Origin: Candidatus Nomurabacteria bacterium
GTDB taxonomy: Bacteria; Patescibacteriota; Saccharimonadia; Saccharimonadales; Saccharimonadaceae
NCBI GenBank assembly: GCA_031278275.1
Contig: JAITKW010000066.1
Coordinates: 1 to 42,513 of the forward strand
Direction of reading: 5' to 3'
DNA length: 42,513 nucleotides
The position numbers were made by a program, and so were the translations under genes. The notes beneath the pieces were generated by a model. That model made no database searches. It was not told where the DNA came from and saw nothing but the letters and a program-made list of their open reading frames with translations. This document shows, piece after piece, positions 1-42,513 of this stretch (positions within the stretch are counted from its first letter, which is position 1; each line of letters begins with the position of its first letter).

Positions 1-496
1 TAGTTTCGTTGGGGCGGCTAAGCAAAATATCCAAAATCGCCCCCTCAGTTTTGGTGATTTTGAGGTCATTTAGCAGAAGATTATCGGCGTTATATCTCAA
101 ATCGGCGAACTTGACCGACTGGGTTTTGAGCGGTTTGGATTTGCGCCGGCAAAGGGCGTTAATGCGGGCAATCAGTTCGGCGGTCTTGAACGGCTTGGCA
201 AGATAATCGTCCGCGCCGTGCTCTAGCCCCGCAACTTTGTTTTCGGTTTCACCCAGCGCAGACAAGATGATAATTGGCGTGCTGAGCTGTTTTTTGCGTA
301 CGTGTTGCAAAATCACCAAACCGTCAATTTTGGGCAACATAATGTCTAATACTAAAACGTCAAAATTATCAGACAAGGCTTTATTCAACCCCTGTTCACC
401 GTCAGTCGCAATTTCCACCGCCCAACTTTGTCTTTCCAGCATAAACTTCACAGCTTCCGCCAGATTTTGGTTGTCTTCTATCAACAGGACTCTCAT
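1..496 (-). CDS. OmpR/PhoB-family response regulator (partial; C-terminus runs off the window)
   Basis: My own minus-strand translation from ATG 494-496 gives MRVLLIEDNQNLAEAVKFMLERQSWAVEIATDGEQGL..DVLVLDIMLPKIDGLVIL..GADDYLAKPF..ARINALCRR... This is a receiver domain followed by the start of a winged-helix output domain. It is absent from the ORF track because there is no stop inside the window. Confidence 0.85.
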   Translation of the reverse strand, partial: MRVLLIEDNQNLAEAVKFMLERQSWAVEIATDGEQGLNKALSDNFDVLVLDIMLPKIDGLVILQHVRKKQLSTPIIILSALGETENKVAGLEHGADDYLAKPFKTAELIARINALCRRKSKPLKTQSVKFADLRYNADNLLLNDLKITKTEGAILDILLSRPNET

Positions 497-503
497 GTTT
501 TTA

Positions 504-512
504 AGTATAGCA
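504..512 (-). promoter_or_regulatory. Extended -10 (TGcTATACT) 7 nt upstream of the response-regulator ATG; candidate leaderless promoter
   Basis: The minus strand reads TTTGCTATACT-TAAAAAC-ATG. There is no GGAG-like SD in the 7-nt gap. Confidence 0.4.
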
Positions 513-584
513 AACTATAGCTTAGAAATAGCTTAAAATCTTTCAATAAAGCGCCACCGGTGATGATGAAGTTGTGGGTTTTCA

Positions 585-2797
<2,213 letters not shown>

Positions 2798-4169
2798 CGG
2801 TGTCCAAAACATCAATCCCTTTTTTTAATAGTTGTTGGCGTAGTTTATCAGATTTTGCGAAATCCTTGTTGAGGCGAGCTATGGCGCGCTCCTTGAGTAT
2901 GTTTTGCAAATAGGGGCTGATATTAGGGGTGGTTTCGCATAATTCCAGCCCAAAACAGTCGTCCAAAAACCCCAAAAAATCTTCAGTGGGAACAGCATCA
3001 TCTCGGCTGATAATCCCATCAATGATGGACAAAGCTTTGGCGGAATTGAGGTTGTCATTGAGGGCTTTTAGAATCCCGAAATCATCGGACACAATCTCTT
3101 TTTTCTTGCCAGCAGTAGCTTGTTGATGACGCAAGCTCGCCCAATTTCGCCAATTTTTCAAACGTGTTTTGGCGGCCGCCAAACCCTCAAATAAAAAGTT
3201 TCTTTCCGAGGTGAAATGTCCCTGAATTACCCACATTTTGAAGTCAAGATGAGAAAAATCCCTTTCCGCAAGGTCTTTGAAAGTATAAATATTGCCCAAA
3301 CTTTTACTGATTTTTTGCCCATCAATGGTGATGAAATTGCAGTGCAACCAATAATTCGCCAAACGTACGCCACTTATAGCCTCACTTTCAGCAATTTCGT
3401 TAGTGTGGTGAATGGGGATATGGTCAATCCCGCCGGTATGAATATCAATAGTGCCATCGCCAAACTCAGTTTTGATGATGGCGGCGCACTCAGTATGCCA
3501 ACCTGGGTAGCCCATCGCTTCGGATTCCCATAAATCTTTTGGTGTTTGCCATTGCATGTCGTGTTTTTCGCCTTTTTTGATGATTTTCCAAAGGGCAAAA
3601 TCGCTGACGTTACGTTTTTCTTGGTTGAACTCCACTCTGGCACCCGCTCTCAATTTTTCAAGATTGAGGTGAGCGAAATCCGCATAAGTCGGGAACTTGG
3701 AAGTGTCGTAATAAATCCCGTCCGAAGTTTCATAAGTGTACCCCCGCAATTTCAAGGCGCGGATCAAATCCAAATCTTCTTCTATGCAATCGGTGGCCTT
3801 GTAGATTTTGGTGGGGCTAATCAAGTTCAAGCGCGTGAAATTGGTGAGAAAATCATCGCCGAAAAACTCCGCCACTTCCCAAACGGACTTGCCGGAAAGC
3901 CGTGCGCCTTTTTCCATCTTGTCCTCGCCATCGTTTCTGTCTGACACGAGGTGCCCCACGTCCGTCAGATTCATCACACGGTTAACCACGAAACCATTTA
4001 GCCGCAAAGTGCGCACCAAAATATCCCAATAAATATAAGCCGTATAATTGCCAATATGCTGATAGCTGTAAACGGTCGGGCCACAAGTGTAGACTTTGAC
4101 ATTTTTGGGGTCAATCGGCGCAAACTTATCAATTTTTCCGGTCAAAGTGTTGTATAGTTTCATGTCAAT

Positions 4170-4178
4170 ATTTTATCA
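4170..4178 (-). promoter_or_regulatory. Extended -10 (TGaTAAAAT) 6 nt upstream of the cysS ATG; candidate leaderless promoter
   Basis: The minus strand reads TTATGATAAAAT-ATTGAC-ATGAAA with no SD. Confidence 0.4.
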
Positions 4179-4222
4179 TAAATAATGAAAAATCTAGCGA
4201 CTTTGGTTCGCGCTTTTTGTGG

Positions 4223-5203
4223 TCATAATGCCAGCAATCTGCTGGTGGCGTTAACCAGCTCGGGTAAAAATTGCTCGTACGACTCATAGATTCTCAATCC
4301 GGCGGCATAAGAGTGTCCGCCACCACCAAAATAACTTGCTAATTGTTCCGCAACGGGGACGGTGGAGCGGATTTTGGCGGTCAATTTGCCGTCCGGATAA
4401 GTTTTGATGGCGACTGCGACATCTACGCCATCTACGAGGCGCAATTCTTCCAAAATCAAGACGTTGGGGTTGTATTCGTCCGAGAACTCGCGAATATCTT
4501 CCCATGGGATAAACACGGTTGCCAGTTTGCCGTCAAAATGATATTCTACACGCTTAATCAGGTCGGCTTTATAGCTCAAAATACGGGCGGATTTCTTCAT
4601 CAAATCTCGGCGTTTTTCCTCAAACTCAGCGGGAATTACTCCCATATCAATTAGGTTGGCAATTTTACGATAAACATCGGAGGTGACGTTTTGGCTGGTC
4701 AGCCCCAAAGTGTCAGATTGAATTGCGCCGTATAAGCAACTGGCGGCTTCGGGGTTGGTGGTCAGTTTAAGTTCTGTTGCGATGTCATAAATCAATTCCC
4801 CAGTTGCGACTTTTGGCTCAATAAGTTGGTCAAAATCAAATTGCAAATCGGCGGCGGTTTCGTGATGGTCGATGGCAAAAACGGGTTTTTGGTAAAGAGC
4901 GTTTTTGATGGCGGGGTTTTGTAGTAATTTTGACAACAAAACTTCTGAAACGGTGTCAACGATGATGATGGCATCGCAAGCAAAATCAAACTCGTCAACC
5001 ACCCTGCCCCACCCCGAAAAATAACGCAAATATTTCGGGATATTCACGGGGCAATAAAGTGAGATTTCGTTGCCGGCTGAACTCAAAACTTCTTCCAAAG
5101 CTAAGGCGGAGCCCAACGAATCGCCATCTGGGTTTTCGGCTTGAACTACGCAAATATGGTGGTTTTGGGCGATAAATGTCGCAAAGTTGGCGTATTTATT
5201 CAT
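4223..5203 (-). CDS. nrnA: DHH/DHHA1 phosphoesterase (NrnA-like oligoribonuclease / pAp phosphatase)
   Basis: 326 aa with DGDSLGSALAL, IIVDT, DHH (AIDHHE) and the C-terminal GGGHSYAAG motif. Confidence 0.85.
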   Translation of the reverse strand: MNKYANFATFIAQNHHICVVQAENPDGDSLGSALALEEVLSSAGNEISLYCPVNIPKYLRYFSGWGRVVDEFDFACDAIIIVDTVSEVLLSKLLQNPAIKNALYQKPVFAIDHHETAADLQFDFDQLIEPKVATGELIYDIATELKLTTNPEAASCLYGAIQSDTLGLTSQNVTSDVYRKIANLIDMGVIPAEFEEKRRDLMKKSARILSYKADLIKRVEYHFDGKLATVFIPWEDIREFSDEYNPNVLILEELRLVDGVDVAVAIKTYPDGKLTAKIRSTVPVAEQLASYFGGGGHSYAAGLRIYESYEQFLPELVNATSRLLAL

Positions 5204-5804
5204 AATTTGTCCTCCCGTTTAGAGCGTGGGTTAAGGTGATTTGATCGGTGTATTCCAAATCCACACCAATCGGAATGCCACGCGCCAGGCGGCTAACTTT
5301 CACGGCTTGGTTCCCTTTCCTAATGGCTTTTTGCAGGAAAATGGCGGTTGATTCTCCTTCTACGCTGGCATTGGTCGCAATGATAATTTCATGGACAACG
5401 TCATCAACCACACGTTTTAGCAACTCTTTGATGTGCAAATCTTTTGGTTCCACACCGTCAATAGGAGATAAAACGCCACCCAAAACGTGATAAGTGCCTT
5501 GAAAGCTGTGGGTTTTTTCAATGGCGATGATGTCCAAAGGCTCTTCCACGACCAAAACCACGCTTTTGTCGCGTGTGGGGTCAGTATAAAGCGATGACAA
5601 AGTTTCGTCAGAAGAGATTAAGGCGAAAGTCTTGGGGCAAGTTTTAATTCCAGCGTGCAAGGAATCCAAGGATTTGGCGAGAGTTTTCGCCACTTTGGGG
5701 TCGGATTTCAAGAGGAAATAAGCATAACGTTCGGCGGTTCTGGAACCAACGCCAGGCAACCGACCAATAGCATTAACCACATTTTCTAACGCTTGTGGTA
5801 ACAT
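5196..5804 (-). CDS. recR: Recombination protein RecR (zinc-finger cysteines degenerate)
   Basis: 202 aa with an N-terminal HhH (RLPGVGSRTAERYAYFLL), a Toprim block (VVLVVEEPLDIIAIEKT...IIATNASVEGESTA) and a C-terminal GIPIGVDLEY. Only 1 of the 4 expected Cys is present. Confidence 0.9.
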   Translation of the reverse strand: MLPQALENVVNAIGRLPGVGSRTAERYAYFLLKSDPKVAKTLAKSLDSLHAGIKTCPKTFALISSDETLSSLYTDPTRDKSVVLVVEEPLDIIAIEKTHSFQGTYHVLGGVLSPIDGVEPKDLHIKELLKRVVDDVVHEIIIATNASVEGESTAIFLQKAIRKGNQAVKVSRLARGIPIGVDLEYTDQITLTHALNGRTNYE

Positions 5805-6095
5805 TTACAAACCAAGATTTCCCAGCCCACCCATCAGTGGCTTCATTTTGTCGCTAGCAATTTCTTGCGCTTTAGCATAACCATCACGCAAAGCATTTTC
5901 CAGCCAACGCTCCAACTCCTCAATGTCATCAAGATCTATTTTTTCCGGATCGAGATTGATCTTTTTGATTTTTAGCTCTCCCGTAATTTGTACCACGACC
6001 GCACCATCGCCCGCTTCCACCTCCACAATCTCCTTGCCCAGCTCTTTTTGAGCTTTCCTCAATTGATTTATCATTTTAATCTGATCGAACGCCAT
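5805..6095 (-). CDS. ybaB: YbaB/EbfC nucleoid-associated protein
   Basis: 96 aa: MAFDQIKMINQLRKAQKELGKEIVEVEAGDGAVVVQITGELKIKKINLDPE... It sits in the classic position directly upstream of recR. Confidence 0.9.
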   Translation of the reverse strand: MAFDQIKMINQLRKAQKELGKEIVEVEAGDGAVVVQITGELKIKKINLDPEKIDLDDIEELERWLENALRDGYAKAQEIASDKMKPLMGGLGNLGL

Positions 6096-6127
6096 ATTTC
6101 TCCTTTTCTTACTTATCTTATATTAAA

Positions 6128-7573
6128 TTATTTTTCAAATATATACAACCGGTCGGAATTATCGTAGCGATCGCTGGTGACAATTCGCCGGAGTGAAAGG
6201 TCGCCATCCAATTGTGCGGTGTTGTTGCGAAAAACAAGCACTTGGCTCTCAATACGATCGGGCATTTTGTCCACCACGCTAATCTGCATTTTATCTTCCA
6301 AGATGTGATAAAAATCTAATCTCAAGGAGTCATCGGTGATTAGCAGCACGTCACTTTTGTTGATATTTTGGCGAACAAGGGTTAAGTCGTTGTCGTAAAA
6401 CATATTGACTTCCTTTAAGCTGCGGTAGCCAAAAAAGTGGTACATGACAGATGAACAAGCGAGGAAAAAGGTGAAAACGATGATGGGGAGCATGCTGATG
6501 AACTTGGCATAAGAGTTGTTGGGAAAAACCATGTTCCAGTGATTGACTAAAAACTGCACGCCATCTGCTACTAAGATGGCGATGGGGATCAAGATGATGA
6601 CGAACAAGTCGGGGGCGACAAGCAAAACTGCAACGGAAAACAACAAAAAAGACAGCAGGATGTAATTGCGGGAGGTGTGATGGTCTTTGAACGCCAAGAC
6701 TAAGCTGGCGCAAGCGATAAGGGTGGTGGGAAGAGAGATGATAGGCACCAAAACTGGCAGGTTTTCGGTGCTTTTGAAAGCGAATAATGCGAGCGCGGTT
6801 TTGAGGTTTTCGGCAAAATTAACGTCACCAAAAACCGCAATGTGGTTAAAAGCGGTGGCTGGTGCGATCAAAAAAGAGGCGATAATCGGGGAGATGACCA
6901 AGCCGAATAATATGAAAGACAAGATTAGCTGTGGTTTGGGCAGGGTTTTGATACTGAATCGGAGGTGGGGGTGGGAAAAAGAAACGATGATGATAATGAT
7001 AATCAGACAAAACATGTAAGGCATGTATAACATTAGTCCAAAAGTGGTGGCTAACATGGCGGAGATGAGGGGGCTGGGCGTTTCGTTTAAGATTTTAGAG
7101 CCGAGCCAAAGAGTTAATGACAGAAATAACAGATAAGAGATGACGGGCGTGCCAGTGGTTGCGGCGAATAAAAATCCGGTCGTGCTGATGGTGAGGATTG
7201 ACGCAATTACTGCTACAGAGGTGGTGAACCAACGGTTGAGTAGTAAGACTGCCAAAAAGCCGGAGAGAATGCCCAAGATGATGGACGGTAATTTGATGGC
7301 GAAAAAAGTTAGTCCGAAGAGGTGGATAGAGAGTTTTTGCAAGAATAAATAAGGAGCGTTTACGAAATCTCCGGAAAATAATGCTTGGAGATTGAGGTTG
7401 TGGCTACTGGTGGCGCTCGCCATTTCCGCTTCGCTGATGCCAATATTCGTGACAATTGGCATGAAAATGATGATGATTGCAAAAACCAGCCCCATGAGGG
7501 CGAAAGATATAATGAACCGCCACCTATACAAAAGGCTTTTTTTGAAACTTGCCCACAGGGTGCTTTTAGCCAT
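6128..7573 (-). CDS. Polytopic membrane protein, GT-C (family 39/83, ArnT/PMT-like) glycosyltransferase candidate
   Basis: At least 10 predicted TM helices. The block LFGLTFFAIKLPSIILGILSGFLAVLLLNRW resembles the ArnT/PMT_2 signature, and there is a soluble C-terminal domain. I chose ATG 7573 (MAKSTLW) because the track start at 7651 would overlap dnaB by 62 nt. Confidence 0.5.
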   Translation of the reverse strand: MAKSTLWASFKKSLLYRWRFIISFALMGLVFAIIIIFMPIVTNIGISEAEMASATSSHNLNLQALFSGDFVNAPYLFLQKLSIHLFGLTFFAIKLPSIILGILSGFLAVLLLNRWFTTSVAVIASILTISTTGFLFAATTGTPVISYLLFLSLTLWLGSKILNETPSPLISAMLATTFGLMLYMPYMFCLIIIIIIVSFSHPHLRFSIKTLPKPQLILSFILFGLVISPIIASFLIAPATAFNHIAVFGDVNFAENLKTALALFAFKSTENLPVLVPIISLPTTLIACASLVLAFKDHHTSRNYILLSFLLFSVAVLLVAPDLFVIILIPIAILVADGVQFLVNHWNMVFPNNSYAKFISMLPIIVFTFFLACSSVMYHFFGYRSLKEVNMFYDNDLTLVRQNINKSDVLLITDDSLRLDFYHILEDKMQISVVDKMPDRIESQVLVFRNNTAQLDGDLSLRRIVTSDRYDNSDRLYIFEK

Positions 7574-7589
7574 ATAGACTATTGTATCA

Positions 7590-8930
7590 CTAATCCTTTT
7601 TTTTGTCCAAAGACATAAAACGCAGTCTTTCGGGGTGGAAATATAATTCAATCTTGCCCGTGGGGCCGTTGCGGTGCTTGGCGATGATGAGGTCGGTGAT
7701 GTGTTGCCGTTCAGTTTCGGGGTTATAATAATCCTCGCGATAAATAAACATCACGATGTCCGCGTCTTGTTCGATTGAACCGGATTCCCGAAGGTCGGCG
7801 AGTTGCGGGATTTGGGGTGAGCGCGCCTCTACGCTACGTGATAATTGCGACAGGGCGACCACCGGCAAGTCCAATTCTTTTGCCATCAACTTCAAGCCTC
7901 TTGAGATCTCGCTAAGTTCTTGCACGCGATTGCCGTTGGCATTATTTGTGCCATACATTAACTGCAAATAGTCAATTACAATCATGCCAATATCATGGTC
8001 ATGCACGGCGCGGCGGGCCTTGGTGCGCATTTGGAGAATATTCATGCCTGGCGTGTCGTCAATCCAAACCGGCGCTTCGCTCATTTCGCTCATCGCATCA
8101 GATATTTTCATGAAATCCTCGTCCCGCAAATTGCCGGTGCGAATATTCCAACTGTCAACGTTAGAAGCGTCCGCCAACATACGGTCAATGATCTGTTCTT
8201 TGCTCATCTCTAAAGAAAACATCAAAACGCCTTTTTTATTGATATTGGCGACATTGTACATCAGGTTGGTCACTAAGGTGGTTTTGCCCATGGCGGGACG
8301 TGCACCCACGATAATCAAATCAGATTTTTGCAGCCCAGCGGTTTTATTGTCCAAATCGCGAAAACCAGTTTTAAGACCGCGCAAAGTGCCTTTATTATTA
8401 TGCAACTCCTCCAACCGATCAAAAGTTTCTTCCAGAATATCGCTCAAGGAAATAAGGTCGGATTTGGAGTTTTTTTCGGAAATTTTGTAAAGTTCGGCTT
8501 CCGCCTTACCTAATAAATCATCAATTTCGGCGTTTTCGTCATAACTCAATTGGTTGATACTGGCACTAGCGTCAATTAGTCGCCGCCGGATAGCGCATTT
8601 TTTCACAATATCGGCGTAAGCGGTGGCGTGGGCGGCGGTGGGGACGTATTCCATCAAATCCGAAAGATAAGAAGCACCATTGGCGAGGGCAAGTTGTTTT
8701 TTGGCGCGTAAATCGTTGGTGACAGTCAACAGGTCAACGGGTTTGTGCCGTTCATAAAGGGCGACCATGGAGGCGAAAATGGTTTCGTGGGCTTTTTCGT
8801 AAAAGTCAGCGGCGGTCAAGATTTCCGTCACATCAGGCAATGAGTTCTCAGATATTAAAAGTGCGCCAAGCAAGCTTTTCTCTGCCTCAAGGTTTTGTGG
8901 CCGCATCTTAAGATTGGATTTATTGCTCAT
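7590..8930 (-). CDS. dnaB: Replicative DNA helicase DnaB
   Basis: 446 aa with PQNLEAEKSLLGALL, Walker A GARPAMGKTT, IVIDYLQLM and SQLSRSVE. Confidence 0.95.
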   Translation of the reverse strand: MSNKSNLKMRPQNLEAEKSLLGALLISENSLPDVTEILTAADFYEKAHETIFASMVALYERHKPVDLLTVTNDLRAKKQLALANGASYLSDLMEYVPTAAHATAYADIVKKCAIRRRLIDASASINQLSYDENAEIDDLLGKAEAELYKISEKNSKSDLISLSDILEETFDRLEELHNNKGTLRGLKTGFRDLDNKTAGLQKSDLIIVGARPAMGKTTLVTNLMYNVANINKKGVLMFSLEMSKEQIIDRMLADASNVDSWNIRTGNLRDEDFMKISDAMSEMSEAPVWIDDTPGMNILQMRTKARRAVHDHDIGMIVIDYLQLMYGTNNANGNRVQELSEISRGLKLMAKELDLPVVALSQLSRSVEARSPQIPQLADLRESGSIEQDADIVMFIYREDYYNPETERQHITDLIIAKHRNGPTGKIELYFHPERLRFMSLDKKKD

Positions 8931-10302
8931 TTATTTCTACCTCCTCGCCTCCACCCATAATATTGACAATTTTTGACATAGCTTGGCTTTTAGATGGGAC
9001 ACGCCCAGCCTCAACTACAATAGTATAATCTCCATTTGCCGCTTCTGCAATAAGACTTTTGTATCCCAATTTATCAATTTTCTTTTTCGCAAAGGCGGTG
9101 GGGGCGAAAATCCTGATTGAGGAGCCGGAAATATCAAACTCCAATTTTTCCAACAAAGCGTATAACGGAATACTTTTTTGGCGAACGAAACTCAAAATGG
9201 TATCTTTGTGGACTTTTCTTGTTGGCGTGGGAGGTTTTGCCGTGGGTGCGGCTTCTGCTGTGGTGGAAGAAACTGGCGTGGGCGGTTTTTTCGTCTGGCG
9301 CGGTGGCGTGTCAGTGGTGGCGGGTGGTTGAGCGATGGTTTTTGGGGCGGGTGTGGCATCAAAATTATCCCCAAAGTCGGATAAAACCGTCATAAGTTTC
9401 ACTTTGGCGCTTGGGGAATCTAGCACCGAGATCAGTTTTTCCGCCAAATCGAGTCGGACGCGGTTGGGATTTTCAATAAGATATTCCAACAAACGTTCGG
9501 CTAGCAGTTTTGGATCGTGGCAATCTATAAAAGCGGTGCGCAAGGTGTCAAGTACCTTGAAATCTTTTCGTTCATAATCTTCAACCAAATTGCCGATAAG
9601 TTCACTCTGGGCGATGCCCAACAATTGCTCAAGGTCGGCACGGTCAATGAGTTGGTCGCCACTTTTAACGGTTGCGACTTGGTCTAAAATGCCAATGCTG
9701 TCACGAAAGCTCCCCCCTCCGGCTTCCGCAATAATCTCCAGAGCAGCTGGGCTGATGTTGATGTTTTCCTTACTGGCGATTTTTTGTAAATGCTGCACTA
9801 CCGTTGATTTGGCGGCCGGTCTGAAATTGAACCGCTGGCTACGACTCAAAATGGTCGCTGGTATTTTGTGAAACTCAGTGGTCGCCATGATAAACACAAC
9901 ATGCGCGGGTGGCTCTTCCAAGGTTTTGAGCAAAGCGTTGAACGCAGATTTTGACAGCATATGCACTTCATCAATGATGTATATCTTGTATTCACCGCGC
10001 GTGGGGGCGATGGGGGCATTGTCAATCAAGTTACGGATATTATCCACACCGGTGTTTGAGGCGGCATCAATTTCAATAATGTCCGTATATTGGTCTTCAA
10101 TTTCATACGGAAAATTATTGATTTCGTGCGCCAAAATCCGCGCAATGCTAGTTTTGCCAACTCCTCGCGGGCCTGTGAACAAATAAGCGTGGTTGATTTT
10201 TTTTGACTTCAAGGCATTTTGCAAAATCTCAACAATATGCTCCTGTCCGACAATTTCAGACAATTTAGTGCTACGATATTTTCGGTACAACGCTTTTTTC
10301 AT
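8920..10302 (-). CDS. dnaX: DNA polymerase III subunit gamma/tau (zinc module deleted)
   Basis: 460 aa with YRKYRSTKLSEIVGQEH, GPRGVGKTS, IIDEVHMLS, LKTLEEPP and SRSQRF, plus a Pro/Thr-rich linker. It overlaps the dnaB start by 11 nt. Confidence 0.93.
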   Translation of the reverse strand: MKKALYRKYRSTKLSEIVGQEHIVEILQNALKSKKINHAYLFTGPRGVGKTSIARILAHEINNFPYEIEDQYTDIIEIDAASNTGVDNIRNLIDNAPIAPTRGEYKIYIIDEVHMLSKSAFNALLKTLEEPPAHVVFIMATTEFHKIPATILSRSQRFNFRPAAKSTVVQHLQKIASKENINISPAALEIIAEAGGGSFRDSIGILDQVATVKSGDQLIDRADLEQLLGIAQSELIGNLVEDYERKDFKVLDTLRTAFIDCHDPKLLAERLLEYLIENPNRVRLDLAEKLISVLDSPSAKVKLMTVLSDFGDNFDATPAPKTIAQPPATTDTPPRQTKKPPTPVSSTTAEAAPTAKPPTPTRKVHKDTILSFVRQKSIPLYALLEKLEFDISGSSIRIFAPTAFAKKKIDKLGYKSLIAEAANGDYTIVVEAGRVPSKSQAMSKIVNIMGGGEEVEINEQ

Positions 10303-10332
10303 ACTACTAATTATTGTATCGGCTTTATGCCG

Positions 10333-10358
10333 AAAAATTGTTGTGTTTTTTACAACAA
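10333..10358 (-). terminator. Weak AT-rich hairpin plus U-tract directly after the 172-aa ORF stop
   Basis: The minus strand reads TTGTTGT-AAAAAAC-ACAACAA-TTTTT. The stem is 7 bp with only 2 G:C pairs. Confidence 0.35.
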
Positions 10359-10359
10359 C

Positions 10360-10878
10360 CTATAAAGCGGTTTCCACAGCCGCCCAAGTAGCTTCCTCTT
10401 TATGCTCGGGGACGATGATTGCCACTTGGTCGCCCTCTTTGATTTTGAAATAAGTGACGCTGGCGAGCAAAATCTTGTATTCCTTGCCGCTGGCCTCCAC
10501 GAAATAAGCTCCGTCATGATTGACTAAGGTGCCAATCAATTGTTTGCGTGGCGTTTTGTCAATCTGTTTGTAAATGAAACTGCCGTCTTCATCAATGGTT
10601 AACTTCAGTAAATCCCCCTCCACTAATTTGGATTTTGAAGCATAATTGGCGGGTACGGGGTAACTTTTGCCCTCTGGGCCTAACATAATTTGACCGTCAA
10701 AAACCCCTTCAATTACTTTTCCGCTAACTGGATCGCCCTTGGCGCTAGTGCGGGAAACGGCTTTTCCGTCATCTCCGAGCAAGCTACCCAATAATTCTTT
10801 TGCAGCGGCAACGTTAGTTTCTGCCTCCTGTAAAAGACCTTTTAATCGTTTAATTTGTTTATCTGGTACCTCAGACAT
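10360..10878 (-). CDS. Hypothetical protein (172 aa; N-terminal helix plus two beta-rich KOW/SH3-like-looking segments)
   Basis: The start at ATG 10878 (MSEVPDKQIKRLKGLL) is preceded by CAGGAGCGAGAC (AGGAG SD). The longer track ORF (to 10977) would run over its own promoter. I recognised no family. Confidence 0.6.
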   Translation of the reverse strand: MSEVPDKQIKRLKGLLQEAETNVAAAKELLGSLLGDDGKAVSRTSAKGDPVSGKVIEGVFDGQIMLGPEGKSYPVPANYASKSKLVEGDLLKLTIDEDGSFIYKQIDKTPRKQLIGTLVNHDGAYFVEASGKEYKILLASVTYFKIKEGDQVAIIVPEHKEEATWAAVETAL

Positions 10879-10914
10879 GTCTCGCTCCTGTCTGTTTTCA
10901 ATAATAATACTTAT

Positions 10915-10944
10915 AATATATATCGTTAGGTGGGTGAAAGTCAA
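10915..10944 (-). promoter_or_regulatory. Sigma70-like promoter for the 172-aa ORF
   Basis: The minus strand reads TTGACT-18 nt-TATATT. Confidence 0.5.
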
Positions 10945-10988
10945 CTTTTTTTGTGGAAAACTTTGAAAAAAACGCAAAATGTCGTGAA

Positions 10989-12020
10989 TTACTTATGTTT
11001 TTTATGGATATTAACGTATTGCAAATTGCCATCGTTGTCGTAACTAATATCCAACTTGCCACTTTTGGCGTATTTTTTAATCGTTTTTAACGTGCGATTG
11101 TCAGATTTGTCAAAATCATCGCGACTAATATGCTGATTTTTGTTGACAGTGAAACTAACGTCATAAATATCCGTTTGGCGTAAAATCCCATCGTCTTGAT
11201 AATTGTCTAACTTGAATAAATCCTTGACCTTGATAGCCCCAGCGGTCAATTTTTCCAAGATCAAGCGACTTTTTTTTGGGTTTTTGAATATGGTTTGCTT
11301 TTGTTTGGCGGAAATATCAACCAGTCCCAGCTCCTTGATACGCTCCAGATTAGATATAATCCCCTTGTGGGTATGCATTTTATACGTAATAGGTTTTCCG
11401 GTCTTGTCTTCTGAGGGAAGATTTAATCCCAAGTTCAAGATTTCAGTCGTGATGGCCACAGGCTGCAATTCGCGGGGTAAACTGCGTGTAGCGCTGATTG
11501 ATTCAAACAGCCCTTGTTCCAAAGTATGGCTCCCGTAACGCACCCGCGTGTGAGTGTTATGCGGGCGGTAACTTATGGTATTTGACAGTAATTTATACGT
11601 TCCAGCCATGAGAATTGGTATCGCTGCCACCGAGCCGACTGTCGCACCAATCTCTGCAGCTCCAATCATCGCACCGCCCAGCCCTAGCCCAACCAATGGC
11701 ACGGCGCTCGCCACCATCACACCGCCAGCCTTAATAGTGTCCGCCAAATGCGTTTTTGCCAAACGCTGCCTTTTGGCGGTGTCGGTGTTTACTAAAGTTT
11801 CTGGAGCTGGCGTAACTTCAATTGATGTTGCATTTTGAGCTTCGTTCTCATAATTTTGTGATAAAATATTCCTCAATTGCTCCAACCGCTGGGCTTTTTG
11901 GGACTTGGCCTCTTTGGTTTCTTGCGCACTTTCCGTTTCCAAAGGAGTACTCAGTTCATGATTTGGTTGCGGTATGTGATAGGTTTCCAAATCTGGTGCT
12001 TGGCGCATACGTTCTGACAT
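10989..12020 (-). CDS. Hypothetical membrane-anchored protein (343 aa)
   Basis: The N-terminal approximately 115 residues are disordered and Glu/Gln/Thr-rich. They are followed by a Gly-rich TM hairpin (GGVMVASAVPLVGLGLGGAMIGAAEIGATVGSVAAIPILMAG) and an AT-rich C-terminal domain. I moved the start to ATG 12020 because the track start (12125) overlaps the rplL terminator. I recognised no family. Confidence 0.55.
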   Translation of the reverse strand: MSERMRQAPDLETYHIPQPNHELSTPLETESAQETKEAKSQKAQRLEQLRNILSQNYENEAQNATSIEVTPAPETLVNTDTAKRQRLAKTHLADTIKAGGVMVASAVPLVGLGLGGAMIGAAEIGATVGSVAAIPILMAGTYKLLSNTISYRPHNTHTRVRYGSHTLEQGLFESISATRSLPRELQPVAITTEILNLGLNLPSEDKTGKPITYKMHTHKGIISNLERIKELGLVDISAKQKQTIFKNPKKSRLILEKLTAGAIKVKDLFKLDNYQDDGILRQTDIYDVSFTVNKNQHISRDDFDKSDNRTLKTIKKYAKSGKLDISYDNDGNLQYVNIHKKHK

Positions 12021-12111
12021 AACTTTATTGTAACCTAATTTTTCCACAGATAAAACAGATTTGGGAAATAAATCGTTGTATTTTTGTCCAAACCTTTTTA
12101 TATTAAATACC

Positions 12112-12136
12112 AAAAAACCACTCAAAACTTGAGTGG
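12112..12136 (-). terminator. Intrinsic terminator after rplL
   Basis: The minus strand reads CCACTCAA-GTT-TTGAGTGG followed by TTTTTT. Confidence 0.8.
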
Positions 12137-12166
12137 CTTTTGGTACAATTTGGCTAACTTTGGTTA

Positions 12167-12553
12167 TTATTGGAGCTCGACAGTTGCGCCGGCTTCTTCT
12201 AAGGCTTTTTTCATGGTTTCGGCCTCGTCTTTAGCAACTTTTTCTTTGACAGTTGCGGGAGCGCCGTCCACAATGGCTTTGGCTTCGCCAAGCCCCAAGC
12301 CTGTGGCTTCTTTGACCGCTTTGATTACGGCGATTTTTTGGGCACCCGCCTCTTTCAAAATCACGTTATATTCGCTCTTGGTTTCTTCTTGGGCTGCTGC
12401 GCCGTCTTCGCCACCAGCCACCGCCCCCGCTACGGCTACTGTGGCAGCCGCTGGCTCAATGCCATATTCATCTTTTAACACGTTTTTCAATTCGTTGACT
12501 TCCAAAACCGTCAACTTGGTTAGCTCTTCAGCTAATTTTTTTATATCAGCCAT
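12167..12553 (-). CDS. rplL: 50S ribosomal protein L7/L12
   Basis: 128 aa with [33 protein letters not shown] and a C-terminal [34 protein letters not shown]. Confidence 0.97.
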
Positions 12554-12649
12554 CTTAAAATTGGAAACTTTTTCAAAAAAAGTTCCGCTCCTTTCTTGTT
12601 TTTATGCCCTTTTTGACAAAGGGCGGTCTTATAATTATAATAGTTGCTT

Positions 12650-13174
12650 TTATGCGGTTGCTTTAGCTTCAACTCCGTCAAGCAAAGCGTGCAAATTGCC
12701 AGACAAGGCGTTTACCGTGTCGTTGACTGGTGAAAGTAGCATGGCTACGGTTTCAGCAATCAACTGTTGCTTGCTCGGGAGTTTGGCGAGAGCTAGCACG
12801 TTTTCTTGGGTCATGGTTTTGCCGTCACTGGCAAACCCGCCCTGAATCTGCAAAGCGGCATGGGTTTTGGCGAACTTATCCAAAACTCCAGCCGGTGTCA
12901 CTTCGTCACTATCGCTCAAAGCGTACAGCAGTTGACCAGTCAATCCGGTCGTATCTGTATCTTTGTAAACTCCGATTTCATTCATCGCCACTTTCAATAA
13001 GCGGTTCTTGACAATCCGAATCTTGACACCGTTCTCGCGGGCATTTTTGCGTAGCTCTTCCATATCTGCCACCGACAGCCCATCATATTTGGCATAAACC
13101 GTCATTTTGGCATTTTCCAGCAAAGCTTTCATATCAGCAACTAAAGCTTGTTTTTTCTCGCGACTAATCGCCAT
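12650..13174 (-). CDS. rplJ: 50S ribosomal protein L10
   Basis: 174 aa: MAISREKKQALVADMKALLENAKMTVYAKYDGLSVADMEELRKNARENGVKIRIVKNRL. Confidence 0.95.
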   Translation of the reverse strand: MAISREKKQALVADMKALLENAKMTVYAKYDGLSVADMEELRKNARENGVKIRIVKNRLLKVAMNEIGVYKDTDTTGLTGQLLYALSDSDEVTPAGVLDKFAKTHAALQIQGGFASDGKTMTQENVLALAKLPSKQQLIAETVAMLLSPVNDTVNALSGNLHALLDGVEAKATA

Positions 13175-13299
13175 TTTTTCTCCTTTAGTTTACTATTTCG
13201 TCAGCCAAATTGTTAAGGTTTGGTTACCAAAATAAGACATTTTCCTGCGTAGCAAATTAAGTCAATTCTTGACAGCTACGGTCTTCGGTAACTGTCCAT
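13175..13299 (-). promoter_or_regulatory. Structured 5' leader of rplJ (possible L10-leader-type autoregulatory element)
   Basis: The approximately 120-nt leader contains the hairpin GACAGUUACCGAAGACCGUAGCUGUC (13271-13297). Alternative pairings are possible (CGUAGC/GCUACG and GUUACC/GGUAAC), and a GGAG SD follows. No covariance evidence is available. Confidence 0.3.
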
Positions 13300-13328
13300 A
13301 TAATAACACAGCAAAAAATAAAATGCAA
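13300..13328 (-). promoter_or_regulatory. Sigma70-like promoter of rplJ-rplL
   Basis: The minus strand reads TTGCAT-17 nt-TATTAT with an extended TGt. Confidence 0.55.
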
Positions 13329-13335
13329 TATAAAA

Positions 13336-13352
13336 GAATGGGTAACAAGACT
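13336..13352 (-). repeat. Short inverted core copy of the GGTCTTGTT...CCCATTC motif family
   Basis: The minus strand reads AGTCTTGTTACCCATTC. It lies 7 nt upstream of the rplJ -35. Confidence 0.4.
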
Positions 13353-13427
13353 ATAAGCAGACATCGGCACTGTCATTCTCAAAAAAGCTAAAGTTTGCCT
13401 AAAAGGTTTGAAAAATATAATAAATTG

Positions 13428-14513
13428 CTAATTATAAACATTTTCCACTTTTACGCTTGGACCCATTGTGGTGGAAATGCTGACGGATTTGATAAAGACG
13501 CTTTTGATGGATGCGGGTTTTTGGTTTTTTAAGCTGTTCATGAAAGACTCGGCATTTTCCAGCAACTTGTCCGTTCCGAAGCTGACTTTGCCCACAACGG
13601 TGTGGATAATTGACTGTTTATCCACGCGATATTCAATTTTCCCAGCTTTGGCTTCCGTAACGGCTTTTTTAATGTCGGCTGTTACCGTTCCGGCTTTTGG
13701 ATTGGGCATTAAGCCTTTCGGGCCAAGTAGCCGCGCGTATTTGCCGAGTTTTGGCATATAGGCGGGTGTGGAAATCAAAACATCAAAGTCCAAGTTTTCC
13801 TTGTTTAGCATCTGCAACAACTCCTCATCTCCGGCGAAATCGGCACCCGCCGCTTTGGCGAGTTTTGCTTGATCGTCTGGTGCGAACACCGCTACTTTGA
13901 CAGTTTTGCCAGTGCCGTTTGGCAAAGAAACGGTTGAGCGAATGTTTTGGTCGGCTTGTCTTGGGTCAACGTTCAGGCGAACGTGGATTTCCACGGTAGA
14001 GTCAAACTTGGTGGTGGCGGTTTTAATTACCAAGTCCAAAGCGTTTTTCAAATCATAAGTTTTGGTTTTGTCCACCAATTTGGCGACCGCCTGATATTTT
14101 TTCCCACGCCGCTCAACTAGCGGTCTGGCAACGGGTTTCTGACCTTTCTTAACTTCCTCTTCCGCCAATTGCTTATTGATTTTGGCTTTTTCTTTACGCT
14201 GAGCCTCAGCCTTTTCTTCCTCAATGACTTTTTTGCTTCTTTTGCCAGCTTTAGCAAAGTTTTTTTCGGTTGATGTTGTGGTTTCGGTGTCATCAGCAGT
14301 CGCTTTTTTGGCGGGAGTTTCTTCTTTAGCGACCTTTTCTCTGGTTTTTGTTTCTTCCTTAGCGACTTTTTCTCTGGTTTCGGTTTTTTTCTGAACGGCT
14401 TTTTCTTTGGTTTTAGTTTCTTTAGCGGGTACCGAATCCTTAGCGCCCGTGGCGGCGACTGGGGTTTTGGCGACCTCATCTTTCGTGTTAGTGGTTGTGG
14501 CTTTTTTTGCCAT
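13428..14513 (-). CDS. rplA: 50S ribosomal protein L1 with an N-terminal Lys/Glu/Thr-rich extension of about 135 aa
   Basis: The canonical L1 core starts at [21 protein letters not shown] (227 aa to the end). The start ATG 14513 (MAKKATTT) is preceded by AAAGGA. The track start at 14591 would run over the promoter. Confidence 0.9.
14326..14391 (-). repeat. Imperfect 33-bp tandem duplication inside the L1 N-terminal extension
   Basis: The plus strand has ttagcgaccttttctctggtttttgtttcttcc followed by ttagcgactttttctctggtttcggtttttttc. These encode (K)[10 protein letters not shown] twice. Confidence 0.8.
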
Positions 14514-14572
14514 TTCTATCCTTTCTGTGGTAATAGCGCGACTTTCGCTCCCAACATTGATTATTTTCACCA

Positions 14573-14601
14573 AGTTTATCCCAAAAAGCATGTTTTGTCA
14601 A
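14573..14601 (-). promoter_or_regulatory. Sigma70-like promoter of rplA
   Basis: The minus strand reads TTGACA-17 nt-TAAACT. A leader of about 55 nt with a GGGAGCGAAAGUCGCGCU hairpin region precedes the SD. Confidence 0.5.
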
Positions 14602-14605
14602 ATGG

Positions 14606-14677
14606 ATCTTGTTACATAACCCCCCATTCACGGGTACAAAATTGTAACAGCCGGCCATAGACACGGAGCCGTGACAA
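14606..14677 (+). repeat. Copy 'A' of the intergenic repeat family (motif plus imperfect hairpin)
   Basis: atcttgttacataaccccccattcacgggtacaaaattgtaacagcc is about 79% identical, by hand alignment, to the minus-strand 5' half of the 37965-38100 element. On the minus strand the hairpin is followed by UUUU, so it may also terminate recA. Confidence 0.7.
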
Positions 14678-14682
14678 CCGAC

Positions 14683-15711
14683 TTATGCGGGGCTAGTCAT
14701 GCTTTTACGCACCTTTTGTTCAATTTCGTCAAGCGAGCTTGGCTTGTCTTTCAAGAATTGTTTGGCGGCTTCGCGTCCTTGCCCGATGTTTTCGTCATTG
14801 TATTTGTAAAATGCGCCAGATTTTTGCACCACATCTTTTTCCACCGCCAAATCCAACACATCGCCGGTTTTGGAAATGCCCTCGTTATACATGATGTCAA
14901 ACTCCGCCAAACGGAACGGTGCTGAAATTTTGTTCTTGACGACTTTGACTTTAGTGCGATTGCCAATAATATCTTCGCCAGATTTGATTTGACCAATACG
15001 GCGAATGTCCAAGCGCACCGAAGCGTAAAACTTAAGTGCGTTGCCACCGGTGGTGGTTTCCGGATTGCCGAACATTACGCCAATCTTCATACGGATTTGG
15101 TTGATGAAAATCACGGTGCTTTTGGTTTTATTGATGATGCCGGTTAACTTGCGCATAGCTTGACTCATTAAGCGGGCGTGCAAGCCCATGTTGGAATCTC
15201 CCATGTCGCCGTCAATCTCCGCTTGTGGGGTCAAAGCTGCCACCGAATCCACCACAATCAAGTCCACCGCACCGGAGCGTACCAAGTTTTCGCAAATCTC
15301 CAATGCTTGTTCGCCGTTATCGGGCTGGGAAATCAACAAGTTTTCGGTATCCACGCCTACACGGCGAGCGTACGCCGGATCCAAAGCATGTTCTGCGTCA
15401 ATAAAAGCACAAGTGCCACCTTGTTTTTGCATTTCAGCAATTGCATGCAGGGTTAAGGTGGTTTTACCGGAACTTTCCGGCCCATAGATTTCAATAATCC
15501 GCCCCTTGGGATAACCGCCACCAAGCGCCAAATCTAAGGACAGCGCGCCCGAATGCAAAAGCTCCACGTCCACCTTGTGTGTTTCGCCAAGCTTCATGAT
15601 GGAGCCGTCCCCAAATTGCTTTTTAATCTGTTCAATCGCCAAACTTAGGGCTTGTTTCTTGCCCGCATTGTCCTGTTTCTCGGGTATTTCTTTGGTTGTC
15701 TTTTTCGCCAT
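14683..15711 (-). CDS. recA: Recombinase RecA
   Basis: 342 aa with [16 protein letters not shown], Walker [21 protein letters not shown] and VVDSVAAL. Confidence 0.97.
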
Positions 15712-15782
15712 ATTACCTCTTTCTTCTATTTATAATCATGATAACGGATTTGCACAAAAAAGTCTAACATGAACGAGATAAA

Positions 15783-15834
15783 GGTCTTGTTGCATAACCG
15801 AGACAAATATCCAACTTCTCGGCGTGCAATCAAG
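15783..15834 (+). repeat. Motif-family copy forming a 15-bp interrupted hairpin between rpsI and recA
   Basis: ggtcttgttgcataacc is followed by CTTG/TTGCA/CCGAGA ... TCTCGG/TGCAA/CAAG pairing. aattgtgaca recurs at 15851-15860. Confidence 0.5.
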
Positions 15835-15875
15835 TAGCTTCGCAAAAGAGAATTGTGACAAAGACGGCAAGTTGT

Positions 15876-16271
15876 TTAACGCTTTGAGAACTGCTCTTTT
15901 TTGCGGGCGGAACGCAAGCCGTATTTTTTGCGTTCTTTTTCGCGCGGGTCGCGCTTCATTAGTCCAGCTTTTTTCAAAATCGGTCGGAGATCCGGAGCGT
16001 CAAGAGTCAGGGCTTTGGAGATGGCAAGTTTAATTGCGTCAACTTGACCAGCCAACCCACCGCCAGATACACGCACCGTGACATCAAACTCTTTTTGCTT
16101 GTTGGCAAGCGCGAGCGGATCGGTTAGCTCGGCAAGGAGGGTTTTGTTGTCGCAAAGATAAGCTTTGGCCTCGCGATTATTGATAGTAATATTGCCCTTG
16201 CCCTTAATCAAGCGCACCCTCGCTACCGCACCTTTGCGCCGCCCCAGCCCATAAGTATACTTCGTGTTCAT
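15876..16271 (-). CDS. rpsI: 30S ribosomal protein S9
   Basis: 131 aa with GLGRRKGAVARVRL and a C-terminal RKKYGLRSARKKEQFSKR. Confidence 0.97.
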   Translation of the reverse strand: MNTKYTYGLGRRKGAVARVRLIKGKGNITINNREAKAYLCDNKTLLAELTDPLALANKQKEFDVTVRVSGGGLAGQVDAIKLAISKALTLDAPDLRPILKKAGLMKRDPREKERKKYGLRSARKKEQFSKR

Positions 16272-16711
16272 GATTTCACCTCAACTTTCTTTGGCGTTTG
16301 CGCCACGTGTGCATGCTCCTCGCCCGCAAACACTTTCAGGCGTTTCAAGCGGTCGTTTAATAATTTATTTTTAGGCAACATGCCACGCACAGCGTTGATG
16401 ATGATTTCAGAGGGATTTTTGGCACGGACTTGGGCGAGCGACAATTCGGTTAACCCGCCTTGGTAACCACTGTGGCGGTAATATTTTTTGTCAAACTCTT
16501 TGCCCCCAGTGACTTGGACTTTGCTAGCATTAACGACTACCACAAAATCGCCGTTATCAACATGTGAGGTGAACGAAACTTTGGATTTGCCGAGCAGTTT
16601 GTCCGCCACCACAACCGCAATTTTGCCAAGCGGAGCAGTGGAAGCGTCAACCAAGAACCATTCTCGCTGAACTTCAACTGGTTTTTGGGAATAAGTTTTG
16701 AAAAATTTCAT
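16268..16711 (-). CDS. rplM: 50S ribosomal protein L13
   Basis: 147 aa with REWFLVDASTAPLGKIAVVVADKLLGK and YYRHSGYQGG. Confidence 0.97.
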   Translation of the reverse strand: MKFFKTYSQKPVEVQREWFLVDASTAPLGKIAVVVADKLLGKSKVSFTSHVDNGDFVVVVNASKVQVTGGKEFDKKYYRHSGYQGGLTELSLAQVRAKNPSEIIINAVRGMLPKNKLLNDRLKRLKVFAGEEHAHVAQTPKKVEVKS

Positions 16712-17124
16712 TTTTTATCCTCCTTTGCTATAGGTTTGGGGGTCGCAATTGGTTTTTCAACGGGCTTTATTTCGTCTACAAAACTAATTTCTGCCATTTC
16801 GGCATTGTCGCCAACCCTAAAACCGGTGGTTTTAATTCTCAAATAACCGCTGTCGCGCTTGATTTGAGGTGACAGCACATCTACTAAATAACTGCCCAAT
16901 TCCAGATTATCCAACCGAGCAATCACCAACCTGCGACTTGCCAAAGTATTTTTCTTCGCCAAAGTAATTAACTTTTCCATTGGGCGGCGAATTTCTTTGG
17001 CCTTAGCGAGGGTGGTGTTAATTCGTTGGTGTTGCAACAGCGAACACATCAGCCCCCTCAAAAGGGCCCGCCGTTCGCCATTTTCCCGCCCGAATTTCCT
17101 GCCTTTATAACCATGTCTGTGCAT
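16708..17124 (-). CDS. rplQ: 50S ribosomal protein L17
   Basis: 138 aa starting MHRHGYKGRKFGRENGERRALLRGL, with a short Lys/Pro-rich C-terminal tail. Confidence 0.95.
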   Translation of the reverse strand: MHRHGYKGRKFGRENGERRALLRGLMCSLLQHQRINTTLAKAKEIRRPMEKLITLAKKNTLASRRLVIARLDNLELGSYLVDVLSPQIKRDSGYLRIKTTGFRVGDNAEMAEISFVDEIKPVEKPIATPKPIAKEDKK

Positions 17125-17125
17125 A

Positions 17126-18049
17126 TTAAATACTCAATTCCTTTAGTTTAGTTTTCACTTCTTCCAGCGCTTTGGCACCAAATCCCTTCAATTCTTTGAA
17201 ATCTTGGTCAGACAAAGTCACCAAATCACGAACCGTGTGGATTTGGTTGTTGATTAGCGCATTGGTGGTGCGTGCCGAAAAGCCCAAATCTTCAATTTGC
17301 GTCATCAACCCATTAGCAATATCGTCCTCTTCAATTCCAGGAGTGGGCGCGGCTTCAACTACGGTGCTGCCCGCCAAAGCTTGGTATTGGTTAATCAAAA
17401 TGGCGGCCGCTTCTTCAAAAGCTTCACGCGGCGTAATTGTGCCGTCAGTTTCAATCGTCAATTGCAGTTGTTGCAAATCGGTATCTTGTCCAACGCGGTC
17501 ACTTTCCACCTTAAATCGGCAACGCAAAACCGGCGTAAAAATTGCGTCAATCGCAATCATATCGCTGTGGATTCTTTCCGTAGAGGATTTTTCAATGGTT
17601 TGATAGCCACGCCCAGAATCCACCACAATGTCCAACACAAAGGTCTTTTTTGCGTCATCAATCGTGGCAATCAATTGCTCAGGATTTGAGATTTCCAGCT
17701 CGGCTGGCAACTTGATGTCACCCGCCGTTAATTCACCCGCACCTTTCTTCTCGATATGCACTTCAACCGGAATGTCAGTGTGCGACTTGAAATGAACCCT
17801 TTTTAGATTGAGCATAATGTCCACCACGTCTTCTTTAACTCCCTCAATTGCGGAATATTCGTGCGTAATGCCGTCAATTTTGAACGCCACAATAGAAGCT
17901 CCAGCAACACTAGAGAGCAACACCCTCCTCAAACTATTACCAAGCGTATGCCCATAACCCGGATAAAGTGGACGAACGATAAAAGTAGCACTATTTTTAT
18001 CATGGTCAATTACTTCTTTTAACATTGGATTGTGAATTGTCTTTGCCAT
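17126..18049 (-). CDS. rpoA: DNA-directed RNA polymerase subunit alpha
   Basis: 307 aa with PLYPGYGHTLGNSLRRVLLSS and a C-terminal HhH domain (FSARTTNALINNQIHTVRDLV). Confidence 0.96.
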   Translation of the reverse strand: MAKTIHNPMLKEVIDHDKNSATFIVRPLYPGYGHTLGNSLRRVLLSSVAGASIVAFKIDGITHEYSAIEGVKEDVVDIMLNLKRVHFKSHTDIPVEVHIEKKGAGELTAGDIKLPAELEISNPEQLIATIDDAKKTFVLDIVVDSGRGYQTIEKSSTERIHSDMIAIDAIFTPVLRCRFKVESDRVGQDTDLQQLQLTIETDGTITPREAFEEAAAILINQYQALAGSTVVEAAPTPGIEEDDIANGLMTQIEDLGFSARTTNALINNQIHTVRDLVTLSDQDFKELKGFGAKALEEVKTKLKELSI

Positions 18050-18067
18050 TTTCCCTTCTTTCTCTAT

Positions 18068-18685
18068 TTAGCGCGAGTAAAACTCAACTATTAATTGTTC
18101 ATTGATGCCTGCCTCAATCTCTTCGCGTTTCGGCGTGCCCACTATCTCAATTTTCATATTTTTGACATCAGTTTTTATCCAACCGAGCGGCTGAGCATCT
18201 GCCGCCGCCACAATGTCAGTTAATTGTTTGAAATAGCTACTGCTTTTGCTTTTTGGTCGGACTTCAATAATATCTCCGGCGTTCAATCTGATAGACGGAA
18301 TGTCCACACGGCGACCATTCAGCAAAAAATGTCCATGCCCAACCAGTTGTCTTGAAGCACGCCTTGACAGGGCGAACCCCGCCCGAAACACGACATTATC
18401 CATGCGAAGTTCCAAAAACTTCAACAAGTTTTCGCCAGACAACCCCTCTGCGGCGGAGGCTTCTTTCATAAGGTTGGCGAATTGCTTTTCCAACAATCCA
18501 TACAAACGGCGCACTTTTTGCTTTTCGCGGAGCTGCGTCAAATACAGCCCGCCCTTGCCAATACGATCGCCAGGTTTTTTGCCAGGTGGACTACTTTTTC
18601 TTGCCAAAATCTTATGTGCCTTGGAAGCTAAAGCAAACCCCTCGCGGCGACTTTGTTTAACGATTGGCGTTAAATCTCTTGCCAT
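18068..18685 (-). CDS. rpsD: 30S ribosomal protein S4
   Basis: 205 aa with an S4 domain: LELRMDNVVFRAGFALSRRASRQLVGHGHFLLNGRRVDIPS. Confidence 0.96.
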   Translation of the reverse strand: MARDLTPIVKQSRREGFALASKAHKILARKSSPPGKKPGDRIGKGGLYLTQLREKQKVRRLYGLLEKQFANLMKEASAAEGLSGENLLKFLELRMDNVVFRAGFALSRRASRQLVGHGHFLLNGRRVDIPSIRLNAGDIIEVRPKSKSSSYFKQLTDIVAAADAQPLGWIKTDVKNMKIEIVGTPKREEIEAGINEQLIVEFYSR

Positions 18686-19122
18686 TACGGTTTCCTTTCT
18701 CCTTTTGGTCTAACCCCACCATGTGGCAGTGCGGTTAAATCTTTAATACTGTTAATTGTGATACCGAAAGGCAGTAGTGCCCGAATTGCGGAATCGCGAC
18801 CCAGCCCAATACCTTTCACAAAAACATCAACGGAACTCATACCAAAATTATTTTTCGCCTTTTCAATAGCTTTTTCGGCAGCCACTTGCGCAGCATAAGC
18901 CGTACCCTTTTTGGAACCACGAAAACCATTAGCACCTGCCGAAGAGATTGCCAGCGCACCGCCTTGCTTATCGGTAATTGTAATAATGGTATTATTGAAA
19001 GTAGCCTTAATATGCATTTCGCCAGCGGGTACAGTTTTTTTGCGACTCTTGCTGGAAACCTTAGTCGGTTTGACTTCTGGGGTTTCTGTTGGTGTAATAT
19101 TTTTCTCGTTCTCTTCTGTCAT
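18685..19122 (-). CDS. rpsK: 30S ribosomal protein S11
   Basis: HIKATFNNTIITITDKQGGALAISSAGANGFRGSKKGTAYAAQ. ATG 19122 has AGGA 7 nt upstream. The track start at 19128 is an alternative. Confidence 0.93.
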   Translation of the reverse strand: MTEENEKNITPTETPEVKPTKVSSKSRKKTVPAGEMHIKATFNNTIITITDKQGGALAISSAGANGFRGSKKGTAYAAQVAAEKAIEKAKNNFGMSSVDVFVKGIGLGRDSAIRALLPFGITINSIKDLTALPHGGVRPKGERKP

Positions 19123-19131
19123 AATCATTTC

Positions 19132-19518
19132 CTATGTTTTACTTGCCGCCTTTGGTTGAGCGCCGCCCACCGCAATAGCCTTGCCCTTACGTGTTCTGGC
19201 GTTGGTGCGAGTTCTTTGACCGTTCACCGGCAAACCAAGCTTGTGCCGAACGCCTTTATATGAACCAATATCCTTTAAGCGCTTAATATTGCCAGTCACA
19301 ATTCTCTGCAGACTGCCCTCCACGATGCATTTTGAATCAATAAAGCTGTTGATTTTTTGTTCATCGGCTTCTGTTAAATCTTTGACTCGTTTCGTAAAAT
19401 CAATGCCGACTTCTTTTAAGATTTTTTTACTGGTCGTTTCACCTATACCATAAACATATGTCAACCCCACCCAAACTTGTTTATCTGACGGTAAAGTCAC
19501 ACCTGCTACCCTTGCCAT
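19132..19518 (-). CDS. rpsM: 30S ribosomal protein S13
   Basis: 128 aa starting [34 protein letters not shown]. Confidence 0.97.
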
Positions 19519-19634
19519 TAGCCTTGCCTCTGCTTATTCTTGGGTTTTCTTTTATTGATGACACGGAGTACGCCTTTTCTGCGAACAAGAATGTCGTCTG
19601 GACTGATTTTTTTGACACTAGCACGAACTTTCAT
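19518..19634 (-). CDS. rpmJ: 50S ribosomal protein L36 (cysteine-free form)
   Basis: My own translation gives [38 protein letters not shown] (38 aa). It is too short for the ORF track. Its TAATG stop/start overlaps rpsM. Confidence 0.9.
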
Positions 19635-19664
19635 TTTCGTCATCTCCCTTAAAATTATTTAACT

Positions 19665-19883
19665 TTAGTAGCGGAAACTAATGCGCCCCTTTGATAAATC
19701 ATACGGGGTTAGCTCCACTTCCACCTTGTCGCCCGCCACTAATCTGATGAAGTTCTTACGCATTCTACCAGAAATGTGAGCAACTATTACATGGCTGTTT
19801 TCAAGTTTTACTTCAAATTGCGTATTAGGCAACGTCTTGACGACCATGCCCGTCAACTTGATTACTTCCTTTTGACTAGCCAT
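19665..19883 (-). CDS. infA: Translation initiation factor IF-1
   Basis: 72 aa with an S1-like fold signature: [61 protein letters not shown]. Confidence 0.96.
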
Positions 19884-19952
19884 AAATTACTAGTCAAGTG
19901 TACAGGAAAAATCTACAAAAGTAAATACTTTTTGCAAACTTTTTTGAGATTT

Positions 19953-20666
19953 TTAGCTTTTTAAGACCGCTCGGAGCAGGACGCGCTTGTTGTAGGTCTT
20001 CAAGTTCTCATTCCATTCGCCAATACAAGTGATGATATTCAGCCCTTCTTTACCAGCAACGGCACTTTGGTATAACATCATATCCATGTAATTATTAGCC
20101 TCTTCAAGTGGCACAATGTTATTTTCCACTACTTCATAAATGAAAATTGCGTCATCGCCCCGTTGAACGACTATCTCGTCTTTAGGTACCAAAGTGTTCA
20201 AGTTGTCAAAAATCCCCTCGCGCCTAGTCCCGCCGTTATGCCCGTCCATGAACAGTACGCCACCCGAGCCAGGTTTGGCGCTGTCCCGATACCAGCCCGC
20301 ATCAAAAATGCTGACCGGACTATTGACACGATTATTTTTGATGCCAATTTCAGTGACTCGCGCTTTATTGATGCCGATCTTGGGGATTGATAAATATCTG
20401 GGTTTATCTCTCGCCACTACCCACTCAGCCACTTGTTCTTCCGTGATGGGAGTTTCGTCAATTTCTTCCCCGTCTTCTGTGGTTATAACTTCTTGAACCT
20501 CAACTTCAGAAGTGGTTTGCGCCGTCCTTTCGTCTGCCATTCTTTTTTCGTTGAGTATAATAATTCCCAACATTATCACGAAAACTAACAGCAACAAAAA
20601 ACCGGTGCTACGGAAAATAATGCGTTTAGTGATTTTAACTTTCAGGCTCATTTTTGTAATCATCAT
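19953..20666 (-). CDS. Sortase-family transpeptidase (class E/F-like), membrane anchored
   Basis: It has an N-terminal TM helix, then LSIPKIGINKARV, AGWY..SAKPGSGGVLFMDGH (catalytic His), NIITC (catalytic Cys) and a downstream Arg (YNKRVLLRA). The start is uncertain (ATGs at 20666, 20663 and 20651, all overlapping the secY 3' end). Confidence 0.7.
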   Translation of the reverse strand: MMITKMSLKVKITKRIIFRSTGFLLLLVFVIMLGIIILNEKRMADERTAQTTSEVEVQEVITTEDGEEIDETPITEEQVAEWVVARDKPRYLSIPKIGINKARVTEIGIKNNRVNSPVSIFDAGWYRDSAKPGSGGVLFMDGHNGGTRREGIFDNLNTLVPKDEIVVQRGDDAIFIYEVVENNIVPLEEANNYMDMMLYQSAVAGKEGLNIITCIGEWNENLKTYNKRVLLRAVLKS

Positions 20667-22053
20667 AAGTTATCATTAGCGCTCTGGAGTTTAGCTGACG
20701 TAAGCTTTCAAGGGCTACAGTGACCACAATCAATAAACCGGTACCGCTGATGGACAGTTGGGCATTGGGTTGACCAGTGAAAAAGTAAAGCAACAAATCC
20801 GCAACGAATGGCAACATGGCAATCAAACCTAAGGCTAGTGAGCCAAATAAGTTGAGATGATTGACAATTCTGCTGAGATAAGTGGCGGTGTTTTTGCCTG
20901 GTCTTACCCCCTCAATAAAACCACCTTGTTTCTGCAAGTTTTCGGATATTTCTTTGGAATTGAAGACAATACTGGTATAAAAATAAGTGAAGCCGACCAC
21001 TAACAGGAAATAAGCTACGGGGTAAATGAACGACTCCCAAGTTTCGCCCGTAAAAGAACCCGGATTTGGTGCTGAAAACCAAAGGACTAACTTATTGGCA
21101 ACGGCAGACGAGGCATCGGCCGAGCGGAGAACTTGCCCGATAAATGACGGCAATGACAAAAACGCCACCGCAAAAATCACTGGAATAACGCCGGCTGCAA
21201 TTAGCTTAATAGGCAAAATGCTTTTGATGCCGCCATAGGAGCTGTTGCCGTGTACGCGCTTGGCGTAGTTGATGGTGATGATACGTTGAGCTTCGTTAAT
21301 TTTCACTAGCACGTATAATATAAATAAGACTAACGCCAAAAATCCAGCGATGATGGCGAGGGTGTAACCGTTGATTGGCAGGTCAAACCAGCCGAAAACG
21401 CTAATACTGCCGCCACTACCAACGATACTGTTCCAAATAGTAGTAGCAGAAGCGGGCAATTGACTGATAATACTGGCGAAAATAAGAGTGCTAATACCAT
21501 TACCAAGGCCTTGTTCGGTGACCAACTCGCCGAGCCACATTAAAAGTACAGAGCCGGCGGTCATGGCAGTAACGGCGACAATCCACTCCGACATGCTGGT
21601 GGCACCAATATCCGCCGTGTTCGCAGCAAGAACGTTTTGGCGCAAAATGAAGATATAAGCGATGGATTGCAGCACGGCCAGCGGGATAGTCAACATTCTC
21701 GTCCATTGATTTAGCTTGCGCCGTCCGGTTTCGCCATCATTATGCAATTCCTCCAATTTCGGCACGGCTTTAGTGAGCAACTGGATAACGATAGAGGCGG
21801 TGATGAACGGGCCTAAGCCTACTAAGATAATGGAAAAATTGGTTAAAGCGCCACCAGATATTAAGTTCATGAAACCACCCAAATCTGATGACGAAATTGC
21901 ACTCTCAATTGCGGCTTTCATTTTGACTGGGTCAGCAAGCGGAATTGGGACATGCGCCAAAAAACGATAAATCAAAATAATACCAAGTATAATTAGTATG
22001 CGCTTCAACATGTCGCGGTTTTTGAAAGATTTGAATATGGTTTTGAAATTCAT
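20635..22053 (-). CDS. secY: Preprotein translocase subunit SecY
   Basis: 472 aa with 10 TM helices. Motifs: RILIILGIILIYRFLAHVPIP, GGALTNFSIILVGLGPFITASIVIQLL and GGFIEGVRPGKNTATYL. Confidence 0.96.
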   Translation of the reverse strand: MNFKTIFKSFKNRDMLKRILIILGIILIYRFLAHVPIPLADPVKMKAAIESAISSSDLGGFMNLISGGALTNFSIILVGLGPFITASIVIQLLTKAVPKLEELHNDGETGRRKLNQWTRMLTIPLAVLQSIAYIFILRQNVLAANTADIGATSMSEWIVAVTAMTAGSVLLMWLGELVTEQGLGNGISTLIFASIISQLPASATTIWNSIVGSGGSISVFGWFDLPINGYTLAIIAGFLALVLFILYVLVKINEAQRIITINYAKRVHGNSSYGGIKSILPIKLIAAGVIPVIFAVAFLSLPSFIGQVLRSADASSAVANKLVLWFSAPNPGSFTGETWESFIYPVAYFLLVVGFTYFYTSIVFNSKEISENLQKQGGFIEGVRPGKNTATYLSRIVNHLNLFGSLALGLIAMLPFVADLLLYFFTGQPNAQLSISGTGLLIVVTVALESLRQLNSRALMITYDDYKNEPES

Positions 22054-22063
22054 AACTTAGTCC

Positions 22064-22093
22064 ATTCTAGCATGAATGTAATTAAAAAGGCAA
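22064..22093 (-). promoter_or_regulatory. Proximal secY promoter (TTGCCT-18-TGcTAGAAT), -10 only 10 nt from the ATG
   Basis: The minus strand reads TTGCCTTTTTAATTACATTCATGCTAGAAT-GGACTAAGTT-ATG with no SD. Confidence 0.4.
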
Positions 22094-22109
22094 TAAATCT
22101 ATCTTTTAT

Positions 22110-22140
22110 ATTATATCAATGCTTTTTTATTAAAAGTCAA
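22110..22140 (-). promoter_or_regulatory. Distal promoter upstream of secY (TTGACT-19-TGaTATAAT)
   Basis: It has a consensus extended -10. The 19-nt spacer is long, which lowers confidence. Confidence 0.35.
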
Positions 22141-22148
22141 TTATTAAC

Positions 22149-22160
22149 GGTCTTGTAAGG
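22149..22160 (+). repeat. Core fragment of the motif family (ggtcttgtaagg)
   Basis: The minus strand reads CCTTACAAGACC, 8 nt upstream of the TTGACT -35. This is the same arrangement as at rpsL. Confidence 0.35.
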
Positions 22161-22162
22161 TG

Positions 22163-22624
22163 CTACGCTTTGGTAGTCTTGCGCAAAGGAGCTGGTGTTT
22201 TTTCAAATGTGCCGCCGGCTTTTTTGATGGCGGCGATGGCGGATTTGGACGCAAGTTGCGTTTTCAAAGCGATTTTTGCTTTGATTTCGCCACGCAAAAG
22301 CACTTTTACTTTGGTGTATGGCGTGGAAATTAAGCTATTTTTGAACAAGGTGAAATTGTCCACTTCGCCCGTCAAATCGTTCAATCTGTCGGTGTAAACC
22401 AATTCGGCTTTTTTATGCAAACTCTTAAATCCTTTCAACTTTGGGACGGCTTGCACAAAGGCTTTTTGCCCGCCCATGAAACCGCTCGGAAGTTTGTTGT
22501 GTCCCGTGCGAGATTTTTGACCCTTTGTGCCACGACCGGCAGTTTTGCCTTGTCCGGCGGCGATACCCCGCCCCACACGCTTGGTTTTTTTGTGAGTCGT
22601 AATTTTCAAATCATTAAACTTCAT
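22163..22624 (-). CDS. rplO: 50S ribosomal protein L15
   Basis: 153 aa with KRVGRGIAAGQGKTAGRGTKGQKSRTG. Its start overlaps the rpsE stop (ATGA), so there is no room for rpmD. Confidence 0.96.
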   Translation of the reverse strand: MKFNDLKITTHKKTKRVGRGIAAGQGKTAGRGTKGQKSRTGHNKLPSGFMGGQKAFVQAVPKLKGFKSLHKKAELVYTDRLNDLTGEVDNFTLFKNSLISTPYTKVKVLLRGEIKAKIALKTQLASKSAIAAIKKAGGTFEKTPAPLRKTTKA

Positions 22625-23208
22625 TTTTGCTCCTTTTTCTGGTTGCTAGTGGTGTGCCATTGGCTTTTGGGAACGAGGCTGTCCAAACCTTTAATAACGG
22701 CATAGGCAATATTGACTTTATTGGTTGAGCCGAGCGATTTGGAAATCAGGTTTTTGATGCCAGTGAGTCCGATAATAGAACGCACCACCCCGCCCGCAAT
22801 CACTCCCGTACCAGGTGCGGCTGGTTTCATCAAAACGACAGCTCCGGTCACTTTTTCTTCCACTTCGTGCGGAATGGTTTCATGATCAATATTGATAGTA
22901 ATCATATTTTTTCGGGCGCGGTCTGTGGCCTTAGTCACCGCGCTGGTCACGTCTTGACCTTTCGCCACGCCAACTCCAACTCGGTTTTTCTTGTTGCCAA
23001 TAGCGACCAAAGCTTTGAACCTAAATCTGCGTCCGCCCTTGACCACGCGCGCCACACGATCAATTGAAATCGTAATTTCTTCAAACTCTTTGGGCGCATC
23101 AGGTTTGCGCTCCATGCGCTTGCCATTGCCTCGCCGATTGGCAAAACGACTGCTGCCGTCAGCGTTAACTATGCGAGGGGCGTTTATTTTTTGAGTATTT
23201 TCTGCCAT
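22621..23208 (-). CDS. rpsE: 30S ribosomal protein S5
   Basis: 195 aa with IDRVARVVKGGRRFRFKALVAIGNKKNRVGVGVAKGQDV. Confidence 0.96.
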   Translation of the reverse strand: MAENTQKINAPRIVNADGSSRFANRRGNGKRMERKPDAPKEFEEITISIDRVARVVKGGRRFRFKALVAIGNKKNRVGVGVAKGQDVTSAVTKATDRARKNMITINIDHETIPHEVEEKVTGAVVLMKPAAPGTGVIAGGVVRSIIGLTGIKNLISKSLGSTNKVNIAYAVIKGLDSLVPKSQWHTTSNQKKEQK

Positions 23209-23209
23209 A

Positions 23210-23563
23210 TTAAAACTCCAATCCTTCTTTTCTGGCAGCTTCGCTTAAGCTACTTAGCCGACCAGCATATTTTCTGCTATCACGATCCAAAACAACTTTT
23301 AAAATGCCTTTTTTCTTGGCGGTTTTGGCAATTTCTGCGCCAATCACGGCGGCTTTTTCGGTTTTTGTACCGTTCAATTTCTTGCCAACCGTTGTGGCTG
23401 AAGCTAGCGTAATGCGCTTTTTATCATCAATAATTTGAGCATTAACGTGCAAATTGCTAATCTTGACGCTCAAGCGTGGCTGCGCGGAAGTTCCAAAAAC
23501 CTTAGCGCGGACTCGCTTTTTTCTCAAAATCTTATTTCGTTCTTTTCTTATTAACTCACTCAT
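23210..23563 (-). CDS. rplR: 50S ribosomal protein L18
   Basis: 117 aa with RKKRVRAKVFGTSAQPRLSVKISNLHVNAQIIDD. Confidence 0.96.
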   Translation of the reverse strand: MSELIRKERNKILRKKRVRAKVFGTSAQPRLSVKISNLHVNAQIIDDKKRITLASATTVGKKLNGTKTEKAAVIGAEIAKTAKKKGILKVVLDRDSRKYAGRLSSLSEAARKEGLEF

Positions 23564-24096
23564 TTTTTACCTGCCTTTCCGCTCTTGCGCAAAATCTGTT
23601 CACCTACGTATCTGATACCTTTGCCTTTGTATGGTTCTGGTTTTTTCAAGCTGCGGATTTCGGCGGCAACTTGACCGACTAATTGTTTATCAATCCCAGA
23701 CACAGTTATTTCCATTTTATTGATAGCGAGTTGGACACCAACGGGAGCTTGGTATTTGACGGGGTGCGAAAACCCTAACGCCATTTCAATGGATTGTCCG
23801 CCACCACTCAAACGATACCCCACGCCGCTCAACTCCAGCTTTTTTTCAAAACCTTTCGTAATGCCAGCCACCGCATTGCTAAGCAACGCTCTTTGTAAAC
23901 CATGCTTGGCTTTAGACGAAGCTTCATCGTCATTTCTGGTGACAATGATTTTGTTATCTTCAACTTTGACGTTGATGTTTGGCTGTCTGACGACCGTGAG
24001 TGTTCCCTTGCTCCCAGCCACACTCACTGAGCCATCGCCGACCGTAATTGTCACGCCATTTGGAATTGTAATTGGTAGTTTTCCGATTCGACTCAT
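23560..24096 (-). CDS. rplF: 50S ribosomal protein L6
   Basis: 178 aa starting MSRIGKLPITIPNGVTITV, with YKGKGIRYVGE near the C-terminus. Confidence 0.96.
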   Translation of the reverse strand: MSRIGKLPITIPNGVTITVGDGSVSVAGSKGTLTVVRQPNINVKVEDNKIIVTRNDDEASSKAKHGLQRALLSNAVAGITKGFEKKLELSGVGYRLSGGGQSIEMALGFSHPVKYQAPVGVQLAINKMEITVSGIDKQLVGQVAAEIRSLKKPEPYKGKGIRYVGEQILRKSGKAGKK

Positions 24097-24108
24097 GCTT
24101 TCCTTTCC

Positions 24109-24510
24109 TTAATAAACCTTTACTAATAATTCGCCGCCCAAACGCATTTTCTTGGCTTCATTGCCACTCATAATGCCTTTGGAAGTACTAATCAAAACTA
24201 TACCGCGACCCGATTTCACGCGTGGGATTTTATCCGCTCCGACATACACCCGCCGACCAGGACGGCTAACTTTGCTGATTTCATTGATGGCGGCGTTTTT
24301 GTCCGCCTTGTTGATGACGACATGCAAAATATTGCGTGGCAATGCTTCTTCAATATTGACCGCCTCCAAATAATTGGCTTTTCGCAGTTCATCAGCAACG
24401 GCTTTTTTCAATTTGGAGGTTGGAACGCGGATTTCGTTCTTGCCAACCATAATAGCGTTACGAATTCTTGTGATTAAATCTGCGACTGTATCTGAACTTT
24501 GTAATGACAT
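24109..24510 (-). CDS. rpsH: 30S ribosomal protein S8
   Basis: It starts MSLQSSDTVADLITRIRNA. ATG 24510 has a GGAGAAAGGAAAG SD and lies downstream of the rpsN stop. The track start at 24531 overlaps rpsN. Confidence 0.95.
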   Translation of the reverse strand: MSLQSSDTVADLITRIRNAIMVGKNEIRVPTSKLKKAVADELRKANYLEAVNIEEALPRNILHVVINKADKNAAINEISKVSRPGRRVYVGADKIPRVKSGRGIVLISTSKGIMSGNEAKKMRLGGELLVKVY

Positions 24511-24524
24511 ATCTTTCCTTTCTC

Positions 24525-24794
24525 CTACCAACTACTCTTTATTACGCCCGGTATTTCGCCACGGCTGGCTTTTTCGCGGAAATTGATTCTATCCAAGCCA
24601 AAACGGCGCATATATGCCCGCGGTCTGCCGGTCAATAAATCACGGTTTTTGCGTCTGGTGGGTGAAGAATTGCGGGGCAATTTTTGCAAACTTTCTTGGT
24701 CGCCGGCGGCTTTTAATTCAGCGCGCTTGGCTGCATATTGTTCAAACATTTTCTGTCTTTTTTGATCTTTTAATACAATTGATTTTTTCGCCAT
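24525..24794 (-). CDS. rpsN: 30S ribosomal protein S14 (long, Cys-free type)
   Basis: 89 aa with [20 protein letters not shown] and a C-terminal [11 protein letters not shown]. It has no CxxC motifs. Confidence 0.95.
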
Positions 24795-24796
24795 AA

Positions 24797-25378
24797 CTAT
24801 TCCCCCTCACCTTTCAATTCTTTTTCAAACGGCATGCCAAACGCTTCAAGCAATGCCTTGCTTTTGGTCAAGTTGCCGTTTTTTATCACAAATGTTACTT
24901 CCAACCCATGCAAAACTTGGGCATCTTCAAAGGAAATTTCTTGAAAAATGGTTTGCTCTTTGATACCCAAATTATAATTGCCTTGCCCATCAAAAGCGTT
25001 CAAAGAAACCCCGTGAAAATCACGTGTATGTGGCAAAGCCACGTTAATTAAGCGATCCAAAAATTCATACATTTTGTCGTTACGAAGTGTTGTCGTGTAA
25101 CCAATTGCGCCGCCTTGACCCTTACGAATTTTGAAAGTGGCGATTGACTTTTTCGCCAGCCGTATGGTTGTGGCTTGCCCCGTGATTTTTTCAAGCGTGT
25201 TTTTGACGGTTTCCAAATATTTTTTGTCGTCTTTTTTCTTGCCCACGCCAGAACTAACCACGATTTTTTGCAAACTGGGTACTTCCATAATATTTTTCAG
25301 TTGCAACGTTTTTTTCAAATCAGCTTTCAGTTTGTCGCAAAAAAGTTTTTTCAATCTTGGAGTATGAGTTTTGTTCAT
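24797..25378 (-). CDS. rplE: 50S ribosomal protein L5
   Basis: 193 aa with [14 protein letters not shown] and [24 protein letters not shown]. Confidence 0.96.
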
Positions 25379-25692
25379 TTTGTAATCTCCTTGTTGTTAT
25401 AATTTTTGGCAATCCGGACAGTTTTATGGTCTTTTTTGACGTAACCCACACGGCTGGTTTTATTGGTTTTTTCGTCAACCACCAGCGCCAACTTGGATAA
25501 ATCAATCCCCAAATGTACTTCCTTTTTGCCACCCTTGTTGAAACGGCTGGGCTTGACGTGTCGTTCGCGCACGCCGATACCATCAAGCAAAGCTACGTTC
25601 GCTTTTGGCAAAACTTTGAGTACTTTTTTGACTTCGCCTTTACTGCTACCACTAATAACTTTGACTAAGTCGCCAGTTTTTATTCTACGCAT
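25375..25692 (-). CDS. rplX: 50S ribosomal protein L24
   Basis: It starts MRRIKTGDLVKVISGSSKGEVKKVLKV (KOW). ATG 25692 lies just after the rplN stop. The longer track ORF (to 25878) overlaps rplN. Confidence 0.95.
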   Translation of the reverse strand: MRRIKTGDLVKVISGSSKGEVKKVLKVLPKANVALLDGIGVRERHVKPSRFNKGGKKEVHLGIDLSKLALVVDEKTNKTSRVGYVKKDHKTVRIAKNYNNKEITK

Positions 25693-25693
25693 T

Positions 25694-26062
25694 TTATAGT
25701 ACCTCCGGCGCAAGGCTGATAATTTTAGTATAACCCAGTTCACGTAGTTCACGCGGAATCGGCCCAAACACGCGCGTGGCACGCGGAGTTTTATCCTCAT
25801 TGACCAACACCGCTGCATTATCATCAAAGCAAATCGTGGAACCGTCTTTGCGGCGAATTTGGTTTCTGGTGCGGACAATCACCGCTCTTACTACTGCCTT
25901 TTTCTTGATTGCACCGGTCGGGGAAGCTTCTTTGACGGACGCAACCACCACATCGCCCACGTAAGCATAGTGCCTTCTGGTGCCACCAAGTATACGAATT
26001 ACTCCCAGTTCCTTAGCACCGCTGTTGTCGGCAACTTTTAATTTAGTCATTTCCTGAATCAT
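25694..26062 (-). CDS. rplN: 50S ribosomal protein L14
   Basis: 122 aa starting [27 protein letters not shown]. Confidence 0.97.
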
Positions 26063-26346
26063 ACAGTTTCTCCTTGTGCGGTATCATCTTTAAGCTCAAT
26101 CGTGCCGACCGTTTTTTCCAAAACTTTTTCCAATTTCCAAGTTTTGGTTTTGGAAATGGGGCGAGATTCTACAATCAAAACCGTGTCCCCAACTCGCGCC
26201 ACATTTTTCTCGTCATGGGCGGTATATTTCCGAGTCACAGAATATTGCTTTCTGTAAAGCGGGTGAGTTTCACGGCTGGTTACAGAAACCGTAATCGTCT
26301 TGTCACGTTTGTCAGACTTCACCACGCCAGTTAATGTCCTTGCCAT
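26059..26346 (-). CDS. rpsQ: 30S ribosomal protein S17
   Basis: 95 aa with [19 protein letters not shown] and [28 protein letters not shown]. Confidence 0.96.
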
Positions 26347-26347
26347 A

Positions 26348-26536
26348 TTATTTTCCTTCCTTTACTTTTTCTCCACTAGCAATCTTCGTACAAATCCGCG
26401 CAATATCCTTTTTGATACTCTTAATTATGTGCGGGTTTGCCAATTCTTCGGAATACAATCGCTTTTTGGCATCAATATATTCTGCTTTTTTGACCAGTAA
26501 TTGCTCTTGCAGGGTCAATGTTTTTTCTTCCGCCAT
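26348..26536 (-). CDS. rpmC: 50S ribosomal protein L29
   Basis: 62 aa and helical. It sits in the conserved position between rplP and rpsQ. Confidence 0.9.
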
Positions 26537-26956
26537 CTAAAACTCCTCTCTTTTCAAAAACTTAGTGCGGACTGGCAGTTTATGCCCCGCCAACCTCAGC
26601 GCCTCACGCGCTTGCTCTTCTGTCACGTCTGCCAACTCAAACATCACGGTTCCCGCCTTAACTTTTGCAACATAAAACGCCGGATCGCCCTTGCCGCTAC
26701 CCATTTTGACATCAAGCGGTTTTTTGGTCACGGGAGTGTGCGGGAAAATCCTAATCCAGATTTTGCCACCGCGCTTGATATAGCGTGTCATGGTTTGGCG
26801 GGCGGCTTCAATTTGGCGACTATTGACACGTTCGTTGTCCAAACTCATCAAGCCGTAATTACCAAAGGCGACCGTATTACACCTAGACGCAATGCCGCCG
26901 TTTTTGCCTTTACGTACTTTGCGGTGCTTTTGCTTTTTTGGAACAAGTATCGCCAT
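26537..26956 (-). CDS. rplP: 50S ribosomal protein L16
   Basis: 139 aa with [37 protein letters not shown] and MGSGKGDP. Confidence 0.97.
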
Positions 26957-26958
26957 AA

Positions 26959-27588
26959 TTAACCTTTCTCCCCTTTATAAATCCAAACCTTAACCCCGAT
27001 AATGCCAGCGATGGTTTGGGCGCGTGCCACATGAAAATCCACGTCTGCCCTGATGGTGTGCAAAGGCACCGAACCTTCAATGACTTTTTCGCGGCGACTC
27101 ATTTCAGCACCGTTCAAGCGTCCTGCGACTTCAATGCGAATTCCTTTAGCGCCAGCCGACATGGTGCCGCTAGCTGCCATCTTGATGGCACGGCGGAAGT
27201 TCATGCGTTTTTCAAGTTGGTGCGCGATATTTTCGGCTACTAACTTGGCGGACATTTCCGGTTTTTTGACTTCTTCAATATTGATTCTGGCGGGCACTTC
27301 GGAGATTTTTTCAATTTCAGCTTTGAGTTCGTTAACTCCAGCTCCGCCCTTGCCAATCACCGCGCCAGCTTTGCTGGTCAAGATGGTGACGGTTATTAGA
27401 TTGGGCGACCGTTCAATTTGAACTTTAGCAATGGTGGGGCGTGTCTTAAACTTTTCCTCAATCATATTGCGAATGTTGATGTCGTTGATTAACCAGTCGC
27501 GATAATTGATTTTTTTGGCAAACCATCTTGAAGTCCAACCTTTAGTTACTTGCAGCCGAAAACTGCGTGGATCAACTTTTTGTCCCAT
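26959..27588 (-). CDS. rpsC: 30S ribosomal protein S3
   Basis: 209 aa with [12 protein letters not shown], a KH domain and RLNGAEMSRRE. Confidence 0.97.
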   Translation of the reverse strand: MGQKVDPRSFRLQVTKGWTSRWFAKKINYRDWLINDINIRNMIEEKFKTRPTIAKVQIERSPNLITVTILTSKAGAVIGKGGAGVNELKAEIEKISEVPARINIEEVKKPEMSAKLVAENIAHQLEKRMNFRRAIKMAASGTMSAGAKGIRIEVAGRLNGAEMSRREKVIEGSVPLHTIRADVDFHVARAQTIAGIIGVKVWIYKGEKG

Positions 27589-27998
27589 TACTTATTCTCC
27601 TTATCAGCTTTTTGCGCTTTAACTTGCGGGGTGGGTTTTTTGACTTTCTTCATACCGGCGACTTCCACAAGGATATTACTGGAAACTTTCTCAAATGGCA
27701 AAGCACGCCCGCGTGATGCGGGTTTGTAGCGGCGCATTCGGGTTCCGGTGGTTACTGAAATCTTGGAAAGTATAATTGAAGTTGAGTCAATACTGCCTTT
27801 TTCCAACAGATTAGCTTTGGCACTTTCAATTGCTTTTTTGACGGGTTGTGCGGCGTGACGTGGGGTGTTTTCCAAAATGATAATTGCGTCCGCCACTGTC
27901 CGGTTACGCACCAGACTAGCCACGATAGCAGCTTTACGTGGTGCTTCCGCTACGCCTTTGATAACCGCTACAGCTTTAAGATAATCCTCAGTCATCAC
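27588..27998 (-). CDS. rplV: 50S ribosomal protein L22
   Basis: 136 aa with [25 protein letters not shown] and a Lys-rich C-terminal tail. Confidence 0.95.
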
Positions 27999-28288
27999 TT
28001 GGCTCCTTTCGCACTGGCAGCTAACATCGCTTTTTTACCACCATGTTTTCTGAACTTGCGGGTTGGTGAGAACTCACCTAATTTATGACCTACCATGTTT
28101 TCCGAGATATAGACCGGAACGTGGGTTTTGCCGTTATGTACGGCGATGGTGCGCCCAACCATCTCTGGTGAAATGCTGGAAGCCCTAGCCCAAGTTTTGA
28201 TAATCGTGCGATCTTCGGCTGACAACCTTGACACTTTGCGCGCTAATTTGAAATCCACAAATGGCCCTTTTTTCAGCGATCTACTCAT
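27995..28288 (-). CDS. rpsS: 30S ribosomal protein S19
   Basis: 97 aa with [12 protein letters not shown] and [29 protein letters not shown]. Confidence 0.97.
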
Positions 28289-29127
28289 TTTTTACTCCTT
28301 TTTTGGTTATGGCGGCTAGCGATAATCATATTGTTAGTACTTTTTCTGGTACGGGTGCGGTAGCCAAGCGTCAATTGCCCCCAAGGCGTACGCGGAGCGC
28401 GCCCAGTGCCGTGCCGCCCACCATCGCCACCACCGTGCGGGTGATCTGTGGCATTTTGCACCACGCCACGCACAGTCGGGCGAATACCCTTGCGGCGGAT
28501 ACGACCAGCTGAACCATACTTGATGTTTTGGTGTTGCAGATTACCAACTACACCAATGGAAGCGAAAGACTTGACTGGGACTTTGCGGACTTCGCCTGAC
28601 GGCATTTTGATGGAAGCGTAATCGCCCTCTTTCGCCATCAATTGGGCGGACGTTCCAGCGGCTCGCACCAATTGCGCGCCACGATTTGGCGTTAATTCAA
28701 TCGCATAAATCCGTGTGCCAATAGGGATATTTTCAATAGGCAAGCGTGAACTTTCCTCAACTTCTGCGTTTTCGCCAACCACGACTTTGCTACCTTTTTT
28801 CATGGCGGTATCGGCTAAAATGTAATGATACGTCCCGTTTTGGTCCTTAACTCGTGCGATACGAGCAGAGCGGTTCGGGTCGTACTCAATCTCCTCAACG
28901 GTGAGGGTCAAGTTCTTGGGAAGGTGGTGATTGACTAACCGATAATGGCGCTTGACTCCGCTACCACGATGACGAACGGTAATTTTTCCGGAGTTATTGC
29001 GTCCAGCGGTTTGTTTTTTGCGCTTTAGCAGACTTTTCAAGGGTTTTTTGGTGGTAATTTCGGAATAATCGGCGGAAGTCATTTGTCTGCGCGCTGGAGT
29101 GGTGGGATTGTATTGTTTGATACTCAT
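28285..29127 (-). CDS. rplB: 50S ribosomal protein L2
   Basis: 280 aa with [16 protein letters not shown] and [18 protein letters not shown]. Confidence 0.97.
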
Positions 29128-29540
29128 TATTTATCTCCTCGTCTGCCAGTGCGGCGTTTAGCGAACAAGCCCGCTTTCTTGGACTCTTCTGGCTTTGTGG
29201 TGTCAGCCTTAATTTTGGTAACGGTCTCTTCTTTTTTGGACTCATCGGTTTGCTCTTTGTCAAAAATCTTAATTGAATCGCCTTGTTTTAGCGTCACATA
29301 AGCCAAGCGTTTGTCTTTCCTGAACGTGGTACCTGGGTAGCGGTTTTTGCCTCTGGAGAACCTTGTGGGTTTACCCTTTCGTACTAGCACTTGGACGTTG
29401 GTCACCGTGACCTTAAACTGCTCTTCAACCGCCTGTTTGACGGCTTGTTTGGAAGCCCCGATTGGCACATTAAATGAATATTTATTTTGGGCGGAAACAA
29501 AAACAGCTTTTTCGTTCACGCGCGGGATTACTAATATCAT
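29127..29540 (-). CDS. rplW: 50S ribosomal protein L23 (with a Lys/Glu-rich C-terminal tail of about 45 aa)
   Basis: It has an L23 core (..NKYSFNVPIGASKQAVKQAVEEQFKVTVTNVQVL..AYVTLKQGD) followed by a charged tail. Confidence 0.93.
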   Translation of the reverse strand: MILVIPRVNEKAVFVSAQNKYSFNVPIGASKQAVKQAVEEQFKVTVTNVQVLVRKGKPTRFSRGKNRYPGTTFRKDKRLAYVTLKQGDSIKIFDKEQTDESKKEETVTKIKADTTKPEESKKAGLFAKRRTGRRGDK

Positions 29541-30169
29541 TTATCCTCCTTTACGTCTAGCCATGCCTCAATCAACGGCAAGGCAGATTTGGTGATAATC
29601 ACAGCGTCCGCATTCAAGATGTCAAAAACGTTCAGATAAGTTGGGCGCGTAATTTTCAATTCTGAGATGTTGCGTGTGGCGCGCAAAACTAAGTCGTTTT
29701 TTTCAGGCACAACCAACAAGGCGTGGCAGTCACGCGATGATGGTTTATAGCCAGCGGTCTTGATCAAGTCGTCACGATAAGCATAAGTTTCTTTGACTTT
29801 GCCTTCTTTAGGGGTGAAATCGGCACCAATATAGATTTTCTTGGCTTGGTTGGCCAATGATAAAGCTTGCGCCACCGCTGTGCGTTTCATGTTCTTGGTT
29901 AAGGTGGTTTTGAAGTTTTGTTCGCCAGTCGGGCCAAACGCCACGCCACCGTGTCTCCAAATTGGGTTGCGCGTGGAGCCGAACCGTGCTCGCCCTGTGC
30001 CTTTTTGTCGCCAAGGTTTTTTGCCGCCGCCACGCACTTCGCCACGTTTCAAAGTTTTCGCCGAAGCTGTGCGCGAATTGGCGAGATAAGCCGTGTAAGC
30101 TAATTTTAATAGTTCATGGTTCTTGACTTTTATGTCAAAGATGTTTTGGTTTAGTTTTACTTCCGCCAT
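29537..30169 (-). CDS. rplD: 50S ribosomal protein L4
   Basis: 210 aa with RGGGKKPWRQKGTGRARFGSTRNPIWRHGGVAFGP. Confidence 0.97.
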   Translation of the reverse strand: MAEVKLNQNIFDIKVKNHELLKLAYTAYLANSRTASAKTLKRGEVRGGGKKPWRQKGTGRARFGSTRNPIWRHGGVAFGPTGEQNFKTTLTKNMKRTAVAQALSLANQAKKIYIGADFTPKEGKVKETYAYRDDLIKTAGYKPSSRDCHALLVVPEKNDLVLRATRNISELKITRPTYLNVFDILNADAVIITKSALPLIEAWLDVKEDK

Positions 30170-30170
30170 T

Positions 30171-30782
30171 TTATTTCTCCCCTCGCAAGGTGATTAAGCC
30201 TTTGCGCGGACCCGGAACTGCGCCTTTGAGTCCAATCAAATTACGTTCCACGTCAATAAATGACACGATTAAGTTTTTGATTGTTACGCGGTCGTGCCCC
30301 ATGCGTCCAGGCATTTTTTTTCCTTTGAAAACTTTTTGCGGATACATTGAGCCAATTGAACCGACCCTGCGAATGTTACCCTTGAAACCGTGTGTATTGC
30401 GACTTTCGGCGAAATTGTGTCGCTTAATTGTACCGGCAAACCCTTTGCCTTTGGACGTGCCAGTTGCCTCAATTTTATCGCCCAAAACAAAATCAGCCAC
30501 ACTTGTTGTGTCGCCGATTTTAACTTCTGGAAGTGTGGCAAAATCAAACTCCCGAATATATTTTGGTGTGATATTCACGGGCTTGACGTGTCCCATGGTG
30601 GCCTTGCTCAAGTTCTTACCCAAACCAAAACCAACTTGCACAGCATTATAACCGTCAGTTTCAACAGTTTTAACCTGAGTGACCGTGCAAGGGCCGGCTT
30701 GAATGAGCGTAATCGGAATTACCATTCCATCTTTGCCGATGATTTGAGTCATACCAATCTTGGTGCCTAAGATGACTTTCAT
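30171..30782 (-). CDS. rplC: 50S ribosomal protein L3
   Basis: It starts MKVILGTKIGMTQII. ATG 30782 has a GGAAAGGAAAAG SD. The track start at 30842 lacks an SD and extends into the leader. Confidence 0.95.
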   Translation of the reverse strand: MKVILGTKIGMTQIIGKDGMVIPITLIQAGPCTVTQVKTVETDGYNAVQVGFGLGKNLSKATMGHVKPVNITPKYIREFDFATLPEVKIGDTTSVADFVLGDKIEATGTSKGKGFAGTIKRHNFAESRNTHGFKGNIRRVGSIGSMYPQKVFKGKKMPGRMGHDRVTIKNLIVSFIDVERNLIGLKGAVPGPRKGLITLRGEK

Positions 30783-30883
30783 CTTTTCCTTTCCCATTAA
30801 ATACGCTAGACTCTTAGGCAGTTTCTCTTGCAAGACTTGCACTTTGCGTCTAGGTGTGGCTTTTATTTATAAAATACTTCGGT

Positions 30884-30913
30884 ATTTTATCACAGTCAGA
30901 GTAAGAATGTCAA
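30884..30913 (-). promoter_or_regulatory. Near-consensus sigma70 promoter inside the S10 cluster, upstream of rplC
   Basis: The minus strand reads TTGACA-18 nt-TGaTAAAAT. The -10 is embedded in a perfect 8-bp-arm palindrome, TAAAATAC-CGAA-GTATTTTA (30870-30889). Confidence 0.6.
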
Positions 30914-31025
30914 CACTTTTTATACATATTTTTGCCAGTAAGCCCCGCCTTTTTTGGGGTGAGGGTCAAAAGATGCACGGGCGGACGAAGATAGCACGTT
31001 GATTGTCGCTCGCTGGCGTGGACAT

Positions 31026-31346
31026 TTACATCTTGATTTCAGCGTCAACGCCTGAGGGCAAGTTGAGGCTTTGCAGGGCATCAATGGTTTTTGGTGTGGC
31101 ACTTACAATGTCAATCAGGCGCTTATGGACTTTCATCTCAAAAGTTTCGCCACCAGTTTTATAAACATGAGGGCTTTTCACGACCGTAAAAGTGCTACGT
31201 TTGGTGGGAAGTGGCACCGGTCCAGATACGCTAGCGCCGGTGCGAATGGCGGTATCAATGATTTGTTTGGCGGATTGGTCAATTACACGGTGGTCGTAAG
31301 CTTTCAGCCTAATCCTAATCTTTAATCCCTCTTGTTTTTCTGCCAT
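31026..31346 (-). CDS. rpsJ: 30S ribosomal protein S10
   Basis: 106 aa with [41 protein letters not shown]. Confidence 0.97.
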
Positions 31347-31444
31347 AAAAATATCCTTTCTTTATTGCCTCCGTAACCTTGAATTATCGCTAGACGGATA
31401 GTTGACAAGTTCATCGGAAGCGATGCTTATTACTTTTCCCCTAT

Positions 31445-31473
31445 ATCATATCTATATTTATTCTAAAAGTCAA
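31445..31473 (-). promoter_or_regulatory. Sigma70-like promoter of rpsJ
   Basis: The minus strand reads TTGACT-17 nt-TATGAT. It is back-to-back with the plus-strand HAD promoter. Confidence 0.5.
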
Positions 31474-31476
31474 GAC

Positions 31477-31504
31477 TTTACTATTAAGTAGGCTTTGGTA
31501 TAAT
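31477..31504 (+). promoter_or_regulatory. Promoter of the HAD-like gene (TTTACT-16-TGgTATAAT), -10 only 8 nt from the ATG
   Basis: It has a consensus extended -10. There is no SD between the -10 and ATG 31513. Confidence 0.5.
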
Positions 31505-31512
31505 GTACGACC

Positions 31513-32229
31513 ATGGTCAAAATTATTTTATCAGGTTACGATGGGACGTTGCTCTTCGGGAGCATAGAAAAAAATATTAAAGCTGTTCACAAATGGCGCG
31601 CGGCGGGACGTAAGTTTGGGATTATCACTGGGCGTAGTTTGGATAGTATGCAACGACAGCTAGCAAAATATCCGCTGGAGCACGATTATATGGGGCTAAA
31701 TAATGGTGCGGTTATGGTTGATGGCAGCCATAATATATTTTATTACCAAACTATTCACTTTGATTTGGCGTGGGTATTGGCAGATTTTTTGACAAAACTG
31801 CCGGTTGATGAGGTGACTTTTTGGGGTGTTACAGGGAGCAAAATGCATTCTGTGCCGTATGACACCACGAAAATTAGCATGAAAACGGCGAACTTTGAAC
31901 AAGCTAAACAGGTTGCCAAACAACTAAGCGACATGTTCAGCGACAGATTTATCGTTACGCCAATGGCTAAGCAAGCAGATAATTATGGCTATATTGAGAT
32001 TGTGCCGGAGGACACCGGCAAGGAGCGAGCAGCAGCAAGAATCCTTTCAAGAGAAGGCTTGGGTGGTTTTGAGGTCGCAATCATCGGCGAGGCGTACGAT
32101 GAACTTGAGATGATTAAAAAATATAGCGGATATGCGGTAGACAATGCCACACCAGAGGTGAAAGCGGTTGCTACTAGAATATTTTTGTCGGTGGCGGATT
32201 TGATTGATGAACTAATAGCAGAAGATTAA
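31513..32229 (+). CDS. HAD-superfamily (Cof/IIB-like) protein with a degenerate catalytic motif I
   Basis: 238 aa. Motif I reads SGYDGTL instead of DxDGT, motif II is IITGR, and motif IV reads GEAYDELEM instead of GDxxNDxxM. Confidence 0.65.
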   Translation: MVKIILSGYDGTLLFGSIEKNIKAVHKWRAAGRKFGIITGRSLDSMQRQLAKYPLEHDYMGLNNGAVMVDGSHNIFYYQTIHFDLAWVLADFLTKLPVDEVTFWGVTGSKMHSVPYDTTKISMKTANFEQAKQVAKQLSDMFSDRFIVTPMAKQADNYGYIEIVPEDTGKERAAARILSREGLGGFEVAIIGEAYDELEMIKKYSGYAVDNATPEVKAVATRIFLSVADLIDELIAED

Positions 32230-32290
32230 ATAAGGAATATTTGTAGCATATACGAAATGTAGGCGCCCGCAAAACACAGGTTTGTTGCGC

Positions 32291-32330
32291 CAAAAAAGAA
32301 ACTACTTCCCAAAAAGTAGTTTCTTTTACG
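32291..32330. terminator. Bidirectional intrinsic terminator between the convergent HAD gene and tuf
   Basis: It has a perfect 14-bp stem, aaaagaaactactt / aagtagtttctttt (32294-32307 and 32314-32327), with a 6-nt loop. T-runs follow on both strands. Confidence 0.85.
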
Positions 32331-32343
32331 TTTTTACTAAGAA

Positions 32344-33528
32344 TTATTTGACAATCTTAGTCACCACGCCGGCACCAACCGTCCGACCGCCCTCACGAAT
32401 GGCGAAGTTGTCGTTGTTGTTCATGGCGATAGGAGCAAGCAACTTCACAGAAAAGGTTGAGGTGTCGCCAGGCATTACAATTTCTTTGCCAGCGGGAAGT
32501 TCAACCTCACCGGTCACGTCAGTAGTCCGGAAGTAGAATTGAGGCTTGTAGCCTTTGGCGAATGGTGTATGACGACCACCCTCTTCTTTTTTCAAGATAT
32601 AAACTTCCGCTTCAAACTCGGTGTGTGGTGTAATGCTACCAGGCTTGGCGATGACTTGACCGCGCTCAATTTGTTCGCGTTCAATGCCCCGCAACAACAA
32701 CCCAGCGTTGTCACCGGCGCGCCCCTCGTCCAATGTCTTTTTGAACGCCTCAATCCCAGTCACAACAGATTTTTGGGTGTCTTTCAAGCCCACAATTTCC
32801 ACTTCGTCATTGACTTTCACGATACCTTGCTCAATACGACCAGTGGCAACCGTGCCACGACCTTTGATGGAAAACACGTCTTCAACTGGCATTAAGAACG
32901 GCTTGTCGAGTTCGCGGGTGGGCTCTTCAATATAGCTGTCCAAAGCCTCCACCAGTTCCATGATGTGATCTTCTTCGGCCGTGTCACCCTCCAAAGCCTT
33001 TGTGGCGGAACCTTTGATGATCGGTACGTTGTCGCCATCGTAACCGTTCTTGGTCAATAGTTCACGCACGTCCATCTCAACCAATTCCACCAAATCGGGG
33101 TCGGCAAGATCCATTTTATTCAAAAACACTACAATTTTCGGCACGTTCACTTGATGTGCCAAAAGCACGTGTTCACGAGTTTGTGGCAACGGGCCATCGT
33201 TGGCAGCCACCACCAAAATCGCCCCATCAACTTGCGCTGCACCCGTAATCATGTTCTTGACATAATCGGCGTGACCTGGCATATCCACGTGAGCGTAGTG
33301 CCTTTTGGCTGATTCGTATTCTTGGTGAGAGGTTGCGATGGTGATACCGCGCGCCTTTTCTTCCGGTGCGTTGTCGATTTGATCGTAATTAACCGGTTTG
33401 TTGACTTCACTGGGAAGTTTTTTTGCGAGGACATGAGTGATTGCAGCCGTCAAAGTGGTTTTGCCGTGATCAACGTGTCCCATTGTCCCGACATTAACGT
33501 GAGGCTTGCTCCTGTCAAAGTTTGCCAT
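32344..33528 (-). CDS. tuf: Elongation factor Tu
   Basis: 394 aa with [18 protein letters not shown] and NKMD. Confidence 0.98.
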
Positions 33529-33592
33529 TTATTCTCCTTAAATTATTATTTTTCTGGACACTAATATTAACCAGCCCAGAATACATACGTTC

Positions 33593-33621
33593 ATTGTACA
33601 CAACTATCTTGTTTGTGTAAA
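33593..33621 (-). promoter_or_regulatory. Sigma70-like promoter of tuf
   Basis: The minus strand reads TTTACA-17 nt-TACAAT. A leader of about 60 nt ends in an AAGGAG SD. Confidence 0.5.
33606..33620 (+). repeat. Core fragment of the motif family (atcttgtttgtgtaa) overlapping the tuf -35/spacer
   Basis: The minus strand reads TTACACAAACAAGAT. Compare TTACACAACAAGACC at rpsL. Confidence 0.35.
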
Positions 33622-33641
33622 GAGCGAAAGTCATAAATGTT

Positions 33642-33678
33642 AAAAAAATAGATTACCCCCGCAAAATCGCGGGGGTAA
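33642..33678 (-). terminator. Intrinsic terminator after the unknown 280-aa ORF
   Basis: The minus strand reads UUACCCCCGC-GAUUUU-GCGGGGGUAA, a 10-bp GC-rich stem, with a U7 run starting 5 nt downstream. Confidence 0.7.
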
Positions 33679-33710
33679 AGTTAACTTTTGGGTCAAAAAG
33701 GATTGAGCTT

Positions 33711-34553
33711 CTACCCAAACAAAGGGTGAGGAATCTGGAACTCGTCCAGCAACGGAACCAACCCGTCCCAGACCGCTTTGCGGTCATAAAACGGAAGTCG
33801 GATTTGGTTAAAGACAGCCTCTCCGCTTGGTGTCCCGAGTTGCGGCGCAATGAGCGCCACGAGGTGCTGCGCCGCACCGTATGCGCGCGGGACCAATGCC
33901 CGCACCTGCGCGTCATTAAGGAAAAACACATCTTTCTCAATGAGCTGGTTCGGCTTGCTGACGGCTTTTGCGTTATCACGCCGTGCCAGTAGCTGGGATG
34001 ACGTGATGTTAAGCGTTGCCATCGCTATTACCTCCTCTTGGTCAGCTACGTCCACGACAAAGGGCGCGCCAAACGAGGTAACATCTTTCAGGGAAAAGCC
34101 AACTTCTTCGCTTTCCCCCGCTTCTCCGAACAGGTTGGTTTTCACCAACTCCGCGACAGTGCCAGACTTTTCCTTGCGCAAAAATCCGGCAACGCAGCCC
34201 AAGCAGCCGCGATCGCCACCATTCAACAAGGAACGGCGGATTGCGACATTGAGGCTATCGCTGGTTTTAACGGACAACGATACGCCAGTGGGCTTTTTTG
34301 ACAAGCCCAGCTCGTGCATCGCCATGAACACGGGGTGGTATGCTCGCGTTACGGTTCCATTAGCGAAGTTAATAAGCTGATTCTTGGTGAATCCCTTATC
34401 AATTTGCTCTTGGACTTTGCCGAACGCCTCCTGGAGTTTTGTCTTCTCCAGGTCTTTCAGCTTGCGACCCAGATATTCTTTGACACTGACCAAGCTGTCA
34501 ATGTCAAAGTCATACGTTAACGGTTGGTCGAGCCTTACCCTTTTCAGTTCCAT
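33711..34553 (-). CDS. Hypothetical protein (280 aa) inserted between fusA and tuf
   Basis: The start ATG 34553 (MELKRVRLDQ) is preceded by AAAAGGAGAG. It has its own promoter and terminator. Its sequence is visibly GC-richer than the flanks, with many shadow ORFs in other frames. I recognised no family or motif. Confidence 0.65.
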   Translation of the reverse strand: MELKRVRLDQPLTYDFDIDSLVSVKEYLGRKLKDLEKTKLQEAFGKVQEQIDKGFTKNQLINFANGTVTRAYHPVFMAMHELGLSKKPTGVSLSVKTSDSLNVAIRRSLLNGGDRGCLGCVAGFLRKEKSGTVAELVKTNLFGEAGESEEVGFSLKDVTSFGAPFVVDVADQEEVIAMATLNITSSQLLARRDNAKAVSKPNQLIEKDVFFLNDAQVRALVPRAYGAAQHLVALIAPQLGTPSGEAVFNQIRLPFYDRKAVWDGLVPLLDEFQIPHPLFG

Positions 34554-34606
34554 TTTTTTCTCTCCTTTTCTGAAAAAGAGCAATAACTAATCGTATATCT
34601 GCCGTC

Positions 34607-34635
34607 AGTCTAACACAACTTATTTGAAAAGTCAA
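34607..34635 (-). promoter_or_regulatory. Sigma70-like promoter of the 280-aa ORF
   Basis: The minus strand reads TTGACT-17 nt-TGtTAGACT. Confidence 0.5.
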
Positions 34636-34644
34636 CTATTTAAT

Positions 34645-34685
34645 TATAAAATTGGGTTTTGTTGCATAATTATTCAACAAAACCC
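34645..34685 (-). terminator. Hairpin terminator after fusA
   Basis: The minus strand reads GGGUUUUGUUG-AAUAAUUAUG-CAACAAAACCC (11-bp stem) followed by AAUUUUAU. Confidence 0.6.
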
Positions 34686-34690
34686 ATAAA

Positions 34691-36778
34691 TTATTTGGTT
34701 GAGCGTTTTGCGATGATTTCCTCTGCGATGTTTGGTGGGACTTCTTCGTAGCTGTCTAGCTCCATCGTGGAGGCGGCGCGCCCTTGCGACATAGAGCGCA
34801 AATCGGAAGTATAGCCAAAAAGGTTGGACAAAGGAACGAGCGCACGAATCAACTTGGCTCCGCCGGGCAAATCTTCCATTGCGTCAATCCGGCCGCGCCG
34901 AGAATTGAGGTCGCCAATCACGTCACCCATAAACTCCTCTGGGGTAGTGGCTTCTAATTTCATGACTGGTTCCAAAATCACCGGTTTCGCCTTTTTGATA
35001 CCATCACGGGTGGCGATAGCCCCAGCCAAATGGAATGCCAGCTCTGATGAGTCCACATCATGATACGAACCGTCATAAAGCGTGGCTTTGACATCTACTA
35101 CTGGATAACCAGCAATCACGCCACCATCCAAAGTTTCTTTAATACCCAACATAACTGGCTTGCGATACTCCAAAGGCACCACGCCACCTTTAATTTGGTC
35201 AACAAACTCAAAGCCTTTACCCGTTTCGTTGGGCTCAAACTTAATCCAAACATCGCCGTATTGACCGCGACCGCCGGATTGCTTGATGTGTTTGCCCTGC
35301 ACCTCGGACACCCCACGAATGGTTTCGCGATACGCAACTTGCGGCTCGCCGGTGTTAGCCTCAACGTTAAACTCGCGCTTTAGGCGATCAATAATAATTT
35401 CCAAATGCAGTTCGCCCATGCCAGAAAGAATGGTTTGTCCGGTTTCTTCATCGGTGTGTATCCTGAAAGTGGGATCTTCCTCCGCCAAGCGACTCAAACC
35501 AATCCCCATTTTTTCTTGGTCAGCTTTAGTTTTGGGCTCCACCGCAATTGACACTGGCGGATCGGGGAACTCAATTGACTCCAAAATAATTGGGTGGGCG
35601 GTGTCACAAAGGGTCGTGCCAGTAGTCGTGTCTTTCAGCCCCACCACCGCAGCAATATCGCCCGCGCTGATTTCTTGAATATCCTCACGCTTGTCGGCGT
35701 GCATTCGCACCAAACGCCCCACACGTTCTTTGTTGCCAGTTGAAGCGTTGAGAATATAACTTCCAGCCTCTATTTTGCCAGAATAAACACGAATAAAAAT
35801 CAACTTTCCCACAAACGGATCAGTGGCGATTTTGAAAGCCAAAGCACTAAGCGGTTCTTTGGCATCTGGCTTACGCTCAACTTCTTCGCCATTCTTGGGA
35901 TTTTTGCCCCAAATTGCCGGAATATCAAGTGGGCTTGGCAAGTAATCGTTCATGAGATCCAAAACTTTTTCCACAATCACGCCACGACCGTCACCGCCAG
36001 TAACCAAGAAAAAGTCGCCCGCCAACACTCTTTTGCGAAGTGCGCGTTTCAATTCTTCGTTCGTGATAGAAGCTTCGCCTTTATCCAAAAATCGCTCAAA
36101 CAGCTCATCTTCGGCTTCAACTGCCGCCTCCACCAAGATAGCGCGTGCGTTTTTGGCTTTTTCTGCCAGCTCAGCCGGAATCTCACCCTCAATCAAGGCA
36201 TGGTCGGAAAACTCTTTGTAAGTGTAAGACTTCATATCAATCAAATCCACCACGCCGTTAATGTCTTTTTCAAAACCAATTGGCAAATGTATCGGCAAGG
36301 CGTTTTTGGAGAGTCGCTTGTGAATGCTGTCCAAAGACTTATAAAAATCGCCACCGATTTGATTGATTTTATTGATGAAACAGATACGTGGCACGTGATA
36401 TTTGTTTGCTTGTCGCCAAACCGTTTCCGATTGTGCCTCCACGCCCATTTTGCCATCAAACACCACGACCGCACCGTCTAAAACGCGCAACGAACGCTCC
36501 ACTTCAGCGGTAAAATCAATGTGTCCAGGCGTATCAATGATGTTGATTTTGTGATCTTTCCAAAAAGCCGTGACCGCCGCTGAAGTGATTGTAATGCCAC
36601 GCTCGCGCTCTTGTGCCATCCAGTCAGTGGTGGTTTCGCCTTCGTGCACCGCACCGATTTTATGGTTTAACCCCGTGCGATACAAAATCCCCTCCGTGGT
36701 GGTGGTTTTTCCTGCGTCAATGTGAGCGATAATGCCGACATTACGCAAGTTCTCTAGTGCTACAGTTTTTTCTGCCAT
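34691..36778 (-). CDS. fusA: Elongation factor G
   Basis: 695 aa with [25 protein letters not shown] and NKINQ. Confidence 0.98.
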
Positions 36779-36849
36779 TTTCTTTCCTTGATTATAGTTT
36801 TATTTGGGTTGTTTTTTGTTTATGATAGTCAAAAACAACGCTCTGGGAA

Positions 36850-36858
36850 ATTATAACA
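36850..36858 (-). promoter_or_regulatory. Consensus extended -10 (TGtTATAAT) upstream of fusA; possible internal promoter
   Basis: The minus strand reads ATATGTTATAAT with a weak -35. A leader of about 90 nt contains the hairpin GUUGUUUUUG...CAAAAAACAAC. Confidence 0.4.
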
Positions 36859-36899
36859 TATATTCTTAAAAATTGTGGTTTTTCTGTCATAAACTTATA

Positions 36900-37379
36900 T
36901 TAGCTTCGCGCAAAGTGCGCAAAAGCGCGGTTGGCCTCCGCCATGCGGTGGGTGTCTTCCTTTTTCTTAAAGGCGGCACCGGTTTGGTTATAAGCGTCAA
37001 TGATTTCAAGGGCAAGACGCTCTTTGTATGGCGTACCTTTTCGCGCACGGGCGGACTGAACGAGCCACGAGAAAGCAAAATGTAATTGGCGATGTCCGGA
37101 AATGGGGAATGGGATTTGGTAGTTGGCACCACCGACACGGCGGGATTTGACTTCAAAATCTGGCGAAATGTGCTTTAAGGCTTCCTCAAAAAGTTCTTGG
37201 GGATTTTCGGATTTCAGATTTTTGGCGGCCTTTTCCAAAGCGTAATAAACCGCACGCTCAGCGACTTGTTTTTTGCCGTTTTTGATGGATTTATTGATGA
37301 GTCGTTGGACTAAGATGCTTTGATAACGGCGGTCAGGGTTGACTTTTCTTTGTAATGATTTGGTAACTTTGCGTGGCAT
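36900..37379 (-). CDS. rpsG: 30S ribosomal protein S7
   Basis: 159 aa with [19 protein letters not shown] and a C-terminal HRMAEANRAFAHFAR. Confidence 0.97.
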   Translation of the reverse strand: MPRKVTKSLQRKVNPDRRYQSILVQRLINKSIKNGKKQVAERAVYYALEKAAKNLKSENPQELFEEALKHISPDFEVKSRRVGGANYQIPFPISGHRQLHFAFSWLVQSARARKGTPYKERLALEIIDAYNQTGAAFKKKEDTHRMAEANRAFAHFARS

Positions 37380-37792
37380 TATTTACCTTCTTTCTTGGCA
37401 CCATACTTGCTACGACCTTGTTTGCGATTTTGTACGCCTTGTAAATCCAACGTGCCACGCACGACATGGTAGCGCACGCCCGGTAAATCTGGCACGCGTC
37501 CGCCGCGCACCAACACAACGGCGTGTTCTTGGAGGTTGTGTCCTTCGCCACCGATATACGCCCAAACTTCCGTACCGTTAGTTAAGCGTACGCGCGCAAC
37601 CTTGCGAAGGGCGGAGTTCGGCTTTTTGGGGGTTTTGGTGGTGACTTTGATGCAAACCCCACGTTTCAAGGGGGCGTTTTGTTGATAATATTTGGTTTTC
37701 AAAGTGTTTTGAATCGTAAGCAACGCAGGCGACTTGCTTTTTTTGCCAGAAGTCTTGCGTGGCTTGCGGATTAACTGATTGATTGTTGGCAT
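37379..37792 (-). CDS. rpsL: 30S ribosomal protein S12 (13-aa insertion; Pro at the Lys88-equivalent position)
   Basis: 137 aa with [30 protein letters not shown] and [13 protein letters not shown]. Its TAATG stop/start overlaps rpsG. Confidence 0.97.
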
Positions 37793-37910
37793 TGATTAAA
37801 TAAGAAAACTTGTTTCTTCCTTTCCTTAATTATTACGCTTGAAATAAACCCAAACGTGATTTTAATAATATAAATCACAGGTGACGAAACCAGCAACTTT
37901 TCGTCCCCGC

Positions 37911-37946
37911 TTGAAACTCTTTATCAAGATGTTATCAGAGTTTCAA
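37911..37946 (-). promoter_or_regulatory. Perfect 10-bp inverted repeat bracketing the rpsL -10 (operator-like)
   Basis: The plus strand has ttgaaactct (37911-37920) and agagtttcaa (37937-37946), separated by 16 nt that contain the -10 hexamer. Confidence 0.4.
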
Positions 37947-37957
37947 AAAGATGTCAA
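37929..37957 (-). promoter_or_regulatory. Sigma70-like promoter of rpsL-rpsG-fusA
   Basis: The minus strand reads TTGACA-17 nt-TGaTAACAT. A leader of about 130 nt contains two 7-bp hairpins (GACGAAA/UUUCGUC and GUGAUUU/AAAUCAC). Confidence 0.6.
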
Positions 37958-37964
37958 TAGCACT

Positions 37965-38100
37965 GGTCTTGTTGTGTAACTACCCATTCACGGGGCTCTT
38001 TAATCTGTGACGACAGATTAAAGCGAGGAATTGCCTGACACCAATAACGATTGGCTGTCACAATTCCGTACCCGCGAATGGGTAGTTACACAACAAGACC
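37965..38100 (-). repeat. 136-nt palindromic element: 30-bp outer stem enclosing two hairpins (three-way junction); MITE/REP-like element or structured RNA
   Basis: Arms 37965-37994 and 38071-38100 are complementary at 29/30 positions. The single mismatch becomes a U:G wobble only in the minus-strand transcript. The inner hairpins are 37998-38023 (11 bp) and 38028-38066 (16 bp with bulges). Confidence 0.8.
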
Positions 38101-38178
38101 CCACACATCAAAATGAGTAATTACGCGACAAAACTCCGTGTATTAAACCCTGCGAAAAAAGAATTATGCGACTAGTTT

Positions 38179-38718
38179 TTACAAATCTACCACTGCGTCT
38201 TCGGTGGCGAGGTCTTCGCCCCTTATGGCTTCGGTGATGTCGTCAAAATCTTCATCTTCGGTAAAATCGTCCACGACCGCCATTTTGTTGGACTTTACGC
38301 CAGTGCCAACGGGGATTTTACGCCCAATAATCACATTTTCTTTGAGTCCGACAAGACGATCGACTTTGCCAGAGATGGCGGCAGAAATCAGGACGCGGGT
38401 AGTGTCTTGGAAAGAGGCGGCAGACAAGAAACTGTCGCTGTAAATCGCTACTTTAGTGATACCAAGCAATAATTGGTTGTATTTGCAAGGAGTTTTGCCC
38501 GCTTTTTCCAATTTTTCGTTGGCTTTGATGGCGGAGGATTTGCTGACAATGTCGCCAATGATGAAGCTGGAATCGCCCGCATCTTCAATCATCACCCGAC
38601 TAAACATTTGCCGAACGATGATTTCAAGGTGTTTGTCGGAAACTTCTTGCCCCTGCGCTGCGTAAATCCTGAGAACTTCGTTGATAATGTAGCGTTCGGT
38701 AGCTTCAATGCCTCTGTA
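38179..38718 (-). CDS. rpoC: RNA polymerase beta-prime, C-terminal 179 codons, in frame with and immediately downstream of the TAA at 38719-38721
   Basis: YRGIEATERYIINEVLRIYAAQGQEVSDKHLEIIVRQ-MFSRVMIEDAGDS..LLGITKV..SFLSAASFQDTTRVL..GLKENVIIGRKIPVGTG. The first ATG is at 38607. There is no ATG, GTG or TTG between the stop and that ATG. Confidence 0.75.
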   Translation of the reverse strand, partial: YRGIEATERYIINEVLRIYAAQGQEVSDKHLEIIVRQMFSRVMIEDAGDSSFIIGDIVSKSSAIKANEKLEKAGKTPCKYNQLLLGITKVAIYSDSFLSAASFQDTTRVLISAAISGKVDRLVGLKENVIIGRKIPVGTGVKSNKMAVVDDFTEDEDFDDITEAIRGEDLATEDAVVDL

Positions 38719-41700
38719 TTACATCAAATCAAGTAGGTTCAGCGAACCTGCGGTCAGGCGGTCACCAGCTTTCACTGCGCCACCGGATTTAACCACAATC
38801 TCCACTTCATCAGGCACCTCAATTTTGACGGGAGCTGACGTGGCACCCACAATCACGATTTCGTCATCATTGGCTTGTTCTACTACGCCATCAATAGGGG
38901 CAACGAGCGGTGCTTTGTCGTCAGATTTGGCGGCGATGATGTCGCCCACGCGCACGGCTTTGCCGTTTTTGACTTTCATCTTGCGACCGTCAAGTTTCAA
39001 ATGTTCTATCTTGCCAGACGAGGGAGTAACTTGGATTATAAAGCGTTTGCCATCTTCCCAAACTTCCACCATGCCGTCAATTGGCGATACGGTGGCTTGA
39101 CCTTTCGGCGTTCGGGCTTCAAACAATTCTTCAACGCGTGGCAAACCTTTAGAAATGGCACCGGAACCAGCCACACCGGACGAGTGGAAAGTGTCCAAAG
39201 TCAACTGCGTGCCAGGTTCGCCGACTGATTGCGCCGCAATCACGCCGACTGGTTGGTTGGCTTCCACCAATTTTTTGGTTGACATATCCAGGCCATAACT
39301 TTTCTTGGACACGCCGTCCAAGTTTTTGGTGGAGAGAATGCTGTAGATTTTTACGCTGTCCACGCTCTCATCATCTTCAATTTCGTCCGCAATCTCACGT
39401 GTGATTAGCTCGCCAGCCTCCACATGCCCAGATACGGTTTCGGCAGCATAGCGCCCAGCCAAACGGTTGGAAAACTCAATCATAGTCAATTCAGTTTCAT
39501 TACGATAAATCGTAAAGCCCTCATCTTCGCCCTCTTCGTTGGTCGTGAAAACATCTTGCGCAACATCAACCAAGCGTCTGGTCAAATAGCCCGAGTCGGC
39601 CGTCTTGAGAGCGGTTGAAACTAAGCCTTGCCTTGCGCCACGTGTTGCCACAAAAGATTCCAGCAAAGACAAGCCTTTTTTGAAATTGGAGCGAATGGGC
39701 AGTTCCATCTCGCGACCATTGACATCAACCATAATTCCAATCATCGCAGAAGCCAGTTTGATATTTGACACGGTGCCACGTGCGCCAGAGTTGACCATTA
39801 AACTGATGTTTGTGTCAACGCTGTCAATTCTGGTTTTCAAAAGGTCGGAGATTTTGTTGTCAACGTTGCGCCAATTGGCAACCGTCAAGTTATGGCGCTC
39901 TTTGTTGGTAATCAACCCCTCGTTATATTGCTCAGCGATTTGTGCCGCTCGCCCCGTACCCTCCGCCACCATTTCAGCCACTTCCGGAAAGTCAACATAA
40001 TCGTCTTTGGATGTGGACACGCCCGCAATCGTTTCGTACTTGAAAGACAAAGCCTTAACCGCATCGGCAATTTTCACGGTCATATCGGCACCATATTTTG
40101 CAAAAATCTTGTTCATGACTTTTTTCAATTGTTTTTTGGTTTGAGCCGAATTGTCAAAGGGATAATCTTCCGGCAATACCTCGTTGAACAGCACTCGCCC
40201 AAAAGTGGTTTCGCGCATTTCACCTTTGAATGGTAATTTAATGGGAGATTGTAGTTGGATTTTTTGATTGTCATAAGCCATCTCAGCTTCATAAACTGAA
40301 GAAAAAGTTTTCAAATCGCCCTTGATTTTGCTGTAAGTGAGGTAGTAAATCCCCAGTACCACGTCTTGTTCAATAGATAAAACCGGCGCGCCGTCAGCGG
40401 GTTTTAATAAATTGTTTACCACACTAATCAAGCCCCCGGCTTCTCTTTGAGCGTCTTCGGATATGGGCAAATGCACCGCCATTTGGTCACCGTCATAGTC
40501 CGCATTGAAACCTTTAGCGACCAACGGGTGCAATTGAATGGCTTGACCGTCAATTAACTTCGGCTGAAAGGCTTGAATGGAGAGCTTGTGGAGGGTCGGC
40601 GCACGGTTAAGCAACACGTATTTGTTAGTAATCACTTCGTCCAAGCCGTCCCAAACCACCGCCTCGTTGGATTCTATCATGTGGTTGGCGTTTTTGATGT
40701 TGTTGGCGTGTTCGTTGCGGATTAACCACGAAATCACGAACGGCCTGAACAGCTCCATCGCCATTTGTTTTGGCAAACCGCATTGATTGATGTTTAGCTC
40801 AGGCCCAACCACGATGACCGAGCGCCCAGAATAATCCACACGCTTGCCCAGCAAGTTCTGGCGGAAGCGACCTTGTTTGCCTTTTAGCATATCAGATAAA
40901 GATTTCAGTTGGCGTTTGTTGTTGGACGATTTGGCGGTACGGTTGCCATGCGTGGCGGAGTTGTCAATAAGGGAATCAACCGCTTCTTGCAACATGCGCA
41001 TTTCGTTACGGCAAATCACGTCTGGAGCGTTCAAGTCCATCAGTTTTTTCAGGCGGTTGTTGCGGTTGATGACACGGCGATATAAATCATTGATGTCTGA
41101 GGTGACGAAACGCCCGCCCGCTAGTGACACAATTGGACGCAAATCTGGCGGAATGACAGGAATAATTGTCAACATTAAATCAGCTGGCTTAATCCCCGCT
41201 GAGCGCATACCTTCCATTACTTTCAACCTTTTGACCAGTTTTTTCTCTTTTTGACCGCGTGCGCTTTTCGCGGTCTCGGTCAATTCCTCAATCGTTTTGT
41301 CAATATTGATTTCGTCCAGCAACTCTTTGATAGCCACGCCACCCATGCCAACCTTAACCAAATCTTCATATTCTTCCGGCAACTCCGCTTTTTCAGATTC
41401 AGTCATTAAACTGTATTTATTTAACTTGGTCAACCAATTTTTTCTTTCCGTATAATCGGTCTCCAAACTTTCCACCTCTTCGGCTTGGGCTTCCGCTAAA
41501 GCCTTGATGTCCGCATTTTTATCTTTAGCAGCGTCTTCGTAACGGATTTTGATAGCTTCGCGCGCCGCTACAGTTTGGGCTTCCAGCTCCTTGAGTTTTT
41601 GGTCTTTGGCCTCATCATCAACGGAAATAATCACAAAACTGGCAAAATAAATCACTTTTTCAATATTTTTCACCGTCATGTCGAGCAAAAGACCGATAGC

Positions 41701-42054
41701 GCTGGGCACGCCACGCATAAACCAAATATGCGCCACCGGCACCGCTAAAGTGATATGCCCCATACGTTCGCGGCGCGAAATGGCTTTGGTCACCAAGTTC
41801 CCATCACGGTCAACCGCCGCTTCGCGACTCCTGATGCCTTTCAATTTGCCATCATGCGGGTTGATGTCTTTGACTGGACCAAAAATCCTTTCGCAAAACA
41901 ACCCATCACGTTCAGGTTTTTGCGTGCGATAATTGATGGTTTCCGGTTTCAAAACTTCGCCATAACTCCAATTTAACACATCTTCACTGCTTGCCACGCT
42001 CAAACGAATGGAATCAAAGTCGTTCGTGCCAATATATTGATCAAATCGTCCCAT
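38719..42054 (-). CDS. rpoC: RNA polymerase beta-prime, N-terminal 1111 codons (ends at the in-frame TAA)
   Basis: Motifs: RRERMGHITLAVPVAHIWF, NADYDGDQMAVH (catalytic), SGARG and GVIAAQSVGEPGTQLTL. Its start is coupled to the rpoB stop (TAAAATG). Confidence 0.95.
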   Translation of the reverse strand: MGRFDQYIGTNDFDSIRLSVASSEDVLNWSYGEVLKPETINYRTQKPERDGLFCERIFGPVKDINPHDGKLKGIRSREAAVDRDGNLVTKAISRRERMGHITLAVPVAHIWFMRGVPSAIGLLLDMTVKNIEKVIYFASFVIISVDDEAKDQKLKELEAQTVAAREAIKIRYEDAAKDKNADIKALAEAQAEEVESLETDYTERKNWLTKLNKYSLMTESEKAELPEEYEDLVKVGMGGVAIKELLDEINIDKTIEELTETAKSARGQKEKKLVKRLKVMEGMRSAGIKPADLMLTIIPVIPPDLRPIVSLAGGRFVTSDINDLYRRVINRNNRLKKLMDLNAPDVICRNEMRMLQEAVDSLIDNSATHGNRTAKSSNNKRQLKSLSDMLKGKQGRFRQNLLGKRVDYSGRSVIVVGPELNINQCGLPKQMAMELFRPFVISWLIRNEHANNIKNANHMIESNEAVVWDGLDEVITNKYVLLNRAPTLHKLSIQAFQPKLIDGQAIQLHPLVAKGFNADYDGDQMAVHLPISEDAQREAGGLISVVNNLLKPADGAPVLSIEQDVVLGIYYLTYSKIKGDLKTFSSVYEAEMAYDNQKIQLQSPIKLPFKGEMRETTFGRVLFNEVLPEDYPFDNSAQTKKQLKKVMNKIFAKYGADMTVKIADAVKALSFKYETIAGVSTSKDDYVDFPEVAEMVAEGTGRAAQIAEQYNEGLITNKERHNLTVANWRNVDNKISDLLKTRIDSVDTNISLMVNSGARGTVSNIKLASAMIGIMVDVNGREMELPIRSNFKKGLSLLESFVATRGARQGLVSTALKTADSGYLTRRLVDVAQDVFTTNEEGEDEGFTIYRNETELTMIEFSNRLAGRYAAETVSGHVEAGELITREIADEIEDDESVDSVKIYSILSTKNLDGVSKKSYGLDMSTKKLVEANQPVGVIAAQSVGEPGTQLTLDTFHSSGVAGSGAISKGLPRVEELFEARTPKGQATVSPIDGMVEVWEDGKRFIIQVTPSSGKIEHLKLDGRKMKVKNGKAVRVGDIIAAKSDDKAPLVAPIDGVVEQANDDEIVIVGATSAPVKIEVPDEVEIVVKSGGAVKAGDRLTAGSLNLLDLM

Positions 42055-42055
42055 T

Positions 42056-42513
<458 letters not shown>

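Follow-up and report, generated by a model that had tools for sequence, protein, structure and literature searches.

The sequence at positions 14605-14652 (plus strand), located between recA and rplA, is probably a truncated and mutated half-copy of a 136-bp MITE belonging to a clade-specific family, whose intact representative lies in the rpoC-rpsL spacer at 37965-38100. The window, meaning the whole contig of 42,513 nt (42.5 kb) analysed here, is the only part of the source genome covered by the copy counts that follow. On the minus strand it displays the gene order rpoB, rpoC, rpsL, rpsG, fusA, tuf, the S10/spc/alpha ribosomal-protein clusters, rpsI, recA, rplA, rplJ and rplL, and nearly every gene beyond about 2.8 kb is encoded on this strand. 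The names recA, rplA and rpsL, assigned in the original prediction from the sequence alone, are borne out by Pfam. The nearest homologues of RpsL and RecA are labelled Candidatus Saccharibacteria or, mislabelled, "Nomurabacteria"; the host of the window is a member of the Saccharibacteria (TM7/CPR). P0121 was rejected as an unrelated high-GC RpsL.

The half-copy is formed by a 30-nt terminal repeat and 18 nt of interior sequence, with the outer end, at 14605, turned towards the rplA promoter. A second copy of the 37965-38100 element between recA and rplA had been proposed on the basis of a gapped alignment with about 37 of 47 identical positions. The copy is real and the homology holds, but the gap is not needed: positions 14604-14652 (+) align ungapped to the minus-strand 5' half of the intact element with 39 of 49 identical positions, and an nhmmer search of the window with the full element recovers the half-copy at E=2.2e-4. 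The window contains the arm pattern TCTTGTTRYRTAACNNCCCATTCRCGGG three times, at 14607-14634 (+), 37967-37994 (+) and 38071-38098 (-), and none of 100 dinucleotide shuffles contains it, which answers the question of whether the similarity is any better than that found in shuffled controls. All single-base differences had been described as transitions; this is true for nine of the ten mismatches, while the remaining one is a transversion. Such a bias (binomial p=3.6e-4 against the unbiased expectation of 1/3) is the pattern predicted by descent through point mutation, indicating that the similarity reflects true homology. Furthermore, the homology extends 18 nt beyond the inverted repeat into the interior, and thus the half-copy derives from the full element and is not a free-standing motif. 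The same sequence is also present in contigs independently assembled by Logan from run SRR14710901 (L003, L008). The solo half-copy is probably inert, without a function of its own.

The extent first proposed for this copy, 14606-14677, is correct up to position 14652, where the homology stops; the last 25 nt belong instead to a hairpin at the 3' end of recA. This hairpin (14649-14683, minus strand) covers the recA stop codon, has a predicted energy of -15.4 kcal/mol with a z-score of -2.5 and includes G-U pairs; it is not homologous to the element and overlaps the inner end of the half-copy by 4 nt only. The idea that both copies continue into a conserved hairpin has to be abandoned, since the region 14636-14684 (+) folds like its shuffled versions (z +0.37) and the whole spacer has a z-score of about 0 on either strand. 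A conserved hairpin in the solo copy was accordingly rejected, as it folds no better than shuffles on both strands; for the full element, the first internal hairpin is supported (z -3.2).

The intact element, on the minus strand, has arms at 38071-38100 and 37965-37994, each of 30 nt and 97% complementary to one another, separated by 76 nt that contain two internal hairpins (38027-38067 and 37998-38023). Its predicted single-strand fold is a three-way junction, composed of a 30-bp closing stem and the two hairpins, with an energy of -86.5 kcal/mol and a z-score of -12.6. No ORF of at least 80 aa is found inside 37965-38100, no transposase gene is encoded within the 42.5-kb window, and an autonomous partner element was not found. 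A target-site duplication is not recognisable at either the full copy or the solo copy of the window. Rfam 15 gave no match for the whole window at the gathering score and, for the element alone at E up to 10, only a chance-level match (E=0.76), while blastn of the element against plasmids and phages returned nothing but a 22-nt chance match.

Besides the full copy and the half-copy, the window contains at least five shorter derivatives, all of them, like the two longer copies, intergenic. The rpoC 3' UTR holds, on the minus strand, a stack of two degenerate arms that share one orientation. The first (38106-38135) is a terminal repeat oriented as the left arm, with 19 of 30 identical positions, 8 transitions and 3 transversions, hence at most 3 purine/pyrimidine mismatches, where 0.2 such matches per window are expected; it contains GTCGCGTAATT. 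The second and weaker one (38149-38178), just 3' of the rpoC stop, has 16 of 30 identical positions and 10 transitions, and contains GTCGCATAATT. The pattern GTYGCRTAAYT has three matches in the window, against 0.18 expected. A 16-nt terminal remnant, GTTATGCAACAAGACC, is found at 15783-15798 (-), 15-16 nt upstream of the recA -35 box, and the corresponding pattern GTTAYRYAACAAGAYC is matched four times in the window and never in shuffles. In the rplA-rplJ spacer there is an arm fragment with an internal deletion, TCTTGTTACCCATTC, at 13336-13350 (-); the pattern TCTTGTT-N(0-12)-CCCATTC has four matches, against 0.01 expected. Finally, 5 nt after the fusA stop codon, at 34654-34685 (-), two termini are joined to form a mini-hairpin, GGGTTTTGTTG-10 nt-CAACAAAACCC, which has 15 identical nucleotides, TTGTTGCATAATTAT, in common with the terminal repeat of the element of a sister species and matches the IS6/IS26 terminal-repeat consensus at 12 of 14 positions. 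The outermost 8 nt of the arm, ACAAGACC, also occur at 22149-22156 (-), 8 nt upstream of a TTGACT box preceding secY, a stretch too short to call; five of the six ACAAGAYC matches in the window are intergenic.

The rpoC gene itself contains an in-frame TAA at 38719-38721 (-), in the context …LLDLM*YRGIEATERY…, after which the reading frame stays open for 179 more codons up to the stop at 38179. In the relative L011, RpoC is a single uninterrupted protein of 1290 aa, and an error in sequencing or assembly, or else a strain variant, is the most likely origin of the TAA; a truly split rpoC is less likely. An exact sequence look-up of the 142-aa ORF for the RpoC C-terminus gave no match.

Protein-guided retrieval provided loci from a sister species (L004, L011, L092, L093) and from a third species (L010, L094). 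Sequence of the sister species is available from run SRR14710916 and from JGI 3300042648. Its proteins are 96% (RecA), 96% (RpsL) and 83% (RplA) identical to those of the window. Its locus L092 carries, 186 nt downstream of recA, an element of 150 nt with the same architecture as the 136-nt one; the arms can be read as 22 nt with perfect (100%) complementarity or as 32 nt with one indel, and the predicted fold has an energy of -85.8 kcal/mol and a z-score of -11.1. The 9-nt direct repeat CAAAAATCC abuts this element at both ends; it contains an 8-nt repeat, and the 9-nt reading keeps the ends in register. This repeat looks like a target-site duplication, which is a hallmark of DDE transposition. 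The terminus of the sister element, GGTATTGTTGCATAATTAT, has 15 identical bases in common with the fusA mini-hairpin, 11 with the recA-upstream remnant and 11 with a third-species fragment that abuts a TTGACT box. Similarly, TTGTTGCATAA occurs six times in 84 kb from the three close species, always in intergenic positions, and is absent from 508 kb of more distant loci.

Comparison of the syntenic intergenic regions, a check that had been proposed together with the original prediction, revealed presence/absence differences at conserved promoters. In the sister and third species, the promoters and 5' leaders of rpsL, rplA, recA and rplJ align with those of the window and the element is absent at those sites, the homology starting at the -35 box or a few bases upstream of it. 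The recA-upstream remnant is missing in both species, where the recA promoter is conserved; likewise, the rplA-rplJ fragment is missing in the sister species, where homology starts at the rplJ promoter. The spacer between recA and rplA also differs in gene content: that of the sister species (L092, 9042-9990) contains a 143-aa ORF (orf143) together with its own full element, while that of the window (14514-14682) has neither orf143 nor the other half of the element. In the third species a different gene follows recA, and a gene for an SLH-domain protein is found between rpsI and recA. Both sides of recA are thus a hotspot for the turnover of genes.

In the Logan assemblies of two species, three contigs begin or end within an element (L008 at position 1, L093 at its end, 9250, and L004 at position 1). 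These breaks are consistent with a multi-copy or heterogeneous repeat in those samples, low coverage being the alternative. In the third species, a hairpin at L094 5595-5652, with 26-nt arms that are 85% complementary, is located at the called start of an SLH-domain gene and contains GCCCATTCTGGG, which resembles CCCATTCRCGGG of the window arm; either kinship with the family or chance may account for it.

For scans of larger collections, the window-type arm pattern was defined as TTGTTNNNTAACNNCCCATTCNCGG. It has no matches in GTDB species-representative genomes or in IMG/VR; two matches in JGI metagenome contigs were both rejected as chance occurrences in eukaryote-like sequence. An approximate search for the arm, allowing up to 9 mismatches in 91 loci, 80 of which were RpoC-based GTDB loci, found nothing beyond the source organism. 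A literature search on MITEs in Saccharibacteria returned no paper. As far as can be judged from these sequence collections, the element family is confined to a narrow clade of Saccharibacteria, with its spread documented in two to three closely related species.

The termini of the family correspond to GGTnTTGTTGCATAA, about GGTnTTGTTGCATAAyTA. The terminal-repeat consensus of the IS6/IS26 family is GGTTCTGTTGCAAA, in which G1, G2 and G7 hardly ever vary, G10 is strongly conserved and variation is mostly found at positions 3-4 (PMC6807381). The termini described here agree with it at 9-12 of 14 positions, their variation falling at positions 3-5; six of the nine well-supported ends retain all four of G1, G2, G7 and G10, while the solo copy, the right end of the sister element and the L094 fragment do not. 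Sequences with up to 3 mismatches to this consensus are found nine times anywhere in the 42-kb window against 7.8 expected, i.e. at background level, so that the match counts only because it is located exactly at the ends of the element. The ends of all copies read GGnnnTG, a feature common to the IS1 family and to most IS6/IS26 members (PMC6807381); the IS1 family combines it with duplications of 8-9 bp (PMC10425158). Both the GGnnnTG ends and the 9-nt duplication at the sister element fit this family. Beyond GGnnnTG, the ends presumably match IS1 less well than they match the IS6/IS26 consensus.

Some of the known IS6/IS26 derivatives are MITEs, such as MITEBth2 and MITEHarch3 listed by ISfinder (PMC6807381), which are like the present element in their small size, lack of an ORF and inverted ends. 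However, the usual IS6/IS26 duplication is 8 bp, compared with the 9 nt flanking the sister copy, and the consensus spans 14 bp, compared with arms of 30-32 nt; moreover, the host here belongs to the Saccharibacteria (CPR). Members of the IS6/IS26 family delete adjacent DNA, thereby losing one copy of the duplication (PMC6807381); this behaviour would fit the window copies devoid of a duplication and, as we infer, also the outer end of the solo copy, which lies exactly where orf143 of the sister species is missing. Given the high background of matches, the end match is only suggestive, and an IS6/IS26-like or IS1-like origin of the element is therefore treated as likely but unproven.

As it encodes nothing, the element would be moved in trans by a DDE transposase produced elsewhere in the genome, which would recognise the conserved 14-19-nt termini; these termini and the 8-9-bp flanking duplication would point to an enzyme of the IS6/IS26-like or IS1-like type. 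In compact genomes, copies would persist only in the dispensable bases between the end of a gene and the next -35 box, and the surviving ones would then decay through transitions, truncation and internal deletion. The proposal of a dispersed mobile or REP-like element is, as far as mobility is concerned, well founded: it is backed by the terminal inverted repeats, the lack of an ORF, the occurrence of copies in various states, from full to truncated or decayed, in two to three closely related species, the presence/absence differences at conserved loci, the 9-nt repeat at the sister copy and termini that fit a transposase-end consensus.

Small elements of comparable organisation are known from other bacteria. 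Correia elements (CREE/NEMIS) of Neisseria are similar in being about 100-200 bp long, with long terminal repeats, no ORF and an intergenic location, often just upstream of genes; according to a review, transcribed Correia copies form RNase III substrates (PMC10969869). Their sequences are unrelated to the element described here, and they possess their own promoters and IHF sites, whereas in the window the promoters are outside the element and older than it. Correia elements duplicate a TA target. The mini-hairpin after fusA and the arms stacked behind rpoC resemble the pneumococcal SPRITE, RUP and BOX and the enterobacterial ERIC sequences, SPRITE being, at least by the name given to it, a rho-independent-terminator-like element (PMC10969869). 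All of these differ from the present family in sequence, host and ends, and the fusA hairpin has no canonical terminator call. An integron attC site was also considered. The core-box consensus of such sites is RYYYAAC and GTTRRRY; by reading, GTGTAAC and GTTACAC are each one position off this consensus, pairing continues for 9 bp past them and no integrase is found nearby, and this candidate was rejected.

The position of the copies relative to promoters was part of the original prediction. Both minus-strand strings quoted there are correct: the half-copy ends 3 nt from the rplA -35 box and the full element 7 nt from that of rpsL. The rplA promoter-like site, TTGACA-17-TAAACT (14573-14601, minus strand), and that of rpsL, TTGACA-17-TAACAT (37929-37957, minus strand), both match at 10 of 12 positions; the former is conserved in the sister species and the latter in L011 and L010, in all cases with no element upstream. 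Judging from this conservation, both promoters are ancestral and do not depend on the element. An outward hybrid promoter originating from the terminal repeat was rejected, as no -10 box can be read at the right distance. All five window pieces are located 3-18 nt upstream of a -35 box, in spacers of 55-221 nt; if placement is taken as uniform, the p-value combined by Fisher's method is 0.06 for the five together and 0.03 when only the first four are considered. A promoter-proximal insertion preference thus stands as a weak trend, too weak to be claimed with spacers as short as these, and survival only in the dispensable bases of a compact genome accounts for the proximity equally well.

Two 5' leaders are conserved. 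The rplA leader (14514-14572, minus strand), …gaaaataatcaatgttgggagcgaaagtcgcgctattaccacagaaagg…, is nearly identical in the sister species although RplA is only 83% identical, and has no Rfam match; it may be an L1 autoregulatory site. The 130-nt rpsL leader (37793-37928, minus strand) is conserved in two relatives and includes an inverted repeat, GAAACTCT…AGAGTTTC, that brackets the -10 box. The stretch 13223-13306 (-) matches the Rfam L10 leader below the gathering score of 44, at 35.3 bits (E=0.0012); as its sequence is strongly conserved in the sister species, a true though divergent L10 leader is probable here. At its N-terminus, RplA is extended by about 130 aa (14130-14513, minus strand), among which Lys, Glu and Thr abound, and which are partly encoded by 33-nt tandem repeats at 14319-14419; this extension is common across the clade, where homologues have 300-386 aa, while the gene caller assigned only 246 aa to RplA of the window.

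Several other explanations for the repeats can be weighed against these data. The second interpretation offered in the original prediction, a shared cis-regulatory module for translation-gene operons, would make the 30-nt arm an operator or UP-like site for a regulator coordinating ribosomal-protein promoters. In its favour, arm termini precede four -35 boxes on the coding strand, at distances of 3, 7, 7 and 15 nt; yet these spacings are not helically consistent, one of the sites belongs to recA, which is not a translation gene, one fragment is oppositely oriented, the copies are of unequal length and have decayed to different degrees, and the proximity trend reaches only p=0.03-0.06. The arm is absent at all four sites in the sister species, which has the same promoters and leaders; the lack of the element at conserved promoters of relatives leaves a conserved regulatory module unsupported, and we regard this interpretation as very unlikely. 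A somewhat different proposal is that a structured RNA at the 3' end of rpoC, acting as terminator, insulator, RNase III site or small RNA, has been selected and kept for its fold, and that duplication, not transposition, gave rise to the other copies. The very stable fold (z -12.6), the co-orientation with rpoC and the fact that the sole arm mismatch becomes a G-U pair in the minus-strand RNA agree with it, as does the lack of a canonical terminator between rpoC and the rpsL promoter, a position where the relative L015 has one. Against it, Rfam gives no family even with E allowed up to 10, the fold of the plus strand is about equally good, the stem is not followed by a U-tract, the solo copy does not fold, and the flanking 9-nt duplication and transposase-like ends are left unexplained. 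As a replacement for transposition we find it unlikely; a structured-RNA role is, however, compatible with a domesticated MITE, and is not truly exclusive of the best explanation.

Within the class of mobile elements, a REP/REPIN sequence mobilised by a RAYT (IS200/IS605-like) transposase would account for a short extragenic repeat and for an inverted doublet forming a long hairpin of about 136 nt. A single arm, however, is not palindromic and folds like shuffles (z +1.3 and +0.14), some copies do not have the conserved 5' GTAG, the ends fit the DDE-type GGnnnTG, and the 9-nt duplication flanking the sister copy is unexpected for single-strand transposition of the RAYT type, so this origin appears highly improbable. 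Coincidence or low-complexity sequence might be invoked for some of the fragments, which are short, but with the full arm pattern absent from shuffles, the nhmmer E-value of 2.2e-4 and the same sequence recovered in the independent assemblies L003 and L008, the probability of a chance resemblance is close to nil. A truncated and mutated half-copy of a MITE remains the preferred reading of 14605-14652.

Regardless of how it arrived, an intact copy could influence the transcripts in which it is embedded. A scan for intrinsic terminators identified none on the minus strand at 37965-38100, 14605-14683 or 34654-34685. The element is co-oriented with rpoC, no canonical terminator separates rpoC from the rpsL promoter and L015 possesses one there; for these reasons, a role of the intact copy as a transcript-end barrier or RNase III target is plausible, by analogy with Correia elements (PMC10969869). 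Intact copies would put a stem of about 30 bp at the 3' end of read-through transcripts, that of rpoBC in the case of the window, and this stem could impede 3' exonucleases or recruit RNase III; behind fusA, the collapsed mini-hairpin may act as a terminator-like stem. A more extended scenario, which we consider a long shot, is that the element is targeted to, or kept in, the A/T-rich stretch upstream of -35 boxes, that intact copies and their hairpin derivatives have been recruited to insulate essential operons from one another or to stabilise 3' ends (rpoBC|rpsL, fusA|next gene, recA|rplA), and that IS6/IS26-type deletions starting from element ends have shaped gene order, orf143, lost between recA and rplA, being an example.

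The element is most probably a MITE, a known kind of mobile DNA, here in an under-studied phylum, and no general principle is changed by it. It accounts for local breaks of synteny and of assembly, and its repeats could act as strain markers. It also recommends caution, in that repeated motifs adjacent to promoters should not be read as regulatory before relatives have been checked. The intact copies represent a concrete candidate site for RNase III processing or transcript insulation in Saccharibacteria. The finding bears on the amount of mobile DNA that reduced CPR genomes tolerate; it suggests that non-autonomous transposons have been active, as a family, within the ribosomal-protein gene region of a reduced and symbiotic CPR genome.

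Follow-up and report, generated by a model that had tools for sequence, protein, structure and literature searches.

In the window analysed here, by which we mean the whole 42,513-nt stretch of DNA, a 136-nt palindrome (37965..38100, minus strand) lies between the end of rpoC and the promoter of rpsL. It is by far the longest near-perfect inverted repeat of these 42.5 kb, and its position raises the question of whether it belongs to the regulation of its neighbours or was brought there from elsewhere. The initial annotation had compared the long outer helix both with RNase III-type substrates and with the terminal inverted repeats of a MITE, and had proposed a count of copies and an analysis of covariation between them as ways of deciding. 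The observations assembled below, which come from sequence comparison, argue that the palindrome is very probably a MITE copy with ends of the IS5-family (IS903-like) type, presumably moved in trans by a transposase of that type.

Followed along the minus strand, in the direction in which rpoC and rpsL are transcribed, the element runs arm, TAC, hairpin P2, TCG, hairpin P3, AGC, arm, its three helices being connected via the 3-nt linkers. The arm nearest rpoC (38071..38100) has the minus-strand sequence GGTCTTGTTGTGTAACTACCCATTCGCGGG and the arm nearest rpsL (37965..37994) the plus-strand sequence GGTCTTGTTGTGTAACTACCCATTCACGGG; each is 30 nt long, 76 nt lie between them, and 29 of the 30 positions pair (97% complementarity). 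P2 (38027..38067, minus strand) consists of 7+5+5 bp with two small bulges and the loop AACG, which becomes CGUU in minus-strand RNA. P3 (37998-38008/38013-38023, minus strand) pairs at 11 of 11 positions around the loop GACG (CGUC in minus-strand RNA). Sequence inspection, an inverted-repeat scan and folding bear out the initial annotation with respect to the arm pairing, the single mismatch at A37990/C38075 and the two inner hairpins. As an argument for a minus-strand RNA this mismatch, A:C on the plus strand and U:G in minus-strand RNA, is weak and no evidence of a function at the RNA level, since a single transition turns every Watson-Crick pair into a wobble on one of the two strands. The same three-way junction is predicted on both strands, at -87.4 kcal/mol (minus) and -84.5 kcal/mol (plus), with z-scores of -11.4 and -14.7, respectively; none of 200 shuffled sequences folded as well. 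Each of the six reading frames of the window copy is interrupted by stop codons, and the element is not spanned by any ORF of at least 40 aa. The arm sequence does not occur a second time within the window. Rfam returned no match for the window at gathering thresholds and only chance-level matches at E <= 10, in agreement with the earlier view that the structure represents no known RNA family, and the contigs L083, L088, L091 and L092, which are introduced below, gave no match either.

The genes next to the element are all on the minus strand. The rpoB gene ends at 42056 and is followed by rpoC (42054-38179), whose stop codon (38179..38181) precedes the element by 78 nt in the direction of transcription. 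Beyond the element come rpsL (37792-37379, ATG at 37792), rpsG (37379-36900) and fusA (36778-34691). The rpsL promoter (37929..37957) has a TTGACA box at 37957-37952, a spacer of 17 nt and a TAACAT box at 37934-37929. It is situated outside the element, with its -35 box 7 nt from the element end at 37965, exactly as annotated. Comparison with other Saccharibacteria indicates that this promoter is genuine: in ten of them a -10 box is followed after 7-8 nt by the invariant leader start AAGAGTTTCA. It is also independent of the element: in L083 and L085, both close relatives, the -35 context is the same, with neither palindrome nor MITE adjacent to it. The homology between the window and L083 begins at most 2 nt from the element end. 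A 9-mer, CCATTCGCG, common to the arm and the L083 promoter spacer is within chance expectation and was discarded. On the minus strand, neither a U-tract nor a terminator-like site is present between 37600 and 38400, and the stem continues into AGUGCUAUUGAC. With no U-tract after the stem, the structure does not qualify as an intrinsic (Rho-independent) terminator, which upholds the original statement that it is not a classic one.

Two observations on the flanking genes deserve mention in their own right. The 5' leader of rpsL is conserved in the window (37875-37919, minus strand) and in L083, L085, L090, L003, L005, L007, L010, L011 and L012. An invariant AAGAGUUUCA about 7 nt past the -10 box is followed by a hairpin, the stem of which differs wholly in sequence between taxa and the 8-14-nt loop of which contains UGCUG in 8 of 8 folded leaders. 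When folded singly, the eight leaders all assumed the same shape, and none matched Rfam; MAFFT/RNAalifold yielded no consensus because the stems do not align by sequence. The hairpin is a candidate ribosomal-protein (S12/S7) leader motif. The second observation concerns rpoC, which has an in-frame TAA at 38719-38721 (minus strand) between NLLDLM and YRGIEATERY, at a position where five relatives encode Arg (CGA, CGC or CGT). Apart from this codon the gene is intact, and its C-terminal piece has a database entry as a protein of its own; searches with the two rpoC pieces for identical proteins gave no match. The TAA could be a sequencing error, a pseudogene variant or an instance of recoding. 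A conserved split of the beta' subunit was considered and dropped, as the short RpoC C-terminal proteins on long contigs come from the error-rich assemblies L086 and L087, in which every gene is fragmented.

Whether the palindrome occurs elsewhere was examined in the nearest relatives, the contigs of which were reached via 90%-identity protein clusters of S7, SecY and EF-Tu. The S12 protein assigns the window to Candidatus Saccharibacteria (Saccharimonadales) and is 90% identical to that of the best species representative. A closer relative is represented by L083, a 24-kb contig with 152 of 159 identical residues in S7 and 95% identity in EF-Tu. In a BLASTN search the core of the element matched this contig twice, with 88.7% identity over 71 nt (E = 4e-16). 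Copy A (L083:1-121) is located upstream of uvrB, the contig starting inside the copy, and copy B (L083:9158-9297) downstream of tuf. Copy C (L088:12288-12428) lies downstream of a sortase gene on a contig from the same sample as L083. One close relative has three homologous copies at unrelated loci on two contigs, and the rpoC/rpsL boundary is not an exclusive site.

Gene callers sometimes lay ORFs over elements of this kind, and for that reason the protein database was searched with translations of the element. Seven more copies were identified as spurious ORFs on other contigs (P0288-P0294), all with different flanks, and tblastn mapped them back onto the copies. They form two subfamilies, P0291-P0294 resembling the window copy and P0288-P0290 resembling copies B and C. 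Additional support for the repetitive nature of the element is provided by the ends of contigs, since assemblers stop at repeats. Three independent contigs break inside copies: L083 in copy A, the Logan contig L001, which starts in the window-copy arm nearest rpsL, and the Logan contig L084, which ends in an arm of copy B. The proposed search for copies has thus yielded dispersed copies both in a close relative and on other contigs.

Wider searches were negative. The exact two-arm pattern had no match in 185,579 reference genomes. Among JGI metagenome contigs, an arm 20-mer was found in L002 alone, a chance match in AT-rich non-coding DNA with no partner arm. Viral contigs contained neither the arm pattern nor the core pattern (0 matches each), and BLASTN found nothing in phage records and one chance 22-mer in plasmid records. 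Copies with these particular arms are thus rare or unassembled. The MITE family is found in a narrow Saccharibacteria lineage. Within the window there is one full copy, and the window contig encodes no transposase. In relatives the element is absent between rpoC and rpsL, after tuf and after the sortase gene; the gene order differs at each of these places, so that the comparison yielded no clean pair of filled and empty orthologous sites with a single target copy in the empty one.

The gene order in fact changes exactly at the element. In the window (37792-38181) rpoC, the MITE and the rpsL promoter follow one another, and the 95%-identical relative (L083 1-2534) has copy A, uvrB and the same rpsL promoter. 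This change suggests a rearrangement at these repeats. The str/S10 order usual for such clusters is also broken in the window by extra genes: a 290-aa ORF (33711-34583, minus strand) to which no function has been assigned is found between fusA and tuf, a place taken in L083 and L084 by two genes without Pfam domains (283 and 282 aa), and a 238-aa gene (31513-32229) is located on the opposite, plus strand between tuf and rpsJ. The GC skew is positive to about 10 kb and then negative to the window end, with a cumulative peak near 8-10 kb. The genes from 2766 onward are all on the minus strand despite this change of skew, which may reflect a change in replication direction.

The arms of the element proved to resemble the ends of an insertion sequence. 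Copy C is 84 nt from an IS end on L088, and that contig terminates in a DDE transposase gene (Pfam PF13737, PF01609). A homologue with 84% identity is encoded by a complete IS on L091 (2254-3383), which is 1130 bp long, specifies a 333-aa transposase, has the ends GGTCTTGTTGCATAATCCCCC and GGTCTTGTTGCACAATCCCC and is flanked by a perfect 9-bp target duplication, AAAACCAAC. The IS was seen in close relatives; the window contig itself is without it. The outer 10 nt of the window arm, GGTCTTGTTG, are identical to the IS terminal inverted repeats, and 13 of 16 positions match the L091 IS end. In copies B and C the match extends further than in the window copy, GGTCTTGTTGCACAA being common to them and the right end of the L091 IS. 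BLASTN revealed no similarity between the core and the IS interior, which indicates that the 76-nt core is probably not IS-derived. On L092 (440-560) two IS copies are arranged end to end with 10 nt between them (...AATAATGCAACAAGACC aaaacgactc GGTCTTGTTGCATAATCCCCC...), an arrangement that represents tandem or nested insertion by the parent IS.

Against NCBIfam NF033579, a model of the IS5 family, the transposase scores 254-256 bits, the cut-off being 140; its identity to proteobacterial relatives is below 40%. IS903-group ends are about 18 bp long and begin with GG..TTGTTG. The IS end GGTCTTGTTGCATAATCCC agrees at 13 of 19 positions with the IS903 end GGCTTTGTTGAATAAATCG, which was checked in E. 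coli next to aph(3')-Ia. Three features, namely the NF033579 match, the 9-bp duplication and the 13/19 end identity, point to a place of the parent-type IS in the IS903 group of the IS5 family, the latter two specifying the group. The element in the window differs from members of that group in that it has no transposase gene and its core is unrelated to the IS.

Sequences of the IS-end type are also found elsewhere in the window. An IS-end 16-mer has six sites, all of them intergenic, where 0.46 would be expected, and none of 100 shuffled sequences reached six. The arms of the element account for two of these sites and the beginning of a half copy for one; the remaining three fall in two small palindromes built from terminal repeats. 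In 14 loci (~160 kb) of other Saccharibacteria no site was detected; L090 has one poor site with three mismatches. The half copy (14604..14682, plus strand; GGATCTTGTTACATAACCCCCCATTCACGGG TAC AAAATTGTAACAGCC...) is decayed and lies in the spacer next to recA in the opposite orientation. The first of the small palindromes (15783..15843, plus strand; ~60 nt) starts with an IS terminal repeat, GGTCTTGTTGCATAAC, that matches at 15 of 16 positions, and is located between recA and rpsI; together with the half copy it occupies the spacers on either side of recA. The second consists of two back-to-back IS-type terminal repeats of 32 nt in all (34654..34685; GGGTTTTGTTGCATAA/TTATTCAACAAAACCC), which match the IS end at 15 of 16 and 14 of 16 positions and directly follow the fusA stop codon. 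A U-rich run, AAUUUUAUAAUU, comes next on the minus strand, and this palindrome looks like a transposon relic that serves as the fusA terminator. In total, a full copy and a half copy of the element, as well as two small palindromes of terminal repeats, are present in the window.

Repeats of another kind accompany some of the copies. Upstream of copies B (L083 9070-9157) and C (L088 12110-12287) there are arrays of four to six direct repeats, YTTGTTGG; the units measure about 27 nt and are similar to the outer portion of the terminal repeat. This motif also appears as SCW/SCC in the spurious ORFs P0288 and P0289, and a weak repeat-like stretch, GGAGTTTTGTCGCGTAAT, precedes the window copy at 38120-38137. 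Nested insertions and protein-binding arrays are candidates for the origin of these arrays.

Covariation was analysed in an alignment of three copies, W (the window copy), B and C. Compensatory changes were observed in nine of the 56 base pairs, of which P2 contributes five, the arms three and P3 one, as compared with 3.0 +/- 1.3 in shuffles and 0-2 when the partners were slid; the fraction of paired cells was 92.8% versus 35-48% with slid partners. The linkers TAC, TCG and AGC and the loops CGUU and CGUC are identical in W and B, and copy B alone folds into the same three-way junction. In copy C another sequence has taken the place of the apical part of P2. Between copies the outermost 10 nt of each arm do not vary, and arm positions 11-30 as well as both inner hairpins vary in a compensatory manner. 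The most conserved part of the family is P3 with its loop, which is nearly invariant in the ten copies seen and is read as the peptide RFNLSSQI(K/E)EP in the spurious ORFs. The codons implied by the peptides of P0291 and P0292 (GLVAQLPIH..., ...SWAVVQQD) would, in comparison with the window copy, give at least one more compensatory arm pair (T-A to C-G) and are compatible with three more. By this comparison, the three-way junction has been maintained between copies by compensatory base-pair changes.

Prokaryotic MITEs are non-coding elements of roughly 50-500 bp that have terminal inverted repeats like those of an autonomous IS and occur in dispersed copies. All four features are found here: the element is small and non-coding, it is bounded by terminal inverted repeats, these repeats match a transposase-encoding IS, and homologous copies are dispersed over unrelated loci. 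The suggestion in the initial annotation that the arms are MITE terminal inverted repeats is borne out by the last two of these observations. Since the arms match the ends of an IS5-type IS, the palindrome is a known kind of element and not a new regulatory RNA. No 9-bp target duplication is present at the window copy, the minus-strand flanks of which are GATGTGTGG and AGTGCTATT, or at copy C, which is flanked by TCTCTTTCC and TTGTTGGAG. This lowers the MITE claim without excluding it, as duplications are often lost in old or rearranged copies. Of 90 copies of the Acinetobacter element MITEAba12, 36 keep their 9-bp duplications (PMC6382973), and target duplications are known to wane with time (PMC10969869). 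Also counting against the MITE reading is the covariation of the inner arms and the core, which is not required of a purely selfish element.

According to the MITE reading, the 30-nt arms would be the terminal inverted repeats recognised by an IS5-family, IS903-like DDE transposase. The enzyme encoded by the 1.1-kb IS of close relatives would act in trans on the 136-nt element, cutting at the GGTCTTGTTG ends and normally leaving a 9-bp target duplication. The two hairpins of the 76-nt core would form the three-way junction together with the paired arms. The element follows the rpoC stop and precedes an independent rpsL promoter, and for that reason it would form a very stable structure in the 3' part of any rpoBC read-through transcript. 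As a helix of 30 bp in that position it might serve as a barrier to exonucleases, as an RNase III target, like the Correia elements of Neisseria, or as a weak terminator. Such effects on rpoC or rpsL RNA, whether by RNase III cleavage, termination or stabilisation, are suggested by analogy with these systems.

The MITE reading is strengthened by comparison with known elements. MITEAba12, whose parent is ISAba12, is likewise short (113 bp) and non-coding, its repeats match those of a co-resident DDE IS that makes 9-bp duplications, the identity with the IS is confined to the terminal repeats, many copies are without duplications, and insertion is intergenic (PMC6382973). It differs in being 78% AT, with a predicted weak fold of about -24 to -27 kcal/mol as opposed to -87 kcal/mol here, and its active movement has been shown, whereas the present element is known from comparison of sequences (PMC6382973). 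Its arms measure 16 nt instead of 30 nt, it is the present element that folds into a three-way junction kept by compensatory changes, and the hosts of MITEAba12 belong to another phylum than the Saccharibacteria of the candidate phyla radiation. Intergenic palindromes that resemble MITEs, measure 100-160 bp and are often close to promoters are also known from Neisseria (Correia elements; PMC2649163) and from enterobacteria (ERIC/IRU elements; PMC10969869). They are co-transcribed with their neighbours, and the long RNA helices formed by their terminal repeats are cut by RNase III or alter mRNA stability (PMC2649163; PMC10969869). No sequence relationship connects them with the present element, and an action of RNase III on the latter is proposed by analogy. 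The Correia elements generate a TA duplication, contain an IHF site and give rise to promoters at their ends (PMC2649163), unlike the element in the window, where the promoter is 7 nt outside and is conserved in relatives without the element.

The covariation and the arrangement of the copies leave room for a structure that is under selection in the host. In such a model, which we regard as possible though unlikely, the three-way junction is the functional unit, either as structured RNA or as a single-stranded DNA module, and has been spread by IS-type ends or has borrowed them; it might insulate operon boundaries, be processed by RNase III, stabilise 3' ends or act as an atypical terminator. 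The compensatory changes in both inner hairpins and in arm positions 11-30, beside an invariant outer 10 nt, and the near invariance of P3 and its loop in ten copies speak for such a model. In each of the four full copies P2 comes ahead of P3 in the direction of the flanking genes, and three of the four are located just past the 3' end of a gene, the contig starting at the fourth, copy A. The shared orientation is offset by the decayed half copy, which is inserted in the opposite orientation, and the conserved core by copy C with its replaced P2 apex; the statistics are thin in any case, comprising three aligned copies and four orientations. A role in termination is suggested by the palindrome of terminal repeats exactly at the expected position of the fusA terminator. 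Copy B, however, sits after a canonical terminator of tuf and is thus not needed for termination there, and the window copy is not followed by a U-tract. Action of the kind envisaged is known for Correia and ERIC elements (PMC2649163; PMC10969869). If the model were true, an IS5-type transposase would have spread a functional module through very small Saccharibacteria genomes, where its place would be at the boundaries of operons, for example as a barrier to RNase III or decay or as a stand-in for a terminator, and where it would also promote rearrangements of the ribosomal-protein cluster.

It is highly improbable that the palindrome evolved in place as a cis-regulatory structure specific to this locus, such as a dedicated terminator or processing site of rpoBC. 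In relatives such as L006 and L012 an ordinary terminator upstream of the rpsL promoter occupies the place taken by the element in the window, and the stem is fully paired in minus-strand RNA. The same sequence is, however, found at unrelated loci, so that the dispersed copies already contradict a locus-specific origin. Moreover, neither a similar sequence nor a comparable palindrome was detected in the rpoC-rpsL or upstream-rpsL spacers of 11 Saccharibacteria species representatives, including those in which rpoC is beside rpsL; the structure is consequently not an old, conserved feature of this spacer, which measures 386 nt here and 24-290 nt in the representatives with adjacent rpoC and rpsL.

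Least credible of all are a REP/REPIN-type repeat moved by a RAYT (an IS200/IS605-like tyrosine transposase) and an assembly artefact in the form of a fold-back chimera, both of which would be in keeping with a multicopy intergenic palindrome in which contigs end, given that the arms match DDE-type IS5-family ends and not a REP motif, that none of the loci fetched has a RAYT gene, that a fold-back yields one symmetric palindrome and not three independent helices, and that copies recur in independent JGI, ENA and Logan assemblies with compensatory differences.

The reading of the palindrome as a MITE copy with IS5-family ends would explain a striking structure beside two essential operons as a copy of a mobile element. 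A literature search found no report of MITEs in Saccharibacteria or Patescibacteria, which is a weak negative. A lineage of Saccharibacteria with very small genomes harbours an IS5-type element and its derivatives at high local density, with four intergenic relics in the 42.5-kb window, within the cluster of ribosomal-protein genes. Contig breaks fall at the copies, as do differences in gene order among close relatives, which matters for assembling and comparing the genomes of this group.

Follow-up and report, generated by a model that had tools for sequence, protein, structure and literature searches.

A single in-frame TAA interrupts rpoC in a Saccharibacteria contig and is probably a non-adaptive nonsense change

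The rpoC gene of the Saccharibacteria (TM7) DNA analysed here, a stretch of 42,513 nucleotides hereafter termed the window, occupies positions 42054..38179 of the minus strand and is collinear with other beta-prime genes, being interrupted by one in-frame TAA. We consider this TAA most probably a non-adaptive nonsense change (probability roughly 0.7), either an error of sequencing, amplification or assembly or a recent deleterious allele, within an ordinary single-gene rpoC. We infer that the stop is not functional biology; a functional split of the protein and a functional readthrough, even when combined, appear unlikely. The earlier note had offered three options, namely an assembly error or population nonsense variant, a split beta-prime with re-initiation, and programmed readthrough, and had chosen none of them. 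The present analysis favours the first and leaves the other two unsupported.

The locus contains the following features, given in window coordinates.

38722..42054, minus strand: N-terminal piece of rpoC, 1111 codons, covering Rpb1 domains 1-4 and the beginning of domain 5.
38719..38721, minus strand: the in-frame TAA, codon 1112, placed by frame translation and homologue alignment.
38608..38718, minus strand: 37 in-frame codons without ATG, GTG or TTG, encoding the conserved block YRGIEATERYIINEVLRIYAAQGQEVSDKHLEIIVRQ.
38707..38709, minus strand: ATT codon, 9 nt past the stop, taken by NCBI as the start of a 176-aa CDS.
38179..38607, minus strand: C-terminal ORF of 142 codons (P0121), the IMG call, starting at the Met of RQMFSRV.
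42056..42513, minus strand: 3' end of rpoB, truncated by the contig end; the rpoB stop adjoins the rpoC start.
36900..37792, minus strand: rpsL and rpsG, the genes immediately following rpoC (synteny context).
34691..36778: fusA, an ORF of 695 aa whose start reads ...AHIDAGKTT.

Translation of the rpoC frame from ATG 42054 yields 1111 codons ending in TAGSLNLLDLM, then TAA at 38721..38719, and beyond it 179 sense codons (YRGIEATERY...AVVDL) up to the final TAA at 38181..38179. This bears out the earlier reading that the frame stays open for 37 codons past the stop, runs into the ORF at 38179-38607, and encodes in these orphan codons a conserved beta-prime block; all of the sequence statements made there hold. 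The internal stop is codon 1112 of 1291, equivalent to a position near residue 1222 in the E. coli protein. Pfam domains PF04997, PF00623, PF04983, PF05000 and PF04998 follow in this order across both pieces, and the last of them (RNA_pol_Rpb1_5) is split by the stop: positions 1-122 of its profile precede the stop and 210-258 follow it. The catalytic motif NADYDGDQ is found in the N-terminal piece, beta-prime chains in the PDB match the rpoC product at E = 1e-55 to 1e-73, and the Met that opens the 142-codon ORF is universally conserved in the beta-prime alignment. The gene order rpoB-rpoC-rpsL-rpsG-fusA is that of a bacterial rpoC locus. Altogether, both pieces are unmistakably beta-prime, and their arrangement is no chance of ORFs. 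Public annotation presents rpoC as two CDS at NCBI, of 1111 aa and of 176 aa, the second starting from ATT 38709; the 1111-aa product (P0242) is common to NCBI and IMG, and the 176-aa product (P0241) reads M followed by EATERY.

Alignment of both window pieces with eleven homologous proteins, 13 sequences in all, showed that the pieces abut with exactly one column missing, in which all eleven homologues have K or R. This agrees with the claims of the earlier note that the gene is collinear without an indel and that the stop sits at a variable Lys/Arg-type position. The two closest relatives, L082/P0001 (78% protein identity) and L083/P0002 (74%), carry AAA at the codon of the stop, and L082, L083 and the window also agree in the flanking codons, GAT TTG ATG and TAC. 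TAA is a single base off this AAA, as had been anticipated from the letters of the stop codon. The orthologous codon in seven GTDB Saccharibacteria species representatives is CGT, CGA, CGC or GAA, and a stop in none of them. It had been proposed beforehand that a sense codon at the orthologous position of sister genomes would mark the stop as a sequencing artefact, and at the level of related species a sense codon is indeed what was found. The split is not conserved among related genomes, and the stop appears to be unique to the window among the relatives examined.

A degenerate DNA pattern with TRR (TAA, TAG, TGA or TGG) at the rpoC codon, checked to match the window and matching 7 related loci in its NNN form, gave no match in 241 million JGI metagenome records; the degenerate DNA pattern for NLLDLM-x-YRGIEATE likewise gave none in the JGI metagenomes, from which either the species is lacking or its contig is withheld. 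Exact-protein look-ups with the 1111-aa ORF, the 142-aa ORF and two alternative starts returned no further contig, the 142-aa ORF as a protein query matched nothing outside the window's own cluster, and the scan of GTDB species representatives revealed no relative above 70% identity. A protein search with the variable stretch that precedes the stop gave no matches; as even P0001 went unreturned, this null is put down to a limit of the word index and not counted as evidence. A widespread rpoC split was also considered from the uniformly short matches in protein searches and was rejected; the match lengths appear to reflect candidate ranking.

Against L082, the 37 orphan codons show 12 synonymous differences and one non-synonymous codon difference; against L083, they show 17 synonymous and 4 non-synonymous differences. 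Since the codons differ almost only synonymously, they must have been translated for practically the whole of the divergence, and the stop is therefore very young. The same pattern bears on the idea that the rpoC copy in the window is a genuine pseudogene, the enzyme being supplied by a second intact rpoC or by a genome copy with the AAA allele. The non-synonymous decay expected of a long-standing pseudogene is absent here, and the gene lies in its canonical rpoB-to-fusA context with no other defect. Saccharibacteria genomes are small and typically carry one rpoC. The locus is represented by one contig only, leaving room for a second copy, and the contig ends inside rpoB, as can happen where strains or copies differ; we nevertheless regard a pseudogene as extremely unlikely.

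Counting of the ORF terminators in the window (n=57) gave 35 TAA, 12 TGA and 10 TAG, which shows the genetic code to be standard, since TAA closes most of the ORFs. The genes cited in the earlier note as ending normally, tuf, rpsJ, rplC, rpsG and rpoB, do all terminate in TAA. A reassignment of TAA to an amino acid in this lineage has nothing beyond the one codon to recommend it and is effectively refuted by these counts: far from being rare, TAA terminates more window ORFs than TGA or TAG does, among them conserved ribosomal protein genes whose ends coincide with those of their homologues, and it recurs in-frame in no other conserved gene there.

We further considered a beta-prime made in two pieces, in which translation would terminate at the UAA, a fraction of ribosomes would re-initiate at the AUU 9 nt further on, and the resulting 1111-aa and 176-aa products would assemble into active RNA polymerase, a capacity that split subunits, both natural and engineered, do have. 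The ATT at this distance, from which the 176-aa CDS is already annotated, fits such a scheme, as do the perfectly preserved downstream sequence and the location of the break at a variable K/R/E position shortly after the beta-rich domain. Natural splits of beta-prime occur in cyanobacteria, archaea and jumbo phages (PMC7598289). A distance of 9 nt past the stop is one at which some termination-reinitiation is still possible, and in E. coli a small number of gene pairs lie about +10 nt apart (PMC10666635). Because the efficiency of re-initiation drops steeply with distance (PMC10666635), a 1:1 stoichiometry for an essential enzyme is unlikely.

The surroundings of the stop are without any adaptation to a split. 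The 37 codons after the internal TAA contain no canonical start (ATG, GTG or TTG), so that ATG 38607 is the first one and ATT 38707-38709 stands as the near-cognate candidate, both as the earlier note had described. No Shine-Dalgarno site precedes ATG 38607 (-1.7 kcal/mol versus a window median of -7.2). At ATT 38709, AGAGG ends 1 nt upstream, too close for Shine-Dalgarno function, and the Shine-Dalgarno score is equalled by about 15-25% of internal rpoC positions. AUU is in addition a weak start, and the ATT is ancestral, not newly gained, as it is likewise present in the closest relative L082, whose rpoC is intact. The downstream piece has neither a canonical start nor a ribosome-binding site of its own, and the coding strand from the stop to 39000 shows no promoter-like site. 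Together with the break inside a Pfam domain and the lack of a split in any relative examined, these features render a two-piece beta-prime rather unlikely.

The AlphaFold model of the C-terminal region of an intact relative is weak (mean pLDDT 55) and places the site loosely in a short helix just after the beta-rich domain. As far as this model goes, a break at a variable residue a few residues past the beta-rich domain could be structurally tolerable. Severinov et al. reportedly found in 1996 that fragments of E. coli beta-prime are able to assemble. Still less probable than a two-piece protein as such is a Saccharibacteria lineage with a newborn beta-prime split at about E. coli position 1222 and a C-terminal piece made by AUU re-initiation. 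Such a split, doubtful as it is, would lie at a site not known before, between the jaw-like beta domain and conserved region H, and the essential gene would have been caught before a start codon or ribosome-binding site evolved.

Readthrough offers a different route, in which the stop would be real and full-length beta-prime would be produced by a near-cognate Lys, Gln or Tyr tRNA or by an ochre suppressor encoded elsewhere. The frame is identical on both sides of the stop, and the downstream codons are under purifying selection, as this route would have it. By proteogenomics, bacterial pseudogenes were shown to have their in-frame stops read through at a low level, mainly where UAG is followed by C, unlike the UAA-U of the window (PMC9122581). 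The T that follows the internal TAA, which the earlier note had taken for a strong termination context, is indeed present. UAA-U is among the most efficient terminators. No unusually stable RNA fold was found near the stop (z-score 0.37), an Rfam search of the window gave no matches, and no tRNA genes are encoded in the window, so there is no suppressor tRNA there. An efficient ochre suppressor would also be costly, since TAA closes 35 of the 57 window ORFs. The marks of programmed readthrough, namely a conserved stop, a leaky context or a stimulatory structure, are all missing from a UAA-U stop that no relative examined shares, and we hold readthrough to be very unlikely.

As to the quality of the contig, no second interrupted gene was found in the 42.5 kb window. 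The interruption-free remainder of the contig is an observation against an artefact, and because it is clean the assembly is not generally error-prone. The rplJ/rplL pair (12167..13174) was considered as a second in-frame interruption and turned out to be two normal genes with several stops between them. Look-ups with rpsL and rpsG identified a Logan contig of run SRR14710901 (1286 nt) that is 100% identical over the rpsL/rpsG stretch and ends at 37983, 736 nt short of the internal stop; it is the one independent assembly of this strain to be identified. A literature search for this run found no paper. Artefactually broken rpoC calls are frequent in public assemblies. Of two C-terminal fragments on long contigs that were checked, one (L084) is explained by a contig end and the other (L085) comes from a frameshift-ridden assembly.

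We propose, returning to the non-adaptive nonsense change, that an AAA Lys codon of a Saccharibacteria rpoC would have become TAA by a coding-strand A>T change at window position 38721, where the coding strand has T and the plus strand A. The change may be an error introduced by sequencing, amplification or assembly that became fixed in the consensus; alternatively, the sampled DNA may have contained a deleterious allele of recent origin. A short-read assembler normally requires a variant in more than one read, and the T may therefore truly occur in the sampled DNA; with the 42.5 kb contig otherwise free of errors, this clean substitution could thus also be a real allele. Under either option, the working enzyme of the organism would contain full-length beta-prime, about 1291 residues long; the two-ORF look, including the NCBI 176-aa CDS with its ATT start, would be a product of automatic gene calling. 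A stop one base off a sense codon, no compensating features and purifying selection downstream are what an error or a non-fixed allele would leave behind, and all of these are seen in the window.

Should the stop be an artefact or a transient allele, which we judge most likely, the case is a matter of curation only, and the two public CDS should be merged or flagged. If it is real and fixed, it would add a natural split site not seen before in the largest subunit of RNA polymerase and provide a rare snapshot of an essential gene surviving the first step of fission via re-initiation or readthrough, relevant to RNA polymerase assembly and translation in reduced-genome epibionts.

As the two ORFs of the window would, cyanobacterial and plastid rpoC1-rpoC2 and the jumbo phages provide beta-prime as two polypeptides from adjacent genes. 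As far as is known, the cyanobacterial, plastid and phage splits are conserved over whole lineages, and the second gene has a proper start. In contrast, the break in the window lies about 180 codons from the C-terminus, is found on one contig and is followed by no canonical start. Cyanobacterial and jumbo-phage beta-prime are split directly after the DPBB domain (PMC7598289). The window stop is situated elsewhere than directly after this domain.

In archaea, the split site precedes the trigger-loop region and the C-terminal subunit has about 390 aa, whereas the window stop lies beyond the jaw-like beta domain, with only 179 aa to follow. To our knowledge, the archaeal A' and A'' genes each have a start of their own, and their conservation is universal. 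The division into RpoA1 (A') and RpoA2 (A'') is likewise a split of the largest subunit away from the DPBB-proximal site of cyanobacteria (PMC7598289). The so-called pseudo-pseudogenes share with the window an in-frame stop and a full-length product perhaps made at a low level, but the readthrough documented for them was mainly at UAG followed by C in non-essential genes (PMC9122581). The window stop is UAA-U, and the gene that it interrupts is essential and must be highly expressed.

The 'split' essential genes of draft MAGs and SAGs likewise present a single-copy gene as two adjacent CDS, with one lesion, perfectly conserved downstream sequence, no signals for the second piece and a rare ATT start assigned by the pipeline. 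The lesion in the window, by contrast, is a clean substitution, unlike those of an indel-rich long-read assembly.

The rpoC open reading frame lies on the minus strand, starting at an ATG (42054) immediately 3' of the rpoB stop codon and running for 1111 codons that end with ...DRLTAGSLNLLDLM. It is closed by an internal TAA at 38721..38719 (minus strand), the next base of which is T. The same frame then continues for 179 further sense codons; the initial 37 of them (38718..38608, minus strand; YRGIEATERYIINEVLRIYAAQGQEVSDKHLEIIVRQ) contain no ATG, GTG or TTG. Two candidate starts lie downstream of the TAA:

38709..38707, minus strand: ATT codon, 9 nt past the rpoC TAA
38607..38179, minus strand: C-terminal rpoC ORF of 142 codons, whose ATG at 38607 is the first canonical start past the TAA

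The ORF, the TAA, the startless codons, the ATT and the T after the TAA agree with the earlier note, all of whose sequence statements hold.

Both pieces represent β', with the Pfam Rpb1 domains 1 to 5 in order. The TAA cuts domain 5 (PF04998), leaving profile positions 1-122 upstream and 210-258 downstream. Solved β' structures matched at E = 1e-55 to 1e-73, and the TAA falls at about residue 1222 of E. coli β' (numbered from the alignment offsets of query 143-317 against chain 1189-1363) and residue 1337 of T. thermophilus. Homologues place the organism in the Saccharibacteria (TM7). The window is a complete contig of 42,513 nt present in both NCBI and JGI/IMG, in which rpoC is called as 1111 aa plus 176 aa and 1111 aa plus 142 aa, respectively. 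As the 176-aa product starts with M-EATERY, the NCBI call uses ATT 38709 as the start; the "split" is thus already in public annotation, via automatic gene calling. In the protein collection, the 1111-aa fragment (P0242) is clustered at 90% identity with peptides of 50-57 aa to which it is unrelated (MAWKQTGQLSLADSL...), one of them being the cluster representative; this seems to be a fault of the clustering or the index rather than biology.

When the two pieces were aligned with eleven homologues, they met with exactly one column absent and no indel, and this column is K or R in 11 of 11 homologues. The two closest relatives, L082 and L083 (short JGI metagenome contigs with 78% and 74% protein identity, respectively), have AAA at the equivalent codon, with flanking codons (GAT TTG ATG ... 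TAC) identical to those of the window. A single A-to-T change therefore separates the window TAA from the ancestral lysine codon. Seven GTDB Saccharibacteria species representatives carry CGT, CGA, CGC or GAA at this codon, and no GTDB representative is closer than 70% identity. The comparison of orthologous positions proposed in the earlier note accordingly found a sense codon in all these relatives. Moreover, a degenerate DNA pattern of the flanking motif, in which the codon had to be TAA, TAG, TGA or TGG, gave no match in 241 million JGI metagenome records; the pattern matched the window itself, and its unrestricted form matched seven related loci. The window's own species was not found among the JGI metagenome contigs with this approach.

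Over the 37 codons without a start, 12 synonymous and one non-synonymous codon differences separate the window from L082, and 17 and four, respectively, separate it from L083; the following 100 codons show the same pattern. Because a long-untranslated stretch would not keep such synonymous-dominated differences, the codon comparison points to a TAA that is very young or to a downstream block that is still being translated. We propose, with a probability of about 0.7, that the TAA is a non-adaptive nonsense substitution and that the functional rpoC is one gene of ~1291 codons. The consensus would have acquired a wrong base (in sequencing, amplification or assembly), or the sampled DNA would contain a deleterious nonsense allele of recent origin. 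Among the three readings in the earlier note, an assembly error or population nonsense variant is thus the likely one, leaving a split β' and readthrough as weaker rivals. That a second intact rpoC copy sits elsewhere in the genome is hardly to be expected.

Reassignment of TAA to an amino acid can practically be dismissed, as TAA ends 35 of 57 ORFs (each of at least 60 codons, picked greedily without overlaps), compared to 12 for TGA and 10 for TAG; the window therefore uses the standard code with TAA as the main terminator. No tRNA genes were found within the window. No further interrupted gene emerged when the window was scanned for long open segments parted by one in-frame stop, in agreement with the Pfam annotation of the non-ribosomal ORFs, and therefore the contig is not an indel-ridden long-read assembly. 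The rplJ/rplL pair, considered as a second interruption, was rejected as two normal genes. By contrast, the related 84-kb Saccharibacteria contig L085 (JGI Ga0645779_03361) has rpoB, rpoC, rpsG and fusA all divided among several short gene calls apiece, a pattern usual in indel-rich assemblies that recalls how most fragmentary rpoC entries of the protein database are artefacts. The window contig ends inside rpoB (42056-42513, minus strand; last 151 codons only), 3.8 kb upstream of the TAA, and a break within this conserved single-copy gene may reflect low coverage or strain heterogeneity there. Exact-protein look-ups located RpsL and RpsG of the window on a Logan contig of run SRR14710901 as well; this contig of 1286 nt matches window 36698..37983 at 100% identity and ends 736 nt short of the TAA. 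Neither these look-ups nor protein searches retrieved a Logan gene fragment spanning the rpoC junction.

The main rival to a nonsense substitution is a real two-piece β', the second piece being made by re-initiation at the AUU. The otherwise clean contig would fit it, as would the position of the TAA at a variable residue a few positions past a β-rich domain (AlphaFold model of the intact relative, weak at a mean pLDDT of 55), and assembly of split large subunits is known. The ATT is also just 9 nt from the TAA, a conceivable distance for re-initiation. However, AUU is a weak start codon, and the AGAGG ending 1 nt upstream has an unusable Shine-Dalgarno spacing, while 15-25% of internal rpoC positions score equally well. 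Since the intact relative L082 carries the same ATT, it was not acquired for re-initiation. Most window genes have a strong Shine-Dalgarno sequence of the AAGGAG or GGAGG type (median duplex energy -7.2 kcal/mol). ATG 38607 scores -1.7 kcal/mol, is the universally conserved Met of RQMFSRV in the alignment, and lies 111 nt past the TAA; termination-reinitiation is nearly abolished already at an intergenic distance of ~20 nt (Huber et al. 2023, PMC10666635). On the coding strand, no promoter-like site was found from the TAA to 39000, and the RNA fold around the TAA is no more stable than that of shuffled sequence (z = 0.37). Altogether, start codon, Shine-Dalgarno, promoter and RNA fold revealed no adaptation to a two-gene arrangement. 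As the split is also confined to the window contig, and the essential enzyme requires its subunits at 1:1 stoichiometry, a two-piece β' is unlikely, and so is its most novel form, a split that has only just arisen at a new position and is expressed by re-initiation at AUU. Readthrough of the TAA, which would yield the full-length chain, is highly improbable given the unfavourable UAA-U context; documented bacterial cases are chiefly UAG followed by C (PMC9122581).

Elsewhere in the window, the 387-aa ribosomal protein L1 ORF (13428-14591, minus strand) has its Pfam domain at residues 189-378 only, preceded by a ~160-aa Lys/Glu/Thr-rich low-complexity extension; recA is its upstream neighbour, and there is no adjacent rplK (L11) gene. 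The 137-aa L23 ORF (29127-29540, minus strand) has its domain at residues 2-91 and a ~45-aa C-terminal extension. Between fusA and tuf, an ORF of 290 aa without a Pfam match (33711-34583, minus strand; best E = 0.21) interrupts the normally contiguous str operon. Two adjacent ORFs of 205 aa and 378 aa (10360-12125, minus strand), also without significant Pfam match, lie between rplJ/rplL and a DnaX-like clamp-loader gene of DNA polymerase III. The rpoC-rpsL spacer (37793-38178, minus strand) spans 386 nt and includes a good sigma-70-like promoter match ahead of rpsL (37929-37957, minus strand; TTGACA-17-TAACAT, TG upstream), and nothing resembling a Shine-Dalgarno sequence lies within 20 nt of the rpsL start. 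Across 1-42513, no Rfam family reached the gathering score, and this includes the ribosomal-protein leaders often found in other phyla.

Natural β' splits are conserved lineage-wide, and their second gene has a proper start. In cyanobacteria and jumbo phages the break immediately follows the DPBB domain, and in archaea the largest subunit is split at yet another location (PMC7598289), whereas the window rpoC is broken ~180 codons from the C-terminus. It shares none of the tested defining features of natural splits, namely position, conservation and, for the second gene, its own start and ribosome-binding site, and should not be classed with them. Rather, it resembles a class common in draft genomes, in which an essential gene appears as two CDS because of one lesion.

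What the first reader, a model, noticed from the sequence alone, without database searches (positions are those of the whole stretch)
41788..41865. Beta-prime N-terminal zinc ribbon has none of its four cysteines
- E. coli beta-prime coordinates Zn with C70, C72, C85 and C88 in [32 protein letters not shown].
- The equal-length segment here reads FGPVKDINPHDGKLKGIRSREAAVDRDGNLVT, giving Pro, Asp, Val and Asp at those positions.
- The flanks (LFCERIFGP and RRERMGHI) are well conserved, so the alignment is unambiguous.
- This element is involved in clamp function and antitermination, and is normally near-universal in bacteria.
Basis: partly seen in the sequence, partly recalled or inferred. Interest (0 to 1): 0.6.

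Follow-up and report, generated by a model that had tools for sequence, protein, structure and literature searches.

The report
Zinc-free RNA polymerase beta-prime in Saccharibacteria
In this Saccharibacteria (TM7) genome and in every sampled member of its order, the largest RNA polymerase subunit has replaced the cysteines of both of its normally conserved zinc sites but keeps the first zinc domain at full length under strong selection, so these bacteria probably transcribe without structural zinc.

Summary
rpoC lies on the minus strand (42054..38719). Residues 64-89 (window 41865..41788) align without gaps to the beta-prime zinc ribbon, and E. coli C70/C72/C85/C88 are Pro66/Asp68/Val81/Asp84.

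It is not an error or a one-off:
- All 53 sampled genomes of the same GTDB order (20 families) carry the same cysteine-free segment (consensus FGPVKDINPHDxK[LY]KGVRSREAAVDKNGE[LI]VTKSIVRRERMGHI).
- At least 587 species representatives titled Saccharibacteria, Nanosynbacter or Nanosyncoccus carry its motif.
- All 80 sampled Patescibacteria outside the order (72 families) keep CxC...CxxC.
- A tree needs one change, on a long stem branch.

The segment is more conserved inside the clade (85% pairwise identity) than beta-prime as a whole (68%). It therefore looks like a working, metal-free version of the domain, not a decaying one.

The second beta-prime zinc site is also gone (T909/S916/S919, no Cys in the C814 region). 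At the same node RecR and L36 lost their Cys clusters, while DnaJ, RadA, Fpg, PriA and UvrA keep theirs.

Rho is absent from the whole class; NusA is present. Structure prediction was uninformative. I found no paper describing this. The zinc-free state is inferred, not measured.

The parts
38719..42054 (-). rpoC (RNA polymerase beta-prime), 1111-codon ORF ending at an in-frame TAA
   Evidence: ORF list and translation. Pfam RNA_pol_Rpb1 domains 1-5, E 2e-71 to 4e-06. Only rpoC copy in the 0.54-Mb genome.
41752..41883 (-). Homologue of the beta-prime zinc-binding domain, residues 58-101, without any cysteine
   Evidence: Ungapped HMMER alignment to PDB 8i23_D. Pairwise identity within the order is 88.7% here against 67.6% for the whole protein.
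41788..41865 (-). The finding's segment, residues 64-89 (INPHDGKLKGIRSREAAVDRDGNLVT)
   Evidence: Pairwise identity is 85.3% inside the order. Consensus identity to the outgroup is only 38.5%.
41857..41859 (-). Pro66 codon (CCG), at the position of E. coli Cys70
   Evidence: Pro in 29/29 aligned ingroup sequences and Cys in 20/20 outgroup sequences.
41851..41853 (-). Asp68 codon (GAT), at the position of E. coli Cys72
   Evidence: Asp in 29/29 ingroup and Cys in 20/20 outgroup.
41812..41814 (-). Val81 codon (GTT), at the position of E. coli Cys85
   Evidence: Val 28 and Ile 2 in the ingroup; Cys in 20/20 outgroup.
41803..41805 (-). Asp84 codon (GAT), at the position of E. coli Cys88
   Evidence: Ingroup has Asn 22, Asp 3, Glu 3, Lys 2; outgroup has Cys 20/20.
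39517..39543 (-). Region of the first ligand of the second zinc site (E. coli C814); reads TNEEGEDEG with no Cys
   Evidence: Alignments. The outgroup has D-C-G-D in 20/20.
39298..39330 (-). Remaining ligands of the second zinc site: Thr909, Ser916 and Ser919 in place of E. coli C888, C895 and C898
   Evidence: At the C895 and C898 positions no ingroup sequence has Cys (P/S/A/G and S/A), while the outgroup has Cys in 20/20.
38179..38718 (-). Last 179 codons of rpoC, in the same frame after the TAA at 38721..38719
   Evidence: tail of RNA_pol_Rpb1_5. Relatives have one open frame of 1269-1301 aa with no stop and Lys at this position (consensus).
42056..42511 (-). 3' end of rpoB, directly upstream of rpoC
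   Evidence: Pfam RNA_pol_Rpb2_7, E 1e-26.

Best explanation
The common ancestor of the order Saccharimonadales (Saccharibacteria/TM7) rebuilt the beta-prime zinc-binding domain into a metal-free mini-domain of the same length. It also lost the second beta-prime zinc site.

At the four ligand positions:
- Cys became Pro, Asp, Val/Ile and a polar residue (mostly Asn).
- I infer that Pro66 and Val81 fill the space of the metal cluster as a small hydrophobic contact.
- I infer that Asp68 pairs with residue 84 or caps backbone amides of the first knuckle.

The inherited non-ligand residues stay in place. These include His67, Asp82, the basic residues K62, K70, K72, R75, R77, K/R83, K90 and RRER, and the flanks. 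[quoted passage not shown]

Shown here:
- the substitutions;
- their restriction to one clade;
- a single origin on a long stem branch;
- strong purifying selection afterwards;
- parallel loss of the Cys clusters of RecR and L36 at the same node.

Inferred:
- that the fold is kept;
- that no metal is bound;
- that the function is unchanged;
- that the driver was zinc scarcity or the oxidation-sensitivity of Zn(Cys)4 sites.
For: - Ungapped alignment places P/D/V/D on the four Cys.
- 53/53 genomes from 20 families of the order lack the Cys.
- At least 587 GTDB species representatives carry the DINP/SREAAVD motif. Their titles are Saccharibacteria, Nanosynbacter, Nanosyncoccus and TM7 G3.
- 20/20 genomes from other orders of the class and 60/60 from 56 further families of the phylum keep CxC...CxxC.
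- In an ML tree the Cys-free proteins form one clade (SH-aLRT 100, stem length 0.43), so one change suffices.
- Residues 64-89 are 85.3% identical within the order against 67.6% for the whole protein (82nd percentile of 26-residue windows). They are only 38.5% identical to the outgroup consensus.
- The second Zn site is lost in all 30 ingroup sequences and kept in 20/20 outgroup sequences.
- There is one rpoC copy per genome.
- The RecR Cys4 finger is reduced to one Cys of the four in 13/13 ingroup sequences and intact in 21/21 outgroup sequences.
- L36 is Cys-free in 4/4 ingroup sequences and CxxC..C..H in 5/5 outgroup sequences.
- A Thermus RNAP with the ZBD deleted still assembles and releases RNA with Rho (PMC9908020). 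Basic activity therefore does not need the zinc ribbon.
Against: - No metal content or structure was measured.
- Both AlphaFold runs gave pLDDT below 50 for residues 28-117. In the full-length run the catalytic core was equally poor, so the runs say nothing either way.
- His67, Asp68 and Asp82 are (nearly) invariant and could in principle hold a metal.
- The zinc-sparing or oxidation motive is weak:
  - total Cys content of this genome (0.75%) is not lower than in the outgroup samples (0.47-0.91%);
  - the genome keeps Cys4 clusters in DnaJ, RadA, Fpg, PriA and UvrA.
- No bacteria-wide survey was possible. I cannot say how unusual the loss is outside Patescibacteria. An unchecked note of this scan reports loss of one beta-prime site in Actinomarina.
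Confidence: 0.7

Rival explanations
1. The domain still binds a metal, but through oxygen and nitrogen ligands (His67, Asp68, Asp82, and Asp/Asn/Glu84 or Glu78) instead of four thiolates. The polymerase would then not be metal-free at this site.
For: His67 is at least 90% conserved. Asp68 and Asp82 are invariant in the 57-sequence alignment. In this window residue 84 is also Asp.
Against: - His67 and Asp82 are inherited from the zinc form (ECHC, CDKC). In a zinc ribbon those side chains do not face the metal (established geometry of CxC/CxxC knuckles; my own knowledge).
- Two of the four ligand positions are Pro and Val, which cannot bind metal.
- Position 84 varies among N, D, E, K, Q and S.
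Confidence: 0.1
2. Loss of a partner relaxed the constraint. With Rho and phage-type antiterminators absent, the ribbon's exact shape no longer mattered, the Cys drifted away, and the segment is now little more than a spacer.
For: Rho (TIGR00767) is over the cut-off in 0 of 121 genomes of the class. ZBD deletion is tolerated in vitro in Thermus.
Against: - Rho is equally absent from the outgroup orders, which keep all eight Cys.
- The Cys-free segment is among the most conserved parts of the protein inside the clade. Its length never changes in 53 genomes. This is not the pattern of a spacer.
Confidence: 0.1
3. Artefact: a sequencing or assembly error, a pseudogene, or a contaminant contig.
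For: This copy of rpoC does carry an in-frame TAA at 38721..38719. The genome is a 75%-complete MAG in 74 contigs.
Against: - The same substitutions occur in 53 independent genomes, several of them closed single contigs, and in at least 587 species representatives.
- All of those have uninterrupted frames of 1269-1301 aa.
- The TAA lies about 3.1 kb from the zinc domain and is private to this assembly.
Confidence: 0.01

Closest known systems
Canonical bacterial beta-prime zinc-binding domain (Zn1; E. coli C70, C72, C85, C88)
   Same: - Same position in beta-prime and same length (no indel).
- Same flanks (LFCERIFGP ... RRERMGHI).
- Same non-ligand residues (His between the first two ligands, Asp after the third, the K-x-K and R-x-R basic residues).
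[quoted passage not shown]
   Different: All four thiolate ligands are replaced (P, D, V/I, N/D/E/K), so the defining metal site cannot exist as known. Consensus identity to the nearest zinc-bearing relatives drops to 38.5% over residues 64-89.
Second beta-prime zinc site (E. coli C814, C888, C895, C898), reported to be needed for beta-prime folding and assembly (Markov et al. 1999, Genes Dev; from my own knowledge, not read here)
   Same: The surrounding conserved blocks (SGYLTRRLVDVAQD ... YG.D ... GVIAAQS) are intact and collinear.
   Different: The two last ligands are never Cys in the clade. The first two are Cys only in a minority: 3 and 8 of 30.
C-minus forms of zinc-ribbon ribosomal proteins (Makarova, Ponomarev and Koonin 2001; Panina et al. 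2003; from my own knowledge)
   Same: A zinc ribbon survives as a cysteine-free version that is presumed to do the same job. L36 and S14 of this window are themselves C-minus forms.
   Different: There is no zinc-bearing paralogue to switch with, because the genome has a single rpoC. The change is a fixed replacement in a whole order, not a Zur-regulated back-up copy.
Thermus thermophilus RNAP with the ZBD deleted (PMC9908020)
   Same: It shows that a bacterial RNAP can assemble and work in vitro without a zinc ribbon.
   Different: That enzyme lacks the domain altogether and is an engineered construct. Here the domain is kept and conserved.

Membership tests
Bacterial RNA polymerase beta-prime (RpoC) | Rpb1-type domains 1-5 and the catalytic NADFDGD-type motif | tested here: met
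   Pfam PF04997, PF00623, PF04983, PF05000 and PF04998 all pass their cut-offs. The motif reads NADYDGD at residues 517-523.
Bacterial RNA polymerase beta-prime (RpoC) | Gene context rpoB-rpoC followed by rpsL-rpsG-fusA | tested here: met
   The rpoB 3' end lies at 42056..42511. S12 lies at 37379..37792, with S7 and EF-G downstream.
Beta-prime zinc-binding domain (Zn1) as a Cys4 zinc ribbon | Four cysteine ligands in CxC...CxxC | tested here: not met
   P66, D68, V81 and D84 occupy the ligand positions. There is no Cys between residues 55 and 300.
Beta-prime zinc-binding domain (Zn1) as a Cys4 zinc ribbon | Homologous position, length and flanks | tested here: met
   Ungapped alignment to a solved beta-prime and to 80 zinc-bearing Patescibacteria sequences.
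Beta-prime zinc-binding domain (Zn1) as a Cys4 zinc ribbon | Bound zinc ion and ribbon fold | not testable with these tools
   AlphaFold models had pLDDT below 50 over residues 28-117. Metal content needs an experiment.
Second beta-prime zinc site | Four cysteine ligands (C814, C888, C895, C898 equivalents) | tested here: not met
   No Cys in TNEEGEDEG; T909, S916 and S919 at the other three positions.
C-plus/C-minus paralogue switch of zinc-ribbon proteins | A cysteine-free version of a zinc ribbon protein | tested here: met
C-plus/C-minus paralogue switch of zinc-ribbon proteins | A zinc-bearing paralogue in the same genome | tested here: not met
   There is one rpoC match in the window's own genome and one gene per genome in relatives. 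Second hits there are contig splits or weak matches.

The most novel reading that the evidence does not exclude
Saccharibacteria (TM7), including the cultivable human oral genera Nanosynbacter and Nanosyncoccus, would transcribe with a multisubunit RNA polymerase that holds no structural zinc at all. This would be one part of a single ancestral event that stripped Zn(Cys)4 clusters from a defined set of nucleic-acid machines (beta-prime twice, RecR, L36, probably DnaX and S14) while leaving others (DnaJ, RadA, PriA, UvrA, Fpg) untouched. If so, it is a natural experiment on what the conserved zinc sites of RNA polymerase are for.
Probability: 0.55. Interest if true: 0.7.

Novelty: new variant of a known kind. 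Interest (0 to 1): 0.6.

Why it matters
- Bacterial RNA polymerase is a textbook zinc enzyme with two structural zinc ions in beta-prime. The first site has been tied to termination and antitermination and to factor docking at the RNA exit channel. The second has been tied to assembly.
- A whole order that has replaced all ligands of both sites, yet conserves the first domain strongly, shows that the zinc is not essential to the design. It also offers a natural zinc-free scaffold for comparison.
- Members of the clade can be grown (TM7x-type epibionts), so the metal content, structure, and oxidant or chelator resistance of the enzyme are directly testable.
- RecR and L36 lost their Cys clusters at the same node. 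This points to a datable lineage-level pressure on Zn(Cys)4 sites and bears on the ecology of these reduced epibionts.
- For annotation, the motif DINPHD...SREAAVD is a clean signature of the clade.

Tried and rejected
1. Structure prediction.
- AlphaFold2 on residues 1-340 with a 40-sequence alignment gave pLDDT below 50 for residues 28-117.
- The full-length run with 57 sequences gave mean pLDDT 55. It failed even on the catalytic core.
- The alignments allowed by the tool are too shallow, so no fold search was run and nothing is concluded from the models.

2. Proteome-wide cysteine economy: rejected.
- Cys is 0.75% of this genome's ORFs against 0.47-0.91% in outgroup samples.
- DnaJ, RadA, Fpg, PriA, UvrA and a ComF-like protein keep their CxxC clusters.

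3. Rho loss as the cause: rejected. Rho is absent from the whole class, including the zinc-bearing orders.

4. A second, zinc-bearing rpoC: none found.

5. Intermediates with only one site lost: none found. The three most divergent Cys-free proteins (P0128, P0131, P0133) also lack the second site and branch inside the clade.

6. Literature: six searches gave nothing on a Cys-free beta-prime. The library omits most subscription journals, so this is not proof of absence.

7. A bacteria-wide census of the eight Cys positions was not possible with the caps. Outside Patescibacteria I only know that the 139 non-Saccharibacteria proteins among the 150 best representatives all have four Cys.

Full report
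**What is there.** The finding lies in rpoC, a minus-strand ORF from 42054 to 38719 (1111 codons). Pfam finds all five Rpb1 domains, and the 3' end of rpoB sits directly upstream. Residues 58-101 read FGPVKDINPHDGKLKGIRSREAAVDRDGNLVTKAISRRERMGHI. The reported coordinates 41865..41788 are residues 64-89. I read the codons: Pro66 CCG (41859..41857), His67 CAT, Asp68 GAT (41853..41851), Val81 GTT (41814..41812) and Asp84 GAT (41805..41803). HMMER aligns residues 10-144 to a solved beta-prime (PDB 8i23_D: [28 protein letters not shown]) without a gap. There is no displaced cysteine: the only Cys in the first 300 residues is C54, in the conserved LFCERIFGP.

**Whose genome.** The window is contig 37 of a 0.54-Mb, 75%-complete MAG with one rpoC. 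The nearest public proteins are labelled Candidatus Saccharibacteria; the very closest is labelled Nomurabacteria, probably a mislabel.

**Distribution.**
- I recovered rpoC from 53 genomes of the same GTDB order, from 20 families. All carry the Cys-free segment at the same length. The consensus is FGPVKDINPHDxK[LY]KGVRSREAAVDKNGE[LI]VTKSIVRRERMGHI.
It gave 587 confirmed loci. The 80 best kept are mostly titled Saccharibacteria, Nanosynbacter, Nanosyncoccus or TM7 G3.
- By contrast, 20 genomes from the other orders of the same class keep CxC...CxxC. So do 60 genomes from 56 further families of the phylum.
- Among the 150 best of 1.84 billion cluster representatives, 11 are Cys-free and all carry DINP. 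The other 139 have four Cys.

**One origin, then stasis.**
- In a maximum-likelihood tree of 40 beta-prime proteins the Cys-free ones form one clade (SH-aLRT 100). Its stem of 0.43 changes per site is longer than any other internal branch among the class-level sequences.
- One change of state suffices. The sister group (families f27, f28, f32) keeps all Cys.
- Within the order, residues 64-89 are 85.3% identical pairwise, against 67.6% for the whole protein. That puts them at the 82nd percentile of 26-residue windows.
- The zinc-bearing outgroup shows the same relation (78.8% against 62.3%).
- Between the two consensus sequences the segment is only 38.5% identical, against 63.3% overall.
- So there was a burst of change on the stem, followed by purifying selection as strong as on the zinc form. 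This is the pattern of a rebuilt, working domain, not of decay.

**The second zinc site.**
- The same alignment shows that the second beta-prime site is also gone. The C814 region reads TNEEGEDEG, and C888, C895 and C898 are Thr909, Ser916 and Ser919 (39330..39298).
- In 30 ingroup sequences the last two positions are never Cys. The first two are Cys in only 3 and 8.
- All 20 outgroup sequences keep all four.
- The three most divergent Cys-free proteins lack the second site as well. I found no intermediate.
- No other bacterial core subunit binds structural zinc (established knowledge). The core enzyme of this clade should therefore have none. This is inference; nothing was measured.

**Context.**
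- Rho is over the family cut-off in 0 of 121 genomes of the class, in ingroup and outgroup alike. Its absence does not explain the change.
- NusA is present in 16 of 16 genomes tested.
- The literature I could read places the ZBD in the wall of the RNA exit channel, inside the Rho ring and in contact with phage Q. It also shows that a Thermus enzyme with the ZBD deleted still works in vitro (PMC9908020, PMC6606751).

**Other zinc proteins.**
- Total Cys content of this genome is not low: 0.75% against 0.47-0.91% in outgroup samples.
- DnaJ, RadA, Fpg, PriA and UvrA keep their CxxC clusters.
- Several Cys clusters did vanish at the same node:
  - RecR keeps one Cys of the four-Cys finger in 13/13 ingroup sequences and all four in 21/21 outgroup sequences.
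  - L36 is KKISPDD...VINK in 4/4 ingroup sequences and CxxC...C..H in 5/5 outgroup sequences.
  - S14 is the long Cys-poor form in 6/6 ingroup sequences, against 3 of 8 outgroup sequences.
  - DnaX and a PilB-type ATPase of this genome lack clusters that the outgroup orthologues have, but this rests on one comparison each.
- The event was therefore selective, not a general purge. Zinc scarcity or oxidation-sensitivity of thiolate clusters are plausible drivers, but neither is shown.

**Mechanism proposed.**
- The 44-residue domain persists without metal.
- Pro66 and Val81 replace the cluster by a small hydrophobic contact.
- Asp68 pairs with residue 84, or caps backbone amides. The observed pairs are D-N in most sequences, with D-D, D-E, D-K, D-Q and S-S in others.
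- The inherited basic residues keep the nucleic-acid and factor contacts.
- The rival that His67, Asp68 and Asp82 hold a different metal is not excluded (about 10%).

**What failed.** Both AlphaFold runs were uninformative. A bacteria-wide census was beyond the caps. Six literature searches found no description of this.

**Earlier notes of this scan.** Other agents reached the same reading from other Saccharibacteria windows. They are not independent evidence. I re-derived the distribution, the second site and the RecR and L36 co-losses here.

**Verdict.** This is a clade-defining, selected, cysteine-free variant of both beta-prime zinc sites. It is a new variant of a known kind. The zinc-free state of the enzyme is still to be measured.

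Noticed in passing
window 38719-38721 (minus strand): An in-frame TAA cuts rpoC after codon 1111, and the same frame continues for 179 codons to 38179. Relatives have one open frame of 1269-1301 aa and Lys at this position. Another agent of this scan judged it an error or a passing mutation. I did not check reads.
   Followed up: partly
window 5196-5804 (minus strand): RecR (Pfam HhH, Toprim and C-terminal domains, but no zinc-finger hit) has lost three of the four Cys of its C4 finger (TCPKTFALISSDETLSSLYTDP). The same holds in 13/13 genomes of the order, while 21/21 genomes of other orders keep CxxC...CxxC.
   Followed up: yes
window 19518-19643 (minus strand): Ribosomal protein L36 is a cysteine-free version made in place ([38 protein letters not shown]). 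It is Cys-free in 4/4 ingroup sequences and CxxC...C..H in 5/5 outgroup sequences. As in beta-prime, Pro and Asp replace the first knuckle.
   Followed up: yes
window 24525-24794 (minus strand): S14 is the long 89-residue form without cysteines. All 6 ingroup genomes checked have the long form. The outgroup has 5 short Cys4 forms and 3 long forms.
   Followed up: partly
own genome, ORFs g0_240 (DnaX) and g0_147 (PilB/GspE-type ATPase), outside the window: Both lack Cys clusters that the aligned outgroup orthologues have. The outgroup DnaX reads NC..PCGICANC, while here the module is deleted. This rests on one comparison each.
   Followed up: partly
window 41410-41620 (minus strand; beta-prime residues about 145-215): A roughly 65-residue helical hairpin (two long helices, pLDDT 85-94) sits just after the zinc domain. 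It is absent from the Firmicute beta-prime 8i23_D but shared with the zinc-bearing outgroup orders, so it is not linked to the Cys loss.
   Followed up: partly
class-wide (121 genomes): No Rho over the TIGR00767 cut-off anywhere in the class. The weak hits are other P-loop ATPases.
   Followed up: yes
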